A stretch of DNA of 64,000 nucleotides from Terriglobia bacterium (GTDB lineage: Bacteria; Acidobacteriota; Terriglobia; Acidiferrales; UBA7541): assembly GCA_963819015.1 (NCBI GenBank), contig CAWFUN010000007.1, positions 677,741 to 741,740 on the forward strand, read 5' to 3'. The notes under the pieces are model-generated. The model saw only the letters and a program-made list of their open reading frames with translations. It was not told the DNA's origin and ran no database searches. Made by a program: the position numbers and the translations under genes. Positions 1 through 64,000 of the stretch are shown piece by piece (the first letter of the stretch is position 1; each line of letters begins with the position of its first letter).

Positions 1-1539
1 CGCCCGTCATCTCGCCCGGCGCGGGCACTCCGAGCACGCCCAGCAGCGTGGGCGCGATGTCGCGCAGCGAACCGCCTGCGCGCACCCGCAAATTTCCATC
101 CTCGGTGACGAGCACGAACGGCACGGGATTTGTCGTGTGATACGTGTGCGGACCGCCGGTCACCGGATCGATCATCGTCTCCGCGTTGCCGTGATCCGCC
201 GTGACGATCCACGCTCCACCGCGCGGCCGCAGCGCCTGAAACAGCCGGCCCAGTCCTTCGTCCACGGCCTCGACCGCCTTGATCGTCGGCTCGAGCTTCC
301 CCGAATGCCCCACCATGTCCGCGTTCGCATAATTCATGATGATCGCGTCGAAGTCGCCTTTTTCCACGGCCTTCACCACGGCGTCCGTGATTCCCGCCGC
401 GCTCATCTCCGGCTTCAAATCGTAGGTCGGCACTTTCGGCGAGGGCACCAGCACGCGCTCTTCTCCCGGAAACGGCTTCTCCACGCCGCCGTTGAAGAAA
501 TAAGTGACGTGCGCATATTTCTCCGTCTCCGCGACCCGTAAATTGCGAAACCCCAGCTCGGCGAACACGTTCGCCAGAATGTGTTCGAGCTTCTCCGGGG
601 CGATCACGTATTGCAGCCATGGCCACGTCTTTTCGTATTGCGTCATTCCCACGAAAAACAGATTCTTCGGCCGCTCCGCGTCAACGAAACCGTTGAAGCC
701 CGGTTCCACCAGCGCCTTCGTCATCTGGCGCGCGCGGTCTGCGCGGAAATTGAAGAAGATCACGGCGTCATCATCGCGAATCAATCCCACCGGCGGCGCC
801 GAGGGTTCCGGCCCTGCCGTAATCACCACCGGCACGACGAACTCGTCCGTTGTCCCCTGCTCGTAGCTCTTCCGCAGCGCCGCAATCGGATCGGCGGATT
901 TCGTTTCGGCCTGGCCGTGCGTGATCGCGCGATAGGCCTTCTCGATGCGCTCCCAACGGTTGTCGCGGTCCATCGCGTAATACCGCCCGGAGACGCTTGC
1001 GATCTTGCCCAAGCCGTACTCGCGCAGCTTCTGCTGCAATTGCCGCACGTAGTCCGTGCCGCTCGTCGGCGGCGTGTCGCGCCCGTCCATGAAACAGTGG
1101 ATGAACACGCGCTCGACTTTGTTCTGCTTCGCCATCCGCAGCAGCGCGTAGAGATGATTCAGGTGCGAGTGCACGCCGCCGTCGGAAACCAGGCCCATGA
1201 AATGCAATTGCTTCGCAGCGCCGCGCTTCATCGCGCTGAGCAGCAACTCGTTTTCAAAAATCGCGCCCGACGAAACCAGCAAGTCGATCCGCGTGATGTC
1301 CATGCGCACGATCCGGCCCGCGCCCATGTTCATATGGCCCACTTCGCTGTTGCCCATCTGCCCTTCCGGCAGACCGACAAACGGCCCCGATGTATGAATC
1401 AGCGTGTTCGGGAATTGTTTCAGCAGGCTGTCGTAGTTCGGTTTTCGCGCGAGAGCGATTGCGTTGCCTTTGGTTTCCGGCGAGTAGCCCCAGCCGTCCA
1501 GCACGGTCAGTACGATAGGTTTCGGTCTCTTTGTCATAT
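1..1539 (-). CDS. gpmI: 2,3-bisphosphoglycerate-independent phosphoglycerate mutase; start codon at 1537-1539, C-terminus runs off the window
   Basis: The reverse-strand translation from the ATG at 1539 reads [77 protein letters not shown], the canonical iPGM N-terminus. The frame stays open to position 1. Confidence 0.9.
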
Positions 1540-1611
1540 CGCGTCAGAATACACAAACCTCTCTCCAAAACGAAATCACCCAAAATGTTTTCGCAGTGCC
1601 GGCGCCGCCCG

Positions 1612-2088
1612 CTATGCATTCGCAAGGCGCCGCGCCCACCGGCCGAGGAGCGGGTAAGCGGCCCACTCGCCGTGATAAGACTTGATCCCGTAGTAGATTG
1701 CCAGGAAGAGATTCACAATCCAGCCGGCCAAGAAGACCAGCCAGAACGCGCCGAATCCCACGAAGAAACCCACGGGTGGCACGCTATTCGCCGCGCCATT
1801 GTGCGCTTGATGCGCGATCACGCCGAACATTGTGGCGAACATCGTCATCATCCCCAGCATGATGATCACGAAATACGCGATCTGCCACAGAAGCGCCTGC
1901 AGCGCGTGAAACGCCACGAAGCGCGAGTTCCGCTTGACGAGATAAATCACCAGCGGCGGGATGAATCCCGCAAAAAACTGCAGGACGTGGGCCAGCATCG
2001 CGAACGTCCGCTCGTCTTCGGTCGGCGGAAAATCGGCGGGCTGGGAATTGGCCTGCTGGGGATTGAACTGTCCGGATGTATCGCTCAT
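1612..2088 (-). CDS. DUF4870-family small membrane protein
   Basis: ORF 1612..2139; the internal ATG at 2088 is preceded by GGAGGAAACG (RBS). Hydrophobic core with the FHALQALLWQI motif typical of DUF4870. Confidence 0.6.
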   Translation of the reverse strand: MSDTSGQFNPQQANSQPADFPPTEDERTFAMLAHVLQFFAGFIPPLVIYLVKRNSRFVAFHALQALLWQIAYFVIIMLGMMTMFATMFGVIAHQAHNGAANSVPPVGFFVGFGAFWLVFLAGWIVNLFLAIYYGIKSYHGEWAAYPLLGRWARRLANA

Positions 2089-2192
2089 CGTTTCCTCCGC
2101 GCGTAGCGCAGCCGGTGAATCGCGCAGAGTCCGCAACATCCATTTAAGCGCTTATGGATGGCGCTGAACTTCTGCGCCGTCACGCTGTGAGG

Positions 2193-3605
<1,413 letters not shown>

Positions 3606-3627
3606 CTAGCGGCGACGCGAATCATCG

Positions 3628-4860
3628 CTATTCCGGCTCTTCGAGCATGGACTCCTGGCGGACCACCACCACGATGCCGCCTTCGGAAACGTAATACTTC
3701 TTGCGATCTTCCTCGAGGTCGTAACCGATGCGCGTGCGTTCGGGAATCGTGACGTGACGGTCGATGATCGCGTTGCGGATGTGCGAATGCCGGCCGATGT
3801 TCACGTGGTTGAAGATGATCGAGTTCTCGACCTCGCAATAGCTGTTCACCCGCACGTCGTATCCCACCACGCAGCGCTTCACGCGGCCGCCGGAGACGAT
3901 CGAGCCCGGCGATACGATCGAGTCCACCGCGGCCCCCATGCGTTGTGGATCGGCGAAAACGAATTTCGCCGGCGGATACTGCTGCAGGGTGCTCCGCAGC
4001 GGCCAGCTCTGGTCGTAAAGATTGAAGACGGGCGAGACGGAGACGAGATCCGCGTTCGCTTCGTAATACGCGTCCAGCGTGCCGACGTCGCGCCAGTACT
4101 GCGGCCCCGACTTGTTCTCGTCCACGAAGTTGTAGGCGTACACATGGTACTTCGAGAGAATGCGAGGCAGAATGTCCTTGCCGAAATCGTGCGTGGAGGT
4201 CTGATCTTCGGCGTCGGCGATCAGCGTCGGCACAAGGAACTGCGTATTGAACACGTAGATTCCCATCGAGGCGTTCACCTTGGTGTGGTTGTGCCGCGAA
4301 CGCTTGGGTACGGACGGCTTCTCCTGGAAGCCGGTGACGCGCCAGTGCGCGTCGGTGTCGATGACGCCGAATCGCCCCGCCGCTTCTTCAGGCGTCACTT
4401 CGAGCGTGCCCACTGTCATGTCGGCGCCCGAATCCACGTGCTGCTGCAACATCTTGTGGTAGTTCATCTTGTAGATTTGATCGCCGGAGAGCACGAAGAT
4501 GTAGCTCGAGCGGTCGCCGCCGATGGAGTAGATATTCTGGTAGATCGCGTCCGCCGTGCCGAGATACCAATTGGTCGAGACGCGCATCTGCGGCGGCAAA
4601 ATCTCGATGAAATCGCCGAGGCCCATCAGCGAGGACCATCCCGCGCGAACGTGCCGGTTCAGGCTGAGCGCTTTGTATTGCGTGAGAACGTAAACGCGGC
4701 GCAGGTCGCTGTTGATGCAGTTCGAGAGCGTGATGTCGATGATGCGGTAAATTCCGCCGAAGGGCACGGCGGGCTTCGCGCGGTCGCGCGTCAACGGCCA
4801 GAGCCGCTCGCCCTGGCCTCCCGCGAGGACCACTCCGATCGCGTCCTGCATCAGCGACAT
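3628..4860 (-). CDS. glgC: glucose-1-phosphate adenylyltransferase
   Basis: 410-aa ORF; N-terminus GVVLAGGQGERLWPLTRDRAKPAVPFGG and overall similarity to ADP-glucose pyrophosphorylase. Confidence 0.95.
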   Translation of the reverse strand: MSLMQDAIGVVLAGGQGERLWPLTRDRAKPAVPFGGIYRIIDITLSNCINSDLRRVYVLTQYKALSLNRHVRAGWSSLMGLGDFIEILPPQMRVSTNWYLGTADAIYQNIYSIGGDRSSYIFVLSGDQIYKMNYHKMLQQHVDSGADMTVGTLEVTPEEAAGRFGVIDTDAHWRVTGFQEKPSVPKRSRHNHTKVNASMGIYVFNTQFLVPTLIADAEDQTSTHDFGKDILPRILSKYHVYAYNFVDENKSGPQYWRDVGTLDAYYEANADLVSVSPVFNLYDQSWPLRSTLQQYPPAKFVFADPQRMGAAVDSIVSPGSIVSGGRVKRCVVGYDVRVNSYCEVENSIIFNHVNIGRHSHIRNAIIDRHVTIPERTRIGYDLEEDRKKYYVSEGGIVVVVRQESMLEEPE

Positions 4861-5337
4861 CGAAGCCCTCCCGCTCAGTTCCTGGTTGTGCTCGAACCTG
4901 TGCTTGTGCTCGCGCTTCTTATTGGATTGGTGCTTGCGCGTGCGCCTGCGCGTCGGCCCAAATCGCGAATGGCCATTTTAGTGCCGATGCCCCCTCTTTG
5001 CGAGCGCCTTTCCGCGTAGAGCCCACATGCAGGACCGGCGTGTGGGGCACCCGGGGAAAAATCGCGGACGTGCGGAGACAACCTCCGCCCGTACCGCAGA
5101 GAAACCTCTAATTCCTGCGAAGGTGTTGGTTTTTCACTTGTAGGGGCGGAGCTTGTCTCCGCCCGCTTTCAATCGTGCCGAGACCCTGCATTGGGGGAAG
5201 AATTAGAAGACGGGGCAGAAGAGGACAAACAAGAGTGCCTGTCCTAGTGGGAAAAACCCCCACACCCAAAACCGACGTGTGGGGCGCCCTCATCTCGGTA
5301 CGTTGCGGTGTATTGCAACAGTGGTATCCTCAACGCA

Positions 5338-5871
5338 ATGAACGTAGCCAACAGGAAAGAGAAAATCGGTGCGCGGGCCGCCTTCTCTTACCGTCACCTC
5401 GCGGTTGTATTCTGCGTCAGTTTGGCTTGTCTTTTGGCAGCTTGCAGAAGCGACCGGACTGAATCTTTCTACCCCTCTCTCGCCGACGCGGACAAAGCCG
5501 GGGCCACCACCCACGGTTGGATACCAGACGACTTGCTCCCTGGCAGCTCCCGCGACATTCATGAGGTTCACGAGATTTCGCCGTCGACGGAATGGTGTGC
5601 TTTCGAGTTTCTTCCCACTGACTCCCAAGTCTTAAGAAAGAACCTCAGGCGTGCAGATGCACTTCTGCCCCCGGTAGCGCATGTACCAAATCCTGGCGTG
5701 CCGTGGTGGCCAGCTGTGCTCACCGGCACGCTTGATGTGGGAAAGATCCAAGAGGCCGGTTTCGATCTAAGTACAGTCGAACGGCCTGAAACCTCAGTCA
5801 CGAGCGAAATGATGCTCTTTGCGATTGACTGGTCAAAGGGTCATGGATTCTTCTACCTCGCGCCAAAGTAA
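5338..5871 (+). CDS. hypothetical lipoprotein
   Basis: ORF 5308..5871; the start at ATG 5338 gives MNVANRKEKIG...VVFCVSLACLLAAC, a signal peptide with a lipobox. No recognisable domain. Confidence 0.45.
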   Translation: MNVANRKEKIGARAAFSYRHLAVVFCVSLACLLAACRSDRTESFYPSLADADKAGATTHGWIPDDLLPGSSRDIHEVHEISPSTEWCAFEFLPTDSQVLRKNLRRADALLPPVAHVPNPGVPWWPAVLTGTLDVGKIQEAGFDLSTVERPETSVTSEMMLFAIDWSKGHGFFYLAPK

Positions 5872-5931
5872 GTCGCGTGACCCGCATAAAACGTGCCTCT
5901 GCCGAGAACGGGGCGCTCAAAAAAACATTGC

Positions 5932-5960
5932 TTGACTCAGCGGCCCGCCTTCGTTAGAAA
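5932..5960 (+). promoter_or_regulatory. candidate sigma70 promoter for rpsU
   Basis: TTGACT (5932-5937), a 17-nt spacer, then TAGAAA (5955-5960), preceded by an A7 tract; about 95 nt upstream of the rpsU GTG. Confidence 0.35.
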
Positions 5961-6054
5961 GACAGTCAACATCAGGCCTTATATTCGCACTCTCTTATTC
6001 GCCGACGATTTAGAGGGATTTTGCGGCCTTTTGGGGAAGGATGGTGATTTTCTA

Positions 6055-6252
6055 GTGGCCGAAGTCAGTATTCAGGAAGGCGAATCCTTGGAGAATGCCC
6101 TGCGCCGCTTCAAGCGCCGCGTGCAGCAGGAAGACATCATCAAGGAGATCAAGAAGCACAGCTACTACATGAAGCCCGGTGAGAAGCGCCGGGCCAAGCA
6201 GGCATTATCGCGCAAGCGATTGCGCAAGAAGCAGCGTCGCGAACAGGATTAA
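6055..6252 (+). CDS. rpsU: 30S ribosomal protein S21
   Basis: GTG start inside ORF 5893..6252 gives VAEVSIQEGESLENALRRFKRRVQQEDIIKEIKKHSYYMKPGEKRRAKQALSRKRLRKKQRREQD (65 aa), typical of bS21. A GGAAGGA run lies upstream. Confidence 0.9.
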   Translation: MAEVSIQEGESLENALRRFKRRVQQEDIIKEIKKHSYYMKPGEKRRAKQALSRKRLRKKQRREQD

Positions 6253-6397
6253 TACGGCCTAGTTCCTTAGGGCAGACCAATGCAGCTCCTACCTCTCGGC
6301 CATGGGGACCCGCAGGCAAACCCGGCGAATCCCAGCCACGTCGGGCCAGGAAGCGGAAGCTGCGGGCTCCTTTTGTTCCGGGGCCTCGGAGCAACGC

Positions 6398-6697
6398 ATG
6401 GAATATCACGATAGGGTACTGAAGTGCGCTGAGTGTAATGCCGAGTTCGTTTTCACCGCCGGCGAGCAGATGTTCTTCGCCGACAAGGGCTTCAAGAACG
6501 AGCCCAAGCGGTGCAAAGCTTGCAAGGCCAAGCGCGCCGAGTCCGCGGGCCAGGGTAACCACCAGAGATCGGAAACCAAGACGACCTGTTCGCAGTGCGG
6601 GAAGGAAACCACGGTTCCCTTCCGGCCGACGCAAGGGCGTCCGGTGTACTGCCGCGAATGTTTCCAGCAGCGGCGATCTCTGGGCGCTCAGGCCTGA
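6398..6697 (+). CDS. double CxxC zinc-ribbon domain protein
   Basis: Internal ATG of ORF 6302..6697, preceded by GGAG. MEYHDRVLKCAECNAEF...CKACKAK...CSQCGKETTVPFRPTQGRPVYCREC gives two CxxC...CxxC pairs, the second being CxxC-x17-CxxC. Confidence 0.6.
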   Translation: MEYHDRVLKCAECNAEFVFTAGEQMFFADKGFKNEPKRCKACKAKRAESAGQGNHQRSETKTTCSQCGKETTVPFRPTQGRPVYCRECFQQRRSLGAQA

Positions 6698-7062
6698 TCG
6701 TCCGATCCTGCGCCCGGAATTATTTGCGGGCTCGCGTGGGGCGGGTCCGCAAGTTCCTCTCACCAAACCCATCGTCCCCGGGAATCGCCGAAGTGTGTTT
6801 CTGGAGTTCGATTCCTTCGATTTGCGATAATCGTTCGCGCCGTTTCCCCGGAGGCGCGCGGAGCGACGCACCGGATCGCTCGTGAAAATCCTGCAAAACC
6901 GCACGCAGTAATCCGCTGGAATCCGCGAAAAGAATTTAACCGGGGTTCTGAAGTCGAATCCCCCGCGTTCTCAACCATGCAACTCAGTCATTCCGACCGG
7001 AGGGACGGCGCTCTTTGCCGTCCCGGAGCGGAGGAATCTCGCTTCAACTTCGAGATTCAGTT

Positions 7063-7896
7063 TCAGCGCCGCAGCGTCGCCTCGATGAGGGCGTACGGCT
7101 CTTCGGTGGGCAGGAAAATTTCGTTGTCGTTGCGCAAGCCGAACGGGTCGAGATTCACAAGGATATGTTGTTTGTTCGGAAGAGAGAAATGGATTTCAGC
7201 AACGTCGTCGTAGGCGGCGAGAACAGCTTCACCCATGGCGTCGAGCGTGTGCTGCGCGGAGCGGCTGTCATGTTCGGCGAAGGTTTCCAGAATGACGCGG
7301 CGAACGCCCTGCGCGAGCGTGCCGTAGGAGAGCCCCGGGCGGCTGTAGAGCCAGTCCGATTGGATGGCCGTGGCGAAAATGCGGTCGCTCGTTTCCTGGA
7401 GAGTCGTGAAGAGATCGTTGCGGAACCCCTCGAAGCCGGAATGGCTGCTCTTGAGAACGACGAGTCCCTCGACGCCGGCGCGAATCACAATGGATTCGCG
7501 CGTTCCGGCCACCGTCGCGGTGCGGCTTTCGCTTCCGCCGCGCAGAAACGCCGAGCCGTGCGGCTTGCCGCCGACGGGAATGCGGCTCCACGGATGTTCC
7601 GAGAGTTCGACGCGAACGCCGGAAACGGCGGGATTGATGCGCAGAAAATGCGAAGCCAGGCGCGCGCCGAATTCCTCGATCTCACCCGTGCCGCCGCGGG
7701 CCAGCGCGTAGACCGTGTTCTTCATCGTGTCGGTCGGGGTGATCTGACTGTTATCACCGTCGCGGTAGGCGGATTCAAACGCGCCTTCGAGGCGAATGCG
7801 AATCGTGAGATCTTTGATTTCGTGGGTGTCGCCGCGGCGTTCGAGCCGCAGCATGCGGACGCGCGCTTTGCCGTAGCCGTTCCAAACGAGCGCCAT
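7063..7896 (-). CDS. urate oxidase (cofactor-independent uricase)
   Basis: 277 aa; N-terminal YGKARVRMLRLERRG and the VVLKSSHSGFEGF motif characteristic of uricase T-fold proteins. Lies in a purine-catabolism context. Confidence 0.85.
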   Translation of the reverse strand: MALVWNGYGKARVRMLRLERRGDTHEIKDLTIRIRLEGAFESAYRDGDNSQITPTDTMKNTVYALARGGTGEIEEFGARLASHFLRINPAVSGVRVELSEHPWSRIPVGGKPHGSAFLRGGSESRTATVAGTRESIVIRAGVEGLVVLKSSHSGFEGFRNDLFTTLQETSDRIFATAIQSDWLYSRPGLSYGTLAQGVRRVILETFAEHDSRSAQHTLDAMGEAVLAAYDDVAEIHFSLPNKQHILVNLDPFGLRNDNEIFLPTEEPYALIEATLRR

Positions 7897-7905
7897 TGAG
7901 GATCC

Positions 7906-8247
7906 TCAACTTCCGCGATAGGTCGTATAGCCGAACGGGCTGAGCAACAGCGCAATGTGGTGGTGCTCGGACGGATTCTGGACCTCAAAGACGATGGAGA
8001 CCTCGGGATAGAAACACGCGACGCCTTGCGTACGAAAGTACGTACCGGTTCCAAAAGAGAGCCGGAACGTTCCAGGCGCGATTGTCGCGCTCGGAGGCAA
8101 GAGATCGGGGGTGCGGCCGTCGGCGCCGGTCTCCGCGCTATTCACGCGCTGCCAGCCGCCACCCTGTCGGCGCTCCAAAGTGACCGAGAGACTCGCGGCA
8201 GGCACGCCGCGCGAGGTATCGAGAACATGCGTCGTGATTCCGCTCAT
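7906..8247 (-). CDS. uraH: 5-hydroxyisourate hydrolase (transthyretin-like)
   Basis: Start MSGITTHVLDTSRGVPA with GGAGG 4 nt upstream, and the C-terminal YRGS signature of HIUases. The ATG overlaps the TGA of the upstream remnant (ATGA). Confidence 0.85.
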   Translation of the reverse strand: MSGITTHVLDTSRGVPAASLSVTLERRQGGGWQRVNSAETGADGRTPDLLPPSATIAPGTFRLSFGTGTYFRTQGVACFYPEVSIVFEVQNPSEHHHIALLLSPFGYTTYRGS

Positions 8248-8438
8248 TTCGCCTCCGACAGCAACCTTTCCAAACGGCACCGAGTGATGCGGCGCTGCTG
8301 TTCCGCCGCCTCCTGAATCTCCCGCTCGGGATCATTCTGGATGCGCTGCTCGAGAATCGCAAGCATCTCCTCGCTGGATTTTACGGTCGCGTCCGCCCAG
8401 GCGTTCCGAAGCCAGCGCCGGATATTCGGTGAGTTCCA
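8244..8438 (-). pseudogene. uraD: 3' remnant (64 codons) of OHCU decarboxylase, in frame directly after the allantoinase TGA
   Basis: Translation ...ATVKSSEEMLAILEQRIQNDPEREIQEAAEQQRRITRCRLERLLSEAK* matches the conserved C-terminus of OHCU decarboxylases (..ML.LL..RL.N.PE.E...A..E..KI..LRL..L). There is no start codon and no N-terminal domain. Its stop overlaps the uraH start (ATGA). Confidence 0.45.
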
Positions 8439-9800
8439 TCAGTCTGCGTTCCGTTCGAGCAACGATCCGCGCGGGTCTCCGGCAATGCGGCCGCGCTCGA
8501 AGATGAGCTTTCCTTTCAGGAAGGCTGCTTGCACCACGCCGGCGAGCGGCTTTCCATCATAAGGCGTCAGTTTGTTCTTCTGGTGCAGGCCGGACTGCTT
8601 CACGTGAAACACTTGGCTTGGATCCCAGATGACAAGATCCGCATCCGCGCCGGTTTCAAGCGTCCCCTTGCGGCCCGCGAGGCCCGCCATCCGAGCAGGC
8701 GCCTCCGCGAGCCAGCGAGCAACGGCTTCCACGCCGAACCCGCGCGTTCGCGCAGCCGTCCAAACCGCGGGCAATCGCAATTCAAGCGAAGCGATGCCGC
8801 CCCGGGCTTTGAAGAAATCGCCGTCCGCGCCGGTCTTGAGCTGCGCGGGACACGGACAATGATCGGAGACGATGAAATCAATCACGCCTTTGTGAAGCGC
8901 CCGCCAGAGCACATCGCGATTGGCGGAATCGCGAATGGGCGGGGCGCATTTGAATTGGACCGCGCCCGCGGGCACGCCGCCGCTGCGGAAATAAAGATAG
9001 TGCGGGCACGTTTCGACGCTGATGCGCACACCTTCCCGACGCGCGCGGCGAAGAATCGGCAGCGCCAGCGCGGCGGAGAGGTGCACGATGTGGATGGGCG
9101 CGCGAAATTCCCGGCCGAGCCCCACGAGCAAAGCGATGGCGTCGCGTTCGGCCTGCGGCGGCCGGGAACGCAGCCAGGTGCGATACCGGCGCGGATCCTC
9201 GCCGTGCAAGCGCCGCATGGCGGCGCCGATTGGCCGGGGCGCCTCGGCGTGCGCAAGCAGCGAAACGCCGAGCGAAGCGAGAATTGGCAACGCTTCGCGC
9301 AAATCGCTCTCGGAAACGTGCCCAAATTCCGGAACGCCGGACGGAACGAGAAAACATTTGAAGCCGAAGATGCCGGCATCGCGCAGCGGGCGCAGATCGT
9401 TTGCATTCCCCGGCACGACGCCGCCCCAGAAGCCGACGTCCACCCAGCACTGTCCGCGCGCGGCGCGCCGCTTGGCTTCGAGTGCGGCCACGGTCGTTGT
9501 CGCGGGAATGCTGTAGAGCGGCATATCGATCAGCGTGGTCGTGCCGCCGGCAGCGGCCGCGCGCGTGGCGGACTGGAAACCTTCCCAATCGGTGCGGCCG
9601 GGCTCGTTGATGTGGACGTGCGTATCCACGAGGCCGGCCATGACGACCGCGCGGCCGGCATCGTGTAACGGGCAGCCCGGGGGAATCGACTCCCAATTCT
9701 CGACGGCGGCGATTTTTCCGCCACGGATGTGGATACTCGCGCGGCGGACGCCGCTTGGCGTGACGACTCGCTCGCTGCGTACCACCAATTCGGCGCTCAT
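8439..9800 (-). CDS. allB: allantoinase (cyclic amidohydrolase superfamily)
   Basis: 453 aa; DTHVHINEPGRTDWEGF metal-binding motif, GGTTT, and length equal to AllB. Adjacent to uricase and HIUase. Confidence 0.8.
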   Translation of the reverse strand: MSAELVVRSERVVTPSGVRRASIHIRGGKIAAVENWESIPPGCPLHDAGRAVVMAGLVDTHVHINEPGRTDWEGFQSATRAAAAGGTTTLIDMPLYSIPATTTVAALEAKRRAARGQCWVDVGFWGGVVPGNANDLRPLRDAGIFGFKCFLVPSGVPEFGHVSESDLREALPILASLGVSLLAHAEAPRPIGAAMRRLHGEDPRRYRTWLRSRPPQAERDAIALLVGLGREFRAPIHIVHLSAALALPILRRARREGVRISVETCPHYLYFRSGGVPAGAVQFKCAPPIRDSANRDVLWRALHKGVIDFIVSDHCPCPAQLKTGADGDFFKARGGIASLELRLPAVWTAARTRGFGVEAVARWLAEAPARMAGLAGRKGTLETGADADLVIWDPSQVFHVKQSGLHQKNKLTPYDGKPLAGVVQAAFLKGKLIFERGRIAGDPRGSLLERNAD

Positions 9801-9953
9801 GAGGCGAGAGACTGCAGAGATTCTTCGCGGATGCTCTGCGCAACGCGCAGGCGGTAGCGCGCGCGGCCCGTCACATTGTCGCGGCCTTCTTTCCGCCGCA
9901 CCGAGTGACCCAGCAATTTGTGTTCGGCGGAGGCCATGACGCTCGCGGGCTGC

Positions 9954-10421
9954 TCAATACTTGACGCGGCCGGGAGATTCTAGCCACGCGCGAAACGCCG
10001 CCTGCGCTTCATCGCGCATCATCGGCTCCATTTCTATCTTCCGCTCGGCGGGGAGTGCGCGCAACTCATCGTAGATGAAAGTATCGTCGAAGCCGGCGGC
10101 GGCCGCATCCTCGGCGGTGCAGGCGTAGTAGACGTGGTCCGGCCGGGCCCAGTAAATCGCGCCGAAACACATGGGACACGGGTAGCAGCTCGTATAGATT
10201 TCGCAGCCATCGAGATGAAACGCGCCGAGAGCGCGGCAGGCTTCGCGGATGGCGATGATCTCGGCGTGGGCCGTGGGATCGTTGGACGAAGTCACGCGAT
10301 TCGTGCCTTCGGCGATGATTCGGCCGTCTTTCACGACGACGGCTCCGAACGGCCCGCCGCGGCCGGAACGCGCGCTCTCGATCGCCAATTCAATGGCGCG
10401 CTGCATGAAGGGGCTGGTCAT
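9954..10421 (-). CDS. guaD: guanine deaminase (CDA-fold, GuaD type)
   Basis: 155 aa; near-collinear with B. subtilis GuaD (GGPFGAVVVKDG.IIAEG.N.VTSSNDPTAHAEI.AIR.AC..LGA..LD.C.IYTSC.PCPMC.GAIYWARP...YYA....DAA.AGFDD.FIY.E). Confidence 0.75.
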   Translation of the reverse strand: MTSPFMQRAIELAIESARSGRGGPFGAVVVKDGRIIAEGTNRVTSSNDPTAHAEIIAIREACRALGAFHLDGCEIYTSCYPCPMCFGAIYWARPDHVYYACTAEDAAAAGFDDTFIYDELRALPAERKIEMEPMMRDEAQAAFRAWLESPGRVKY

Positions 10422-10478
10422 GGTGTCGCCAGATTGCGCATGCAGAATTCTAACAGTTTACGCAAAAAACGGGGTTAG

Positions 10479-10583
10479 GGTGTCATTCCGAACCCGCTTG
10501 CAGCGGGTGAGGAATCTCTCTTCGTTCAAATCCCAAGAAAAGAGAGATTCCTCGGCACGGAGCGTGCTTCGGAATGACAACAG
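10479..10583. repeat. ~105-nt cloverleaf-like palindromic element; candidate structured sRNA, REP/MITE or complex terminator
   Basis: Outer inverted repeat gtcattccgaa/ttcggaatgac, a 14-bp inner inverted repeat gaggaatctctctt/aagagagattcctc, and two small internal hairpins (cccgcTTGCAgcggg; gcacgGAGcgtgc). A TTTGATTTTTTC tract follows on the plus strand. Confidence 0.4.
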
Positions 10584-10821
10584 TTTGATTTTTTCGGTGC
10601 CCTACTGGCGAAAACTGCGGCTTTTCAGCGCACTTTCTGCGTGTTTCGCGCGAAGCCGGTACGTCCAGACCGCCGAATGGAATCTTTGGCGTCGGAAGGT
10701 GCCCCAAACGTAGGGCAGTTCCCCAGCTAGGACTTAGTGGAGTGGTATAATTACACTGAGAATATCCGTTGAAAGAGAAAACGCAAGAAGGGTCCGCCAC
10801 AACGGAAATGAGTTAAGGCGC

Positions 10822-11172
10822 GTGAAAACACCCGATAAGGTATTGGTCTCCTCCGGCGCGATTGTCGCTCTCACAACGGCAACGTTTCCTTACGTTAGAG
10901 GCTACGGGACAAACCTATTTCAGATCGTAGTTCTTAACGCTTGGGGTATCGTTGCCCATTTTTCCTCCGGTAGTTTCGCCGACCTTCATCACAGCGTAGT
11001 CTGGCCAGTTGCGCTAGTCCTGAACATGGCTGCATTCTCTGTGGTTGCCCTCCCCTGCTGGGCAGTTCTCCGAAATCGCGCACCTAAGATTGCCGCGGTA
11101 GCGACCATATGCTGGTTATGCCTATACGTCGCCATGCTATTCTTCTTATTCCCCGCAACCGATGGCCCTTGA
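10822..11172 (+). CDS. hypothetical small membrane protein
   Basis: ORF with a GTG start; 3 predicted TM segments; lower-GC codon usage; no recognisable domain. Confidence 0.35.
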   Translation: MKTPDKVLVSSGAIVALTTATFPYVRGYGTNLFQIVVLNAWGIVAHFSSGSFADLHHSVVWPVALVLNMAAFSVVALPCWAVLRNRAPKIAAVATICWLCLYVAMLFFLFPATDGP

Positions 11173-11408
11173 CTTGGGATTTCCAGGTGTAATCTCTCTT
11201 TCGCGGTCGAATTCCCAGTACCGGAATGTCAAGGAAACAGCACAGTAGCATCGGCCTGCGCGACTCCAGCCTCGGGGGGCGACACAAACCGGATCACCAT
11301 CACCGAGCGGGAACGCAGCTGAACATCCCGCAAATTGGGATATGCTATGCCGCGATTAGAGAGGCGAACCGCTTGTCGCTCTCCACACACCTAGATTAGG
11401 GGAAAAGC

Positions 11409-12440
11409 ATGGAGCTGAATACGAGGCCGTTCGGGAAGACCGGCATGCAGATCACGACGGTGGGATTCGGGGCGTGGGCGGCAGGCGGCGGCGGTTGGGC
11501 GTTCGGCTGGGGGCCGCAAGATGACGCCGAGTCGGTTGCGTCGATCCGGCGCGCAGTCGAGTTGGGCTTGAATTGGATCGACACCGCAGCGGTCTATGGG
11601 CTGGGCCACTCCGAGGAGGTCGTCGGGCGCGCCCTCCGTGAGATTCCGCCGGGCGACCGGCCGTTCGTCTTCACGAAGTGCGGACTGATTTTCGATCGCA
11701 ACAAACCGTTCGAGCCGGCGCAGCGCGTGCTGAAGCCGGAATCGCTGCGCAAAGAGGTGGAGATTTCTCTGCAGCGGCTCGGAGTCGAACGGATCGACCT
11801 CTATCAATTTCACTGGCCGGATGAAAGCGGCGTGCCGGTGGAGGATTCTTGGGGAGAGATGGCGCGGCTTGCTGAGGAAGGGAAAATTCGCGCGGCGGGC
11901 GTTTCCAATTTCGATGTTCCGCTGCTCGAGCGTTGCGAACGAATCCGGCACGTGGATTCGCTTCAACCGCCGTTTTCGCTGATCCGGCGGAAAGCCGCGG
12001 AAGACGTGATTCCGTGGTGCGCGGCTCACTCCACGGGCGTGATCGTCTATAGCCCTATGCAATCGGGAATACTGACGGATTCGTTCACGGCGGAGCGCGT
12101 CGCGAAACTCGCGGACGACGACTGGCGGAAGCGCGCGCCGTACTTTCAGCAGCCTGCATTGAACCAGGGCCTGCAACTGCGCGATGCGCTGCGTCCGATC
12201 GCAAAGCGGCACAACACGGCGGTCGCTTCCATTTCGGCGGCTTGGACGCTGGCTTGGCCCGGCGTGAGCGCAGCCATCGTGGGCGCGCGGTCGCCGTCGC
12301 AAGTGGACGGCTGGATTGGCGCGGGACGAATCGAGCTGACGCCTCAAGATCTCGACGAGATCGAGGTCGCGATCCAATCGAGCCAAGCGGGTTCGGGACC
12401 GAATCGGCCGCCGCGCGCGACCGCCAAGGTGAGCCGCTGA
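11409..12440 (+). CDS. aldo/keto reductase family oxidoreductase
   Basis: 343 aa; GFGAW..GG, IDTAAVYG, LQRLGVERIDLYQFHWPD and IVYSPMQSGILT motifs of the AKR superfamily. Confidence 0.9.
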   Translation: MELNTRPFGKTGMQITTVGFGAWAAGGGGWAFGWGPQDDAESVASIRRAVELGLNWIDTAAVYGLGHSEEVVGRALREIPPGDRPFVFTKCGLIFDRNKPFEPAQRVLKPESLRKEVEISLQRLGVERIDLYQFHWPDESGVPVEDSWGEMARLAEEGKIRAAGVSNFDVPLLERCERIRHVDSLQPPFSLIRRKAAEDVIPWCAAHSTGVIVYSPMQSGILTDSFTAERVAKLADDDWRKRAPYFQQPALNQGLQLRDALRPIAKRHNTAVASISAAWTLAWPGVSAAIVGARSPSQVDGWIGAGRIELTPQDLDEIEVAIQSSQAGSGPNRPPRATAKVSR

Positions 12441-12524
12441 GCCCGGCGGGCGGTTGTCGCAGCGGCCGGATAACAGATCCGCGCCCAATTTCGCACTCGA
12501 CCCCATTTTCGAAAGGAGAACTGA

Positions 12525-12941
12525 ATGGCTGCACCTAATCGTTTGACCGCGTTAGTCGGCCGCGTCCTTGTTACGCCCGTCTTCCTGGTTACAGGTTATA
12601 TGAAGGCCACTCATTTTTCGGCGACGGCCGCATCCTTGGCATCCATGAAGATTCCGCTGGCCACGTTTGCGGCGGCGGTGGCCATACTGATCGAATTGGG
12701 AGGCGGAATCAGCGTGGTTCTCGGATTCAAGACGCGATTCTGGGCGTGGATCATGTTCCTATATCTGATTCCGGTCACTTTCCTGGTGCACTCGTTCTGG
12801 AAGATGTCCGGGGCGGCACAGATGGACAACATGATTCACTTCCTCAAGAACTTGTCCATTATGGGAGCATTGCTGCTATTGGCAGCGTGTGGGCCAGGCC
12901 CATTGAGCCTGGATGAGGCGGGCGGAAAATCCAAGACGTAA
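12525..12941 (+). CDS. DoxX family membrane protein
   Basis: 138 aa with a 4-TM profile and AAGGAGAACTGAATG RBS; resembles DoxX (TQO small subunit-like). Confidence 0.75.
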   Translation: MAAPNRLTALVGRVLVTPVFLVTGYMKATHFSATAASLASMKIPLATFAAAVAILIELGGGISVVLGFKTRFWAWIMFLYLIPVTFLVHSFWKMSGAAQMDNMIHFLKNLSIMGALLLLAACGPGPLSLDEAGGKSKT

Positions 12942-12966
12942 GTGCAGAAGATAGACTGTAAGATAA

Positions 12967-12999
12967 GGGCGAGGACATGCGTTCGCGCTGGTCTCGCCC
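12967..12999. terminator. candidate bidirectional terminator hairpin between DoxX and cydB
   Basis: gggcgag(g)ac / gtctcgccc 9-bp stem with a 14-nt loop; it sits between two convergent genes. Confidence 0.3.
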
Positions 13000-13048
13000 C
13001 TTCCCATTCCTGTTTACCAGACCATCCGAGTTTATTTCCCCTTCAGGA

Positions 13049-14095
13049 TCAATAGCCCTCTCCCGAAGCGGGCAACTTGGTCTTGCCGGAGAAGCGGCGG
13101 TAGTTGAACACGATGTAGCCGGTCGCGAGCGCCATGCCGATCACCCACCAGATGAGCCCTACCCGCAGTCCATACGCGGGGGCCTTGGCATTATGGACTG
13201 TGAGGCCGAAGGATGGATCCGTGCTCGCGGGCAAAACGTAAGGATACAGGCTGAACGCGGCGCTCGTGAGCATGCCCAACAAGTAGGCGCAAGACGCAAG
13301 AAACGCCTTGCGGTCGTCGTGGCGACGGCTGAACGTGAGCGCGGCAATGAGCCCGACGACTGCAACGGCCGGGAAGACCGCGCCCCACGGATGCGCCGGG
13401 AAATTCGGCCACAGTTGCGGCTGAACGCGGAAGCTGACGTAGGTGATCAGCCCGGTCAGTAGCGCGACCAGCCACCAAACCACCGCCGCCAAGGTGCGAG
13501 CGCGCGCCTGGAGTTCTCCCTCCGTCTTGTGAGCAATCCAGAATGCGCCATGCAAAGTGAGGACGGCCAGAGCTGCGACGCCGATCAAGATCGTGTACCA
13601 ATCGAGGACGCCGGGATTCGGCCCCAGGCGAAAATTCGTCCAGAGCGACTCGAAGAAACGGCCCTGCGCGTCGAGGGGCACGCCGCGAACGACGTTGCCG
13701 AGCGCCGCCCCGTAAAAAATTGCGAGGAGAACGCTCGCGAGCGCGAAGCCGCCGTCCCAGAACGCGGCCCAGATTGCGCCGGACACGTGGTTGCGAAACT
13801 CCACGGAAATGCCACGCAGGATCAGCAGCCAGAGAACCATCATCAGCGGCAGATAGAATCCGCTGAAGCTGGAGGCGTAGAGGGCAGGAAACGCGAAATA
13901 AAGCGTGCCGCCGCCGGCGAGAAGCCAAACCTCATTGCCATCCCATACGGGGCCAATGGACCGGAGGATGATGCGGCGCTCCACGTCGGTTCGCGCGATG
14001 AGCAGGTGCAGGATTCCCGCGCCCAGATCGAAACCGTCGAGGACGACGTACATCGCGAGCATTACCGCGACGAGGCAAAACCAAATCGTTTCCAT
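13049..14095 (-). CDS. cydB: cytochrome bd ubiquinol oxidase subunit II
   Basis: Start taken at METIWFCLVAVMLAMYVVLDGFDLGAGIL (TGA-g-ATG junction with cydA); the track ORF extends to a TTG at 14197. Typical CydB sequence. Confidence 0.85.
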   Translation of the reverse strand: METIWFCLVAVMLAMYVVLDGFDLGAGILHLLIARTDVERRIILRSIGPVWDGNEVWLLAGGGTLYFAFPALYASSFSGFYLPLMMVLWLLILRGISVEFRNHVSGAIWAAFWDGGFALASVLLAIFYGAALGNVVRGVPLDAQGRFFESLWTNFRLGPNPGVLDWYTILIGVAALAVLTLHGAFWIAHKTEGELQARARTLAAVVWWLVALLTGLITYVSFRVQPQLWPNFPAHPWGAVFPAVAVVGLIAALTFSRRHDDRKAFLASCAYLLGMLTSAAFSLYPYVLPASTDPSFGLTVHNAKAPAYGLRVGLIWWVIGMALATGYIVFNYRRFSGKTKLPASGEGY

Positions 14096-14096
14096 C

Positions 14097-15479
14097 TCAG
14101 CCTCCTCTCCGAGCCTGCACTGCGCCCTGATTCGGCAATGGGGCCGAGGGCCCCGGAGGCTCCTCGCCGGGACCGCGCTCGATCTCGAGATAGACAAGAT
14201 AGAGAAAGAGAATCGCGAGAACGGTATAGGTGCCGAAGAACCCCAGCAGCGTAAACCACGTATTGCCCGCCGAAACTTGCGATGAGACGCCTTGCGGCGT
14301 CCTCATCAGGCCGTAGATGAGCCAGGGCTGCCGGCCCGTCTCGGCCGTAATCCAACCGGCCGTATTCGCAATAAAGGGCAAGGGAAGCGAGAGCATCAAA
14401 ATCCAAAGCATCGCCCGCGAGTCGTAGAGCTTGCGCCGAAAGAGTTTCCAAGCTGCGATGAGGAGGACGGCAATGAAGATCGTCCCCAGACCAACCATGA
14501 TGTGATAACTGAAATACAGCAGCGGAATCTGATCCGGCCACTGCGACTCCGAAAAGCTGTCGAGCCCGCGCACCTGAGCGCTCCACGACCGGTATGTGAG
14601 AAAACTCAAGGCGCGCGGCACCATCAGCGGATTATCGAGCGTGCGCTTGTTCACGTCCGGCTGCCCGAGCACGGCGATGGGCGCTCCCTGTTGTGTGTGG
14701 AACAAACCTTCCATCGCGGCAAGCGCCGGCGGCTGATAGCGCGCTACCATCTTGCCCTGTCCGTCGCCGGTGGGCCAAAGCTGCAAAAGGGCCGCGACGA
14801 CGCCCACCGTCACGGCCGTGCGCACGAAGAGGCGTCCAAATGCTTCGTGACGCTTCTCGAGTAAATAGAACGCGCCGACCGAGGCCATGACGAAGCATGC
14901 GGTCTGCACCGAGCCGAGCATGTTGTGCGCGTATTGCACGAGCGCCCACGGGTTCAGTATGAGCGACCAAAAACTTGCCAGGCCGAACTGGCCGCTTGCG
15001 TCAATCAAATAGCCGACGGGATGCTGCATCCAGGCGTCGGTCGCGATGATGAGATAGCCCGAGAGCCAGGAGCCGAGAAACATCATCAGCGAAGACAGCC
15101 AGTGCAGTACGTTGCCGAGGCGTTTTTCACCGAAAAGAAAAAGTCCGAGGAAACTCGACTCAAGGAAGAAGGAAAAGACGCCTTCCATGCCGAGGGTTTG
15201 CCCGATTACGCCGCCGGCAGCTTTTGAGAAAACCGACCAGTTCGTGCCGAACTGGAATTCCATCGGGATGCCGGTGACCACCCCCAGGGCAAAACTGATG
15301 CCGAAAATCTTGGCCCAAAAGCGCGCCGCGCGATTCCAGAAGTCGTCGCCGGTGCGCAGCGCGACCGTCTTCAGAATGAAGATGAGCAGCGCCAACCCCA
15401 TCGTGAGTTGCGGAAAAATGTAGTGAAACGTTGCGGTGAAGGCGAACTGCAAGCGGTGTACGGCGAGTGCCTCTTCCAT
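14097..15479 (-). CDS. cydA: cytochrome bd ubiquinol oxidase subunit I
   Basis: 460 aa; N-terminal FAFTATFHYIFPQLTMGLALL, the Q-loop and GxxEFQFGTNW motifs of CydA. Confidence 0.93.
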   Translation of the reverse strand: MEEALAVHRLQFAFTATFHYIFPQLTMGLALLIFILKTVALRTGDDFWNRAARFWAKIFGISFALGVVTGIPMEFQFGTNWSVFSKAAGGVIGQTLGMEGVFSFFLESSFLGLFLFGEKRLGNVLHWLSSLMMFLGSWLSGYLIIATDAWMQHPVGYLIDASGQFGLASFWSLILNPWALVQYAHNMLGSVQTACFVMASVGAFYLLEKRHEAFGRLFVRTAVTVGVVAALLQLWPTGDGQGKMVARYQPPALAAMEGLFHTQQGAPIAVLGQPDVNKRTLDNPLMVPRALSFLTYRSWSAQVRGLDSFSESQWPDQIPLLYFSYHIMVGLGTIFIAVLLIAAWKLFRRKLYDSRAMLWILMLSLPLPFIANTAGWITAETGRQPWLIYGLMRTPQGVSSQVSAGNTWFTLLGFFGTYTVLAILFLYLVYLEIERGPGEEPPGPSAPLPNQGAVQARRGG

Positions 15480-15596
15480 GCGACGTGCCCTCCTGCGATT
15501 GCCGCCCCTGAACGGCCGGCAGATGACAGGCGATTGGGCGCAAGCGAGTCGCGCGGGGCCGCGCGAGCGCGACTGAATCGCGGGTGACTCTAGTTG

Positions 15597-15670
15597 TGGG
15601 CCCGCCAGGACTCGAACCTGGGACCAACGGATTATGAGTCCGCCGCTCTAACCGGCTGAGCTACGGGCCC
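15597..15670 (-). tRNA. tRNA-Met (anticodon CAT)
   Basis: Reverse complement folds as a cloverleaf: acceptor GGGCCCG/CGGGCCC, D-arm GCTCAGCCGGTTAGAGC, anticodon arm GCGGA-CTCATAA-TCCGT (CAT), T-arm CCAGGTTCGAGTCCTGG, discriminator A. CCA is not encoded. Confidence 0.85.
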
Positions 15671-15876
15671 GCTGAATTAAGTTGGCATCCTACACCAAAG
15701 AAAGCCGGACAACCACGTGGGGCAGAACTCTTTTTCCCCCGGCAAAGGAATCGGTGGCATTTTTGCCTGACGCACAGTATTATTCCCGCGGGTCATCCTT
15801 CCAGCCCGCAGGCCCGCAGTCGAAGATATGCCATTTCTGGAATCTGTTCTGTTTAATGGGCTGGTGAACAAATCCT

Positions 15877-16995
15877 ATGCTGCTCGGATCCTTCTCCCGA
15901 GCGAGGTCTTTTTCTAGGTCGTCGCCCCGGAGCCCGCGGTGTGCGTGCGCGGGCGCGCGGACGGCCCCCCCACGCTTGTTCAGGACTGGCTGGCTTGCCA
16001 GCATATTCGCGCTTGCGCTCTTTGTGAGCAGCTCGGGCTGCGGGACGCTTTCATCCCAAAGCCAAGCCCCTCCATCACAAGGAACAAGTCCGCCCCCGGC
16101 TCAGCAGCAATCCTCGGGCGAGCTTACGACCGGCTCGACGTCACTCAGTTTGGGCAATGCGGTGGTCGGGACGCGGAACACGGCGGTCGTCGTGGCGCAG
16201 AATGTGGGATCCGGCGCCGTGACTCTCTCACAGGTCATCGTCACAGGAACCGGTTTTGCGGCTGCGGCACCAGCGCTGCCCGTCACGGTCTCCCCGGGGG
16301 CGACCATCAGCATCACGTTCCAGTTCACGCCGCAATCCAGCGGGCCTGCGTCGGGAACCGCCACGCTGCTCGCCACCGGCACGAACCCAACCATCTCCAT
16401 TGCGCTCAGCGGAGTGGGGCTGGCGGCTTCTCTGCGACTGACGGCCCTGCCATCGGCTTTAGGGTTTAATTCTGTGCCGCTCGGTAACAGCGCATCGCAA
16501 GTTGCCACGCTTGTGAACACCGGCAACCAGCCGATTGTTCTGTCTGGTGCCATTACAACGCAGGCCGAATTCAGTGCGCAGGGTCCTTCGCCGGGAACGT
16601 CGTTGGCCCCGGCTGACTCCACGATTGTGACTGTGACGTTTGCGCCATCGGGCACGGGGCTTGCGACCGGGAATCTGCTCGTGACCAGCAATGCCGCCAA
16701 CTCACCCACTGCAATCCAACTGACTGGTTTGGGGACCTCTCCATCGGCGCACTTCGTCTCTCTAAGTTGGCAGCCGGCACCGGGATTCGCGAACACATAC
16801 AACGTGTATCGGGGTACGATTTCGGGCGGACCTTATACCCAACAAAATTCGGTTCCCTTGTCGGCGACGTCATTTACGGACTTTGGCGTTTCCGGCGGGA
16901 CCACCTACTATTACGTTGTGACTACGGTCTCATCCAACGGCGGAGAGAGCCTCTATTCGGCAGAAGTCTCCGCGGCCGTCCCTCCCGACCAATAG
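15877..16995 (+). CDS. Ig-like repeat lipoprotein (choice-of-anchor-D/HYDIN-like beta-sandwich domains) with a C-terminal fibronectin-III-like domain
   Basis: 372 aa; lipobox LFVSSSGC; three repeats of the form L.FGNV..G.......L.N.G....LS......G..F......P..V..G.S....V.FTP...G...G.......S; FN3-like tail YNVYRG...TTYYYVVT. An in-frame TTG at 15976 would give a more conventional signal peptide. Confidence 0.7.
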   Translation: MLLGSFSRARSFSRSSPRSPRCACAGARTAPPRLFRTGWLASIFALALFVSSSGCGTLSSQSQAPPSQGTSPPPAQQQSSGELTTGSTSLSLGNAVVGTRNTAVVVAQNVGSGAVTLSQVIVTGTGFAAAAPALPVTVSPGATISITFQFTPQSSGPASGTATLLATGTNPTISIALSGVGLAASLRLTALPSALGFNSVPLGNSASQVATLVNTGNQPIVLSGAITTQAEFSAQGPSPGTSLAPADSTIVTVTFAPSGTGLATGNLLVTSNAANSPTAIQLTGLGTSPSAHFVSLSWQPAPGFANTYNVYRGTISGGPYTQQNSVPLSATSFTDFGVSGGTTYYYVVTTVSSNGGESLYSAEVSAAVPPDQ

Positions 16996-17024
16996 GAAGT
17001 GGAATTGCCGCGGTCTTGACTGCC

Positions 17025-19307
17025 CTAGGGAACTATTGCCGTGGCCATGTTTGAGTCGGTGCTTTCGACGCTCTTGCTATCCACAGCGGTGACGACGTAG
17101 TAGTAGGTCGTGCTGCCCTGCACGGTGCTATCCGTGTAGTTCAAGCCCGTGACCAGCGAAGGGTTGATCTGAACGTAGTTGGTTCCTGACATCGTCGAGC
17201 GATAGACGTTGTACCCAGACACGCTTGACGTGCTCGCCGTCCACCCAAGCGTGACGGAGTGCTGCACGGCAGCGACGCCCGTGCCCGTCACCGCGATCGT
17301 GGCCGGCGAAGCGGTCGCATTGCTGGTAATCGTCACCGTCCCGCTCGCCGCGGTCGTTCCTGTGGGGGCAAACGTCAAGGTCAGAGGCACGGTTTGCCCA
17401 GGGGTCATCGTCACCGGCGGCGTGACTCCGCTGGTGCCGAAGCCCGTGCCCGTCACCGCCAACTTTGAAATCGTCAAGTTTGAATTGCCGGTGTTGGACA
17501 GGGTCACCGTCTGCGTGCCTGTCAAGCCGTCGGTGACGTTGCCAAAACTCACGCTGTTCGAGCTGATGCCCAGAACGAACGTCGCAGCAACGCCGGTCCC
17601 CGTGAGAGGAATCGCGGTCGGCGATGTCGCCGCGTTGCTCACCAGCGAAACGCTTCCACTGACCGTCGTCGTTCCCGTCGGAGCAAAGTTCACGTTGAAC
17701 GTCGAGGAAGCACCCGCCGCAAGATTCAGCGGCAGCGTGAGCCCGGACACGCTGTAGCCCGCCCCGCTCGGCGTCGCCGTTGAAACCGTCAGCGTCGCGT
17801 TGCCCGTATTCTTCACCGTAATCGTCTGCGAGTTCGTCGTGCCGTCCACGACATTCCCAAAGCTCACGCTGGACGGGGTCACGCTGATTTGAGGCGCAGG
17901 AGCCGCGGCGCCGGTGCCCGTAAGGCTCAGCGTCGTGGGCGATCCCGCCGCATTGCTCGTTAGGACCACGCTTCCGCTGACCGCGGTGGTGCCCGTCGGG
18001 GTGAAGGTCACCGAAAACGAACTCGTTCCCCCGGCCGCGATATTCAGAGGAGTCGTGAGCCCACTCATCGTGAAACCTGTGCCGCTGATCGTCGCATTGG
18101 AAATCGCCAGCGTGGCGCTACCTGCGTTGGTGATCGTGACCGTCTTGGCGCTGTTGCTGCCGTCCGTCACGGTACCAAATGCGACCGGGGAGGGACTCAG
18201 CGCGATTTGCGGCGCGACCCCCGCGCCACTCAAAGGCAGGGTGTTCGGAGAGCTGCTTGCGTTGCTCGTCAACGTGATGCTGCCGGAAACATTCCCGGTG
18301 ACGGTCGGAGCAAACTTCACCGTGAGGGTCGTCGAGCCGCCCGCGCTCACGTTTACCGGCGTTGTCAAACCGCTGTCGCTAAATCCGGCACCGCTCACCG
18401 CGATCTGAGAAATAGTCAGCGTCGCCGTCCCTGGATTCGATATCGTCACCGAATGTGTGGCGCTGCTTCCCACGTTCACGTTCCCGAATGCCGCGTCCGT
18501 CGGGCTCAATGACAGTTGAGCTTGCGATGGCGTGACGCCCGTTCCGGAGAGGGCAAGAGACGTTGGCGAGCTGGAAGCGTTGCTCGTCAATGAGATGTTT
18601 CCAGAAACGGCTCCGGCGGTCGTGGGCGCAAACTTCACGCTCAATACTATGGAGCTGTTCGCACTCACGCTCACCGGCGTAGTCAGCAGGCCCATCGAAA
18701 AAGCGGACGATCCGCTGATGCTGGCTTGTGAGATCGTCAACGTGGCATTACCTGGGTTCGAAATCGTCACAGTCTGTGTGCTGCTGGTACCCGTGTTGAC
18801 GTTCCCGAAGGCAGCGCTCGCGGGGTTCAGCGAAATCTGCGGAGCCGGCGCGGCGATCGCGTTTGCCGTCATCGGAATGCTCAGGGGAGAGTTTGTTGCA
18901 TCGCTGGTGAAGTTGAGCGCGCCGGAGGCCGAGCCCATCGTCGTAGGTGTAAAGGTAACAGTGATGCCGAGTTGCGCCCCGCCAGCCAAGGTCGCGGGGA
19001 CCGTGATTCCGCTGAGCGTGAACAGCGAACTGCTCGTCGAAGCCGCAGAAATCGTGATTGAGGAAGTTCCTGGGTTGGAAAGCGTCAGACTCTGATGCGC
19101 GGTCGTTCCCATGGCCACGTTGCCGAATGCCAGCGAAGTTGCGTTGCTGGTCAATTGACCGACGGCGCTTGTGTCGCTGGAATTCTTTGGTCCGGATCCC
19201 AATAAAGCGCATCCGGAAACAAGGCTGGTGAGCGCCAGAGTGGCGGCCAACGCGATCCAACCCCTACCCGTTCTCCACGTGTTCGGTACTCCTCGCATGT
19301 CCGCCAT
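17025..19307 (-). CDS. large Ig-like repeat lipoprotein (7 choice-of-anchor-D-like domains + FN3-like C-terminus); paralog of 15877..16995
   Basis: 760 aa; lipobox LVSGC; about seven ~95-aa repeats (FGNV..G...TQTVTISN.G.A.LTIS...ISG.GFS.SGLT.P......S..L.V.FAPT..G.VSG...LTSNA..SP..L.L.G.G); C-terminal GYNVYRS...TTYYYVVTAVD. Confidence 0.75.
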   Translation of the reverse strand: MADMRGVPNTWRTGRGWIALAATLALTSLVSGCALLGSGPKNSSDTSAVGQLTSNATSLAFGNVAMGTTAHQSLTLSNPGTSSITISAASTSSSLFTLSGITVPATLAGGAQLGITVTFTPTTMGSASGALNFTSDATNSPLSIPMTANAIAAPAPQISLNPASAAFGNVNTGTSSTQTVTISNPGNATLTISQASISGSSAFSMGLLTTPVSVSANSSIVLSVKFAPTTAGAVSGNISLTSNASSSPTSLALSGTGVTPSQAQLSLSPTDAAFGNVNVGSSATHSVTISNPGTATLTISQIAVSGAGFSDSGLTTPVNVSAGGSTTLTVKFAPTVTGNVSGSITLTSNASSSPNTLPLSGAGVAPQIALSPSPVAFGTVTDGSNSAKTVTITNAGSATLAISNATISGTGFTMSGLTTPLNIAAGGTSSFSVTFTPTGTTAVSGSVVLTSNAAGSPTTLSLTGTGAAAPAPQISVTPSSVSFGNVVDGTTNSQTITVKNTGNATLTVSTATPSGAGYSVSGLTLPLNLAAGASSTFNVNFAPTGTTTVSGSVSLVSNAATSPTAIPLTGTGVAATFVLGISSNSVSFGNVTDGLTGTQTVTLSNTGNSNLTISKLAVTGTGFGTSGVTPPVTMTPGQTVPLTLTFAPTGTTAASGTVTITSNATASPATIAVTGTGVAAVQHSVTLGWTASTSSVSGYNVYRSTMSGTNYVQINPSLVTGLNYTDSTVQGSTTYYYVVTAVDSKSVESTDSNMATAIVP

Positions 19308-19630
19308 CCCTTCCGGGAATCCCCCAGGGACCCTATCTGCGAACGCCTCGCTGTCCTTGCTTCCTTCAGGCTAGAGAGTGGGGGTGAGGAGAAACACTGG
19401 TGAGATGGCCCAAAATAGGCCAGTTGGAACACCTGTACGTCCGTACAAGTCCTCCCTACTGGCCTATTTGCTGAGCGGACGTTGGGGGGCAAGAGATAGC
19501 TGGAAGATGGGGCCTCGCGACGCCGGTCTGCCGGGAGGGGGAGTGCTGCGCACGACTCAGGGCACTCGGCCCAGGTTGGCCGGGCACTCGGGGAGGAAAT
19601 TGGAAGATTGGGAGGTTTTGACCGCTGTAA

Positions 19631-20953
19631 TCAGTTTCCGGAGGCAGGAGCCCTCTCAAAAGACTCCGCGTCTGCCATTCCAGAGGCCAGAATAAGCGCT
19701 CGTGCGGCATCCCGCATCCGGGGCCAGTAGCGCCAAAACAGGAAAGCGCCGGCGAGGCAGCCCGCCCCGCCCAGTGCCACCGTGAACTGGGCGCCCCACT
19801 TGTTTGCAAGCGCCCCTGCGAACAGGGCTCCGAATGGCGCCATCCCGGCCATCATCATCGTGTAAAGCGCCATCAGTCTTCCGCGCAAGCGGTCGGGGGC
19901 CATCGCCTGTATGAGGGTATTCGTGCAGGCGAGTTGGAGCATCATGGCGTAGCCGGTCGGGACGAGGATGACGAGCGACACCCAGTACCACCTCGAATAT
20001 CCAAAGATAATCAGGCTCGCGCCAAAGGCTCCGGCTGACACCGCCACCCACCGCGCGAGACCCCTTACCCCCCTTCGAGTCGCCAGCGTCAGTGCTCCGA
20101 AAAGAGCGCCCACGCCCGTTGCGCCCATCAACCAGCCGAGCGCCTGCGCTCCGCCATGCAAGACGTGATCCGCGAAGATGGGCATCAGCACCGCGAACGG
20201 CATGCCCACCAAACTGGCCAGCCCAATCAGCAGGAGCAACGCCCAAATCGGCGCCGTCCCGCGGGCAAAGCGAAATCCTTCCACGAGGTTATCGAGCGCC
20301 GACTGTTCGTTCTCGCGCTCGGCCGGTTTTTCGATCCGCATCATGAAGAGCCCGATGATCACGGCGATGTAACTCACGGCGTTGGCGAAGAAACACCATC
20401 CTTCCCCAATCGTAGCCACCAGGATGCCGGCGATGGCCGGGCCGACGATTCGCGCACCATTGAACATCGAGGAGTTCAACGCGATCGCGTTCATCAGGTT
20501 TTCGCGGCTCACCATCTCGATGAGAAACGCCTGCCTCGCGGGAATGTCGATGGCGTTGACTACGCCGAGCAGCGCCGCCAGGACCACGATCTCCCAGACC
20601 GTCAGGTGGTGCGTCAGCGTCATCGCCGCCAGGATGAACGCCAGGATCATCGACGCCGTCTGCGTCCCGATGACCACCTTCTGCCGGTTCCAGCGATCCG
20701 CCACCAGACCGCCGACTGGCGCAAACACGAATATGGGGAATTGGCTGGCAAATGCAACGGTCCCGAGCAGCAGCGATGAACCCGTCATGCGATAGACCAA
20801 CCAGGACTGCGCCACGGTCTGCATCCAGGTCCCAATCAGAGAGATCATTTGTCCGCTGAGGAAAAGCTGAAAATTCCTGTGCCGCAGCGAGCGAAACGTC
20901 GTCCGGCTCCAGTGCGGCCGCGCCAGTTCTTCGATTTGGGTTTCGCGAGCCAT
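19631..20953 (-). CDS. MFS transporter (EntS/MFS_3-like)
   Basis: 440 aa, 12 predicted TM segments; motifs GLVADRWNRQK and LGVVNAIDIPARQAF typical of MFS family 3 exporters. Confidence 0.85.
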   Translation of the reverse strand: MARETQIEELARPHWSRTTFRSLRHRNFQLFLSGQMISLIGTWMQTVAQSWLVYRMTGSSLLLGTVAFASQFPIFVFAPVGGLVADRWNRQKVVIGTQTASMILAFILAAMTLTHHLTVWEIVVLAALLGVVNAIDIPARQAFLIEMVSRENLMNAIALNSSMFNGARIVGPAIAGILVATIGEGWCFFANAVSYIAVIIGLFMMRIEKPAERENEQSALDNLVEGFRFARGTAPIWALLLLIGLASLVGMPFAVLMPIFADHVLHGGAQALGWLMGATGVGALFGALTLATRRGVRGLARWVAVSAGAFGASLIIFGYSRWYWVSLVILVPTGYAMMLQLACTNTLIQAMAPDRLRGRLMALYTMMMAGMAPFGALFAGALANKWGAQFTVALGGAGCLAGAFLFWRYWPRMRDAARALILASGMADAESFERAPASGN

Positions 20954-21092
20954 TCTCGTCTTCCATTATATAAGAGCCATTTCTTCGCTCGAAACAAACG
21001 AAGCACGCGCGGTTCCTGCCAGGTTTCGGCAGGCGGTTAGTGACCCGCCTTCCCGTGCTCGGGATGTTCCATCGCCTGCCGCGGCGGACTTC

Positions 21093-21220
21093 GGCGCGGC
21101 AAGCCCGCCACCTGCCGCTGCGGGTGAACTGCGTCCAGGCTCTGGGCTGCGGCGCGACAAGCCCGCCACCTGCCGCTGCGGGTGAACTGCGTCCAGGCTC
21201 TGGGCTGCGGCGCGACAAGC
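21093..21220. repeat. 58-bp tandem direct repeat, 2.2 copies
   Basis: ggcgcg[g/a]caagcccgccacctgccgctgcgggtgaactgcgtccaggctctgggctgc at 21093-21150 and 21151-21208 (1 mismatch), a partial third copy from 21209, and a distal fragment ggcgcggcaagcgagggac at 21305-21323. Contiguous with no spacers, so not CRISPR. Confidence 0.6.
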
Positions 21221-21385
21221 AAGTGGCCCGCCTTTCCGACCAGGTCCCCGTACTCGGGGCAGGCGGAACTCGCACGAGACGCTTGTCGCCCAAGCCCAAG
21301 GCTTCGGCGCGGCAAGCGAGGGACTTTCTCTTGGCAGGCTGCAAGTGCAGCCCGCACCCGGGTACCCCCCCTCCCCCATGTTTTT

Positions 21386-21524
21386 ATGTATCTGCTGAAT
21401 CCAAAGGGGTTACGGGCAAAAATCGTGGATCTGCTGATTCTAAAGGGTTTAAAGTCCTTTGTTTTCAACATCATAAGAAAATGCTTGTAAGTGCTGAATC
21501 TAAAGGACTTAAAGTCCTTTGCTG
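21386..21524. repeat. AT-rich region with three iterated ctgctgaatc[c/t]aaagg motifs and near-palindromic aaaggacttaaagtccttt; candidate operator/iterons at the left edge of the R-M island
   Basis: atctgctgaatccaaagggg (21390), atctgctgattctaaagggtttaaagtcctttg (21429-21461) and agtgctgaatctaaaggacttaaagtcctttg (21490-21521). Local GC is well below the window average. Confidence 0.4.
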
Positions 21525-21760
21525 TGTATGACTTTCGGGGGCTGCACAAAAATGGTGCAATTGGAGGGATTGCGGAGTCGAAATTCTTAGCCACGGATGG
21601 ACACGGATCGACACGGACGGGGAGAGTCGAGGTTGCGATGCCGGGCGGGAATCGTTCGAAATGTTGTTCCGAGTTCACGCCGCATGTTAGCACACAAGTA
21701 CCGGCGTGTCAAGTATATTTAGTGAGTTACTATTCGAATAGAGGGCGTCGCGGCCGCCCG

Positions 21761-22453
21761 TCAGAGTTCGCCGCGAAAGGCTTTCGAGAGGATCGAAGGC
21801 ATGAGGGCGTCGAGATCGGCAGAGACTTCAGGGTCGGGATTCTCGAATACGTCTCGCAACTCGGCATTGACGGCGACCTCGTGATCCTTCTGCCATAACA
21901 AGTATTCGCCCGATACCCAAAGATAGTGGTCCAAATCCCGATTGGAAAACTGGTGGTCTATATTCGTTCTGAGATTCTCGAAGTTCGCAAAAAAAGCCAA
22001 ATAGGGATGATCCTTATTGGAGGCGTAGTTGCCTTTTCCCAGGTGTAGCCTGACCATGCGAACGGAATATGAATCCATGATTGGAAATCGTTCCGCGTCT
22101 ATGAAGAAGTGAGCAAATTTTGAGGCAAAGCTATGGAAGTGCGGATACTTCTTCCCTGCTTCCTCAGGAAGGCACGCAAGAGTTTCGACCAACTCAGGTC
22201 CGGGGCTCGCTAGACTGTGTTTCTCAAGAACCTCCGAGACGTGGAGCGCCACTGGCACGATGGCTATGACGTTCGTGCCGTAAAGCGCGTTTATGACAGT
22301 GGCTTTGATGAGCGCTTCGCGCGGAGCGAAGCCGGGAAGTTGTAGGGACACCCATGCAAGGGCTTCATCTTTTAGCTTCCACTGTTGAAGACTGCTGTGG
22401 AGTCGTTTGGCTGCCTCAAGCTGGCCTGGTTGAATTGGTATCGAGGCGGGCAT
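21761..22453 (-). CDS. hypothetical protein translationally coupled to hsdS; C-terminal 17 aa identical to the HsdS C-terminus; possible HEPN-like Rx4H
   Basis: 230 aa. Its ATG overlaps the hsdS TAA (TAATG). The last ~60 nt (21761-21820) are 90% identical to the hsdS 3' end (22453-22512), so both proteins end LDALMPSILSKAFRGEL. ENLRTNIDHQF fits Rx4H. No TRD motifs. Low GC. Confidence 0.5.
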   Translation of the reverse strand: MPASIPIQPGQLEAAKRLHSSLQQWKLKDEALAWVSLQLPGFAPREALIKATVINALYGTNVIAIVPVALHVSEVLEKHSLASPGPELVETLACLPEEAGKKYPHFHSFASKFAHFFIDAERFPIMDSYSVRMVRLHLGKGNYASNKDHPYLAFFANFENLRTNIDHQFSNRDLDHYLWVSGEYLLWQKDHEVAVNAELRDVFENPDPEVSADLDALMPSILSKAFRGEL

Positions 22454-23635
22454 TAGAGTTCGCCGCGAAAGGCTTTGGAGAGGATGGAGGGCATTAGGGC
22501 GTCGAGTTCGGCGGCGCTGTGAGTTTGAAGTTGCTCCAGAGCTTCGAGTTTCTTGTACAGGTCATCGAGTTCTAACACAGACTGTCTTTGCTCGTCCGGC
22601 GTTGGCACCGGGATCGCAAAATCGAGGAGCTTTTCCGTTTCGAGCTTTCGAGTGTCGTGTGTCGATTTTTCGATGAGGTCAAGTAGGCGCGGATTGAGTG
22701 CCCAAATACAAGTGCACAGGTATTCCGGCAAGATTTCCTCGTTGGGTACCATTGCCTTAATGTCTTGATTGATCGCGGCTGGAACTCTCAGTATCGCTGC
22801 CGGAACTGTGTGAGCGAGAATCATCCCGCGGACCACTATTAACACGGAGTTAGGATCAAGCAGTTTGGCATTTGTTTCCCGGGTGGCTGTTTCAGAGATA
22901 TGATCCTGGGAATTGTAGAGTTCGCGCACCTTCATGTCCTTTGGTGAAATCCAGGGGGTGGAACCACTCCAGTACATTGGATTCGATTTGCTCGGGGTGC
23001 CTCCTCCTTTTAGCGACACGAGATCGCGTAGCCGTTTGACTACCGCCTGTGTTGAGTTTTTGAGAAGTTGCTCTGCAGCCCTCTGCCAAAGGCGGAGACG
23101 CTCTGTTTGAGCCTCGGCGCGGAGTGTTTGGGTCTGTGCGAATTTTCTCAGCTAATTCCTCGATGCGAGAGACGATGCGGCGTTGTTCGTCGAGGGAAGG
23201 AAGGGGAACCTCACTCTTCAGAAACCCCTCAGGCTGTAGGCGAACCCTGTTTGTGGTTCCCTCGCTCGCCGCTTTGCAGGCATCAACGAATTCAGCCGTG
23301 CCGAAGTACGCGTCGAGGAAGGCGGGAACGGCAGACTGTAAATTGACTGCGAACGCCCAAAAGTCATTGGTTACGATCGCCCCATCCAATTCTAGTGGCA
23401 CGATGCCAATTGCGCCGTTGCGAGCATCGATGCGAGAGAGCAGAACCTGACCCTGGCGAACTTGCCATTGCCTGGTGGTTCGTATGGCCGATCCGAGTTT
23501 TTCGCCCCTAAGCACCACTCCCTTGTGGAAGAGGCGCACGGTTACCTGCTTGTATGTTTCATGAGGAGCGATCGCGACACTATCCTGGACGCGGGTCAGA
23601 ACACTCGCTAGCGATCGTTTCGGGTAGGCCCTCAT
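22453..23635 (-). pseudogene. hsdS: Type I restriction-modification specificity subunit HsdS, interrupted by a -1 frameshift in the central conserved region (~23135-23150)
   Basis: Frame A (22892..23635) gives TRD1 plus LPSLDEQRRIVSRIEELAEKI and then nonsense. Frame B (22453..23019, extendable upstream) gives ...AQTQTLRAEAQTERLRLWQRAAEQLLKNSTQAVVKRLRDLVSLKGGGTPSKSNPMYWSGSTPWISPKDM (TRD2) ending LPSILSKAFRGEL. Confidence 0.75.
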
Positions 23636-23640
23636 ACAGG

Positions 23641-25204
23641 TTACTTGCGAAGGGCGGCTTGGATTTCTTCAACCAGGGCCAGAATATGCCGCTCCTTAGC
23701 GCATAAGTCGTCTACGAGTTTCCCGGGTGGCATGTGCTCAAAGTCTTCTTTGGCATTCGGGTTCTTGATGTCGAGATTGGCGGATACAACCGCACCCTGT
23801 TCATCGTACTTCAGAACAGTCGAGACGGGCACTTTCCAGGCAAGCTCGTTCTCTTGGCGTTTGCCCCACCACTCTAGGCACGGCTCAAATTCCTCGAATC
23901 GCATGGTTTGTGTTTTCGTGTAATTTTTCCGGCCCTCGGGGAGGGGTTGCTCGTAATACCAAATCTCCTTGGTTGGTCCCGAGCGGTCAAAGAAGAGAAG
24001 ATTTGTCGGGATATTCGTATAGGGTGCGAAAACTCCGTTCGGCAATCGGACGATCGTATGGAGGTTGAATTCTTTGAGAAGCTCTTCCTTGATGCGCGCG
24101 CAAATACCGTCGCCGAACAGTACGCCGTTCGGCACAACCATGCCGCAGCGGCCCGGCTTTGCGCCTCCCACCGGGCGGCGAAGTTTGCGCATGATGAGCT
24201 GGAGGAATAGAAGGGCGGTCTCGGCGGTCTTCTTGTCCTCGGGGAAATTCGAGAGGATCCCGCGCTCTTCCTCGCCGCCAAAGGGCGGATTGGTCATGAT
24301 GATGTCCACGCGGTCCTTGTCCCCGATTTCGCGCAAGGGAAAGCGGAGGGCGTTTTCTGGATCAATGTCCGGCGATTCCAGGCCGTGGAGCAGGAGGTTC
24401 ATCTGGCATAGCAGGTAAGGAAGCGACTTCGGTTCGATTCCGAAAAGGGTGCCCTTCTGCAGCCGATTGAAGTCTTCCGTCTTCTTGCATTGCTCTTGCA
24501 GGTGCGTAAATGCTTCGACGAGAAAGCCGCCCGTGCCCGCCGCAGGGTCGAGGATGGTTTCGCCCAGGCGGGGATTCAAGACGGAGACGATGAATTTGAC
24601 AACGGGACGCGGCGTGTAGAATTCACCGGAATCGCCCGCCGAGTCTCGCATTTCGCGGAGCATGGACTCGTAGAGCAAGCCTAGCGTGTGGATTTCATCT
24701 TTGGACGTGAAGTGGATTTCATTGATTTTGTTGACCACATCGCGGAGGAGGTAGCCGTTGGTCATGCGGTTGAACGTGCCCTGGAAAACCTTGGCGATCA
24801 CGTCGCGGCGGTCACCGTTTGCGCTGCGCAGCGAACGCAGATAAGCAAAGAGGCCCGTCGCCACGCTTGCCGTCCGGGCGGATGGCTTCGTCCTGATTGA
24901 TGAAGGCGATTAGCTCTGGGCCGGTGATGCCCATCGGGTTCGCAGCCCAATCGCGCCAGCGGTAGGGCGGTTCGATGGCGGGGCGGAAGCGCTTGCCGGC
25001 GAGTTTGGCTTCTTCGGCGCGGATGCTCTCCATGTCATCAAGGAACTTGAGGAACATGATCCAGGTGAGCATCGGCAGGCGGTCAAGGTCGCCGTTGAGG
25101 CCTTTGTCCTTGCGCATGATGTCGCGGCAGGATTTGACAATGGAAGCGAGCTGCTGGGCGGTGGATTGCGGGAGTTCCTTGTTGCTGTTTTTTGTTCGGG
25201 CCAT
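23641..25204 (-). pseudogene. hsdM: Type I R-M methyltransferase subunit HsdM, interrupted by a +1 frameshift in a GGG run (~24854-24856)
   Basis: N-terminal HsdM_N domain in ORF 24812..25204 (...FINQDEAIRPDGKRGDGP then nonsense). The catalytic part is in ORF 23641..24864 (GLFAYLRSL...NPPFG...), offset by one nucleotide. Removing one G from gacGGGcct restores ...KRGDGLFAYLRSL. Confidence 0.75.
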
Positions 25205-27522
25205 AGGTGTCTAGTTAGGGCTGCGTAGAGGAGCGTCTGCAATTCGTCCACGGCCGCGCGCAGCATTTCCGCGCCGCCGAACATTTGCGAAATCTCCATC
25301 ACGCTGCCTCGATCTGAAATCGGCGGCACTTTCAGAATCTCCGGGATGGCGAATTGCGCCGTGCCATAGTCTACATACTTATCGAGAATATCGTGCAAGA
25401 CTTCGCGGGCTTTTTCGGAATACCGCTCGAAGAAGGCCTTCTGTTCTTTCCGAAGCCGTTCGGCGCGCTCTCGGCGCGTGCGAATCGGGGCGCTGTAAGC
25501 GACCTGGCAGAGAAGATCGAACGGGTCCGCGTCCGGTTGGTTTGATGCAGCGATGAGTTCTTCGAGCGCAATGCCGCGCTCTTCCAGGGCCTGAATGATT
25601 TCAGCGCGTTGGTCGGCGTCAGACCATTTTGAGCGGAGATCCGCCGCGGAGGGGCACATACTCGCGCACTTTCTCGCCCGTGTAGTCCGTGAAGCGGACG
25701 ACGCGAAGCTGCTTGCCTTCGGCATCCAGTTCGGAAACGAAGTGGGCCACGATTTCGATGGAACCCTGGTCCACGTAAAATTTGCGGGGCGCTTGTTCCT
25801 TCTTGCCTCCGGGTTCGAGGATTTGCGGCGGCAAGGGATCGGCGATGACTTCCTCGGGCTTTTCGATGTCGGCTTTGACGTTCTCGCCTGCGGCGTTCAT
25901 TTCCTCGACGGTCACCAAAGCGGGTTCGCCATCGAAATCGGGATCGGAGAAAAGGCGCGTGGCGCTTCCGGTGTAATCGAGGATGTTGAAAAAGAGCTTG
26001 CCGTAGTCGTCCTTGACGCGGGTGCCGCGTCCGATGATCTGCTTGAATTCGGTCATCGAGTTGATGATGCGAGCGATGACGATGTTCTTGCAGGTTTGAA
26101 CATCCACGCCGGTGGTCAGAAGTTGAGAAGTAGTGACAATCGTTGGGGTTGCAGTCTCAAGCTCCATGAAGCGGTCTAAGTGGCCGCGTCCCGTTTTGCC
26201 TTCATCCGCGGTGATGCGGACAACGTAATCCGGGTATTGCTGGACCAAATCCGCGTTGAGATTGTTGAGAGCGTGGCGCATGTCTTCGGCGTGTTCCTGG
26301 TCAACGCAAAAGACGATGGTTTTGTCGAATCTCCCATTCGCTTTCAGAAAATCGGTGAGATTGCGGGCGATGGTTTCGGTGCGAGGGAGGAGAGAGACTT
26401 TGCGCTCAAAATCCTTGGTGGTGTATTCGGCGTCCGGGATTTCGCGCCCTAAGCGGTCAAGCTGGCCACGATTCGGCCGCCAGCCAACGGAATCGGCGCT
26501 GGTGACGATGCGATGGACGCGATAGGGCGCCAGGAAACCGTCTTCGATGCCCTGCCGCAAGCTGTAGGTGTAGAGCGGATTGCCGAAGTAGAGATACGTG
26601 TCGCGGTTGTCTTCGCGCTTCGGGGTGGCGGTCATGCCGAGCTGGAAGGCAGGCTCGAAATACTTCAGGATATCTTTCCAGTTGGAATCGTCGGCTGCGC
26701 TGCCGCGGTGGCACTCGTCCACGACGATGAGGTCAAAGAAATCCCTCGGGTAGTCACGGTAAAGGCCGGGGCGGCGTTCGTCTTTGGCGATCGCCTGATA
26801 GGTCGCGAAATACATCTCGCGGCTCTTGATGGCCTCGCCCTCGATCTTGTGCCGGGCGTCGCCAAAGGGGGTAAAGATTTTGTCCTTGGGGTCGTCCACG
26901 AGGATGTTGCGGTCGGCAAGATAGAGAATGCGAGGACGGCGTGCTGGATCACCAGTCCGATTCCATTTGGTGTTCCAGAGTTTGTAGCAAATCTGGAAGG
27001 CGACGACGGTCTTGCCGGTGCCCGTGGCAAGGGTGAGAAGAACGCGCTTCTGGCCCTGAAGAATGGCGCGGATGGCGCTGTTGATGGCGATCTCTTGGTA
27101 GTAGCGCGGCGATTTTCCGGAGAGATGGTAGTACGGGGTGAGAAGGCGTTCGACGATCTGGCTGGGGATGTTTTCGCCGTGCTTGAGGCGCTGCCAGAGT
27201 TCGTCGGGAGACGGGAAGCTTTCGAGAGTGCTGTTCGAGGCCGGTCAGTGAAATCGTGCTCGACGATGCCGTGGCCGTTGGTGGAGTAGGCAAACTTCAG
27301 ACCAAGGATTTGTGCGTACTCCATCGCCTGGCCGAGACCATCGGCGGGTTTCTTGTAGTCGGCCTTGGCTTCAACGATGGCGATTGCAAAGTCAGGGCGG
27401 TAGCGGAGGAGATAGTCGGCGCGCTTCTGTTTGCGGCGGATCGTGCGGTTGCCAGCGACGACGATCCGGCCATCGGTGAAAGTCCGCTGCTCGTTGATGT
27501 GGTCGTCCGTCCCAGCCTGCAC
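25204..27522 (-). pseudogene. hsdR: Type I restriction enzyme R subunit HsdR (EcoEI-like C-terminal domain family), with at least two frameshifts (~27240-27250 and ~25650-25655)
   Basis: Three consecutive frames carry collinear HsdR sequence: the N-terminal nuclease domain (ORF 26665..27522, real up to NGHGIVEHDFT); the helicase core (frame of 25619..26899, which extends upstream to STLESFPSPDELWQRL...YYQEIAINSAIRAILQGQKRVLLTLATGTGKT, VVDECHR, QLLTTGVDV, QIIGRGTR); and the C-terminal domain (ORF 24910..25725 from SAADLRSKWSDADQRAEIIQALEERG... to ELQTLLYA). That frame then reads through the hsdM start with no stop. Confidence 0.75.
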
Positions 27523-27654
27523 GCGTAGAGCTTCGGGAGGACATATTTTCGACAGGTGTCTGCTTCGGTGAGTAAAGGCATGCCTCTGATATCAGCGCCG
27601 CTCGAATTACGACGGCGAATAGTATGGGTTCGAGTAATGCAGGATAACACGCCG

Positions 27655-27712
27655 AGCGGGGGGTGAGGCAGAGAGGTCCCTCACTTCGTTCGGGATGACA
27701 ACGCTGGGGAGG
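27655..27712. repeat. partial copy of the 10479-10583 palindromic element at the right edge of the R-M island
   Basis: agcggggggtgaggcagagaggtccctcacttcgttcgggatgacaacg shares agcgggtgagg, ttcgttc and ttcgg[a/g]atgacaac with the element at 10479-10583; it has an internal hairpin gtgagg/cctcac. Confidence 0.3.
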
Positions 27713-27739
27713 GCGAGCGGATGGGGCGCGGAGAAAGGC

Positions 27740-28483
27740 TTACGGCGCGGGCTGGGTCTTGCTCGGCGGGAGCAAGGTCCGGCGCAGTAGCATTCCCAGC
27801 GCGGCCATCGCGAACGTAACGCCCCAATAGACTCGCATGGGATGCGCCAACTGGAACGTGAAGGCAAGCGCCACGCCTCCGGTGCCGAAGGAAAACCACC
27901 AAAACTCACCCAGAAAGCCGTCGAGCCAGTGCGGCGGATTCCCGGCCGATGGCACGCGCGGCCACAGCGACGGGATAAATCGAGGCACAGCTTTGCAATA
28001 GGCGCGGTACGACTCCCCTTGCGCCGCACTCAGTTCCTTTTCCTCGTGGGAAATGAGCCGTAGGCAGAAAATCAGCAAAGCGAAAACGAGAACGAGGAAC
28101 CCTGTCCGGCTCGCCAACAAACCGACCCCCGCGCCCGCAATGACGTTTCCGAGATACAGCGGATTGCGGACGTAGCGGAACGGCCCGTCGGCCAACAGGC
28201 GCTCGGCGTGGACGCGCTTGTCGTGCATCACTTCGGTCTTCAGGTAGGACGTCCCCCACGCCCGGATCGCTCCACCCAGAAACACCAGCGCGGCAGAAAC
28301 GAGAAACGCAATGCGCACCCACGTGTCCACTGAAAGGCGCGGATCGCGATGCGCCAGCTTTTCCGCCAGGAATAGTACGCAGGTCTCGCGGTCAAAGGTG
28401 TAGCAAGCGAACGCCAGGAAGAAAATTCCCATGAAAATCCAGAACCGGTGATGAAACTCGAAGGGAGCTTCTTTTGATTCCAC
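27740..28483 (-). CDS. isoprenylcysteine carboxyl methyltransferase (ICMT/PEMT) family membrane methyltransferase
   Basis: 247 aa, multi-TM, with the RYVRNPLYLGNVI and HEEKEL motifs characteristic of ICMT-family SAM-dependent methyltransferases. Confidence 0.7.
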   Translation of the reverse strand: MESKEAPFEFHHRFWIFMGIFFLAFACYTFDRETCVLFLAEKLAHRDPRLSVDTWVRIAFLVSAALVFLGGAIRAWGTSYLKTEVMHDKRVHAERLLADGPFRYVRNPLYLGNVIAGAGVGLLASRTGFLVLVFALLIFCLRLISHEEKELSAAQGESYRAYCKAVPRFIPSLWPRVPSAGNPPHWLDGFLGEFWWFSFGTGGVALAFTFQLAHPMRVYWGVTFAMAALGMLLRRTLLPPSKTQPAP

Positions 28484-28640
28484 ATGGCCTCCGGGCTGTC
28501 GCTACAGCGTACGCCTCTGCCCCGCAGGAGTTTCACGCGTTCGCGCGATTCGCGCAACCCCTATGCGCCCAAATCCACTCGGCATAGTGCGCTTGTCAAA
28601 GAGATGTTGCGATGCGAATGCGCGGACAGAATTGCCCGCG

Positions 28641-29810
28641 TTACTCCGTGAAGACGATGCCCACCGCCGCTTGATCTTTCTCCGGCCCCGGCTCGATGCG
28701 CACGACGTACGCCCGCAGCCGCATCGGCACGTTTTCCTGCCCGGGCTCCGCTGTGCTTTCGATCATCACGTGCAGCTCGGACTGCAGCTTCGGGCTATGG
28801 TCCAGGTAGATCATCGCGCCGTGCAAACTCAAATTGCGGATGACGGTGTCTTCCTCGAACGCCAGCCCGTCCCCCGTAAACCCGGTGACGTGCGCGCGGA
28901 AACTCGCTTCGCGCCGCAGCCCTTCGCGTACGGTCGGGATCACGACCCCGAACTTCCGCTCCCCCAGCGTGAGCACCATGCCCTCCGTCGCCGCCCATAC
29001 GCTCTCGAATTGCCCGCGCGCCTCCCTCAGAATCTCGTCCACGGCGCGGTCGGAGGAATCCGGATCGTGGTGAAACAGCACGAGGTTTCGCACGCCCACT
29101 TCCTGCGCGATGCGCACGCCCTCTAGCCAGCTCGAATGTCCCCAACCCTTGCGCGCCGTCGCGAGCTGCTGCGGCGTGAATTGCGCGTCGTGCACGAAGA
29201 TATCCGCGCCCTCCGCCAGCTCCCGCAAACTCTTGTCGAGCTTGGGGTCGCCCGGCTCGTTGTCCGTGGCATACACGACCGTTCCCACCGGCGTCTCAAA
29301 CCGGAATCCCAGGCATCCCTGCGGGTGATTCAGCCAGCGCGTGGTCACGCGCGCCCCGCACACCTCGAACCGCTCGCCGCCGTCCACTTCGGTGAATTCG
29401 CGCGACGCCGACATCGCGCTCAAATCCACGGGAAAATACGGATTGGCCATCTGCGCTTCGAAGACGCGCTTCAGACTGTCCGGCCCCAGCGATGGCGAGC
29501 GAAAACTGTAGAAGTGAAAACGATTCTCTCCCGCGTAGAGCGGCGAAAAAAATGGAATCCCCTGAATGTGGTCCCAGTGGTAGTGCGTCAGGAAGATGTG
29601 CGCGTTGGTTTCACGGCCGCCGCGATTCGCGGTCCAGTGCTTTCCGAGCGTCCGCAACCCGGTTCCGCAATCGAGAATGAACCGCGCGCCGGACGGAGTC
29701 TCCAGCTCCAGGCAAGGCGTGTTCCCGCCGTAGCGCCACGTCGCGCGGTCAACGGTCGGAGTGGATCCCCGCACGCCCCAGAAACTCAATTTGGCGATGG
29801 CTTCGGGCAT
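28641..29810 (-). CDS. MBL-fold metallo-hydrolase fused to a C-terminal PilZ domain
   Basis: N-terminal beta-lactamase-fold signature FLTHYHWDHIQG (HxHxDH) and ATDNEPGD. The C-terminal ~110 aa (RREASFRAHVTGF...RNLSLHGAMIYLD...RAYVVRIE) has the PilZ pattern (RxxxR ... D/NxSxxG). Confidence 0.65.
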   Translation of the reverse strand: MPEAIAKLSFWGVRGSTPTVDRATWRYGGNTPCLELETPSGARFILDCGTGLRTLGKHWTANRGGRETNAHIFLTHYHWDHIQGIPFFSPLYAGENRFHFYSFRSPSLGPDSLKRVFEAQMANPYFPVDLSAMSASREFTEVDGGERFEVCGARVTTRWLNHPQGCLGFRFETPVGTVVYATDNEPGDPKLDKSLRELAEGADIFVHDAQFTPQQLATARKGWGHSSWLEGVRIAQEVGVRNLVLFHHDPDSSDRAVDEILREARGQFESVWAATEGMVLTLGERKFGVVIPTVREGLRREASFRAHVTGFTGDGLAFEEDTVIRNLSLHGAMIYLDHSPKLQSELHVMIESTAEPGQENVPMRLRAYVVRIEPGPEKDQAAVGIVFTE

Positions 29811-29915
29811 GTCCCCACGTTTCGGATTTTCTTCCGCTGCTCCGCACCCGGCGCCGAACCCTTCGGAAACTCGGGGATTCAGCGCGTTTTTTCATCGTAA
29901 GCAGCGCCGAAAGCC

Positions 29916-29929
29916 AAGTCAATTGACTT
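29916..29929. promoter_or_regulatory. perfect 14-bp palindrome AAGTCAATTGACTT in the divergent promoter region between the MBL-PilZ gene and the CDF transporter
   Basis: Exact dyad symmetry. A T6 tract and a ttcggaaactcgggg run lie just upstream, 75-90 nt before the CDF start. Confidence 0.25.
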
Positions 29930-30005
29930 TGCGGCCGGGCGTGCGCAGCGCGCATATCCGCAGTCCGGCAGGACGTTTCCCGCCTTCCCGCAGTAGAATG
30001 GCAAC

Positions 30006-30953
30006 ATGCACGTGCACGCCGGCGAACACGATCACGCGCACGGCCCCCACGATCACGGCGCGGTAATTGGCCGGGGCGTCTTTGCCGGCGCGATGGCCGC
30101 CACCCTCGCGCTCGTCGCGGCGGAACTCGCGGGGGGCTACTTTGGCCATTCCATCGCTTTGCTGGGCGACGCCGTTCACAAATTCTCCGATGTTCCCGCG
30201 TTGCTCATCTCCTGGCTGGCCGCGGTGTGGTCCCAGCTCCCCGCGGACTCGCAGCGGACGTACGGCTACCGCCGCGCGGGCACGCTCGCCGCGTTCATCA
30301 ACGGCATCCTGCTCGTGTTCGTCGCGCTGGGGCTGTTCTACGAAGCGTTCGATCGCTTCCGCCATCCCGTCGCCGTGCGGGAAAGCTGGATGATTGTCGT
30401 CTCGCTCGGCGCGCTCGTCGTGAATGGCGGCATCACGCTGGCCCTGATTCGCGGACGCCACGACCTCAATCTGCGCAGCGTGCTCGTTCACAATCTGGGT
30501 GACGCGCTCTCCAACGTCGGCATTCTCATCGGCGCGATCGCGATTCGCGCGACCGGCGCGCGCTGGCTCGATCCCGCCATTGGAGCCGCAATCGGCGTGC
30601 TGGTCCTGTGGTCCACGTGGGGAATCTTGAAGGAGTCGGGGAATATCCTGCTCGAAGGTTTGCCGAAAGGCCTCAACGTCGAAAATGTCGCGCGAGCGAT
30701 CCTAAGCGTCGAGGGCGTCCGCGAAATCCACGATATTCACATCTGGACGATCGGCACGGGCCTGCATGCCCTCTCGTGCCACGTCCGCATTCCGGATATG
30801 CACATGGCCGAAAGCGAAAAAATCCTCGCCGCCATCCAGCAGCGCCTCGCCTCGGAATTTCACATCACGCACGTTACCGTGCAGCTCGAGCGCGCCGGCC
30901 TACCCAAAGACGCCGGCCTCTTCATGCCGGAACCCTTCCAGCCGGTGGAATAG
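30006..30953 (+). CDS. cation diffusion facilitator family transporter (CzcD-like) with a His-rich N-terminus
   Basis: 315 aa; His-rich start MHVHAGEHDHAHGPHDHG, 6 TM segments, HxxxD motifs (HKFSD, HNLGD), and a C-terminal cytoplasmic domain. Confidence 0.9.
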   Translation: MHVHAGEHDHAHGPHDHGAVIGRGVFAGAMAATLALVAAELAGGYFGHSIALLGDAVHKFSDVPALLISWLAAVWSQLPADSQRTYGYRRAGTLAAFINGILLVFVALGLFYEAFDRFRHPVAVRESWMIVVSLGALVVNGGITLALIRGRHDLNLRSVLVHNLGDALSNVGILIGAIAIRATGARWLDPAIGAAIGVLVLWSTWGILKESGNILLEGLPKGLNVENVARAILSVEGVREIHDIHIWTIGTGLHALSCHVRIPDMHMAESEKILAAIQQRLASEFHITHVTVQLERAGLPKDAGLFMPEPFQPVE

Positions 30954-30989
30954 CCGGACGGCCGCCTTGCTGCGCCGCGATTACGTCAG

Positions 30990-33011
30990 TCAGGGCTTTG
31001 CCGGCGTCTTGTCTGGGAGCGCGGGAGCCCCGCTCTTCTCCGCGGGTGCTTTGCCGCCCTTCGTTCCGTCGCCGCCGCTCCCCGCGAGGAAACGCATCGC
31101 TGTCGCTGCGAGGCCGTCCATCGCGCCGCCGCCCGATCCGCCGGTCACCAGAATGTCCGGCACGAATTTCGACATGCCTTGCGATAACGACGTGATCACG
31201 TTCACCAGCGCCGTGGCGTTTGATCCCAGCGCCTCCACCTGCGCCTGGTAACCCTTCGCCCGCGCGAGTCCCACCGCTTCCACTTCCGCTCCGCGCGCCG
31301 TGCCGGTCTGGCGGATGTACTCCGCCTCGCCGCGCGCTTCTTCCGTGCGCGCATTGGCGTTGTTCGTCTTGATGTCCACGCCGACCTTCGATTTCGCGAG
31401 GTCGGACTGCATGTCCGCCGTGCCCTTGGAGTTTTCCATGGCGATGCGCTCTTCCTGCGCCGAGCGCTGCTTCTTGTACGTCTCGATCTCCTGGTTCGCG
31501 ACCTCGCGCTGCGTCAGCACCGTGACCAGCGCCTCCGGCAGAATCACGTCCTGGATGTACACGCCGCGCGTCTCCACGCGGTACTGTTCCAGTTGCTCCT
31601 TGATGTGCTCGAAACCCTCCTCCTGCACCTGCTGGCGTGTCTCGATGAAGCGGATGGCCGGCATGCTCTGCAATTTGTTGCGGAAGTGGTTGCCCACCGC
31701 CGCCTGCAACACTTCGTTCACGAGGTTCTTCATCGTGCCGACCATCGAGATCACGCGCGGCGCGTTGACGTCCGGCACGTGAATCTGCACCTGCAAATCA
31801 ATGTTGAAGACGAATCCTTCGTTGCTCTTGGCCACGATCTGCTTCAATTCCGCGTCCAGATTGTGCGCATCGGACACCGCGTCCGCCCAATTCAGCGTCA
31901 GGATCGAGGTCGGCACGATCTCCGCCTGGTAGCAGCGCGGATTCAGCGGATATTTCCCCGTCCGCAGCGGCTCTTCCCAGATTCCGCGATGTCCCGGATG
32001 CACCAGCGAGCCGAATTTGAAATCCGAGCCCGAAGTGTCTTGCGTGGGCAATCCTACGTACGCCTTGATCACCGCGACCTGCCCCTGCTGCACGACGAGC
32101 ATACCCACAAGCTCGACGCTCACAAGAAACGGATTGAGCGCGTACGCGCCATACAGCAGCGGGTCGTGCTGCAAGCCGATCCGCCCGCCATTGTCGAGAA
32201 ATCCCTGAAAATCCTGATAATTGTTGTGTAGGTTGTTTTTGTTTCCGAGCAGCACTTCGATCACTTCGCCTTCTTTGGCGTTCGCCTGTTCCATCGTGGC
32301 GATGTCGGCGAAGCCCCCGAGCCGGCCCGCGATGTCGCCCGAAGGCAGCGGGTCGCCTTCGTACGTGGTCACGATTCCCACAACGTCCATCAGCGCGCGC
32401 TCTTTTCCGTACTGTTGCGGCTCGATTCGCACGAGCTCGAGCTGCTCCGGGCGCAATCCGAACGCCGCAGCAGTAAGATGCCCGGACCTGCCGCCCGTGG
32501 CCCGCAATTCCGGCGAGATCGGCAGCCCGTACACCTGGCTCTTCGTCACCACCAGAAAGCCGACCGGGTGAATCGGCGCCAGCGTTCCCGGCGAAAGCAC
32601 CGGCCGCTGCACGCCCTTCTGTCCGCCGCCCGTCACGAACCCGCGCAAATCCGAAAAATTCCCGAATGCTTTCTTGTACACCGCCGATTTCGCTCCGATC
32701 GGCAGCGGCGCGCCCACTTGCGCAATCACCACGCCCACTTCTCCCGCCTGCACTTGCACCCACGGGAATTTCTCCACCTGATAGATCAGCCAGGCCTTCC
32801 AACGCAGCCCGGGCATCAGCATATCGGCCTGATAACCCGCTTCCCCGCGAAACGCGATCGCGTTGTCATTGGAGAGTTTCTTGAACGAGATGCGCTTCAG
32901 CACCAACCCGACTTCGGTCGGCCCCACGCGCCGAAAGGACATCAGGACGTAGAGAACGGCGAACAGCCCGACGGTGTAAATCCAAGTGGAATAAGCAAGT
33001 CCCAATAGCAT
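30990..33011 (-). CDS. flotillin-like SPFH/band-7 domain protein
   Basis: Start taken at MLLGLAYSTWIYTV (GAGGTG 7 nt upstream); the track ORF starts 10 codons earlier. N-terminal TM, SPFH domain, then a long E/A/Q-rich coiled coil (AQEERIAMENSKG...EEARGEAEYIRQTG) typical of flotillins/YqiK. Confidence 0.8.
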   Translation of the reverse strand: MLLGLAYSTWIYTVGLFAVLYVLMSFRRVGPTEVGLVLKRISFKKLSNDNAIAFRGEAGYQADMLMPGLRWKAWLIYQVEKFPWVQVQAGEVGVVIAQVGAPLPIGAKSAVYKKAFGNFSDLRGFVTGGGQKGVQRPVLSPGTLAPIHPVGFLVVTKSQVYGLPISPELRATGGRSGHLTAAAFGLRPEQLELVRIEPQQYGKERALMDVVGIVTTYEGDPLPSGDIAGRLGGFADIATMEQANAKEGEVIEVLLGNKNNLHNNYQDFQGFLDNGGRIGLQHDPLLYGAYALNPFLVSVELVGMLVVQQGQVAVIKAYVGLPTQDTSGSDFKFGSLVHPGHRGIWEEPLRTGKYPLNPRCYQAEIVPTSILTLNWADAVSDAHNLDAELKQIVAKSNEGFVFNIDLQVQIHVPDVNAPRVISMVGTMKNLVNEVLQAAVGNHFRNKLQSMPAIRFIETRQQVQEEGFEHIKEQLEQYRVETRGVYIQDVILPEALVTVLTQREVANQEIETYKKQRSAQEERIAMENSKGTADMQSDLAKSKVGVDIKTNNANARTEEARGEAEYIRQTGTARGAEVEAVGLARAKGYQAQVEALGSNATALVNVITSLSQGMSKFVPDILVTGGSGGGAMDGLAATAMRFLAGSGGDGTKGGKAPAEKSGAPALPDKTPAKP

Positions 33012-33089
33012 GACAGGCACCTCACTTCGCGCTGCCCGCATCCTGCGCGTTTGCCGCTCTGCGTGTCAAGTTGGCGCAAGCCGCCCCGC

Positions 33090-34823
33090 ATGGACGCTCG
33101 CGCGCACGCGCCATATACTCGTCGCGTGAGCGCCTCTCCGGATCTTCACGCATTGCTCCGCCGTTACTGGGGCTACCATGAATTTCGTCCGTTGCAGGAG
33201 AGGATCGTCCGCAGTCTGCTCGGCGGCCACGACGTCTGCGTCGTGATGCCAACCGGCGGCGGCAAATCGCTCTGCTACCAATTGCCCGCCGCGACGCTCT
33301 CCGCGCAAACCGTGGTCGTGCTCTCGCCATTGATCGCGCTGATGCAGGATCAAGTCGCGCAACTCACTCAGGTCGGCATCCCCGCCGCATTCCTTAACAG
33401 CACGCTCTCGGAACACGAGCAGTCCACCCTAATCCGCCGCGCCCGCGCGGGAAGCTATCGCCTCCTTTATCTCTCTCCCGAGCGCCTCGCCCGCCAGGAC
33501 ACCATCGAATGGCTCCGCCAAGTCCCCGTCTCGCTTTTCGCCATTGACGAGGCGCACTGCATTTCCGAGTGGGGCCACGAATTCCGCCCGGAGTACCGCA
33601 AGCTGGCCAGCCTGCGAGAGCATTTTCCCAATTGCCCCATCGCGGCCTTCACCGCCAGCGCCACGCGCCACGTCCGACACGACATCATCGAGCAGCTCCG
33701 CCTACGCGATCCCGATAAGTACATCGCCAGCTTTCATCGCCCCAATCTGCGTTATGTAGTGAAGGAGTGCGACGCACGCACGCAGGGCACTCTGCTCGTG
33801 CGCGCCTTGCGGGCGCACACCACCGGCAGCGTTATCGTCTATGCGCCGACGATCGCGCGCGTCGCGCAAACCGTTGCCTTGCTCGAAGCAGCAGGAATCC
33901 CCGCCATCCCCTACCACGGGAGAATGGACGCCCGCGAGCGCCGCGACAATCAGGAGCGCTGGATGTCCAACGAAGCGCGCGTCCTGGTCGGCACGATCGC
34001 ATTCGGTTTGGGCATCAATAAGGCCGCCGTGCGCGCCGTCATCCATCTCTCGCTGCCGAAATCCATCGAACAGTATTATCAAGAGGCCGGGCGTGCCGGA
34101 CGCGACGGCCAGCCCGCCGATTGCATCCTCCTGTGGCAAAAATTCGACGTGGGCCTGCTCACGCATTTCATCCAGCAAATTGAAGACCCCGAGGAAAAAG
34201 AGCGCGCATGGAAGCGTTACCACGCCATCCGCCACTTCGTGGATACGCCCGTCTGCCGTCATCGCCAGATCTGTCTCCACTTCGGCGAAATTCGCAAAGA
34301 GCATTCCTGCAACGCCTGCGACGTCTGTGGCTGCGGCCTAGAATGGCTCGATGAGCCCGTAATCGCCGCACGCGCAAAGCGCAAACGCAGGCGCACGAAA
34401 GCGCCCTATACGCCGCAAGCGCCCGCGACGAAAGCAAGAAAAACTCCCGGTCAACTCCTGGGACGCCCTCGTCAGGGCACGGCTTCAGCAGTGCCGAAAA
34501 GCCTCAAGACCTCAGGGGTTTTAACCCCTGAGGCCAGCGCAATGGACGGTCGCACTTCTGTTGAGACGCGTCCTGGCAGCACCGCCGCCGTGGTTCCCCC
34601 ATCCGATCTCTTTGAAGCCCTCCGCCAATGGCGCCAAAAAGCCGCCAGAGAACAGAATGTCCCAGCCTTCGTCGTAATGCACGATACGACTCTGGAAGAG
34701 ATTTGCCGCACGCGCCCCCGCACGCTGGCCGAACTGTACGAAGTCCACGGCATCGGCGAACGAAAGTTGGAAATGTACGGCAAGCAAATCCTGGACACTT
34801 TGAAGAACTCCTTGCCTTCGTAG
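33090..34823 (+). CDS. recQ: ATP-dependent DNA helicase RecQ
   Basis: YWGYHEFRPLQERIV, PTGGGKSLCYQLPA, DEAHCISEWGHEFRPEY, the zinc-binding CRH..CNAC.DVC cluster and a C-terminal HRDC domain. Start chosen at the MDARAH ATG; an alternative is at 33051. Confidence 0.9.
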   Translation: MDARAHAPYTRRVSASPDLHALLRRYWGYHEFRPLQERIVRSLLGGHDVCVVMPTGGGKSLCYQLPAATLSAQTVVVLSPLIALMQDQVAQLTQVGIPAAFLNSTLSEHEQSTLIRRARAGSYRLLYLSPERLARQDTIEWLRQVPVSLFAIDEAHCISEWGHEFRPEYRKLASLREHFPNCPIAAFTASATRHVRHDIIEQLRLRDPDKYIASFHRPNLRYVVKECDARTQGTLLVRALRAHTTGSVIVYAPTIARVAQTVALLEAAGIPAIPYHGRMDARERRDNQERWMSNEARVLVGTIAFGLGINKAAVRAVIHLSLPKSIEQYYQEAGRAGRDGQPADCILLWQKFDVGLLTHFIQQIEDPEEKERAWKRYHAIRHFVDTPVCRHRQICLHFGEIRKEHSCNACDVCGCGLEWLDEPVIAARAKRKRRRTKAPYTPQAPATKARKTPGQLLGRPRQGTASAVPKSLKTSGVLTPEASAMDGRTSVETRPGSTAAVVPPSDLFEALRQWRQKAAREQNVPAFVVMHDTTLEEICRTRPRTLAELYEVHGIGERKLEMYGKQILDTLKNSLPS

Positions 34824-35006
34824 TGGCGAGCGATTTCCGCGAGTTCCGCTCAACACGGGCCGCAAGCCAATCGTCCGATTCTTTGCTTGCTTCCCTGCCT
34901 CCTTGCATCCTTGCCTCTGCCCAGCCCGCCACTCGCCACTCATCACCGGCCACTCCCCCGTGGGTCCACACGCATGCCCCGGACAGTGCTCGCTTGGTGG
35001 TAGAAT

Positions 35007-35747
35007 TTGCCCGCCTTGGCTAAATCTGCGACCAAATCAGACTTTCGTCTGCTCGCTGAGTTTCGGAAGCTTTTCGAAGGGCGACTGTACAAACACCGCG
35101 CTTCGAATCAGGGCGACTACGTCGCTATGCAACTTTACGAGGACCTTTTCACTATCGATAGATCTCCCAAGCTGGTCAAGGAAATTAAGGGCGGAATTCT
35201 GGTATTGAACGTAGCGAATAAGCTTCAGGGCATCCGGGCGAGGCGCGGAGACGGGACCCTGGGAGAGATCGTTCCGGGAGAAACACCAATCCGAGACGCA
35301 GGTTACGCCGTCGCGCGGGGCAAGATCGCAACGGTGGTAATTGGCGTGGAGGTAAAAATCCTCGCCAAGGCAATGATCAAACAGATAGACAGGGTTACCA
35401 ACGATCTCCGCAATCAGGTGGTCCAATTTCGAAGGGGCGGTGGTCAGCCGTTCTGCGTCGGAATTGTTGGAATAAATCAAGCCGACCACTACGTCAGCTT
35501 CGAAGGTGACAGGCCTTGGCCTACAACGGGGAAAGGCGGCTATCTACATCCCATCCAAGAGGCAGCGGAAGCAGAGCGGAGGCTGCTCGAGCTAGCTGCT
35601 CCCGCATACAGCGAGTTTCTTGTGCTTCGCTACAAAGCAACCAACGAGAAACCGTGTCCTTTTCAATGGGTGGATTTTGGCGAAACACGCCTGAACTATG
35701 CAGCAGTCCTGACCCGAATCAGCAGTGGCTTCCAGCAAAGATCGTAG
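35007..35747 (+). CDS. putative Type II restriction endonuclease (PD-(D/E)xK fold), family not recognised
   Basis: 246 aa with no family match I can name. Candidate catalytic motif D(AGYAVARGKIATVVIG)VEVK (D...ExK). Convergent with, and ending 6 nt from, a beta-class DNA MTase. Lower GC than its flanks. Confidence 0.5.
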   Translation: MPALAKSATKSDFRLLAEFRKLFEGRLYKHRASNQGDYVAMQLYEDLFTIDRSPKLVKEIKGGILVLNVANKLQGIRARRGDGTLGEIVPGETPIRDAGYAVARGKIATVVIGVEVKILAKAMIKQIDRVTNDLRNQVVQFRRGGGQPFCVGIVGINQADHYVSFEGDRPWPTTGKGGYLHPIQEAAEAERRLLELAAPAYSEFLVLRYKATNEKPCPFQWVDFGETRLNYAAVLTRISSGFQQRS

Positions 35748-35752
35748 GAACC

Positions 35753-36763
35753 TCAGCCGGCGGCGAAGCGCACGGTCGCCGTGGTAAAAAGCGACGAAGT
35801 ATCTTCTGCAATTCGTTTGCGGGCGAGTTTGAAGTAATGCTCGTCAATCTCGTAACCGATGCTGTTCCGACCCCATTTCGCAGCCGCGACGGTCGTCGTT
35901 CCCGTGCCCAGGAATGGGTCAAGCACCGTGTCACCGACGAAGCTGAACATGCGAATCAGTCTCTCAGCGAGCTCCGTCGGAAATGGCGCAGGGTGATGCT
36001 TCGTCGAAGCGCCCGTCAGACCGTTCCAGATTTGCTGGAACCATTTCTTGTGATTTTCCGCCGAAATCAAACTTAGAATTTTCGTCGGAATGTCGGGAGC
36101 GCGATACCCGCCCGGTTTGCGCTCCATCAGGATAAACTCGATGTCGTTCTTGATCACCGCGTTCGGCTCGTAGGGTTTGCCGAGAAATCCCGAGCCGCCT
36201 TCCACCTCATAGGCCGCATTGGCGATCTTGTGCCAGATAATCGGCGCGAGATTGTCGAATCCAATTTTCCGGCAATGCTCTTGGATGGACGCATGCAGCG
36301 GAACAACCGTGTGTCGACCTCCGTTCTCTCTGCGTGAGAGACACACGTCCCCCACCACGCAAATCAAACGCCCGCCCGGGACCAGGGCTCCGAAACTGTG
36401 CTTCCAGACTTTGTCTAGTTCATGAAGGAATTGGTCGTAATCCTCAATGTGACCAAGCTGCGAGTCGTTGTCCCTGTACTCCTTCAGCGTCCAATAAGGC
36501 GGCGACGTCAATATGAGATGCACGCTCCCGGGCTCGACGCTCTCCATCTCGCGCGCATCGCCCAAATGCAGTTCGTGTCTTGTGGGAATCGATTGGACGG
36601 CCCGCTCAATCCGCCGCACCGACTGTTCGTCCTTCGCCAGCCGCGGAATATCCTCCTGCGCGTCGCCCAGTTCTCGCAGCTCAGTCGGAACAAATGAAGA
36701 CAGGTCAGCAATCGTCGTTTCCGGCGAATCATCAATCGGCTTGCGCTTCGCGGCTACATGCAT
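35753..36763 (-). CDS. DNA methyltransferase, beta-class (N4-cytosine/N6-adenine); SPPY catalytic motif precedes the FxGxGTT SAM motif
   Basis: 336 aa; LILTSPPYW (motif IV) near the N-terminus and DPFLGTGTTTVAA (motif I) near the C-terminus, a circularly permuted beta-class order. SPPY is typical of N4C MTases (inference). Confidence 0.85.
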   Translation of the reverse strand: MHVAAKRKPIDDSPETTIADLSSFVPTELRELGDAQEDIPRLAKDEQSVRRIERAVQSIPTRHELHLGDAREMESVEPGSVHLILTSPPYWTLKEYRDNDSQLGHIEDYDQFLHELDKVWKHSFGALVPGGRLICVVGDVCLSRRENGGRHTVVPLHASIQEHCRKIGFDNLAPIIWHKIANAAYEVEGGSGFLGKPYEPNAVIKNDIEFILMERKPGGYRAPDIPTKILSLISAENHKKWFQQIWNGLTGASTKHHPAPFPTELAERLIRMFSFVGDTVLDPFLGTGTTTVAAAKWGRNSIGYEIDEHYFKLARKRIAEDTSSLFTTATVRFAAG

Positions 36764-36996
36764 GGGCTAGAGACTACTGCGCACAGAGTAGGTCGTCAAT
36801 CGCACGTGTGGCCCGGCCCCTGACGTTAGGGTGGCCACCTTTTTCCGGCGGCGGGACCTCTGACGGCGCAACCGCTCCCTCCACTGTCGCGCCCCGTCCC
36901 CATCTGGAAGGGATCAAGCCCGCTGCGGCGACAGCCACGCGCTGAAGCATCGCCCATCGCCCCCGCCTCCATCCGGCCTTTCCAGACGCGCGCCGG

Positions 36997-37221
36997 GTGT
37001 GTTATAAGCATCGCTCCATGCTTCGTCCGGTGGGGGAACTTCAAACGGCAATCCAGGAAAGCCCGGGCGAGGCTGGGTCCCGGCATTCTGAGGCAGCGCG
37101 CCCCGCGGAACGGCACGCATCGAGCTTCTGCCCGGCGTGCTCGGCGCAGCTCGAACCGCACCGCTGCAAACTGGTATGCTCCCGGTGCGGGTACTATATG
37201 TCCTGTTCGGACTACATTTGA
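36997..37221 (+). CDS. possible small zinc-ribbon protein
   Basis: 74-aa ORF (or 67 aa from MLRPVGEL) ending CPACSAQLEPHRCKLVCSRCGYYMSCSDYI (CxxC...CxxC). No RBS seen; weak support. Confidence 0.25.
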   Translation: MCYKHRSMLRPVGELQTAIQESPGEAGSRHSEAARPAERHASSFCPACSAQLEPHRCKLVCSRCGYYMSCSDYI

Positions 37222-37267
37222 GACCGCCGGCGCGGCGGCTCAGCTAGATTTGCGAGGAGGTTGGATC

Positions 37268-37618
37268 GTGGCACTGAAACTGTCGGATCGGCAAGTGGAT
37301 GGAGTGGAAGTGGTGGCACTCGAAGGACGAATCGTGCTCGGCGAAGAGAGCAACGCGCTTCGTGAAAAAGTGAAGGGTTTTCTCGCGGCCGGCAAAAAGA
37401 ACATCGTGCTCAACATGAGCAACGTCACCTACATTGACAGCGCGGGGCTCGGCACCCTGGTCGCGTCGCACCACAGCGCGAAAACGCAAGGCGCGAGCCT
37501 CAAGCTGTCCAATCTCGGCCAAAAATTTCAGGAAGTCTTGCAGGTCACGAAGCTGCTGACCGTCTTCGAGGTCTACGACTCCGAAGCCGCCGCCATCCGC
37601 AGCTTCAGCGGCAAGTAG
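37268..37618 (+). CDS. STAS-domain anti-sigma-factor antagonist (SpoIIAA-like)
   Basis: GTG start 7 nt after AGGAGG. VALKLSDRQVDGVEVVALEGRIVLGEESNALREKV...NMSNVTYIDSAGLGTLV, with a conserved Ser in the DSAGLG context. Confidence 0.8.
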   Translation: MALKLSDRQVDGVEVVALEGRIVLGEESNALREKVKGFLAAGKKNIVLNMSNVTYIDSAGLGTLVASHHSAKTQGASLKLSNLGQKFQEVLQVTKLLTVFEVYDSEAAAIRSFSGK

Positions 37619-37638
37619 CAGCGCCGCCAGGCCGCGAC

Positions 37639-38970
37639 TTATTCCAGGCGGTAGAGCGTCATCCCGCTCAGCAGCTTGGGATAAAAGTCCGTGGATTTTT
37701 GCGGCAGGACTTCGCCCGCGAGCGCGATCTCCGCGACGCGCCCAACAGGGATCGGATTCAGCAGGCAGCACAATTGTGCGCGCCCGCTGTCAACCGCCGC
37801 AATCGCCGCCGCCGCTTCCCGTTCGTAGGTGAGGTTGCGTTCCCGAGTGACGGCGTCGGCGCTGATGCCGAGGCCGCGCTCCAGCACCAGCCGGTGCAGC
37901 AGGACGACGTCGAGCCTCCGCTGGACGGGCGAGACGCCGGGCAGCAGCGCATCCAGATCGGCGCCGCCGCGCAGCAAGAACAAGTGGAACGCACCGTCTC
38001 CGGCATAGACTCCGATCGCCGGCCGCGTGCGGCCGATCTCTTCGAGATCGGCTTGAAATTTTCTCCAAGCGCGTTCGCGCTCCTTCGCATTGAACCGGTA
38101 CGCGCGCCACTCGAAAATCGGCTGCAGCTCCGCGCAAAACTTCTCGAACGAAAAACCCGCAAGGCCCGCGATGACGCGGTGCGTCGGCAGAATCGTCAGC
38201 CCTTCGCCGTCCGTGTTGAAGAGCGTCATCATCACGAATTCGTGCGGGGCGCCGCGATCCTCGCGACCCGCGCGCGCGCGGCACTCGTCACGATAGGCGA
38301 GCGCGGTTTCGTAGCGATGATGTCCATCCGCGATGACGAGTTTCTTCTCCGCCGTCTCGCGCGTGATGGCCGCCAGGGTGGAAGCGTCCGCGATCGGCCA
38401 GAGTCTGTGCACGACTCCGTATTCGTCGCGCGCTTCGCTGGCGGGCTTCGCCTGCGACGCCCGGCCGAGCAACGCGTCCACGCGCCGCGCCGGATCGGTG
38501 TACAGCATGAAGAGTTGTCCGGTGTGCGTTCGCGTGTGCCGCAGAAGTTCGAGGCGATCCGCCTTCGGTCCCGCGAGCGTCTGCTCGTGACGAAAGACAA
38601 CTCCGGCCGAGTAGTCTTCGATCCGCCCCAGCGCGATGAATCCCTTCCGCGTCCGCCGCACGCCGCTTCCTGGCACGATGTACTCCTGAAAGTAGGCGTA
38701 GACGGCGGGGACCGCGTCGCGCACGAGCACGCCCGACGCGATCCAGTCCTCGAGCGTCCGCGCGGCGCGCGTGTACACGTTGTCCGCGGCGGAATCTTCC
38801 GCTCGCGTCTTCCCTTTCTCAACGGGAATCAGGTTGAAGGGGCTCACGGTGTAGTACTTCTCCTGCATGTCCGGCGAGATTTTGTCGTAGGGCTGCGTGA
38901 CGGCCTTGAATAATTCCACTCGCTCCGGACTGTAGCGGTATGCGCGAAAGGGGAAGATCTCTGCCATCAA
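37639..38970 (-). CDS. DUF1015 domain-containing protein
   Basis: 443 aa; N-terminus MMAEIFPFRAYRYSPE and overall architecture typical of the DUF1015 family. Confidence 0.85.
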   Translation of the reverse strand: MMAEIFPFRAYRYSPERVELFKAVTQPYDKISPDMQEKYYTVSPFNLIPVEKGKTRAEDSAADNVYTRAARTLEDWIASGVLVRDAVPAVYAYFQEYIVPGSGVRRTRKGFIALGRIEDYSAGVVFRHEQTLAGPKADRLELLRHTRTHTGQLFMLYTDPARRVDALLGRASQAKPASEARDEYGVVHRLWPIADASTLAAITRETAEKKLVIADGHHRYETALAYRDECRARAGREDRGAPHEFVMMTLFNTDGEGLTILPTHRVIAGLAGFSFEKFCAELQPIFEWRAYRFNAKERERAWRKFQADLEEIGRTRPAIGVYAGDGAFHLFLLRGGADLDALLPGVSPVQRRLDVVLLHRLVLERGLGISADAVTRERNLTYEREAAAAIAAVDSGRAQLCCLLNPIPVGRVAEIALAGEVLPQKSTDFYPKLLSGMTLYRLE

Positions 38971-39099
38971 TTTGCCTCGCGGGCTGAATGAGAATTTTCA
39001 TTCTAGCAGCAACGCTGTTGCCGGCCAACGCAACAAGGCGAGCAGTCGCCGCCGGATTCCAATACAATGGGTCATGCCCGCAATAGCCAGAGGAGGCTC

Positions 39100-39786
39100 A
39101 TGTCGGCGACAGCGCGCTCGCTCTCTCAAGTACGCGGTCTGGTCTTTGATCTCGACGGCACTCTGATTGATTCCAAGCTGGATTTGGCCCTTTCGGTGAA
39201 CGCGGCGCTGGCGGAACTGCACAGGAAGCCATTGCCCCACGACCGGATCTACGGATGCGTCGGCCAGGGCGCACTGCGGCTTGTGGAGCGAGCGCTCGGA
39301 GAAGGCGCTGATCCGAAAGAAGTCGAGCACGGCCACGCGTTTTTTCTCACGCACTACCGCGCGCACATGCTGGACCACACGGTCGCTTACCCCGGAGTGC
39401 GCGAAGGACTCGCGGCACTGAAAAGCCGGCCCTTGGCCGTGCTGACGAACAAGCCGACGCGCTTCAGCCAGGAGATCCTCGAAGGGCTGGGCCTGGCCAA
39501 ATATTTTCGTGCGATCCACGGGGGCAACAGTTTCGAGAAGAAAAAACCCGACCCCACGGGGATGCTCGCAATTGCCAGTGAATTCGGAATTTCCCCGGAT
39601 CAGGCGATGCTCGTCGGAGACTCCGAAATCGACGTGCAGACCGCGCGCAACGCAGGCTCCTGGGTGTGCGGACTGACGTACGGATTCGGGAGCGCCGGCT
39701 TCGTGAGATTCCCGCCCGATCTACTGTTGGACAGCCTGATCGAGTTGCCCGCTTACCTCGAGGGGCGCGCACTGCAGTCACGGTAA
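39100..39786 (+). CDS. HAD-family hydrolase (phosphoglycolate phosphatase-like)
   Basis: Internal ATG after AGAGGAGG. LVFDLDGTLIDS (motif I), VLTNKP (II), and K-x...GDSEIDVQTARNAG (III/IV). Confidence 0.8.
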   Translation: MSATARSLSQVRGLVFDLDGTLIDSKLDLALSVNAALAELHRKPLPHDRIYGCVGQGALRLVERALGEGADPKEVEHGHAFFLTHYRAHMLDHTVAYPGVREGLAALKSRPLAVLTNKPTRFSQEILEGLGLAKYFRAIHGGNSFEKKKPDPTGMLAIASEFGISPDQAMLVGDSEIDVQTARNAGSWVCGLTYGFGSAGFVRFPPDLLLDSLIELPAYLEGRALQSR

Positions 39787-39821
39787 ACGAAGATTCGCAT
39801 CGCGTCTTGAAAACGATCGCC

Positions 39822-40646
39822 ATGCACGATTTCAAACCGCACAAGAACTGGCCCGCCGCGCTGGCCGGCATTTTGGCCGGAGTTTTGATTTGCGCGTCGT
39901 TTCCAGCGCTGGGCGGGCAGACCCGGCAGGCTAAATCCAAGGTGAAGACGCCTCCACCGGCTTCACCGGCGGCGATGCCCGTGCCGTTCGCCTTGGGTGA
40001 AATGCTGCACTATCAAGTCTTGTGGACGCAATTTTCGGTGCACGCCGCGACGTTGGATTTCTCGGTTGCGGAAGAACGCAATTTCTTCGGCCATCTCGCG
40101 TGGCATTTTCGCGCGACCGCGCACACGATCAACACCATGCGGCTGGCTTACACACTCGACGATCAATTCGATTCCTACACGGACGCGTCGCAACTGAACT
40201 GCATGCAATATGAGATGTATTTGAACGAACAGGGCAAGTCGGAAACTTCCATTCTCCGCACTTCAACGCAGGCGGAACCTGTTCCACGAAATGCGACGCT
40301 GGTTCGCGTACTGCCGGGAACGCGTGATCCCATCGGCCTTCTTTACGCGTTGCGCGCCGCCGACTGGCAGCACAGCACAGAATTTCGCGCTCCGGCGTTT
40401 GACGGGCACCGCCTCTACGAGATCCGTGCGGACGTCGAGATTCCGTCCGGGCAGGTCACGGTTCCGGCGGGAGAGTTTACGGCCACGCGGATTGTGGTTC
40501 ACATCTCCGAGCGCGGCAGCGAACTTCCGGGCACGCACTTCTGGGTCTGGCTCGCACACGACGCCGGGCGAACGCCCGTACTCATCGAGGCCGAAGTTCC
40601 CTTCGGAACGGCGCGCGTCGAACTCCTGCAATTGCCACGGCACTGA
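39822..40646 (+). CDS. DUF3108 domain-containing secreted protein
   Basis: Start at MHDFKPHKNWPAALAGILAGVLICASFPALG (signal peptide), then the GEMLHYQVLW... pattern of the DUF3108 family. The track ORF extends 52 codons upstream with no support. Confidence 0.55.
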   Translation: MHDFKPHKNWPAALAGILAGVLICASFPALGGQTRQAKSKVKTPPPASPAAMPVPFALGEMLHYQVLWTQFSVHAATLDFSVAEERNFFGHLAWHFRATAHTINTMRLAYTLDDQFDSYTDASQLNCMQYEMYLNEQGKSETSILRTSTQAEPVPRNATLVRVLPGTRDPIGLLYALRAADWQHSTEFRAPAFDGHRLYEIRADVEIPSGQVTVPAGEFTATRIVVHISERGSELPGTHFWVWLAHDAGRTPVLIEAEVPFGTARVELLQLPRH

Positions 40647-40797
40647 AGATTCCGCGGCCGGCCGCCGCGCAGGCTGGACGCAATTGACATAGCCGCGCCG
40701 GGCGGTGCCGCCGCTACGCAGAAGAGAGGCAGACGGGCGGAGGCAGTCCTTGCGCGAGCGGCCCACATACGACCCAATCCCTTGTGAGAAATGCGGG

Positions 40798-41181
40798 CTA
40801 GCTTGTGGGGGTGGCTTTGCCTTCCAAAACGGAGGCTGACCAGTCATCGGGCGGGAAGGAGATGTGCCAGAAATCCGGCGCGGCCTGAAGGAATTCAACT
40901 GCCACTTGGGTCTTGCCGCCGTCGGAGTGGCCAACGTAGACGACGCGGCATTCCTGCGGCGTAGTTGAACCGCGGCTGGTGAGATGCAGCGATTGCGCCT
41001 CCTTCACCCGTGCGGTCATAGCAATCAATGCGCCGTGAGCGTTCACTACGAGCGTAATGGCGTCTTCCTGAAATTCAGTCCCGTCGGCCTTCTTCCCGCT
41101 GACCGACACGGGCACACTGATGATCACGCGCTGGCTGCGGCGCTTGTTGCTGGAACCAGCGTAATTGGGGGGCGGGGCCAT
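40798..41181 (-). CDS. PilZ domain protein
   Basis: 127 aa; KRRSQRVIISVPVSV (RxxxR) and LVVNAHGALI (D/NxSxxG-like) spaced as in the PilZ c-di-GMP binding module. Confidence 0.6.
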   Translation of the reverse strand: MAPPPNYAGSSNKRRSQRVIISVPVSVSGKKADGTEFQEDAITLVVNAHGALIAMTARVKEAQSLHLTSRGSTTPQECRVVYVGHSDGGKTQVAVEFLQAAPDFWHISFPPDDWSASVLEGKATPTS

Positions 41182-41270
41182 CTTAAGGAACTACCGTAGG
41201 CCAGGAATCGCCGGGCCGCAATGGGCGGGCCTGGCTAATACTTACAAATAGTAACGGTCTGAGAGGACGG

Positions 41271-41891
41271 TCAGCGGCGCGGGCGGGGGGTCCCGGAAGC
41301 GGCCGGGCTGCGCCCGCGGAAGCATAGCGCTTCGATGAGGGAGCAGACGATGTGTCCGATCGTAATGTGGGCTTCCTGGATGCGCTGCGGATCCCGGGAG
41401 GGAACGTTGATCAGCAAATCCACTTTGCGGGCGAGCGCGCCGCCGGTTTCGCCGGTCAGGGCGACCAGAAACGCCCGCCGCCTTGCACCGGCTTGCACCC
41501 CGCGAAGGATGTTCGGGCTGTTTCCGCTGGTCGAAAGCGCAACGAGAACGTCACCGGGCGCAACCAGCGATTCAATCTGCCGCTCGAAAACATGGTCGAA
41601 ACCGTAGTCATTGGCGGCGGCGGTGAGCACGGAGGGATTTGTGGTCAGGGCCAAAGCGGGCAGTCCCGGACGATCTTCTCGCAAGCGGACGACGAGCTCG
41701 GCGGCGAGGTGCAGAGAATCGGCGGCGCTCCCGCCATTGCCGAAGAAGACGATTTTCCGGCCGGAGCGAAGCGCCTTCGCCGAGCGGCGTGCGAACTTTT
41801 CGATGCGGGAGATGAGGCCGCCGGAAAGACTTTGCTTAACGCGGCAACTTTCCCGGAGCTGCGCGAGGATGTCTTTCCGCTGGTCGGCCAT
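41271..41891 (-). CDS. gmhA: D-sedoheptulose-7-phosphate isomerase (SIS domain)
   Basis: 206 aa; GNGGSAADSLHLAAEL, LSTSGNSPNI and an overall GmhA profile. Confidence 0.8.
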   Translation of the reverse strand: MADQRKDILAQLRESCRVKQSLSGGLISRIEKFARRSAKALRSGRKIVFFGNGGSAADSLHLAAELVVRLREDRPGLPALALTTNPSVLTAAANDYGFDHVFERQIESLVAPGDVLVALSTSGNSPNILRGVQAGARRRAFLVALTGETGGALARKVDLLINVPSRDPQRIQEAHITIGHIVCSLIEALCFRGRSPAASGTPRPRR

Positions 41892-41897
41892 GAAAGA

Positions 41898-43253
41898 TCA
41901 GCAAAGGACGATTTTGTGGCGGTGCCGGGCAACGCGGCGCGTGGCATTGCGCGTGTCCACGACAAGCGCCGCCGCCTCAACGATCGCCTGATAATCGTAG
42001 CTGGTATGGTCCGTGGCGATGACGACGCAGTCGTAACTCTCGATCGTCCTCGCGTCCAGATTCACGGATTTTTTCTTGGAAAAGTCGTAATGGCGCATCT
42101 TCTGCATCGTGGGAAAGAAAGGATCGTTGTAGTCCAGCAGGGCTCCGCGCTGCTCGAGCAGCTGCATGATTTTCAGCGAGGGAGATTCCCGGGGATCGTC
42201 AATGTCCTTCTTGTACGCCACGCCGAGCACGAGCACTCGCGACCCCTTCAGCGATTTCTTCCGCTCGTTCAGCGCGCTGGAGATGGCCTCCACGACGTGG
42301 TAGGGCATAGCGGTGTTGATTTCGCCGGCCAGTTCGATGAAGCGCGTTGCAAAATCGAATTCGCGCGCCTTCCAGGAAAGGTAGAAGGGATCCACGGGAA
42401 TGCAGTGTCCGCCCAAGCCAGGCCCGGGATAGAAGGGCATAAAACCGAACGGCTTGGTGGCCGCCGCATCGATCACTTCCCAGATGTCCATGTTCATGCG
42501 CTGGCAGAGCATTTTCAGTTCGTTGACGAGCGCGATGTTCACGCAGCGGAAAATATTTTCGAGAAGTTTCGCCATCTCCGCCGCACGCGTGGTGCTGACG
42601 GGGACGACCCGCGCAACAATTTGCGCGTAGAGCGAGACTGCAGCGCGTCCCGACGGAGGATTGATCCCGCCCACGATCTTGGGAATCTGGGCCAAGCCGA
42701 ATTGCTTGTTTCCCGGATCTTCGCGCTCCGGCGAAAACGCCAGGAAGAAATCGGTGGCGGTCAGCTCCGCATCAGGCCCTTGCGCTACCGGACACCGCAA
42801 CCCACTCTCTTCCAGGATCGGCAGCACCAACTCCTCGGTGGTTCCAGGGTAGGTGGTGGATTCGAGGACGACCAGTTGCCCGCGAGTCAAATGAGGGGCG
42901 ATGGCGCGCGCGGTCTGCTCGACGTATTTCAAGTCCGGATCGCGCCGCTCGTCCAAAGGCGTCGGCACGCAGATCACGATCGCATCCATCGGGCCCAGCC
43001 GTGAGAAATCCGCGGTGGCGCCGAAGTGGCGCGACCTCACGTATTGCTGGATTTTTGTCGTGGGCACGTGACCGATGTAGCTCTGCCCGTCGTTGAGCAT
43101 TTCCACTTTCTTCGAGTCGCTATCGAACCCGGTGACACGGTGGCCCGCCTCCGCGAAGCGCAGCCCCAACGGGAGCCCAACATATCCGCACCCAATCACA
43201 CCGACGCGCAGTTGCGCGCCCTTGAAGAATTCCGGCTTCCGATCCACCGGCAT
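41898..43253 (-). CDS. nucleotide-sugar dehydrogenase (UDP-GlcNAc/UDP-ManNAc 6-dehydrogenase family)
   Basis: 451 aa; GVIGCGYVGLPLG Rossmann motif, catalytic GGHCIPVDP, and the length and motifs of the WbpA/WecC family. Confidence 0.9.
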   Translation of the reverse strand: MPVDRKPEFFKGAQLRVGVIGCGYVGLPLGLRFAEAGHRVTGFDSDSKKVEMLNDGQSYIGHVPTTKIQQYVRSRHFGATADFSRLGPMDAIVICVPTPLDERRDPDLKYVEQTARAIAPHLTRGQLVVLESTTYPGTTEELVLPILEESGLRCPVAQGPDAELTATDFFLAFSPEREDPGNKQFGLAQIPKIVGGINPPSGRAAVSLYAQIVARVVPVSTTRAAEMAKLLENIFRCVNIALVNELKMLCQRMNMDIWEVIDAAATKPFGFMPFYPGPGLGGHCIPVDPFYLSWKAREFDFATRFIELAGEINTAMPYHVVEAISSALNERKKSLKGSRVLVLGVAYKKDIDDPRESPSLKIMQLLEQRGALLDYNDPFFPTMQKMRHYDFSKKKSVNLDARTIESYDCVVIATDHTSYDYQAIVEAAALVVDTRNATRRVARHRHKIVLC

Positions 43254-43397
43254 GTGTCGTTCGCACCTTTCTCAAACGTGAAGCCCGCAAAGATAACCGC
43301 GGAAACGCCAGCTAAACTGGAATCGCGGCGCGCCACCACGGCAGAACTCGCTCCACGCGCCGATCGCGCGGGGTGGAAGCTCGCGCAGGAGCGAACG

Positions 43398-44048
43398 CTA
43401 CGACGCCACGCTCCGCTGCTGAAAGCAAAGCAGAATCAGATCCGCCCGACGGCGCACGCCGAACTTGCTCAGCAGATTCGAGACGTGAAACTTCACGGTT
43501 CGCTCCGAGATGTTCAGCTTCCCGGCGATTTCCTTGTTCGCCAGGTTCTCCAGCAGGCCGCTGAGCACCTCTTGCTCGCGGCGGCTCAATTCACTCGAAA
43601 CCTCGACCTGCACTCGCCGATTGCCCGGCCCGCTCAGGACGGAATCCACAAAACCGGAGAGCACCGACCGCGGAACCCAAAAACCTCCGCCCGCAACCAG
43701 CGGCAGCGCGCTATCCAAGTGGTCGCGCACTTCGGCGTACGTGAGCAACCCTTTGGCCCCGAGCCGCAGCAGCGCATAGCTCTCGGCCACATTCAGCTTT
43801 TCAGCAACAACCAGAATTCGCGCACCGGGGTAATGCTCCAGGATATTCGAGAGCAGCGCGCCGGCCGCGGCCCGCGCGACGTGCGCATCGACCACGAACA
43901 CTCCGGCTCGCGGCACGCTCATGCGCCGCAAATCCGGCCCAAGCGAAGATTCAAGCAGCCGCGGAATCAGCTTATAGCCCGAACCAGAAAGCACACGCTC
44001 AAATTCGCCCAGGACCAACGGATGCGGCGAGAGCAGACACACCGGCAT
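43398..44048 (-). CDS. LuxR-family transcriptional regulator with a degenerate receiver-like N-domain
   Basis: Internal ATG at 44048 of ORF 43398..44561. The C-terminal HTH LSRREQEVLSGLLENLANKEIAGKLNISERTVKFHVSNLLSKFGV is the LuxR type. The N-domain keeps VFVVDAH but lacks the acidic DD pair of canonical receivers. Confidence 0.7.
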   Translation of the reverse strand: MPVCLLSPHPLVLGEFERVLSGSGYKLIPRLLESSLGPDLRRMSVPRAGVFVVDAHVARAAAGALLSNILEHYPGARILVVAEKLNVAESYALLRLGAKGLLTYAEVRDHLDSALPLVAGGGFWVPRSVLSGFVDSVLSGPGNRRVQVEVSSELSRREQEVLSGLLENLANKEIAGKLNISERTVKFHVSNLLSKFGVRRRADLILLCFQQRSVAS

Positions 44049-44256
44049 GCTTCTCGTGCGTACCGTCTTCACCACGATTTTGGAGCGTATACGAATCCCG
44101 GCAAGCGGGCAAGGCTCTGTGAGGCCTCTTGTAACACTATAGTTATAGTCATCGCCACGTGTCGCGCTCACTCGCGGGCGGCCCGGCTTGTCGGCTTGGA
44201 CAAGTCTCGCGCATCGTTCCGCTACAGGCGCCGGGCCAAAGGGCAGAATACGGTTG

Positions 44257-44577
44257 ATGACGGAAGCGTCTCGAAGCCGGCGATACTCTCGTTTGCGCTT
44301 GCCGAAGGGCATGCTTGTCGCGTGGCAAGGCAGCGGGCTGCGTAAGGTTTCGCGTGTGTCGACCATCGGTCTCGGGGGAATCTTCATCTCCACGCCGACG
44401 CCTCCTCCCGTGGGCGAACTCCTCCGCCTGGTGTTCGATGTGCCATCCGGAGAGGTGAGGGCCCGCGCGGTCGTGCGCACTTCGGAGACGGGGCGCGGGA
44501 TGGGCGTGGAATTTACGGCGATGTCGCTCGAAGCGCGGGCACGCCTGGATAGACTGCTCAAACTGCTTCTTCGATAA
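44257..44577 (+). CDS. PilZ domain protein
   Basis: Start at MTEASRSRRYSRLRL (RxxxR), then STIGLGGIF (DxSxxG-like) and a C-terminal beta-barrel-like segment. The track ORF starts 23 codons earlier. Confidence 0.6.
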   Translation: MTEASRSRRYSRLRLPKGMLVAWQGSGLRKVSRVSTIGLGGIFISTPTPPPVGELLRLVFDVPSGEVRARAVVRTSETGRGMGVEFTAMSLEARARLDRLLKLLLR

Positions 44578-44593
44578 GAGTGGCCGGGAGCGC

Positions 44594-45028
44594 TTACCGC
44601 TGCGGGAACAGCAGCGCCTCAAACATGTCGGCTCGCGCTTTGTGATCCGAGGCGACCACCTGCAACAAATCCGCAACCGAAATCATTCCGCAGTAGACAC
44701 CCTTCGCGTCCAGGACCAGCAAATGGAAGATGCCGTACTTTTCCATTCGCCTCAGGCACTCATCCAGAGCGACTTCGGGAGAAATGCTGACGAGTTCGCG
44801 CGTCATGATCTCCGACACGCGCATCCATGCGGGACACTTGTTCTCCGCGGCGACTTTGTCTGAAATATCGCTCTGCGAGACGACTCCGGCGAGCCGGCCA
44901 TCCGCATCGAGCACACCGGCGGCGCGAACTTGTTTGTCACGCAAATAGCGCGCAGCCTCATGCACCGTGGCGTTTTCACTGATCGAAAATGTCTCCTTGC
45001 GGCCGCTGATCAATTCCTGGACAGTCAT
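44594..45028 (-). CDS. CBS domain-containing protein
   Basis: Start at MTVQELISG; two CBS motifs (VHEAARYLRDKQVRAAGVLDADGRLAGVVSQSDI and LDECLRRMEKYGIFHLLVLDAKGVYCGMISVADL). Confidence 0.75.
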   Translation of the reverse strand: MTVQELISGRKETFSISENATVHEAARYLRDKQVRAAGVLDADGRLAGVVSQSDISDKVAAENKCPAWMRVSEIMTRELVSISPEVALDECLRRMEKYGIFHLLVLDAKGVYCGMISVADLLQVVASDHKARADMFEALLFPQR

Positions 45029-45328
45029 GGGGCGCTCCTCGGAATGCCGGTTCGCCCGATAGTAGGACTCCCGGGCCGGCATCGCAAGGAGTTCGCGAAG
45101 CGATTGCGCCAGCCGGACGACCCTGCAATACGGGAGGGCTGGCTTTCAGGGGGTGTCGGCCTGGTCGGCAGGCTGCAAGAAGTCAGGAACCGGGCTGCAC
45201 TAAAACGGAAAGGAATTTCCACAACGTTGCCTTTCCCACGGTTCTCTGGCATCCCATAAGAAGAATCTCATAACTTATTGACAGTGAAGGGATTACTGAC
45301 GGTGCAGAACTGTGGAAATGCCCGGCGA

Positions 45329-45344
45329 CGGCACTCGATGTGCT
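45329..45344 (+). promoter_or_regulatory. candidate sigma54 (-24/-12) promoter upstream of the EBP gene
   Basis: cGGCACtcgatgTGCTg: GG at 45330-45331 and GC at 45342-45343 at canonical spacing, about 100 nt upstream of the ATG at 45444. Confidence 0.3.
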
Positions 45345-45443
45345 GATAAACACAGCAGGGGTATCAGGGTGAATGGGGGTCAATTCGCTCTGGCTTGCCT
45401 CCAGGTCCCAAATTACACAGGTCATTGGAAAGACAAGGCGCCC

Positions 45444-46496
45444 ATGGGAGCTTCGAGAGCGGTATTGTCCCGGCGAGTGGACGATCTGCCACCTGAGTCG
45501 CTGATCTTTGGGAAATCGCCTGCGATGCAGGCCGTGCGATTGAAGGTGGAGAAGATCGCCTCTACGTCCGTGCCGGTCCTCATCCAGGGGGACAGCGGAA
45601 CCGGCAAGGGTGTGCTGGCGCGCTACCTCCATGCCCGCTCCCCCGTCGCGAATGGCGCATTTGTGAAGGTGAACTGCGCGGCGATCCCAGGTCCGCTTCT
45701 GGAGAGCGAGCTGTTCGGGTACGAGCGGGGGGCCTTTACCGGCGCTTACTCCGCAAAGCCGGGGCGTGTGGAATTGGCGGAGGATGGGACACTCTTCCTC
45801 GACGGCATCAACGAAATTGGCTTCTCCCTTCAGGCGAAACTGCTGCACTTATTGCAAGACGGACAATTCTCCCGCATCGGAGGCCAAGAAGACCGCAGCA
45901 CCAGGACGCGCGTCATCTGCGCGACAAACCGCAACCTCGAGGAGGAAGTGGCTGCGGGCAGTTTCCGGCAGGACCTTTTCTACCGCATCAATGCACTGAC
46001 GCTGAACATGGTTCCGCTCCGGTCGCGAACGGAAGACATCCTTGATCTCGCGAGCTATTTCCTGGAATCGCACCAATCACGCCACGGGCAGCCCGCTCAT
46101 TCGTTTTCGCCCTCTTTGGCGCGGCAATTGGTGAAGTATCAATGGCCGGGAAACATCCGGGAGTTGGAAAATCTAATTGAGCGCTATGTGATCCTGGGAT
46201 CGGAAGATGCAATCAGCAGCGAACTGTTTGACCGTGTACCTCCGGCGGCTCCGGTGAGCGTACCGATCAGCGAGCCCATCCAACTCAAGAAGGTGACCCG
46301 CCAGGCAGTTCTGGACATGGAGCGGAGGATCATTCTCCGCGTGCTGGAAGCGAATCACTGGAATCGAAAGCGGGCCGCTGCAGCCCTTCAGATCAGCTAT
46401 CGGGCCCTGTTGTACAAGATTCGACAGGCGGGCCTGCCGCCGAAGAGATCGCGGATGGAGCTTCCCACAACAGATATCTCGAAAGGGATACTCTGA
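45444..46496 (+). CDS. sigma54-dependent transcriptional activator (PspF-like bEBP with no N-terminal regulatory domain)
   Basis: Start at MGASRAVLSRRVDDLPPESLIFGKSPAMQAV. Walker A GDSGTGKG, GAFTGA motif ESELFGYERGAFTGA, and a C-terminal Fis-type HTH (NRKRAAAALQISYRALLYKI). Only ~25 aa precede the AAA+ domain. Confidence 0.85.
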   Translation: MGASRAVLSRRVDDLPPESLIFGKSPAMQAVRLKVEKIASTSVPVLIQGDSGTGKGVLARYLHARSPVANGAFVKVNCAAIPGPLLESELFGYERGAFTGAYSAKPGRVELAEDGTLFLDGINEIGFSLQAKLLHLLQDGQFSRIGGQEDRSTRTRVICATNRNLEEEVAAGSFRQDLFYRINALTLNMVPLRSRTEDILDLASYFLESHQSRHGQPAHSFSPSLARQLVKYQWPGNIRELENLIERYVILGSEDAISSELFDRVPPAAPVSVPISEPIQLKKVTRQAVLDMERRIILRVLEANHWNRKRAAAALQISYRALLYKIRQAGLPPKRSRMELPTTDISKGIL

Positions 46497-46728
46497 GTGA
46501 GCGGTGGGGAGGAAGGAGACCATCCACCGCGTCAGGCGCCGGGAAGGATTCCGGGGCCAAGCGCGGCGAGATCAAAGTCCTGTGTAAGGCTTCAGAACCG
46601 AACCCCGAAATGTCCCGCAACGAACTGAACGACTCGGCAATTTCAAAATCGTGAACGCGTGTTCGCGTGGAGTTGCCGCAGGAGATGAACTTTCCACCGA
46701 AGGGCGTGGCGCAATAGGAGAAACCGGG

Positions 46729-47952
46729 TTACCCGCCCGGTCGAGAAAGAACATGTGTGAAGCGCATCTTGTACCGCAGGAAAGGTTGCTCCAGCCAGCG
46801 ATAGGAAACTGCCGCCAACAGGACTGTGATTGCGAGTGCCGCCGCGCCGGCCCCAAGGCCTCCCAGACGCATATGGTCTGCCACTGAGATCGAAAATATG
46901 TGATAGACGTAAAGCCCGTACGAAATTCGACCCAAATAGATTAACGAAGCACCAATCCGCCTGGGCAGTCGATCCAGTCTCATAGACAGGCTAACGAACA
47001 CCAAGGCCCCACACGAAAGTGCAACAACGGGATAGCCAATAAAAACGCTCGGCGGGTGAGGCCCACCGTCAACGGGTGCGAAACGCTCCACGAATACGGG
47101 CGCCAACAGGGCGGCAATTCCGAGCGTTCCTCCGACGATCCACGAGAGATTCGGCCGCTTTCCTTTCAACCAGACTGCGAGCAAGATGCCGCATGCTATG
47201 GAATCCAAGTGAGAGAACGTATTGCACCAGCCGGCGATGGGGCTTGCATGCGCGATCATCAACACCACGCGGCTCGCCGCGGCAACGAAAAACATCGCTA
47301 TCGCCACGGCCGCCAAACGTCCGATCCCGACCAAACGGACTATGAGGGGCCAAATCAGGTAGAACTGCTCCTCAAGCGAAACGCTCCAGAGGGCATCCGC
47401 CGAGGTCCTCGCGTATCCGCGGATTGCACAAATCCAATTACCAGTCAGCAGGAGAAAACACAGCAAGTAGGAGAGCGGCAGGCCATGGGAGTAGGGAAAA
47501 AACCGGGGCAATACGAACGTGGATAAACCCAGAAACATAAAGTACAGCGGCCAGATCCGCAGGATCCGACGCGCATAGAATCCGCGAACTTCGAGCTTTC
47601 CTGTGCTCAGAACTTCCCGGATCAATAATTCAGTAATTAAATAAGCGCTGAGGACGAAGAAAAGGTCGACCCCGTACTTGCCGGATGCAACCGTGGCTGA
47701 AATCCATTGGGCAGCAGACTTTGGCAGGCCGTGCCGCTGATAGCTTTCAAGATCAAGGGCGGTCGCCAGGTCGTGATACAAGAAAACGCCGAAGAAGGCC
47801 GCGAACCGCAAAGCGTCCAGCTCGGGCCTGTAGAAGCGCCCGCTCCGGCTGTCCAGTGCAGGCGATCGCTCGGGTTCGGCGGGAGGGGAGGCCGACCCCC
47901 AGGCTGGCGCGAGGGAAACGTCGGCTTGGATGGTCCTATCGGTAATCGTCAA
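46729..47952 (-). CDS. acyltransferase family 3 (OatA/WecH-like) membrane protein
   Basis: 407 aa, ~10 TM segments; N-terminal FYRPELDALRFAAFFGVFLYH and the SYYLY-like core of PF01757 O-acyltransferases. Confidence 0.8.
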   Translation of the reverse strand: MTITDRTIQADVSLAPAWGSASPPAEPERSPALDSRSGRFYRPELDALRFAAFFGVFLYHDLATALDLESYQRHGLPKSAAQWISATVASGKYGVDLFFVLSAYLITELLIREVLSTGKLEVRGFYARRILRIWPLYFMFLGLSTFVLPRFFPYSHGLPLSYLLCFLLLTGNWICAIRGYARTSADALWSVSLEEQFYLIWPLIVRLVGIGRLAAVAIAMFFVAAASRVVLMIAHASPIAGWCNTFSHLDSIACGILLAVWLKGKRPNLSWIVGGTLGIAALLAPVFVERFAPVDGGPHPPSVFIGYPVVALSCGALVFVSLSMRLDRLPRRIGASLIYLGRISYGLYVYHIFSISVADHMRLGGLGAGAAALAITVLLAAVSYRWLEQPFLRYKMRFTHVLSRPGG

Positions 47953-48060
47953 GCGATGACCTCATGTGGACCGGCAATTAGCCCGTCCAGGGGATGCCTA
48001 GTCTTGAGGGCGCTCGACGCTAGAAAGTTGGGCAGCAAATTGCCAGGCTATTGGAACGCT

Positions 48061-48168
48061 TCACAGCAACTGTGATTCGAATCGCTGATTCCCTATCAGC
48101 AGGATTGCCGACGCAATCCCAAGACAAACAACCGATGGCCCACCTATCCTCGTGAAGCGCGCAATCAT
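48061..48168 (-). pseudogene. 35-codon remnant ORF duplicating the start and signal peptide of the 808-aa secreted protein gene
   Basis: MIARFTRIGGPSVVCLGIASAILLIGNQRFESQLL* versus MIARVMKIVGLFAICLGVAGAMLLMGNQRFEP... of 48426..50852. About 130 nt of upstream leader (cctccgag..catgat.gcgcgc) is also conserved between the two sites. Confidence 0.4.
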
Positions 48169-48425
48169 GCTGTGCCTCCGAGACGAGACGGATGAGCGCC
48201 CCACGGCGCCGGGACACCCCTGGCAATAGCGATGGGAACACGACGGAGAAGACGCCCATGACGCCAGACGGAAGTTGCCCCGCTATTTAAGTATCAGAAT
48301 GAATGCAGGAGAGAGCAATAGCCCTGTGGTACTCGTGGTACTGGTGCTCCTGTGTAGTACACCAGGGCCTGCGTCGCCGGAGGGCGAGGGTGGAAGGTGA
48401 GGGTGGAGACCGTTATTAGCCGGCG

Positions 48426-50852
48426 CTATTGGATGGCGTTCTTAAAGCCGACTATGATCGCCCCATAACTGTTCGTGCCAGTCGCAGTGGCCGTGGCTGT
48501 GTAGCTGCCCGTGTTGGAAACGGCCATATCCTCGATGAGGCTGGTCGCGTCTATGAGTTCTACCGTGTAACCCGGGCCGGGCGTGAACGGATAGTCCTGG
48601 TAGTCCGCGAAGCCAAACAAGCCGATGACGGTTTCATATTGGGCGGTTGTGGCGCCGCTGGGTCCGGTGGTCAGCGCCAACGTCCCACTTCCCGTGTTCA
48701 TATGATACGTGCCTGCATCCAGAGGCGCGACCGTGTCGAGTCCCGAGTATTCGATCACATCAACTAAGGAAATATTCGCCACCGGCCCAGAGAAATTCGC
48801 GGTGACGCCGTTAGTGTAGGAAACATTCTTGGCGTACCAGGCCTGAATGTAGTTGCCTCCCCCCATGTCTATCTGCGGGCCGAGGGCGATAAACGTGTTC
48901 GCGCCGCCGGAGATCGTTGCCGTGATCCCCGCGCCATCCCAGTGCAAGAAGACCAAGAAGAGATCTCCAGGCGTCGGGATGAGGTTAAAATAAGTAGTCG
49001 TAGTTGTCACCCCAGGGCCGCCATCTCCCGACTGCTGTTGGACCACCACACCGTTGCTGCCGAGTCCCAGTTGAGATACTTGAACCGTGCAGCCTGTACC
49101 GGAAGTATCCCCATCGCACGGATACGTGGGGCTCGAATTTCCAATCCACGAGTAATAGATGTTAGCCCCGCCAGGCGAATTGCTGTCGTTGTCCACGACG
49201 ATTCCGCTCGCCCCGCCGCTGGCGGGTATCGCCCCCGCGATCTGTACAGTTCCGCCCGTGACCGCGGCTCCGTAGACGCACCCTTCTCCAGCGCAGGTCA
49301 TAGGTGCACCAACGCCGGCATTGCCGGCTGCCTGTACGCTAAAGAAAACGAAATCCGCGTTGCTGGTAGTGTTATAAAACTCGGAGACCGGAGAGCACTC
49401 CGTGCCGGCTACAGTGGCCGCTCTGAACTCCTCCGTCGCAGCGCCTATGGTCCCGCCCGTCACCGCGATTTGATAAAGCTCCGGCCGGTCCGGACCACCG
49501 TTATTCCCACAAACGTAGAGGTTCCCGGTCCCAGTCCCCGCGCCGGTGTCGCTGCTGTAATAAGCGTTATCGAAAACGCCCGAATGGAACGGGACGGTAT
49601 TTGCCGTTCCCACGAGCACGGGCCCCGTTTGTGTTCCGAGGGTGGCGGCGTCGGCTTCCCCAACCTCCGCTCCGGACGTAGTTCTGGCGAAGACGAAAAC
49701 CATGCCGGTGGTGCCGTCAACAATCGGCGGGTCCGTAATGCTGGTGGCTCCCGCGATCGTCCAACTTGCGCCCGCGGATGCGTTAAATGTGACGGGGGCC
49801 ACCGTTACGTAGCTCAGCTGGCCTGTGCTGTCTCCCACGAACACATGACCAGAAGTTTCGTCGTAGATGGGACCTGTCAACGCATGACCGGCGTTGACCG
49901 TGAACGGCCAGCCGGTGGAACCGCCGGACACTTCGGCTGGAGTGCCGTCGAAGATTCCGTTGAAGAGATGCAAGACGCCGGCGTCGTCACCCACAAATAT
50001 CATGTCGAAGGCATAGTCGTAGTAGGGCGAGGATGGAGTGATGGCGCCTGCTCCGCCGGTGTCGTCCGCACCGCCGGCGAAATCTATGCTGTAAAGGCAT
50101 CCCTGGTTGGTCGAGTTCGGCGTGCAGCTTCGAAAGGCACTGGCGGATGCGCTGTCCGTCAGCGTGACCGGCGAAGCCAGCGTGCCCGCGCCCCCCGTGT
50201 AGGGCTTGAGAATATGCAGCGTGGCCGTTCCACCCTTGCCCTCGACCCAAGCTACTTGCGTTCCATCCAAGGAAAGAATCGGAGACGTGATCGCCGCGCC
50301 GCCGTGGCTCTGCACGCTATAGGCCCAGAGTGTGCTGGGCACGCCCGAACACGTTCCGGTATAGAGTTCATTCAGGGAGTAGATGTCGGTAACGCCGGCG
50401 CCGGCCTGGCTTGTCGTGAACACGACGAAATCATTCGTGCAGTCGGGAGCGGCGTTCACATCGAAGGTGTACTTCGCAGGGAAGACGCCGTCGCCCATGG
50501 TGTAGCCGGCGCCGGGCATTACCTGCGCCCAATCCAGATGGATATTGTTTGGGGCTGGCTTGTTCTGCCGAAATCGGACCGGTTGGGGAAGCGGCCGTCT
50601 GCCGATCGGAGGGCGATGGGAAAAATTCCTGCGGAGAAATTGTTGGGCATATCTCGGCTGTCGCTGCACCTGCAAGTTCTGGATGATGGACTTCGGATGG
50701 GAATAAACCATGTGCCGATGAGACCAGTCCTGAACCACCGGGACGCGATTCGACCGTGGCTCAAATCGCTGATTCCCCATCAGAAGCATGGCCCCCGCCA
50801 CCCCAAGGCAGATTGCAAAAAGCCCAACGATCTTCATTACGCGCGCGATCAT
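48426..50852 (-). CDS. large secreted Gly/Thr/Ala-rich protein of unknown function, embedded in the EPS locus
   Basis: 808 aa; signal peptide MIARVMKIVGLFAICLGVAGAMLLMG; long low-complexity beta-rich sequence with many GxxG/TG turns; no catalytic motif recognised. Confidence 0.65.
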   Translation of the reverse strand: MIARVMKIVGLFAICLGVAGAMLLMGNQRFEPRSNRVPVVQDWSHRHMVYSHPKSIIQNLQVQRQPRYAQQFLRRNFSHRPPIGRRPLPQPVRFRQNKPAPNNIHLDWAQVMPGAGYTMGDGVFPAKYTFDVNAAPDCTNDFVVFTTSQAGAGVTDIYSLNELYTGTCSGVPSTLWAYSVQSHGGAAITSPILSLDGTQVAWVEGKGGTATLHILKPYTGGAGTLASPVTLTDSASASAFRSCTPNSTNQGCLYSIDFAGGADDTGGAGAITPSSPYYDYAFDMIFVGDDAGVLHLFNGIFDGTPAEVSGGSTGWPFTVNAGHALTGPIYDETSGHVFVGDSTGQLSYVTVAPVTFNASAGASWTIAGATSITDPPIVDGTTGMVFVFARTTSGAEVGEADAATLGTQTGPVLVGTANTVPFHSGVFDNAYYSSDTGAGTGTGNLYVCGNNGGPDRPELYQIAVTGGTIGAATEEFRAATVAGTECSPVSEFYNTTSNADFVFFSVQAAGNAGVGAPMTCAGEGCVYGAAVTGGTVQIAGAIPASGGASGIVVDNDSNSPGGANIYYSWIGNSSPTYPCDGDTSGTGCTVQVSQLGLGSNGVVVQQQSGDGGPGVTTTTTYFNLIPTPGDLFLVFLHWDGAGITATISGGANTFIALGPQIDMGGGNYIQAWYAKNVSYTNGVTANFSGPVANISLVDVIEYSGLDTVAPLDAGTYHMNTGSGTLALTTGPSGATTAQYETVIGLFGFADYQDYPFTPGPGYTVELIDATSLIEDMAVSNTGSYTATATATGTNSYGAIIVGFKNAIQ

Positions 50853-51269
50853 GCTAAGCCTCCGAGGCTAGACGGTTGTGTACCCCACACTGCAGAAATG
50901 CGACTGGCGACAGCGATGCCACAGCAAGCAAATCGATTGTCCCCCGACCCACGCAAACAGAACTACCGCTGACCCCAGACGGATGCTCCGCCCGTTACCT
51001 AAGTATGAAGATTGAGCAAGACAAGTTCAATAGGTTTGAAGGACTAGTAGGGCTATAGCTCCCATTTGACACAGGTGTCAGGGCGGTGCAGCCTGAAACA
51101 AGACCCCTTGCAATTCTCAACTAACCGATTTAGAAACAATGACTTACGGGTGAGGTACGGCAGGCCCTTAGCCCCTCTCTGGCGCAATTGAAAATGGACG
51201 ACCACGCCATTCGCTGCCAATTGGGGGTCTTAAATATGGGTCCAGCCGAGCCACAGCGCACGCCGACGC

Positions 51270-52649
51270 TCAAGCCCTAATTCCAGCCTCACGGGTCGAA
51301 CCGCTTAGGGTATACGCCAGACTTTCGCCATCGAGAGAGGCGTACGCAAGGCGGGCGCGTTCACTCCCGGGACCTTCGATTTCCCAGCGGCCATCCTTCC
51401 GGATCAGGCTCATTTGAGCGCGATCCCTCCACCACCGGTTCACATCCCGGGGGAGCGCCAACCAAACATCATGCGTCGAGCCCAGTGCGGCCAGGTAGGC
51501 AAGCAATTCCGAATACGTGGCGCGCGCGCGCTTTTCAATAATGTAATCGGGATGGACGACCGTGCAGATGAGGCCGTGCCCTTGCAGGATCAAGCCGATT
51601 TGCTTCTTCCAAAGATCGATCGAGTAATCGCGCAAAACGTGGAAGAGCGGGTAATCCTGGGTTGTGGTCAGTGGAATTTCCAGGATTTTGCCGATGAAGT
51701 AGGGAAACGTGGTGCAGCAGCCGCCAGGTTGGGGATCCAGATGGCCGACATTGGGCACGGACATGTCATAGGAGAACGTGAATTCATCGTACCAGTCGGT
51801 ATTGCGATACAACACACCCGAGCGAAAACCTTGCGCACCCCAGTCACTTGCGATCCGATTGATCTTGGCGGCACGGGAGAGAAAAGTGGCTCGATCGGAA
51901 TAGAGGTGTCCATCGTGGTTCCAGTCGTGGACATCCACTTCGAAGCCGCGGCGCTCGATCTCATCGCGGACTTGCTGAGAGGTGTGATAACGGCCCTCGG
52001 GAATGATTTGGAAAGAAGACTTTATTCCGTAGGAATCGTTCAGGTCCATAAGGGACGAGCAGAAATCGAGCCCGGTTTTTGTCTCAACGTCGTGGGTCAT
52101 GACGGCGCAAGCGGACTTTCCTTCCGGCCAAAACCAAATGAAGGGGATCTTCTCGCCCCCCCGGGCTTTCAGGGCAAATAACATCAGTCTCTCGAATATC
52201 TGATCGACGGAGCGGTCAACGGGCCAGCGAGGAAAGGGCTTTTGATCCCAACCCCGAAGCGAAATCCTCTGGAGGTGCTTGCGAATAGAAACCGGGAGGA
52301 TGGGCCGCACGGCGTAATAGGCCTTGCGGACCAGACCTCTATGAGCCAGCCCCCCGCCGTCAGAAGGACCATCGGCAACGTAGCGCTCGCAACGCAGGTT
52401 CTCGACGACAGAACCGGGATCGAACGAAATCAGGCAGGCGCCGCCGTCCATCCGCACATCGGAACTGGCGTCATGCAACTCACGGCGCACATCGTCCGAT
52501 GCAAAGGCCACGCCCACCTGGCCGTAGCCAATCGCCTCGGGCCCGAACTTGAAGAAGCCCGGCGCTCCCAATCCCGGCTGGATCAATGCGAGATTGAAGG
52601 AATCTTCGGGACAGCGAAAGAAATCGATCAGTGCTTCGTTGATTTTCAT
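51270..52649 (-). CDS. polysaccharide deacetylase family protein (CE4; PEP-CTERM-locus subfamily-like)
   Basis: Start at MKINEALIDFF. The CAVMTHDVETKTG (NodB-like TxDxE) and WNHDGH metal-binding motifs are typical of EPS-locus deacetylases. Confidence 0.8.
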   Translation of the reverse strand: MKINEALIDFFRCPEDSFNLALIQPGLGAPGFFKFGPEAIGYGQVGVAFASDDVRRELHDASSDVRMDGGACLISFDPGSVVENLRCERYVADGPSDGGGLAHRGLVRKAYYAVRPILPVSIRKHLQRISLRGWDQKPFPRWPVDRSVDQIFERLMLFALKARGGEKIPFIWFWPEGKSACAVMTHDVETKTGLDFCSSLMDLNDSYGIKSSFQIIPEGRYHTSQQVRDEIERRGFEVDVHDWNHDGHLYSDRATFLSRAAKINRIASDWGAQGFRSGVLYRNTDWYDEFTFSYDMSVPNVGHLDPQPGGCCTTFPYFIGKILEIPLTTTQDYPLFHVLRDYSIDLWKKQIGLILQGHGLICTVVHPDYIIEKRARATYSELLAYLAALGSTHDVWLALPRDVNRWWRDRAQMSLIRKDGRWEIEGPGSERARLAYASLDGESLAYTLSGSTREAGIRA

Positions 52650-52659
52650 AAGAGAAGCC

Positions 52660-53763
52660 TTACCCGATATGGCGGTAGAGGATTGCTCCCGCGGCAGAAA
52701 GAAGACGATTCGGCAGCAAGGGGAACACTTTGCGAGCAAGTTTCAGACTGAGCGTGCGTTCGCGGCCCGCGACCGGAGGCGGAGGATAACGGTAGTATCC
52801 GAGCTGCGAAACTTCGGCGGCAAAGTGCTCTTTGAAGGCGATGAGCCCCGGATTGTCGGTATCGCTCCGTCCAAAATCGAAGACCTCTGCGCCGGATTCC
52901 TTTGCGTCTTGAATCGCGCGCCAGACGAGAAAGGGGGTCCCGCCGAGATTGTTGCGTGCCGCATCAGAGCAGCCGTACTTGTACATGACGATCCGGTTGT
53001 GGGACAGGGTGAAGATGCTCGCGACGGGAATTCCATCCTTCATGGCGACCCGGATCAAGGCTTTTTCGCCCATGCAGAGCAAGAGGTTCCGAAACCACGA
53101 AAGGGGCTGAGGAGGCACTTCGTGGCGGCGACGCGTCTGTATCAGAAGCGAAAAGAACATTCGCAGCACTTCTTCGGAACGCCCTGCCTTCACGGCCAAT
53201 TTTTCCCGGTTCGCACGGTTGATCGGTTGCCGAACGCTCTTCTTGTTGAAGCGATTGAAGATCTCTTCGACGCTCGGGCGCAGATCCAGTTCATGAAGCG
53301 TATGGGTTGTGCAGTGGGCGAAGCCTGACCCCGGGTAAGGATCCGGCAATCCCGCGGGGAGCGGCCGCAACTCAATGTATTTCCAGTCCTCGTCCTCCTG
53401 ATACTGCCGGGCCTTGTTTAGAAGATTGGGAAGAGTTCCGGCGTCCTCGAATAGCGGGTCGCAGTGATCCGAGAAAGGCAGAGACACGATTCTCGGACCA
53501 GTGAGCCAGCTTCTGATCTTGCAGAGGACGAGGCCGTCCGAAAGAACTTCCCCCGGCTGGGCAGTTGTCAGGACAAACGGTTCGTACCCATAACTAACCT
53601 TTAGAGCCCTCAACCAGCCGGGAGTGTGGAATGCGCAGGCTCGCGGGTGCCCCTCGATGAACTCCGCCCAGCGACTGTCCTTCAGCGGATCTATTTCGCA
53701 GACGGGCGCAACCGATTCCGTCCGGTCGGGAAGATTCATCACGATCTGATCCATTGGCTGCAT
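52660..53763 (-). CDS. FemAB-family (GNAT-fold) protein, exopolysaccharide-locus associated
   Basis: 367 aa; resembles the FemAB-like proteins found in XrtA/PEP-CTERM EPS loci (FHTPGWLRAL..., LVWRAIQDAKESGAEVFDFGRS). Confidence 0.7.
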   Translation of the reverse strand: MQPMDQIVMNLPDRTESVAPVCEIDPLKDSRWAEFIEGHPRACAFHTPGWLRALKVSYGYEPFVLTTAQPGEVLSDGLVLCKIRSWLTGPRIVSLPFSDHCDPLFEDAGTLPNLLNKARQYQEDEDWKYIELRPLPAGLPDPYPGSGFAHCTTHTLHELDLRPSVEEIFNRFNKKSVRQPINRANREKLAVKAGRSEEVLRMFFSLLIQTRRRHEVPPQPLSWFRNLLLCMGEKALIRVAMKDGIPVASIFTLSHNRIVMYKYGCSDAARNNLGGTPFLVWRAIQDAKESGAEVFDFGRSDTDNPGLIAFKEHFAAEVSQLGYYRYPPPPVAGRERTLSLKLARKVFPLLPNRLLSAAGAILYRHIG

Positions 53764-53772
53764 GTCATATCC

Positions 53773-55146
53773 CTATACCGTTCCTGCAGAGACGAGTGAA
53801 TCCTCTGCGTCCGGGTTCGCGCCGTGGCTGGGGAGGAACGGAACCCCGCTGAAAAGGTTCAATACCGTCGCCTTGACCTCCGGCATCCTGGATTCGAGCT
53901 GGCGCCGGATCGCTTCGCGACGATCGAATGTTTGGCCGATTCCATCGAGGATTTCAGAAGTGGTTTGCGTGCGCGCATCCGCAACGATGGAGTCGATGCC
54001 CAGCGTTTCCATGACGCCCAAGAATTTGTCGCTATAGGCGACGCACACCGCCGGGATGCACTGCGAAACCGCTGCAATGCAGGCATGCATGCGCGAACCA
54101 ACCAGAAAGTCGCACTTGCCGATGATGTACTTGATTTCGCTCTGGTCGTAAGCGCCGCGCACGAATCCGAGCCGCCCCGGGTACCGTGCGTTCATCTTCG
54201 CGTAGACCTGCTCGCAGATTGCCTGATCGTTCTCCAGCCTGTCGCTCTCGCTGGCGTCAGCCGCGATGAAGACGTGCGGCACGAGAAGAACATCCGCGCC
54301 CCGCTCCTCGATGAGAAACCGAAGAAGCTCTCGAATGAACTCCTGGTAATCGATCCGCAGGCCGAACATGTTCTTGCGCGTGTAACCGCCGGCATAAAGG
54401 AGACCGCTGATATTCACGCCCACAACCGGCCGGGCGCGATTGCCGTCGAGCGACAACTCGGGAGTGTCCACGTGTAGCGGCGCCAGGGGCGGCAGGGAAA
54501 ACGCGAGGTCGTAGCAAAATAAGTATTTCCCCGGTTTCAAAGTTCCCAGAAGAGCTTCCATTTCGCGCAGGCCATTCCGGTCTCTTGTAAACACCCTCTC
54601 CGCATGCCTCAAGATATACCGCGCGACCACCCTGGAGAGCCGCCGACGAAATGGCCCCATCGTCTGCGGCAGCAGGACGAGTCTCTTGCCCATCAGCAAA
54701 ACGAGAACCTGCGGAAGCGACGTGTAGAAGAATCGGGCCATGCCATAGATATCGCTGAAGCTATCGCCGCCCGCTACGGAGGCGAACAGCTCGATCCGGT
54801 CGATCATGCGGAGGCAGTCGTTCTTGGCCGTGATCCACCGGCGGAATCTCGCGGACGGGATCACCTTCATCAGGACGGCAAGGAAGAGAAGAACCGCGAT
54901 GTTGTTGGGCAGATAGAATTTCTTGGAAAACCTCATGTTGATGAGCGGGACTTCCAGTTCCCTGCTTTCCAGCTTCAGGCGATGGACCGCGCTCTCGCTC
55001 GAATAGTCCAGCAGTGAGACGCAGGCGTTGGGATAACCCTTCAAAATACAATTGATCGCGCTCGCAGCGAGCGCGCCGACACCCATGTTGCCTGTGTCGA
55101 ACGTGGCTCCAAGCAGGGCAACCCGCATCTGTTTGGGATCAGACAT
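53773..55146 (-). CDS. polysaccharide pyruvyl transferase family protein
   Basis: Start at MSDPKQMRVALLGATFDTGNMGVGALAAS (GGAAG upstream), typical of CsaB/WcaK-like pyruvyl transferases; C-terminal GSRMHACIAAVSQCIPAVCVAYSDKF. Confidence 0.8.
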   Translation of the reverse strand: MSDPKQMRVALLGATFDTGNMGVGALAASAINCILKGYPNACVSLLDYSSESAVHRLKLESRELEVPLINMRFSKKFYLPNNIAVLLFLAVLMKVIPSARFRRWITAKNDCLRMIDRIELFASVAGGDSFSDIYGMARFFYTSLPQVLVLLMGKRLVLLPQTMGPFRRRLSRVVARYILRHAERVFTRDRNGLREMEALLGTLKPGKYLFCYDLAFSLPPLAPLHVDTPELSLDGNRARPVVGVNISGLLYAGGYTRKNMFGLRIDYQEFIRELLRFLIEERGADVLLVPHVFIAADASESDRLENDQAICEQVYAKMNARYPGRLGFVRGAYDQSEIKYIIGKCDFLVGSRMHACIAAVSQCIPAVCVAYSDKFLGVMETLGIDSIVADARTQTTSEILDGIGQTFDRREAIRRQLESRMPEVKATVLNLFSGVPFLPSHGANPDAEDSLVSAGTV

Positions 55147-56047
55147 TTGCTTCCCTGTTGTGATGGCCGTACGTGCCAGGCGCTGCGGCGGCCAGTGACG
55201 GCTTCTGTGCGGATTCGAGCGCATCGCGCTCCTGTTGCACAGCCGCCCGCAGGGCGCCGACGTCTTCCCAACGCTTGCCGACCTTACGCGGCCAGAGAAC
55301 CCGGTGAGCGGTGTCGCGGGCGATTCGATTCATGGCCGGCGTGCACCACTTCGTGATGGTGGTGCAGCAGGTGTGTATGGGCAACTCGCCAGGCCATTTG
55401 TTGCGCAAATAGAAATAGCCGCGCCAGAAATCCTGCGGGAAGTATTGGATGCCGTTCGTGTTATGGATACAAAACGCGGAAGCGACGTAGCTTCTCATGC
55501 CCAGACGCTTCGCCTCCAGACAGATGTCGGTTCCATAGAGATGAAACCCGGGCAATTGCTCATCGAACTTCAGGCCGGAGGAGCGGCGGAGAACGAGCAC
55601 AATCTCATCCAACGATACAACTTCGACAGGCTTGGGGAAAGGTTGGCCCAAAATTGTCTGGAGGCCGGTCGAGTAGCAATATCCCCGAAATTCCTGGCGG
55701 CGAGTGGATTCCACGCCAGCCACTCCAAGGACTCCCCAGCCGGGATCTGCCTCCGCCAGAGCGGCCACGGCGCGATCGAGATCGCTGGTCCAGCCCGGCG
55801 GCAAGATTACGTCTTGATGAGCAAAGACAAGAAGTTCGTGCGCTGCTTCGGAGATTCCAGCGTTATAGGCCTTCCCCGCTGATGCAAAACCCTGTTTCGC
55901 AATGACCTGGCACTGATCACCGATCACCGGAGAAGCAAGCAGATTACTGCGCAGCGTCCGGTCATTGTTTGAGGCAACGATCAAGGACCAGCGATCCAGT
56001 TTTTGGAGAACTGGAGTTTGATGGGCGTTTTCAGGAATGGCGATCAC
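55139..56047 (-). CDS. glycosyltransferase (GT-A fold, family-2-like)
   Basis: 302 aa; SLIVASNND, AYNAGISEA and HQDV (DxD-like) segments consistent with a GT-A glycosyltransferase. It overlaps the flanking operon genes by 4-8 nt. Confidence 0.5.
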   Translation of the reverse strand: MIAIPENAHQTPVLQKLDRWSLIVASNNDRTLRSNLLASPVIGDQCQVIAKQGFASAGKAYNAGISEAAHELLVFAHQDVILPPGWTSDLDRAVAALAEADPGWGVLGVAGVESTRRQEFRGYCYSTGLQTILGQPFPKPVEVVSLDEIVLVLRRSSGLKFDEQLPGFHLYGTDICLEAKRLGMRSYVASAFCIHNTNGIQYFPQDFWRGYFYLRNKWPGELPIHTCCTTITKWCTPAMNRIARDTAHRVLWPRKVGKRWEDVGALRAAVQQERDALESAQKPSLAAAAPGTYGHHNREANV

Positions 56048-57537
56048 GCTCTTGTTGCTGCCTTCTGCGGAACTTCTTCAGCGATCTTGCCCGCAATCCC
56101 GGTCTTACCGCCAATGAACTCCCGCCACAGGATGAACAGGCTCGGGACGCCCGCGGCGAATGCAAGAGCGAGAGCGACGGGAGTGCGAAAAGCGGCAAAT
56201 CGCGTGGAGGGCAAAATGCGAATGATGAGCGCGGCGGTTACGGCACCGAGCATCATCAGCTTGTTGCTTCTCGTCCAAACCAGCGGGATTTCGCGGCGAA
56301 TGGTCACCCAGACTACGACGTAGTATACGGCGTAGGCCGCCAGAAAACTGACTCCGAGGCCCGTCATGCCGAACCAACGGACTCCAAGCCAGGTTGTGGC
56401 CAGCATGGCAGCGCCACCCATCGATTCGGTGAGGAAGTACACGGAACTGCTGCACCGCGCGAGGATGGCAAACGACATCGTCCAACTTGAGAACTTAAAG
56501 AGATCCCCAATGAGCTGCCATTCGAGAATATCCACGGCCGGCGTGAATTTGTGCGAGTAGACGATCGGGATCAGTATGGGGACAAGCGCCAGCATTCCCA
56601 GGATGATCGGCACGGCGATGAGCATGACCAATCGGTGTTGCTCGTTAATGAGCTTCACCATCGCTTCGGGCTGGTGAGACACCGCAGAAACCCGCGGATA
56701 GTAGTCCTGACCCATCGCTGTCACCAAGAATCCCAAGTAGCCCACCGAAATAGCGGCGGCCGCTTTGTAGTAGCCAACACTCGCTGGATTGAGCAAATGC
56801 ACAACGACCATCGGAAGCGCCAACTGGACTCCCGTGCCCACCATCGTACTGAGAGTGAACGGCCCTCCGAATCGTGCCAGCGCCACTGCTGATTGGAGGG
56901 CTTCTTTGCGAGTCGGCCGAATTCGAGTCGGCTTGACTTCGCGGAGGAGGAAGTATCGAGACGAAAGCCAGTTGACCGCACCACTAGCAATCACGGCAGG
57001 AACAATGCCATGAGTGCGCCAGATCAGGACCGCACCTATCGTACACAGGCCGCTTCCGAGCGTGTTCACAACCGCATACTTCGCCAACGCCCCGACGCGG
57101 TGGTGAGCATTGAGTGTGCCGACTTGAATGTTTCCCGCGACCGTGAAAAGCAGAGCGAATCCCATGAGGACGATCGTCCAGCCATGATCGGGGCTGCCAA
57201 GCGCCCAGCGGCTGAGCGTCCCTCGGAGCACGGTGATTATCGTGAGTGTCAAACTCCCCAACCCAACGAACAACAGCCAAGCTCCGCTATCTAGACTCGC
57301 CAGCGCCGCCTCATCATTTTGCGTGGCCGCGCGCGCCCCCAGCCGGACCAAACCAGTCGACATTCCCAACCCGGCGAACAGGGTTGTGACCCCAACGAAA
57401 CTCTGAAGCAGGCCGTAGTAGCCGTAGCCGGCCGGCTGCAGGAACAAGGCGAGGACCTTGGCCGACACAATCCCCAAGAGAATGCTGATGATCGAACTGC
57501 CGCTTAGAATGGCGGTAGCGCGAAAAATGGATTTCAT
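56044..57537 (-). CDS. oligosaccharide flippase (Wzx-like, MOP superfamily polysaccharide biosynthesis protein)
   Basis: 497 aa, ~12-14 TM segments; N-terminus SGSSIISILLGIVSAKVLALFL typical of Wzx/RfbX. Confidence 0.85.
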   Translation of the reverse strand: MKSIFRATAILSGSSIISILLGIVSAKVLALFLQPAGYGYYGLLQSFVGVTTLFAGLGMSTGLVRLGARAATQNDEAALASLDSGAWLLFVGLGSLTLTIITVLRGTLSRWALGSPDHGWTIVLMGFALLFTVAGNIQVGTLNAHHRVGALAKYAVVNTLGSGLCTIGAVLIWRTHGIVPAVIASGAVNWLSSRYFLLREVKPTRIRPTRKEALQSAVALARFGGPFTLSTMVGTGVQLALPMVVVHLLNPASVGYYKAAAAISVGYLGFLVTAMGQDYYPRVSAVSHQPEAMVKLINEQHRLVMLIAVPIILGMLALVPILIPIVYSHKFTPAVDILEWQLIGDLFKFSSWTMSFAILARCSSSVYFLTESMGGAAMLATTWLGVRWFGMTGLGVSFLAAYAVYYVVVWVTIRREIPLVWTRSNKLMMLGAVTAALIIRILPSTRFAAFRTPVALALAFAAGVPSLFILWREFIGGKTGIAGKIAEEVPQKAATRA

Positions 57538-57990
57538 CGGGAGTACTCGCGAATCGTCGAAATGTCCTTCTCAACTTGGAATAGACCAAGCTGCGAAACG
57601 ACCGGCAGACCGAGGACGTCAAGGCGGCTTGCTTCACAAATCGGGAGATAACACTGCTTCATATTCGACCCTTGGAATGCCTTTCGCAGGCGCGGCGGTG
57701 CGGGATATCGGCCCAGAGTCCTAATGCGGCGCTCCTCATCATGCAGACACGGCGAGTCCGGCTGCTGACTGCGGACAACAAACAGATGAAAGGCCAGCTC
57801 AGCCCAGCTTGGGGCAAAAGGAAGCACGAGACCAAGAATATTTAGATCTTTCGTATCCTGAGCGGCAACTTCGCGACACTGTTGTTGATGCGGCGACTGT
57901 GGTAGCCCGCCCCGAATCGGAAAGCCTGAACCCGAGGGGCGTGGGCCAACAGACGAAAATTTGGACCCGCGAATCCTGGGGACTAACTGC

Positions 57991-59031
57991 TCAGGAACTC
58001 TTTTCGTGCCGCCAGCTCACCCGATCGGGTCGCCCGCCAGAGACACTATGATCGCGGATCGAAAGAACTTTTTTCGCAAGAGCGGGAGAAATTCGAGCCA
58101 GAAGCCATTTGAATGCAATATTCGCGGTGAGGTCGTATCCCGCGGCCGCAGACAGGGCCTCTCGCGCCTTAGGGTAATCTCCGCTCGCCAAATAAAAGTT
58201 CGACCAGGAGCTGTGGATTGACCTGAGATTCTTGCGAATGGTTGCACGAACATCAGCCTCCAGACCTTGGCCGAGGCTTAGTTGCTTCTCAAAGCGGTAT
58301 TGATCCGCTTTGAGACAAAACTCCACTTTATGCCAGTTTTCCGATTCCCCGGTATGACGGATATCCGCGGGAGAACGGTCGATCAGCACCATCGGCATGC
58401 TGACGTAGCAAAACTTGGTTTTGAGCGCCATTCGAAACAAGAAATCGTGGTCCTCACTGTAACGAAGTTTCGGATCGAATCCCCCAATTGCGCGGATCAA
58501 GTCAGCGCGCACAAGACAGGTTTGAACCCACGCCGGGTGTTGATTGCTGGCTATGAGTCTGGCCGGATCATCGATGATTCCAAGTGGGCCGTCATAGTGC
58601 TTCTTGAAAAATTCAAAAAGATTGAGCTTCATGTGCGGATTGTTCATGAACCACGCATCGGTGAAACACACGCCGCACTGGTCCTTGAACTTCTCGATGG
58701 CACGGAACTGCCATTCCAGCTTCCCGGGCAACCAGAGATCGTCATTGGCATTGAACGCAATCCAGTCGCCTTTGGCCCTCGCTAATGCGTTATTTAGAGC
58801 CGCGCTCTGACCTTGGTTTTCCTGGCGGACAAATACGACCCGATCCTTCCAGGCGGGTGTTTCATTTACGAGCCGCCGCACTTCCCCCTCGACATCCTCG
58901 GTCGAACCGTCATCCACGAGGATCAGCTCCAATACCGGGAGTGTTTGCCAAAAGACACTCTCGACCGCGTGGCGAATGATTTCGGGACGATTGTAGATAG
59001 GAATGATTGCTGAAACGCTGGGGCTCATTTG
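57991..59031 (-). CDS. glycosyltransferase family 2
   Basis: Start at MSPSVSAIIPIYNRPEII; LILVDDGSTED (DxD) and QSAALNNAL motifs of the GT2 family. Confidence 0.85.
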   Translation of the reverse strand, partial: QMSPSVSAIIPIYNRPEIIRHAVESVFWQTLPVLELILVDDGSTEDVEGEVRRLVNETPAWKDRVVFVRQENQGQSAALNNALARAKGDWIAFNANDDLWLPGKLEWQFRAIEKFKDQCGVCFTDAWFMNNPHMKLNLFEFFKKHYDGPLGIIDDPARLIASNQHPAWVQTCLVRADLIRAIGGFDPKLRYSEDHDFLFRMALKTKFCYVSMPMVLIDRSPADIRHTGESENWHKVEFCLKADQYRFEKQLSLGQGLEADVRATIRKNLRSIHSSWSNFYLASGDYPKAREALSAAAGYDLTANIAFKWLLARISPALAKKVLSIRDHSVSGGRPDRVSWRHEKSS

Positions 59032-59219
59032 AGTTGTCTCGCAAAGAATTCTATCCCGTCCGCTCGAACCGACCGGCATGTCGTTCTCGATCGTGTGATT
59101 AGCTCAGCACTCCCGGGCTCGGACGATGAGATCCGACGTGTCTTGCAGAGTGATTCGATCCGGCGGCTGAACAGGGCCGGACAGGCTACCGCCACAAAGG
59201 CGATGTGTTAAGCTCTTGA

Positions 59220-59235
59220 TGGCAATTAGCATGCC
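59220..59235 (+). promoter_or_regulatory. candidate sigma54 promoter in the 650-nt intergenic region upstream of the beta-helix gene
   Basis: TGGCAAttagcATGCc, with GG at 59221-59222 and GC at 59233-59234 (12-nt offset). Confidence 0.25.
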
Positions 59236-59685
59236 ACATCTCGCTTGTTGACATGGGGAGCTCGTCGGAAGACACCTTCTAAGTCATTGAGAATGCTGGG
59301 TTAAAGAATGATATTCTTCGGAGAGCCATAGTACTTGGCGCCTCTTCCAGGAGGGGAACACGCCACTATCGAAAGGGTTTGCGCAAATGTAGCAAGAGAA
59401 TTCCAGCCTTGAGGGCCAGTTTCGATATAAACAGACCGGGTGGAAGAGAGAGAGGCTCGCCTTCCCCCGTGCGCTCCAAGGAACCCCAGCGGGGTATGCA
59501 TCCCGGCTGGCGATGAGGATACCGGCGCGCGGAGGGCCTTGATGGGTACATGTACAGCAGCTGTCCCTACGACCAGTAGCATTCGATTAGGGCCTGTAAT
59601 AGTTTTAGACAGGAAAGCTACATGGGAGTAGAAATCCAAGAGTTGGCCTCCCGTCGTTTGTGACTTTGAAAGAGAAGGAGTGCAA

Positions 59686-61290
59686 ATGTACTTTAAACCT
59701 CGACAGATCGTTCGATTGGTCATCCTGATCACTGCCATCCTCTTGGCTCCCCGATATCTTCAGGCGGCGTCCGGATGCGACGGGAACGGCAACTGCTATA
59801 TCCACGCTTCGGCCACCGGTTCGGGTAACGGCTCAAGCTGGACGAACGCGTACACGGGATTCGGAAGCGGCTCAGGAAAGGTGAATCCCGCGAGCATGAC
59901 GCGCGGAGTGACCTACTGGATCGCCGCTGGGAACTACGGGGCTGTCTCGTTCAATACGCCCGATAGCGGCACTTCGCTTATCACGATCGAGGCTGCGACT
60001 GCCACAAGTCATGGGCCGGCGAGCGACTGGAGCAACAGCTTCGCAGGACAGGCCTTGTTTGGACAAAGCTCTGCATCGACAGATTACTGGACATTCAACG
60101 GCCAATCGCGCGGAGCGGACTGGCAATCGGGTTACAACATCAAGTTCTGGAACCAGACCAACGGCGGTGGGGAGGCCTTCTATATCGGTGGAAACAGCAA
60201 CATAAGTTTCATTTACGTCGAGATGGAAGGCACGGGCGCGGGCTTCCCGAACAATAACAGCACCGCTGATAAGTGCAACTCGGACAATTGCGGCGTCTGG
60301 GCCGACTACGCCCTCTTTGAAGGCAGTCCGGTCTCCAACCTATACGTCGGGTACGGTTACTACCACCATACTGGCAACACCCAGTTTCAGATGAATGACA
60401 CCGGATCCGGGGGGTCGATCAACAACAATGTGACGTGGGAATACAACTGGGTTTCCTACAACCACACAGGCCAGAACGGGCAGCACGACGAAGCCTTCTC
60501 TCTTCTTGCGAACAATGTGACTGTCCGCTACAACGTTTTTCAGGACATCTCGGGGTCCGGGTTGATTTGCGATGCGAGTGCGGCGAATCCGGCGATGTCG
60601 AATTGGTTCGTCTACGGAAATCTCTTCTTTAATGACGCCGCATATCTCGCTTTGGGGCAAACCTATTGGCTGAACACGATGGACAATGGAATCCTGGCTC
60701 TGGGCGATGGCAACGGTTCCGCCGAAAATCTGACGGGCACGTTCCTGTTCTCCAACAACACGATTGCTAATTTCGACCCGCCTGGGGTCTCTGGATACAA
60801 CGTCTACAGCACGCTGCCCATATCGGGAGTTCCGGGAGGCATCAAGGGCACCGCAAATGTGATCATCGAGAACAACCTGTGGTATGCCTCCGCTTATGTC
60901 TATGGCAATTACAATCCCATCTGTAACCTGTTGAGCGGCACCTGCACGGAGGACTACAACACTTCCTATCAAGGCGATAGCGCGATTTCCGGGGGAAACT
61001 GGCAAACCCAATCTTCGCCGGCATCGCACGACGTCAATGTAAGCGGCACGGCTAGTCCCTTTGCCACTTCACAGCCAGCGGTCACCATCGCGGGCTACCA
61101 GCTCGCACTGCCGGACCCGTTCACCAGCCACGCTGGAGCATCGCTTGGTTCTCCCTATAATGTTGACCTGCTGGGAACTACTCGCGGAGCGAATGGAGTA
61201 TGGGACCGGGGAGCACTTCAACTTGGGTCTACTTCCTCGTCGCAACCACCGGCTCCGCCCACCGCCGTGGCGGTGACTGCGGTTCAATGA
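59686..61290 (+). CDS. secreted right-handed parallel beta-helix (pectate-lyase-fold) protein; candidate polysaccharide lyase/hydrolase
   Basis: ATG 5 nt after AAGGAG; signal peptide MYFKPRQIVRLVILITAILLAPRYLQAASG; many N-x-[ST]/NN repeats (NNVTWEYNWVSYNHTG, NNVTVRYNVFQDISGSG) typical of beta-helix coils. Confidence 0.7.
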   Translation: MYFKPRQIVRLVILITAILLAPRYLQAASGCDGNGNCYIHASATGSGNGSSWTNAYTGFGSGSGKVNPASMTRGVTYWIAAGNYGAVSFNTPDSGTSLITIEAATATSHGPASDWSNSFAGQALFGQSSASTDYWTFNGQSRGADWQSGYNIKFWNQTNGGGEAFYIGGNSNISFIYVEMEGTGAGFPNNNSTADKCNSDNCGVWADYALFEGSPVSNLYVGYGYYHHTGNTQFQMNDTGSGGSINNNVTWEYNWVSYNHTGQNGQHDEAFSLLANNVTVRYNVFQDISGSGLICDASAANPAMSNWFVYGNLFFNDAAYLALGQTYWLNTMDNGILALGDGNGSAENLTGTFLFSNNTIANFDPPGVSGYNVYSTLPISGVPGGIKGTANVIIENNLWYASAYVYGNYNPICNLLSGTCTEDYNTSYQGDSAISGGNWQTQSSPASHDVNVSGTASPFATSQPAVTIAGYQLALPDPFTSHAGASLGSPYNVDLLGTTRGANGVWDRGALQLGSTSSSQPPAPPTAVAVTAVQ

Positions 61291-62659
61291 CGGCAAGCGG
61301 GGAACTCACCCGCTTGCTGCAGGCTGGATAGATCATTGCGAGCGCGATGATGATCCACAGCAGATAAGCCTGTTGGCCCCAGTTGAAAAGCTCAACGCTC
61401 GTCATTAAGAAACCGAATGCTGCCAGGTTAGCGAAGAAGACCACGCAGAGCGAATTCTCCGGCTTCGGCATGCTGAAGAAGTTGCGTAGAGTGACGAGAC
61501 CCGCCTTCAGCAGAAGCGCGGCCACCAGGAAAAAGCCGACATAACCCGTATCCATCATCAGCTCCACCACCGCGCTGTCGCAACTCTCAACCTTCACCAT
61601 GTGCATCTCGCCGTCTACCATGAAAGGCGCCGTCAAACCCAGAAAATAAAAAGACTCCGGCCCGTATCCCCAGAGGCTGCGGCCGACGCTCTTCGATAAT
61701 TCTTTCTTGGAGATGTCATATAACAAGTATCTCCACTCATAAGACTGCCCCTGGACAGTGGTGGGATTTATGGTCTCTCCATAGAGATCCGCGATCGTAT
61801 TCCATACGCCGGGTCTTGCCACCAGAACTATGACAGCGAGGGTCACAATCAGGATCAGGTACTTACGCATCTGGCCCCGGCCCAAAACGAGGAGGATTGC
61901 CAAGGAAAGCGCTAATGCCATCCAGGGGCCGCGGCTGCCCGTCTTGTAAATGTTCACAAACATGAGCAGGATCGCCGCCCAAAGGAAGAACTTTCGCCAC
62001 TTACTCTCGGTGACCGTCAAGAGATACAGCGCCAACGGGATCGCCATTGCGAGCGCGGCCCCGAACAAGATGGCGTGGCCGAACGTCGATTGGACCCGAA
62101 TGCCGCGATCCGAAGCTACGCCCGCAATGCCCGAAAAGCGTGACGCAAGCGCTGGAAAAAGCGAGAGGACGCTCCACCCCTGATAGGCTTCGAAGAAGCC
62201 GAAAATGGAGCACAGAAACGTTCCCGAAACAAAGGCAAAGAGAATCTCGCGGACTGTCTCCACCTTGGACACTGTCTTGGCGTAAATGTAGTAAGGCACA
62301 AAAAAATCAAAAACCTGCGACAGGGTAGATTTGATGCTGACGCTCGGCACGACCGAATTCACGGAAGAAAGCAACATCCAGCCGATGATGAGGAGTATCA
62401 AATACCTCAGAGGGAGCGGCTTATCAGGTTCGGTTTCCCGCTGGCGCCGTCCGTAGGAAAAATACAGCACTATCAACGCAGCTACGACGATCCTTTGCGT
62501 CGTGAAATCGAACAGGCCGGGCAGTTGGATTTGCGATTCGTTCGGAAACAAGATCAGCAGGAATGCCGCCAGGGGTAACGCGCCCTCAAAACCCCTCTTC
62601 AGCACCACGACGCAGAGAGATCCCACGGCGAGAATATCGAGCAACAGAATGAGCATCAT
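61229..62659 (-). CDS. O-antigen ligase / Wzy-like polymerase family membrane protein
   Basis: 476 aa, ~11 TM segments; the periplasmic loop motif YKTGSRGPWMALALSLAILL is typical of Wzy_C (PF04932). Confidence 0.8.
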   Translation of the reverse strand: MMLILLLDILAVGSLCVVVLKRGFEGALPLAAFLLILFPNESQIQLPGLFDFTTQRIVVAALIVLYFSYGRRQRETEPDKPLPLRYLILLIIGWMLLSSVNSVVPSVSIKSTLSQVFDFFVPYYIYAKTVSKVETVREILFAFVSGTFLCSIFGFFEAYQGWSVLSLFPALASRFSGIAGVASDRGIRVQSTFGHAILFGAALAMAIPLALYLLTVTESKWRKFFLWAAILLMFVNIYKTGSRGPWMALALSLAILLVLGRGQMRKYLILIVTLAVIVLVARPGVWNTIADLYGETINPTTVQGQSYEWRYLLYDISKKELSKSVGRSLWGYGPESFYFLGLTAPFMVDGEMHMVKVESCDSAVVELMMDTGYVGFFLVAALLLKAGLVTLRNFFSMPKPENSLCVVFFANLAAFGFLMTSVELFNWGQQAYLLWIIIALAMIYPACSKRVSSPLAVIEPQSPPRRWAEPVVATRK

Positions 62660-63609
62660 CTATCGGCCAACCTGTCGAGCGGGTCGTGAACGCGCGGCTT
62701 CGCTGGTACGGCGGCTTGAGTGGTGTGATTTCTCTGAGCCGGCGGGAGCGCACGGAACAACGTCATTCTGCCCCACTGCTGTTCGCGGCGTGCCCTGGCA
62801 AACGCGGAGTCCTGGATGCGTTGCATCCGATTGATATAGCAAGCAAGGAAGCCCAAGAGGTAGGACACAGGTCTTAAGAGTGAGAGCTCCGTGAAGGCGG
62901 TCTTGACGGCCTTAGCCAGCACAAATAAGGGAGCGCTCCACGTCAAGTATTCGGCCTTTCCACGTTCCCAGTAGACGCGGCCCGCGTGGATCCCTTCGCC
63001 GGTAGGGCGGCGATGAATGACTCCGTACTCGAAGAAACTCCTTGTCTTCCACCCCTTCGTCCAGGCAGACACTTCGTCAATCGTGTCCCAGCCAATGCGA
63101 GCCGTGATTCCGCCGATCTGTTCAAAGCATTCGCGGCGATACATCTTGAGAGCGCCGCGGACATGATATTCGGGCGCTTTCTCGAATTCCAAGCTGCCCT
63201 TCCGCTGAACGTACAGACCGCCGCCCGCGATGCCGAGCTGCGGGTCCCGCTCAAATTCTCCGAGGATCTGTTCGATGTAGTTCGACTCGAAGAGCAGGTC
63301 GGCGTCAAAACGCGCCAAGTATTCATAGTCCGCGAGCGTCAGCCGGTGCAGCGCGTGAGCGATCGCGCCTTCACCGCCCGGCGCTCTTTGCTCACGGCGC
63401 GGCAACTCGAGGATTTCCAGAGATGGAGTACGGCTGGCGTAAGAGCGGATGATCTCGACGGTCTTGTCAGCGGAGCCGTCGTCCACAATGATCCACTTCG
63501 TGGGCGGCAGAGTCTGGGCCGAAATCGATTCAATCAACTCCGCGATGAACTTCTCCTCATCGCGCACCGGCATGATGAGTGCGTACCGTGGATGTTTCAA
63601 GTCGCTCAT
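62656..63609 (-). CDS. glycosyltransferase family 2
   Basis: Start at MSDLKHPRYALIMPVRDEE; WIIVDDGSADKT (DxD) and a GT2 core. The track ORF extends 21 codons upstream. Confidence 0.8.
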   Translation of the reverse strand: MSDLKHPRYALIMPVRDEEKFIAELIESISAQTLPPTKWIIVDDGSADKTVEIIRSYASRTPSLEILELPRREQRAPGGEGAIAHALHRLTLADYEYLARFDADLLFESNYIEQILGEFERDPQLGIAGGGLYVQRKGSLEFEKAPEYHVRGALKMYRRECFEQIGGITARIGWDTIDEVSAWTKGWKTRSFFEYGVIHRRPTGEGIHAGRVYWERGKAEYLTWSAPLFVLAKAVKTAFTELSLLRPVSYLLGFLACYINRMQRIQDSAFARARREQQWGRMTLFRALPPAQRNHTTQAAVPAKPRVHDPLDRLADR

Positions 63610-63631
63610 GGTTTCGCTGAAAGGAGCTATC

Positions 63632-64000
63632 CTACCTGGCCTCCACTCGAACCTGCCGGGCTTCCAGTCCAATGGCCCAGCGAAAGATTCGCGACCATTT
63701 CTTCAGAACACTCGCGGGCCTCTTGTTTCCAAAGCCGGCTTTTCCGAACGGAACCAAGCACAGAGCCAATCCTACGCGAATGGCGGCAATGCAAGCCATC
63801 GCAACCCGATAGGTTGCGGAATAGACACGCCCATGGGCTTGGCGAAAGAACTGGGCCAATGATTCCCGCTGCCAAAGATCCGCAAAATTGTCCTCTTGCT
63901 TTTCGGAACTTTTCTCCCCATGGTGAGTGACCGCGCAGTCGTTCAGATGAATCGAGTGGTAGCCCGCTCTTTTGATCTTATAGCTGAGATCGAGATCATC
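63632..64000 (-). CDS. glycosyltransferase family 2, C-terminal part (5' end beyond the window)
   Basis: Reverse frame open from the window edge to TAG at 63632: DDLDLSYKIKRAGYHSIHLNDCAVTHHGEKSSEKQ..., a typical GT2 C-terminal region. Confidence 0.6.
   Translation of the reverse strand, partial: DDLDLSYKIKRAGYHSIHLNDCAVTHHGEKSSEKQEDNFADLWQRESLAQFFRQAHGRVYSATYRVAMACIAAIRVGLALCLVPFGKAGFGNKRPASVLKKWSRIFRWAIGLEARQVRVEAR

Follow-up and report, generated by a model that had tools for sequence, protein, structure and literature searches.

A convergent DNA methyltransferase gene and a predicted PD-(D/E)xK nuclease gene beside recQ as a probable Type II restriction-modification module in an Acidobacteriota-like chromosome

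The two genes described here lie in a 64,000-nucleotide stretch of DNA (the window) from an Acidobacteriota-like chromosome, with recQ on one side and a small Cys-rich ORF followed by a STAS gene on the other. The predicted restriction endonuclease gene, R, occupies 35016..35747 on the plus strand and encodes 243 aa from a TTG at 35016. The beta-class DNA amino-methyltransferase (MTase) gene, M, occupies 35753..36763 on the minus strand and encodes 336 aa from an ATG. The R stop codon, TAG at 35745-35747, faces the M stop codon, TGA (the complement of 35753-35755), and the two convergent stops are separated by the 5-nt spacer GAACC at 35748..35752, in which no terminator-like hairpin was found. 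An earlier note on this DNA had reported a convergent MTase and small ORF, and both were found where it had placed them. The note had also put the two genes 6 nt apart; the convergent ends are indeed close, but 6 nt is the difference between the end of one gene and the start of the other, whereas the gap between the stops is 5 nt.

The GC content of R (0.540) and M (0.567) was lower than that of the flanking RecQ gene (0.621), which had been noticed earlier as well, and lower than that of the whole window (0.597). The same was seen for GC3, which was 0.59 in R and 0.67 in M compared to 0.73-0.80 in the neighbouring genes. Values below those of the neighbours in both measures fit a foreign origin of R and M. 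A search for integration scars in the form of flanking direct or inverted repeats gave only short matches at chance level. When an empty site was sought for comparison, the sole syntenic relative found, the near-identical metagenomic locus L091, already had the pair, and the other RecQ loci had different neighbours. The divergence between the window and L091 was uneven: RecQ was only 85% identical (window 33051-34823 vs L091:1623-3290), whereas identity was much higher, at 93%, for the flanking Band-7 protein, 97% for R and M, and 98% for the STAS protein. A 74-aa ORF at window 36997-37221 on the plus strand, between the MTase and STAS genes, has a C-terminal CPAC...CSRC zinc-ribbon-like motif, an uncertain start codon and no Pfam match, and it is 89% identical in L091. 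The sole RNA gene detected in the window is a tRNA-Met (CAT) at window 15596-15670 on the minus strand (Rfam RF00005, 74.4 bits), which is unrelated to the R-M pair.

The mechanical ORF of R is slightly longer than the gene given above and runs from a TTG at 35007 to 35747 on the plus strand, giving 246 aa; residue numbers in R refer to this 246-aa frame throughout. In L091 the TTG at 35007 is a CTG and the TTG at 35016 is conserved, and R homologues are mostly 243-244 aa long, so the start codon is probably the TTG at 35016. The 246-aa ORF that the earlier note had listed is thus present, but the real product probably has 243 aa. A -10-like hexamer, TAGAAT, is located at 35000..35005 on the plus strand, 10 nt upstream of the probable TTG start, and both the hexamer and the R start are conserved in L091. 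A consensus promoter scan did not call this hexamer, and we suggest only tentatively that it may be the R promoter and give a very short leader. More speculatively, the R transcript would then be near-leaderless, and convergent transcription would run across the 5-nt gap. Neither a control (C) protein nor an evident regulatory element was detected for the pair.

The 336-aa M protein (METHYLTRANSFERASE) matched the Pfam family PF01555 N6_N4_Mtase with an E-value of 2.6e-38 (132.6 bits vs a cut-off of 26.7), and several Type II MTase models in PADLOC matched at about 1e-61 (MTase_II, E 3.4e-61). Motif IV, the catalytic SPPY of amino-MTases, is found at aa 87-90 (36494..36505, minus strand), and motif I, the S-adenosylmethionine-binding loop FLGTGTT, at aa 284-290 (35894..35914, minus strand). 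Since motif IV precedes motif I, M is a beta-class enzyme, in agreement with the beta-class assignment and the SPPY ahead of an FxGxGTT motif described before. The closest solved relative of M was TTHA0409 from Thermus thermophilus HB8 (PDB 2ZIE/2ZIF/2ZIG), which aligned over aa 63-322 with 367.6 bits and an E-value of 6.3e-109. In the literature, TTHA0409 (M.TthA0409) is described as a dimer and as a putative beta-class N4-cytosine MTase. The SPPY motif together with this putative label suggests that the product of M may be m4C rather than m6A. The best NCBIfam matches of M, all below threshold, were adenine MTase models.

R had no significant match in Pfam, NCBIfam, PADLOC or PHROGs, no match to PDB sequences in either a single-sequence or a profile search, and no phage matches. 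The small ORF to which the earlier note could assign no homology is thus unclassified in all of these collections, and it matched no non-nuclease family. There were about 3,640 homologues of R at E <= 1e-3, and the family comprised 482 cluster representatives at 50% identity. Relatives were present in 341 species genomes, mostly Bryobacterales or Terriglobia (Acidobacteriota), and others came from Chloroflexota, Planctomycetota, Myxococcota, Dormibacterota and Eremiobacterota-like MAGs. Every homologue that was named by its source was a 'hypothetical protein'. In the comparison with L091, R had a dN/dS of 0.07 and M one of 0.09; the two genes are intact and under strong purifying selection. 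The number of homologues and the low dN/dS showed that R is not a chance high-GC ORF.

Two structural models of R were built. The first was made from close homologues and had a pLDDT of 79, and it already indicated restriction enzymes. The second, based on a deeper alignment in which the 53 sequences went down to 32% identity, reached a pLDDT of 93.4 and a pTM of 0.90. This model consists of a helix (32-47), three strands (62-65, 80-85 and 109-116), a helix (120-139), a strand (146-154), a helix (179-193) and a strand (200-208), which form an alpha-beta-beta-beta-alpha-beta core followed by a beta-alpha-beta crossover. The predicted fold is the restriction-endonuclease-like PD-(D/E)xK fold.

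A diverse alignment (A2) of 34 members, 32-50% identical to R of the window, was used to find conserved residues. D46, E115, K117, N157 and N213 were invariant in A2, and E45, R79, R80, D82 and Q126 were at least 90% conserved. D82 (35250..35252, plus strand), the 'PD' aspartate in the string RRGDG, is found just ahead of strand beta-2 and was invariant in alignment A1. The (D/E)xK motif, E115-V-K117 (35349..35357, plus strand), is in strand beta-3, and E115 and K117 were invariant in A1, A2 and A4; in the 243-aa model these two residues were placed in the strand 109-116. An aspartate before strand 2 and E115-x-K117 in strand 3 is the canonical PD-(D/E)xK placement. The D...(E)VK nuclease motif proposed earlier is accordingly present and conserved across members that are 32-50% identical, and the acidic/Lys triad of D82, E115 and K117 sits on a predicted restriction endonuclease (REase)-like fold. 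E45-D46 in helix alpha-1 (35139..35144, plus strand) are, by their conservation, candidate auxiliary metal-binding acids, a role suggested by the E...(P)D...(D/E)xK arrangement that is usually seen. The catalytic strand is followed by a helix (residues 120-139 in the model) with K121, K125, Q126, D128 and R129 (35367..35393, plus strand), which were invariant or nearly so in A1, and we infer that K121...K125-Q126...D128-R129 is a candidate DNA-recognition helix.

To see how the two genes occur together, both window proteins were compared by tblastn with 87 loci retrieved via R homologues. An M orthologue with 51-79% identity was immediately adjacent to the R homologue in 84 of the loci, and the remaining 3 were cut off by contig ends. 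The paired genes were co-directional, with M before R, in 66 loci and convergent, as in the window, in 18. The genes outside the pair varied from locus to locus, and one R copy was located on the plasmid pPT65 of Paraburkholderia terrae. A constant two-gene unit in two orientations and in changing contexts across phyla has the appearance of a mobile R-M module, and the adjacent MTase orthologue in two gene orders bears out the Type II R-M pair that had been claimed from the window. We therefore read the locus as a horizontally acquired, two-gene Type II R-M module, in which R is the predicted PD-(D/E)xK endonuclease and M the protecting MTase, with a probability of about 0.85.

On pPT65, a site-specific integrase is found upstream of the pair, and a DUF262 protein and a MAE_28990/MAE_18760-family HEPN-like nuclease are encoded directly downstream of the co-directional M and R (L088:5773-7582, NZ_AP025261.1 22236-24045). 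The integrase, the R-M pair and the DUF262/HEPN pair make up a small defence islet on a plasmid with type IV secretion genes.

R could instead be a NucC-like, signal-activated nuclease or another defence nuclease not involved in restriction, such as an effector of abortive infection, that merely travels with the MTase and is not controlled by its methylation. The structural match of R to NucC does not separate this explanation from restriction, because NucC itself has the restriction-endonuclease fold. However, sequence comparisons linked R neither to NucC nor to any of the PADLOC defence models, and cyclase, CRISPR and CARF genes were absent from the neighbourhoods examined. The MTase was the only constant neighbour, at 84 of the 87 loci and in two orientations, and we consider an effector of this kind very unlikely.

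Orthologues of the M family were also conserved across many Thermus species, where they are found beside housekeeping genes. An MTase of this family can thus persist in the long term, as would be expected if the pair were a decaying or domesticated R-M remnant with an active and perhaps epigenetic M and with an R that is inactive in this genome, and the lack of a regulatory C protein would fit as well. In contrast, R is full length, has all of the conserved catalytic residues and is under purifying selection as strong as that on M, which makes a remnant highly improbable.

In Thermus oshimai JL-2 (CP003249.1), the MTase is 80% identical to TTHA0409, and a 228-aa ORF starts 3 nt after it (L172:4877-5563, plus strand). 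This ORF had no match in Pfam, NCBIfam or the PDB and no similarity to R of the window. A WD...SLK string in it resembles a PD-SxK motif, and the ORF may represent a second family of uncharacterised REases associated with the same MTase lineage. On a plasmid of the Haloferacaceae archaeon XH8 (CP132293.1), the gene for an MTase that is 52% identical, including the N-terminal extension, follows the gene for a 320-aa protein that combines an HNH nuclease domain with a C2H2 finger and three HNH_repeat units (L171:969-1931 and L171:2465-3487, both plus strand).

Judged from these sequences, the partners of the MTase lineage include at least three candidate nucleases that are unrelated to one another, one of them in an archaeon. 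Partner swapping is common among R-M systems. Because orthologous MTases have completely different partners elsewhere, M does not need R, and unrelated candidate nucleases beside the same MTase lineage argue that R is a nuclease partner and not an MTase subunit. R as a non-nuclease DNA-binding accessory of the MTase, for instance a subunit for specificity or regulation whose PD-(D/E)xK scaffold is degenerate, would accord with the nuclease role being a prediction and with the occasional reuse of PD-(D/E)xK folds as DNA-binding modules. Such a role is barely credible, given that the acidic/Lys catalytic residues are invariant family-wide, which is unexpected for a non-catalytic scaffold, and that orthologous MTases work in Thermus with an unrelated 228-aa ORF and on a haloarchaeal plasmid with an HNH endonuclease.

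If the pair is a Type II R-M module, M would probably be a dimer like TTHA0409 and, with S-adenosylmethionine, would methylate both strands of a short and probably palindromic site in the host DNA, where the product would probably be N4-methylcytosine. R would be a Mg2+-dependent endonuclease, probably a homodimer, of an EcoRI/NgoMIV-like branch. Its predicted active site would be formed by D82, E115 and K117, aided by E45/D46, and the helix K121...K125-Q126...D128-R129 would read the bases. R would then cut this site wherever the methylation is missing, for example in phage or plasmid DNA entering the cell. The most likely class for such an enzyme would be Type IIP.

Between loci, R and M were discordant in how close they were to the window proteins. 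In L008, R was 82% and M 62% identical, and in L052, R was 62% and M 79% identical; the gene order, convergent or co-directional, also varied between subgroups. This suggests that R and M may have been recombined or exchanged between related modules. Such an exchange would presumably be tolerable only if the modules shared their specificity.

Palindrome avoidance was used to look for the recognition site. The most avoided 6-mers in 646 kb of host loci were CAGCTG (O/E 0.27) and CTCGAG (O/E 0.49). CAGCTG was also depleted, with an O/E of 0.49, in 424 kb of related control contigs, and hosts and controls differ taxonomically. The control contigs (L092-L138) are metagenomic and Acidobacteriota-like, and they were chosen through RecQ and not for this R-M system. 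On the Paraburkholderia plasmid bearing the pair, CTCGAG was depleted (0.42) and CAGCTG hardly so (0.70), and Thermus DNA, which carries the orthologous MTase, avoided neither of them. The inference of CAGCTG or CTCGAG as the site was thus confounded by the controls, the plasmid and Thermus, and we treat both only as a lead. The papers found to mention TTHA0409 do not give a recognition site for it. Another palindrome, CTATAG, was nearly absent in the control contigs L092-L138 (O/E 0.16). CAGCTG and CTATAG point to a widespread site avoidance in this Acidobacteriota-like group that would come from other systems.

To our knowledge, the diversity of Type II restriction enzymes is high, and the majority of those predicted are never characterised. 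The locus adds a well-supported nuclease family that is widespread among Acidobacteriota from soil and peat, with a catalytic motif that is clear and a model of high confidence. The gains are modest: a missing Pfam or PADLOC model that would improve the annotation of defence systems, possibly a new reagent enzyme, should the specificity prove to be new, and a barrier that can be predicted for the transformation of Acidobacteria, which are hard to manipulate genetically. The pair is not conceptually surprising and leaves the understanding of R-M systems unchanged. A bolder proposal would be that R founds an uncharacterised Type IIP REase family with a recognition sequence that is not in the enzyme catalogue, with NucC as its nearest structure, and that it is a candidate for the lineage of free-standing REases that supplied, by recruitment, the cyclic-oligonucleotide-activated NucC effectors. 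We regard this proposal as unlikely.

Compared with characterised restriction enzymes, R had no detectable sequence similarity to NgoMIV, Cfr10I, Bse634I, SgrAI, AgeI, PspGI, PfoI or BbvCI, and among PDB sequences there was no sequence-level link to any characterised REase. The CCGG-family REases (NgoMIV/Cfr10I/Bse634I/EcoRII-C/PspGI) share a conserved R-(D/E)-R motif for base recognition, carried by a helix a short way beyond the catalytic Lys, and Cfr10I and NgoMIV have SxK plus a relocated Glu. In contrast to Cfr10I and NgoMIV, R keeps the canonical ExK glutamate, E115. The positions +4 to +7 from K117, where R-(D/E)-R is expected, are K-A-M-I in R, and the sole D-R pair, D128-R129, is found at +11/+12. 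With R-(D/E)-R out of register and no sequence match, membership of R in the CCGG family was rejected.

A structural alignment of R with NucC (PDB 6P7P, 7ZGV), an effector of CBASS and type III CRISPR systems, gave 11% identity. NucC differs from R in that no match was found at the sequence level, and in that the constant partner of R is a DNA methyltransferase, with no cyclase or CRISPR context. R was thus also rejected as a member of the NucC family, for which there was no PADLOC, Pfam or PDB sequence match and whose expected operon partners would be a CD-NTase or a type III CRISPR system; the neighbours of R are MTases rather than cyclases.

M, on the other hand, is closely related to a protein of solved structure. 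Its alignment with TTHA0409 spans SPPYWTLK and the region between the motifs, which is presumed to recognise the target, and motif IV precedes motif I in both proteins. The xPFxGTGTT motif is shared as well, with DPFLGTGTT in the window and DPFAGTGTT in TTHA0409. M differs in having about 40 additional N-terminal residues, and the partner differs in T. oshimai, where the orthologous MTase is followed by the unrelated 228-aa ORF and not by an R homologue. The pair would be an ordinary kind of bacterial anti-phage system, with a nuclease family that the databases leave unnamed.

Follow-up and report, generated by a model that had tools for sequence, protein, structure and literature searches.

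This locus raises the question of how the front end of a gene came to be present twice on the minus strand of a 64,000-nt stretch of DNA (the window analysed here), once before an intact gene encoding an 808-aa protein (p1) and once before a 35-codon stub, and what the second copy does there. Pairwise alignment revealed two homologous stretches, 48069-48320 and 50753-51032, of which 48069-48234 and 50753-50918 align without gaps at 71% identity (118/166; pairwise blastn E 2e-29). When the repeat was split at the ATG, the coding part was identical at 72 of 100 positions (72%) and the 66 nt upstream of the ATG at 46 (70%), while among 20,000 pairs of random 66-mers drawn from the window none exceeded 33/66. 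Beyond an indel of 27–29 nt, the similarity resumes at 78% (48259-48281 versus 50970-50992) and extends through the -10 and -35 hexamers to approximately 48320 and 51032. Each copy comprises a sigma-70-like promoter, a 5'UTR of about 115–145 nt, a GGAGG motif 6 nt upstream of the ATG (48179..48175 and 50863..50859) and the start of a transmembrane helix, and a leader profile found exactly these two copies in the 64-kb window. Because the homology includes the non-coding leader, it is not confined to the codons of the signal sequence, and the duplicated leader and start module described in an earlier note on this DNA, with its GGAGG, its ATG and a second copy that ends after 35 codons upstream of an acyltransferase gene, is real.

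Chance, convergent signal-peptide composition or an assembly chimera were conceivable only a priori (the window comes from a metagenome-type assembly), and the tests run refute them, leaving a negligible probability. The non-coding identity, the random pairs and the blastn score given above speak against coincidence, and the stub leader moreover has orthologues in other genomes. As to a chimera, the Logan assembly contig L094 (run ERR11594403) reproduces window positions 42717-49741 with one mismatch in 7025 nt; since both junctions described below are present in this second assembly, a mis-assembly specific to one assembler is unlikely.

The protein encoded by p1 had no family match in Pfam or NCBIfam, and its 263 homologues, all unnamed, are found in Acidobacteriota metagenomes and MAGs. 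An AF2 model (mean pLDDT 83) predicts an N-terminal transmembrane helix, a beta-propeller and a C-terminal beta-sandwich, and a Foldseek search of the PDB returned only generic beta-propellers (BamB, sialidases and WD40 proteins). At the N-terminus, a basic n-region (MIAR..K/R) precedes 19 hydrophobic residues, and the model shows a single helix over residues 2-26. As no cleavage motif was evident on inspection, it looks more like a signal anchor than a cleavable signal peptide.

The repeat is explained by synteny with related Acidobacteriota, whose Wzx/Wzy polysaccharide clusters end in one, two or three tandem paralogues of this gene (p1, p2 and p3). In loci L004, L087 and L091 an intact second paralogue of approximately 811–816 aa occupies the exact position of the stub, and begins with MI(S/L)R..RIGG.SVVCLGLASAMLLMG at the homologous ATG. 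Between 52000 and 48085 the window and L004 align without interruption, an interval that takes in p1, the intergenic region, the leader of p2 and its initial codons; homology to the relatives ends at 48069/48068 and restarts at 46647, corresponding to L004 position 14260, and the flanks share 82–93% nucleotide identity with the relatives. The L004 stretch absent from the window consists of the p2 body and a PAP2 gene, and the L004 p2 body matches p1 alone, with no second copy in the window. The stub leader is 77% identical to the L004 p2 leader over 238 nt, compared to 71% over 166 nt for the p1 leader of the window. The suggestion in the earlier note that a paralogue had been truncated is thus borne out by synteny and leader identity alike, and on these sequence comparisons the stub is very probably the remnant of a second tandem copy, p2, of the 808-aa gene. 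The coordinates of the features are collected in Table 1.

Table 1. Features of the paralogue array, the stub and the replacement segment, in window coordinates.
Feature	Position	Strand	Remarks
p1 leader (repeat copy B, non-coding)	50853..51032	-	Alignments of 14 and of 6 leaders
p1 promoter (candidate)	-35 TTGAAC 51030..51025, 17-nt spacer, -10 CATACT 51007..51002	-	Inferred TSS ~50995
p1, 808 aa	48426..50852	-	ORF; repeat copy B begins its coding part
Repeat copy B, coding part: p1 codons 1-33 (MIARVMKIVGLFAICLGVAGAMLLMGNQRFEPR)	50753..50852	-	Basic n-region and 19-residue hydrophobic helix
Stub leader (repeat copy A, non-coding)	48169..48320	-	Probable retained p2 promoter and 5'UTR; 77% to L004 p2 leader
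Stub promoter (candidate)	-35 TTGCTC 48318..48313, 17-nt spacer, -10 GATACT 48295..48290	-	Inferred TSS ~48284
Stub ORF, 35 codons + TGA	48061..48168	-	ATG 48168..48166, TGA 48063..48061
Left breakpoint	48068..48069	-	Homology to p1 and p2 of all relatives ends
Lineage-specific segment, ~1.42 kb	46648..48068	-	In place of p2 body and PAP2
AT3-only acyltransferase gene, 407 aa	47952..46729	-	TTG start, GAGG 7 nt upstream
Right flank, synteny resumes	46497..46647	-	L004 14260 onward, also L005 and L091; just downstream of convergent sigma-54 activator gene
Sigma-54-dependent activator (bEBP) gene	45312..46496	+	Beside paralogue array in all syntenic loci

Paralogues p1 and p2 share about 65% nucleotide identity, and their duplication is old and involved whole genes. 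Since the relatives differ both in paralogue number (1, 2 or 3) and in the gene occupying the distal slot (PAP2, a truncated PAP2, none, or a hexapeptide acetyltransferase), the distal end of the array is a hot spot for turnover.

A comparison of diagnostic sites resolved the stub (translation of its 35 codons: MIARFTRIGGPSVVCLGIASAILLIGNQRFESQLL) into parts of different origin. Bases diagnostic of p2 are found throughout its leader and codons 1-25, and roughly 20 nt at its 3' end, in codons ~26-33 (48093..48069), are of p1 type and include a 14-nt exact match to p1, which is probably the product of gene conversion. Codons 34-35 and the stop derive from the incoming DNA, the stop lying two codons past the break. 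The breakpoint itself falls in the middle of a short palindrome, TCACAG-TTG-CTGTGA (48075..48061).

The lineage-specific segment between the junctions showed no homology to L001, L004, L005, L006 or L091, and no second copy of it was found in the window or in loci L001-L093. It contains a single gene, which starts 108 nt downstream of the stub and is followed by 81 nt of the segment. The gene product matches Pfam PF01757 (AT3; E 2.3e-24, 86.5 bits against a cut-off of 31) over residues 44-382 of 407; this is its sole domain, with no fused SGNH domain (architecture classes taken from PMC9558356), and its homologues are named OafA/YrhL-type O-acetylases by JGI. An N-terminal extension is common to the homologues, and the gene is complete with a native N-terminus. 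An in-frame fusion of stub and acyltransferase was considered, as the two share a frame 216 nt apart, and was rejected because three in-frame stops lie between them and the AT3 N-terminus is native. The gene lacks a close relative, as the nearest one known has 64% amino acid identity and an unrelated context: on its contig, L084, only the coding region matches, at 66% nucleotide identity, and the flanks are unrelated, so L084 was discarded as a source of the segment. The GC content (57%, compared to 57–60% in neighbouring genes) shows no compositional anomaly. There is likewise no sign of a mobile element, as the 1.42-kb segment encodes no transposase or integrase; no target duplication or direct repeats were found at the two junctions, and no inverted repeats were seen there on inspection. 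The neighbourhood includes genes for Wzx, Wzy, GT2 and pyruvyl-transferase, a context that supports putative O-acylation of a surface glycan by the AT3 enzyme.

Synteny and sequence together point to an ancestor with tandem p1 and p2 genes, encoding membrane-anchored beta-propeller proteins, at the distal end of a Wzx/Wzy-type cluster and followed by the PAP2 gene and the convergent sigma-54 activator gene. Each paralogue had its own 5' module, comprising promoter, a 5'UTR of 115–145 nt, GGAGG, ATG and the start of a transmembrane helix. In this lineage, a stretch of about 1.4 kb with a stand-alone AT3 (OafA/YrhL-type) O-acyltransferase gene most probably replaced p2 from codon 34 on, together with PAP2, leaving the p2 5' module and 33 codons to run into the incoming DNA and stop after 35 codons; before or after the replacement, the last few codons of p2 type were probably converted to p1 sequence. 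A newly acquired polysaccharide-modifying enzyme may in this way have been put under former p2 control, with the 35-residue peptide as a by-product upstream ORF. We assign a probability of about 0.85 to this reading as a whole, that is, a p2 remnant whose body was replaced by the AT3 gene and whose promoter possibly drives that gene. That AT3 replaced p2 is the more parsimonious order given a small number of relatives; in the opposite order, the AT3 gene would be ancestral and p2 and PAP2 later arrivals. The stub is a gene remnant of an ordinary sort, in the variable terminal part of a polysaccharide locus, and no new kind of element.

Promoters in Acidobacteriota are, to our knowledge, poorly known. 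Of 14 leaders compared with one another, 13 have the pattern TTGnnn-17-nATAnT at a constant distance, as does the distant L092, and only the sequence of the spacer drifts, which points to a candidate sigma-70-like promoter with conserved hexamer positions in both leaders of the window. The stub hexamers are weak compared to the consensus (3/6 and 4/6) and fall under the threshold of a standard promoter scan; the relaxed pattern occurs once per ~2.4 kb on the minus strand. Downstream of the predicted start sites, the 5'UTRs share conserved blocks, namely AACGGG..ATCCGTCTGG at the 5' terminus, TCGCCAG, and CCGTCT immediately upstream of the Shine-Dalgarno (SD) sequence. The p1 5'UTR of ~143 nt additionally has a p1-specific insert of 27–29 nt, and CCGTCTAGCCTCGGAGGC before the ATG; the stub leader, with a 5'UTR of ~115 nt, keeps all conserved promoter and SD elements. 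A sigma-54 promoter common to both copies, which the neighbouring bEBP might serve, was also considered, given a -24/-12-like element in the p1 leader (TGGCATcgctgTCGC, 50922..50908). This was rejected as only p1 leaders have the element and its -12 GC varies, being GT in L004 p1 and AC in L062, with the whole element absent in L092; the -24 GG lies within the 27–29-nt segment missing from all p2-type leaders, including that of the stub. The word TGGCAATTTGCTGCC in the new DNA (48046..48032) was dismissed as a sigma-54 site because its GG-GC spacing is wrong.

Whether the stub promoter is at work divides the two most credible accounts of the remnant. As an intact p2 promoter, ribosome-binding site and ATG are aimed at the AT3 gene 108 nt away, and a scan of these 108 nt found no promoter-like or terminator-like site, the relic promoter would most likely supply, or add to, AT3 transcription; judging from sequence, we see even odds that it is still active and drives the AT3 gene. 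The same p2 remnant could instead be functionally dead and decaying, with AT3 expression coming from read-through of p1 or of the cluster operon, which is possible because a terminator scan predicted none downstream of p1, or from an unrecognised promoter of its own; we consider this a real contender, if somewhat less likely than not. It agrees with a substitution rate about 2–3 times higher in the stub leader than in the p1 leader (15/149 versus 7/178 lineage-specific substitutions, Fisher p~0.04), an asymmetry that the p1 and p2 leaders of L004 and L091 do not show, and with the fact that 4 of the 15 window-specific changes fall in columns that 11 or more of the remaining 13 leaders conserve. 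It sits less well with the intact -35 TTG, -10 GATACT, 17-nt spacing, GGAGG and ATG and a frame open to the breakpoint, with the lack of a promoter-like site in the 108 nt before the AT3 start, and with a stub-leader branch length (0.127) below that of the unconstrained region upstream of the -35 hexamer (0.16–0.23). The faster change of the stub leader, taken by itself, fits relaxed constraint in a decaying relic as well as it fits retained function.

The earlier note had suggested a reused promoter/5'-UTR cassette, possibly carrying a cis-regulatory RNA, that now feeds the acyltransferase. A reading in which such a unit was duplicated by itself to regulate the acyltransferase would agree with the persistence of the 5'UTR blocks (those with ATCCGTCTGG, TCGCCAG and CCGTCT) between paralogues at ~65–70% overall identity. 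The RNA part gained no support from Rfam, fold stability or covariation: a search of 46500-51400 against Rfam 15 in E-value mode returned one spurious lncRNA match only (E 0.7), the folding energies of the leaders were not unusual compared to shuffled controls (MFE z-scores -0.47 and -0.62), and RNAalifold on 12 leaders, few and closely related so that its power is limited, gave a consensus of -2.69 kcal/mol with a covariation term of -0.1, the conserved pairs being invariant rather than compensatory. The cassette fared no better. When 241 M metagenome records were scanned for exact matches to the SD-proximal motif, six were found, five of them upstream of genes of this family and the sixth (L090) a chance match inside a 571-aa CDS, and nhmmer matches of the leader profile over 93 loci were confined to a clade with at least 54% amino acid identity. 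With the leader found only before this gene family in a narrow clade, and whole genes duplicated, it is not a cassette; furthermore, the stub retains 33 family codons at the exact syntenic position of p2, which marks it as the leftover of a deletion and not an inserted cassette. We regard an RNA element or portable cassette as very unlikely. A real small-protein gene, encoding a 35-residue single-pass membrane peptide with a function of its own or a role in the co-translational targeting of the mRNA for the polytopic AT3 protein to the membrane, is scarcely more probable. The intact SD-ATG, the 19-residue hydrophobic segment (Kyte-Doolittle mean 2.06) and the frame open to the junction would suit it, but 8 of 28 residues are changed compared to L004 p2, a helix-unfavourable Pro11 is present, the junction created the last two codons and the stop by accident, and neither the metagenome pattern scan nor nhmmer over the 93 loci revealed another genome with such a stub. 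In genome annotations the stub should be entered as a fragment of a pseudogene, and no small protein should be called there. Equally doubtful is an elaboration in which the retained p2 front end is an exapted adaptor, whereby AT3 would be regulated like the beta-propeller paralogues and translation of the signal-anchor peptide would hold mRNA and ribosome at the membrane, aiding insertion of the 10-helix AT3 protein.

The p2 remnant resembles truncated genes that replacement or recombination has left in surface-polysaccharide loci, such as galE2 in Region D' of the meningococcal cps island (PMC5349592). As there, a 5' fragment of a duplicated gene survives beside its intact counterpart on the margin of a polysaccharide cluster and marks a past rearrangement or acquisition. 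Unlike galE2, the stub keeps a complete module of promoter, UTR, ribosome-binding site and ATG aimed at a newly arrived gene, it comes from an acidobacterium that is uncultured, and its parent gene is one of an uncharacterised family of beta-propeller genes. Stand-alone AT3 (PF01757) O-acyltransferases such as Oac/OacA, WbaK and WecH modify O-antigen or EPS, and genes of this type are typically modification functions added to a locus and differ from strain to strain (PMC9558356; PMC7448272; PMC9833829). The enzyme described here resembles them in being an AT3-only membrane protein in a Wzx/Wzy polysaccharide cluster. It differs in having no SGNH partner domain, in its distance from the nearest relative (64% identity), and in that its gene apparently replaced a resident gene instead of arriving on a prophage or at a distant locus. 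A literature search turned up no paper that treats gene remnant, O-antigen, acetyltransferase and promoter together. The locus is a clean, datable case of turnover in the variable terminal part of an exopolysaccharide or O-antigen-like locus in an acidobacterium, where tandem paralogues expand and contract and where a modification gene can replace a resident gene and would inherit its expression signals.

In promoter capture, an acquired gene becomes transcriptionally fused to a resident promoter, with an upstream ORF. The anatomy seen here would conform to this, with resident promoter, short ORF, 108 nt and foreign gene on one strand and no terminator predicted; in contrast to an evolved attenuator leader peptide, the stub ORF is an accidental product of truncation. 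The leader alignment also yields a candidate promoter and 5'UTR for a family of membrane-anchored beta-propeller proteins that is abundant but uncharacterised in the Acidobacteriota of soil and peat. Polysaccharide operons are known to carry leader elements that recruit NusG paralogues, such as JUMPstart/ops with RfaH, UpxY or LoaP, and the leaders described here are similar in being long, conserved 5'UTRs before polysaccharide-cluster genes. The p1 UTR contains GCGGTAG (50969..50963), which corresponds to 7 of 8 bases of the ops core. Neither L004 p1 nor any of the p2 leaders conserves this word, and it was treated as a chance match.

The leader and start of the 808-aa gene (p1) recur upstream of the acyltransferase (AT3) gene, as the earlier note had claimed, where they open a reading frame of only 35 codons (the stub). 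An ungapped alignment of 48069-48234 with 50753-50918 shows 71% identity (118/166; pairwise blastn E 2e-29). The similarity is not limited to the signal peptide: it is as strong in the 66 nt leading up to the ATG (46/66, 70%) as in the coding part (72/100), and among 20,000 pairs of random 66-mers taken from the window none scored above 33/66. Beyond an indel of 27-29 nt the upstream match resumes (78% over 23 nt), and the repeat then extends across two promoter-like hexamers to about 48320 and 51032, respectively. Motif and profile searches found exactly two leader copies in the 64-kb window. In another assembly, a Logan contig from run ERR11594403 covers window positions 42717-49741 and differs at a single one of 7025 nt; the arrangement is thus not peculiar to one assembly.

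Features of the stub region and its surroundings in window coordinates
Feature	Position	Strand	Remarks
808-aa ORF (p1)	48426-50852	-	ATG 50852
Stub ORF, 35 codons, MIARFTRIGGPSVVCLGIASAILLIGNQRFESQLL	ATG 48168, TGA 48063..48061	-	
AT3 ORF, 407 aa	47952-46729	-	TTG start, GAGG 7 nt upstream
p1 hexamers	TTGAAC 51030..51025, CATACT 51007..51002	-	leader alignment
Stub hexamers	TTGCTC 48318..48313, GATACT 48295..48290	-	leader alignment
(A/T)(T/A)CCGTCT words, p1	50976-50985, 50867-50876	-	
(A/T)(T/A)CCGTCT words, stub	48265-48274, 48183-48192	-	
Dyad-like blocks	~48335-48365, ~51045-51075	-	
Sigma-54-like word TGGCATcgctgTCGC	50908-50922	-	p1 leader
GCGGTAG	50963-50969	-	p1 5'UTR
Breakpoint palindrome	48061-48075	-	centred on 48069/48068
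489-aa ORF	51270-52739	-	directly 5' of p1
Sigma-54 activator gene (bEBP)	45312-46496	+	
Genes upstream of p1		-	489-aa ORF without family, FemAB/GNAT-like, polysaccharide pyruvyl transferase, GT2 glycosyltransferases, Wzx-like flippase, Wzy-like polymerase
Genes downstream of p1			AT3, convergent sigma-54 activator, then CBS, LuxR-type, UDP-glucose dehydrogenase

Comparison with syntenic loci of relatives indicates, with a probability of about 0.9, that the stub is the 5' end of p2, the second tandem paralogue, and the earlier suggestion of a truncated paralogue was right. This assignment follows from three observations. The window is collinear with the related locus L004 from 52000 down to 48085 (82% identity), which takes in p1, the intergenic region between p1 and p2, the leader of p2 and its opening ~28 codons; beyond that point homology is lost until 46647 (L004 14260), where it restarts at 90% identity. 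The stub leader is closer to the L004 p2 leader (77% over 238 nt) than to the p1 leader of the window (71% over 166 nt). Finally, an intact 811-816-aa gene, starting MI(S/L)R..RIGG.SVVCLGLASAMLLMG, opens at the homologous ATG in the relatives' loci L004, L087 and L091. Among related loci, one paralogue is followed by PAP2 in L001, L002, L003 and L006, two tandem paralogues by PAP2 in L004 and L086/L087 and by a truncated PAP2 (136 aa) in L091, and L005 has three without PAP2. The same convergent sigma-54 activator gene ends the array in every syntenic locus compared, and the slot before it holds PAP2, truncated PAP2, nothing, AT3 (window) or, in the more distant locus L092, a hexapeptide acetyltransferase; evidently, modification genes are gained and lost at this position. 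In the window, ~1.42 kb (48068-46648) occupy the place of the relatives' p2 body and PAP2 (3.5 kb in L004).

The 407-aa product of the incoming gene has Acyl_transf_3 as its single domain (86.5 bits), which is the stand-alone AT3 layout known from many O-acetyltransferases of O-antigen and EPS (PMC9558356). Its nearest relative among 5.8 billion proteins searched shares 64% identity and is encoded in unrelated surroundings, whereas the genes flanking the segment share 82-93% DNA identity with relatives. No second AT3 copy was found in the window or in the compared loci L001-L093, the GC content of the gene is unremarkable, and no mobile-element hallmarks were seen for the segment and its junctions. 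The N-terminal extension of 39 residues can be aligned with the corresponding part of homologues, and the gene is therefore complete and not fused to the stub. Such a fusion was ruled out: the two share a frame, but three stops lie between them and the extension is shared with homologues.

A site-by-site classification found p2-diagnostic bases throughout the stub leader and codons 1-25. Adjoining the break is a ~20-nt p1-type tract (GCGATTCGAATCACAGT, ending at 48069), preceded by a 14-nt exact p1 match and most simply explained as a short gene-conversion tract. Beyond 48069/48068 no homology to any paralogue remains, and codons 34-35 and the stop derive from incoming DNA. The breakpoint is the centre of a small palindrome, TCACAG-TTG-CTGTGA (perfect 6-bp arms around 3 nt), the last three bases of which form the stub TGA; it may have been left by the rearrangement mechanism or be there by chance.

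Fourteen leaders were aligned (those of p1 and p2 type from six genomes, all three of the L005 paralogues and that of the homologue L062), and L092, more distant at 54% protein identity, was included in a second alignment. Conserved were TTGnnn and (G/C)ATAnT separated by a 17-nt spacer of variable sequence; this pattern of fixed spacing and drifting spacer sequence marks a predicted sigma-70-type promoter, from which transcription would start at ~50995 (p1) and ~48284 (stub). A standard promoter scan gave no match at either site because the hexamers total only 7-8/12. A relaxed pattern, occurring once per 2.4 kb on the minus strand, picked exactly the p1 and stub sites among the intergenic regions examined and was absent from the 108 nt between stub and AT3 start. 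Also conserved were AACGGG..ATCCGTCTGG directly 3' of the hexamers, at the inferred RNA 5' end, a TCGCCAG block, and a second CCGTCT just 5' of TCGGAGGC-N4-6-ATG. The (A/T)(T/A)CCGTCT word stands twice per 5'UTR, at the inferred RNA 5' end and just 5' of the SD, in p1, p2 and the L005 paralogues alike; its conservation shows no covariation, and it is a possible protein-binding site.

Most leaders also carry, 25-60 nt 5' of the -35, a dyad-like block GGTGTAc..(N)..GCACCAGTAC (L004 10478-10505, and 5' of each L005 paralogue), a candidate activator or operator site. Genes for LuxR-type and bEBP regulators are found nearby. The sigma-54-like -24/-12 word falls inside the p1-only 27-29-nt insert, close to the conserved sigma-54 activator gene. 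The -12 GC varies among p1 orthologues (it differs in L004 p1 and L062), and neither L092 nor any p2-type leader has the word; in the p2-type leaders, the stub included, the -24 GG is missing. GCGGTAG matches 7/8 bases of the enterobacterial ops/JUMPstart core, which occurs exactly as GGCGGTAG in L085, another locus compared; in p1 it is probably due to chance, as it is not conserved in L004 p1 or in the p2 leaders generally.

The proposal that the leader is a portable promoter/5'-UTR cassette, possibly with a cis-regulatory RNA, found no support. An Rfam search gave no match, and neither of the two UTRs is more stably folded than shuffled controls (z = -0.47 and -0.62). RNAalifold on 12 distinct leaders returned -2.69 kcal/mol (covariation term -0.1), and the small number of pairs it predicts are invariant and not compensatory. 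In a metagenome collection the SD-proximal motif occurred in five real leaders, all 5' of full-length family genes, plus one chance match inside a CDS, and an nhmmer leader profile matched in the close clade only. The conserved UTR blocks could be protein-binding sites or 5'-end stability determinants.

The stub module is intact in -35, -10, spacing, SD, ATG and reading frame up to the break, it points at the AT3 gene, and no promoter-like or terminator-like site was found in between; from this layout we infer that the leader may feed the acyltransferase. A module recently orphaned and under relaxed constraint would also fit. In a three-taxon comparison (window, L004, L091) the terminal branch of the stub leader is 0.127, against 0.038 for the window p1 leader, whereas the p1 and p2 branches are about equal in L004 and L091. 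Window-specific changes number 15/149 versus 7/178 (Fisher p~0.04), with four of the 15 hitting columns conserved in at least 11 of 13 other leaders. This excess partly reflects conversion towards p1 states, and the stub branch remains below the 0.16-0.23 obtained for unconstrained sequence 5' of the -35. Retention of the module as the acyltransferase promoter, with looser requirements, is on these sequence data an even bet.

The locus forms the distal end of a polysaccharide cluster of the Wzx/Wzy type. Truncated remnants beside intact copies are familiar rearrangement footprints in surface-polysaccharide loci, e.g. galE2 in the meningococcal cps region (PMC5349592), and strain-variable AT3 O-acetyltransferases are a standard route to polymer diversity (PMC9558356, PMC7448272). 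Like the galE2 remnant, the stub is a truncated gene beside an intact copy in a polysaccharide locus, and adds an example from an uncultured acidobacterial lineage; of modest extra interest is that it keeps a whole expression module aimed at the newcomer gene.

The 489-aa ORF, which has a 459-aa counterpart in syntenic loci, and the 808-aa protein had no match in Pfam or NCBIfam. All 263 homologues of the latter are unnamed, and essentially all derive from Acidobacteriota MAGs and soil/peat metagenomes. The closest genome-collection orthologue (81%) lies in a MAG labelled Candidatus Methylomirabilota (L006, L062; DASPOJ01 contigs), likely a binning or labelling issue; the other relatives are all Acidobacteriota. 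The AlphaFold model (mean pLDDT 83) predicts a helix at the N-terminus (residues 2-26), followed by a disordered linker, then a beta-propeller (~105-600) and finally a beta-sandwich (~600-808), with PDB matches to generic propellers only. The family, of TM helix, beta-propeller and beta-sandwich, is large and acidobacterial, and most homologues cover ~70-74% of the query, the C-terminal ~200 residues being absent or different. Eight cysteines are invariant (positions 138-588 of the first sequence), and a DW(T/S)HRH motif is conserved C-terminal to the anchor.
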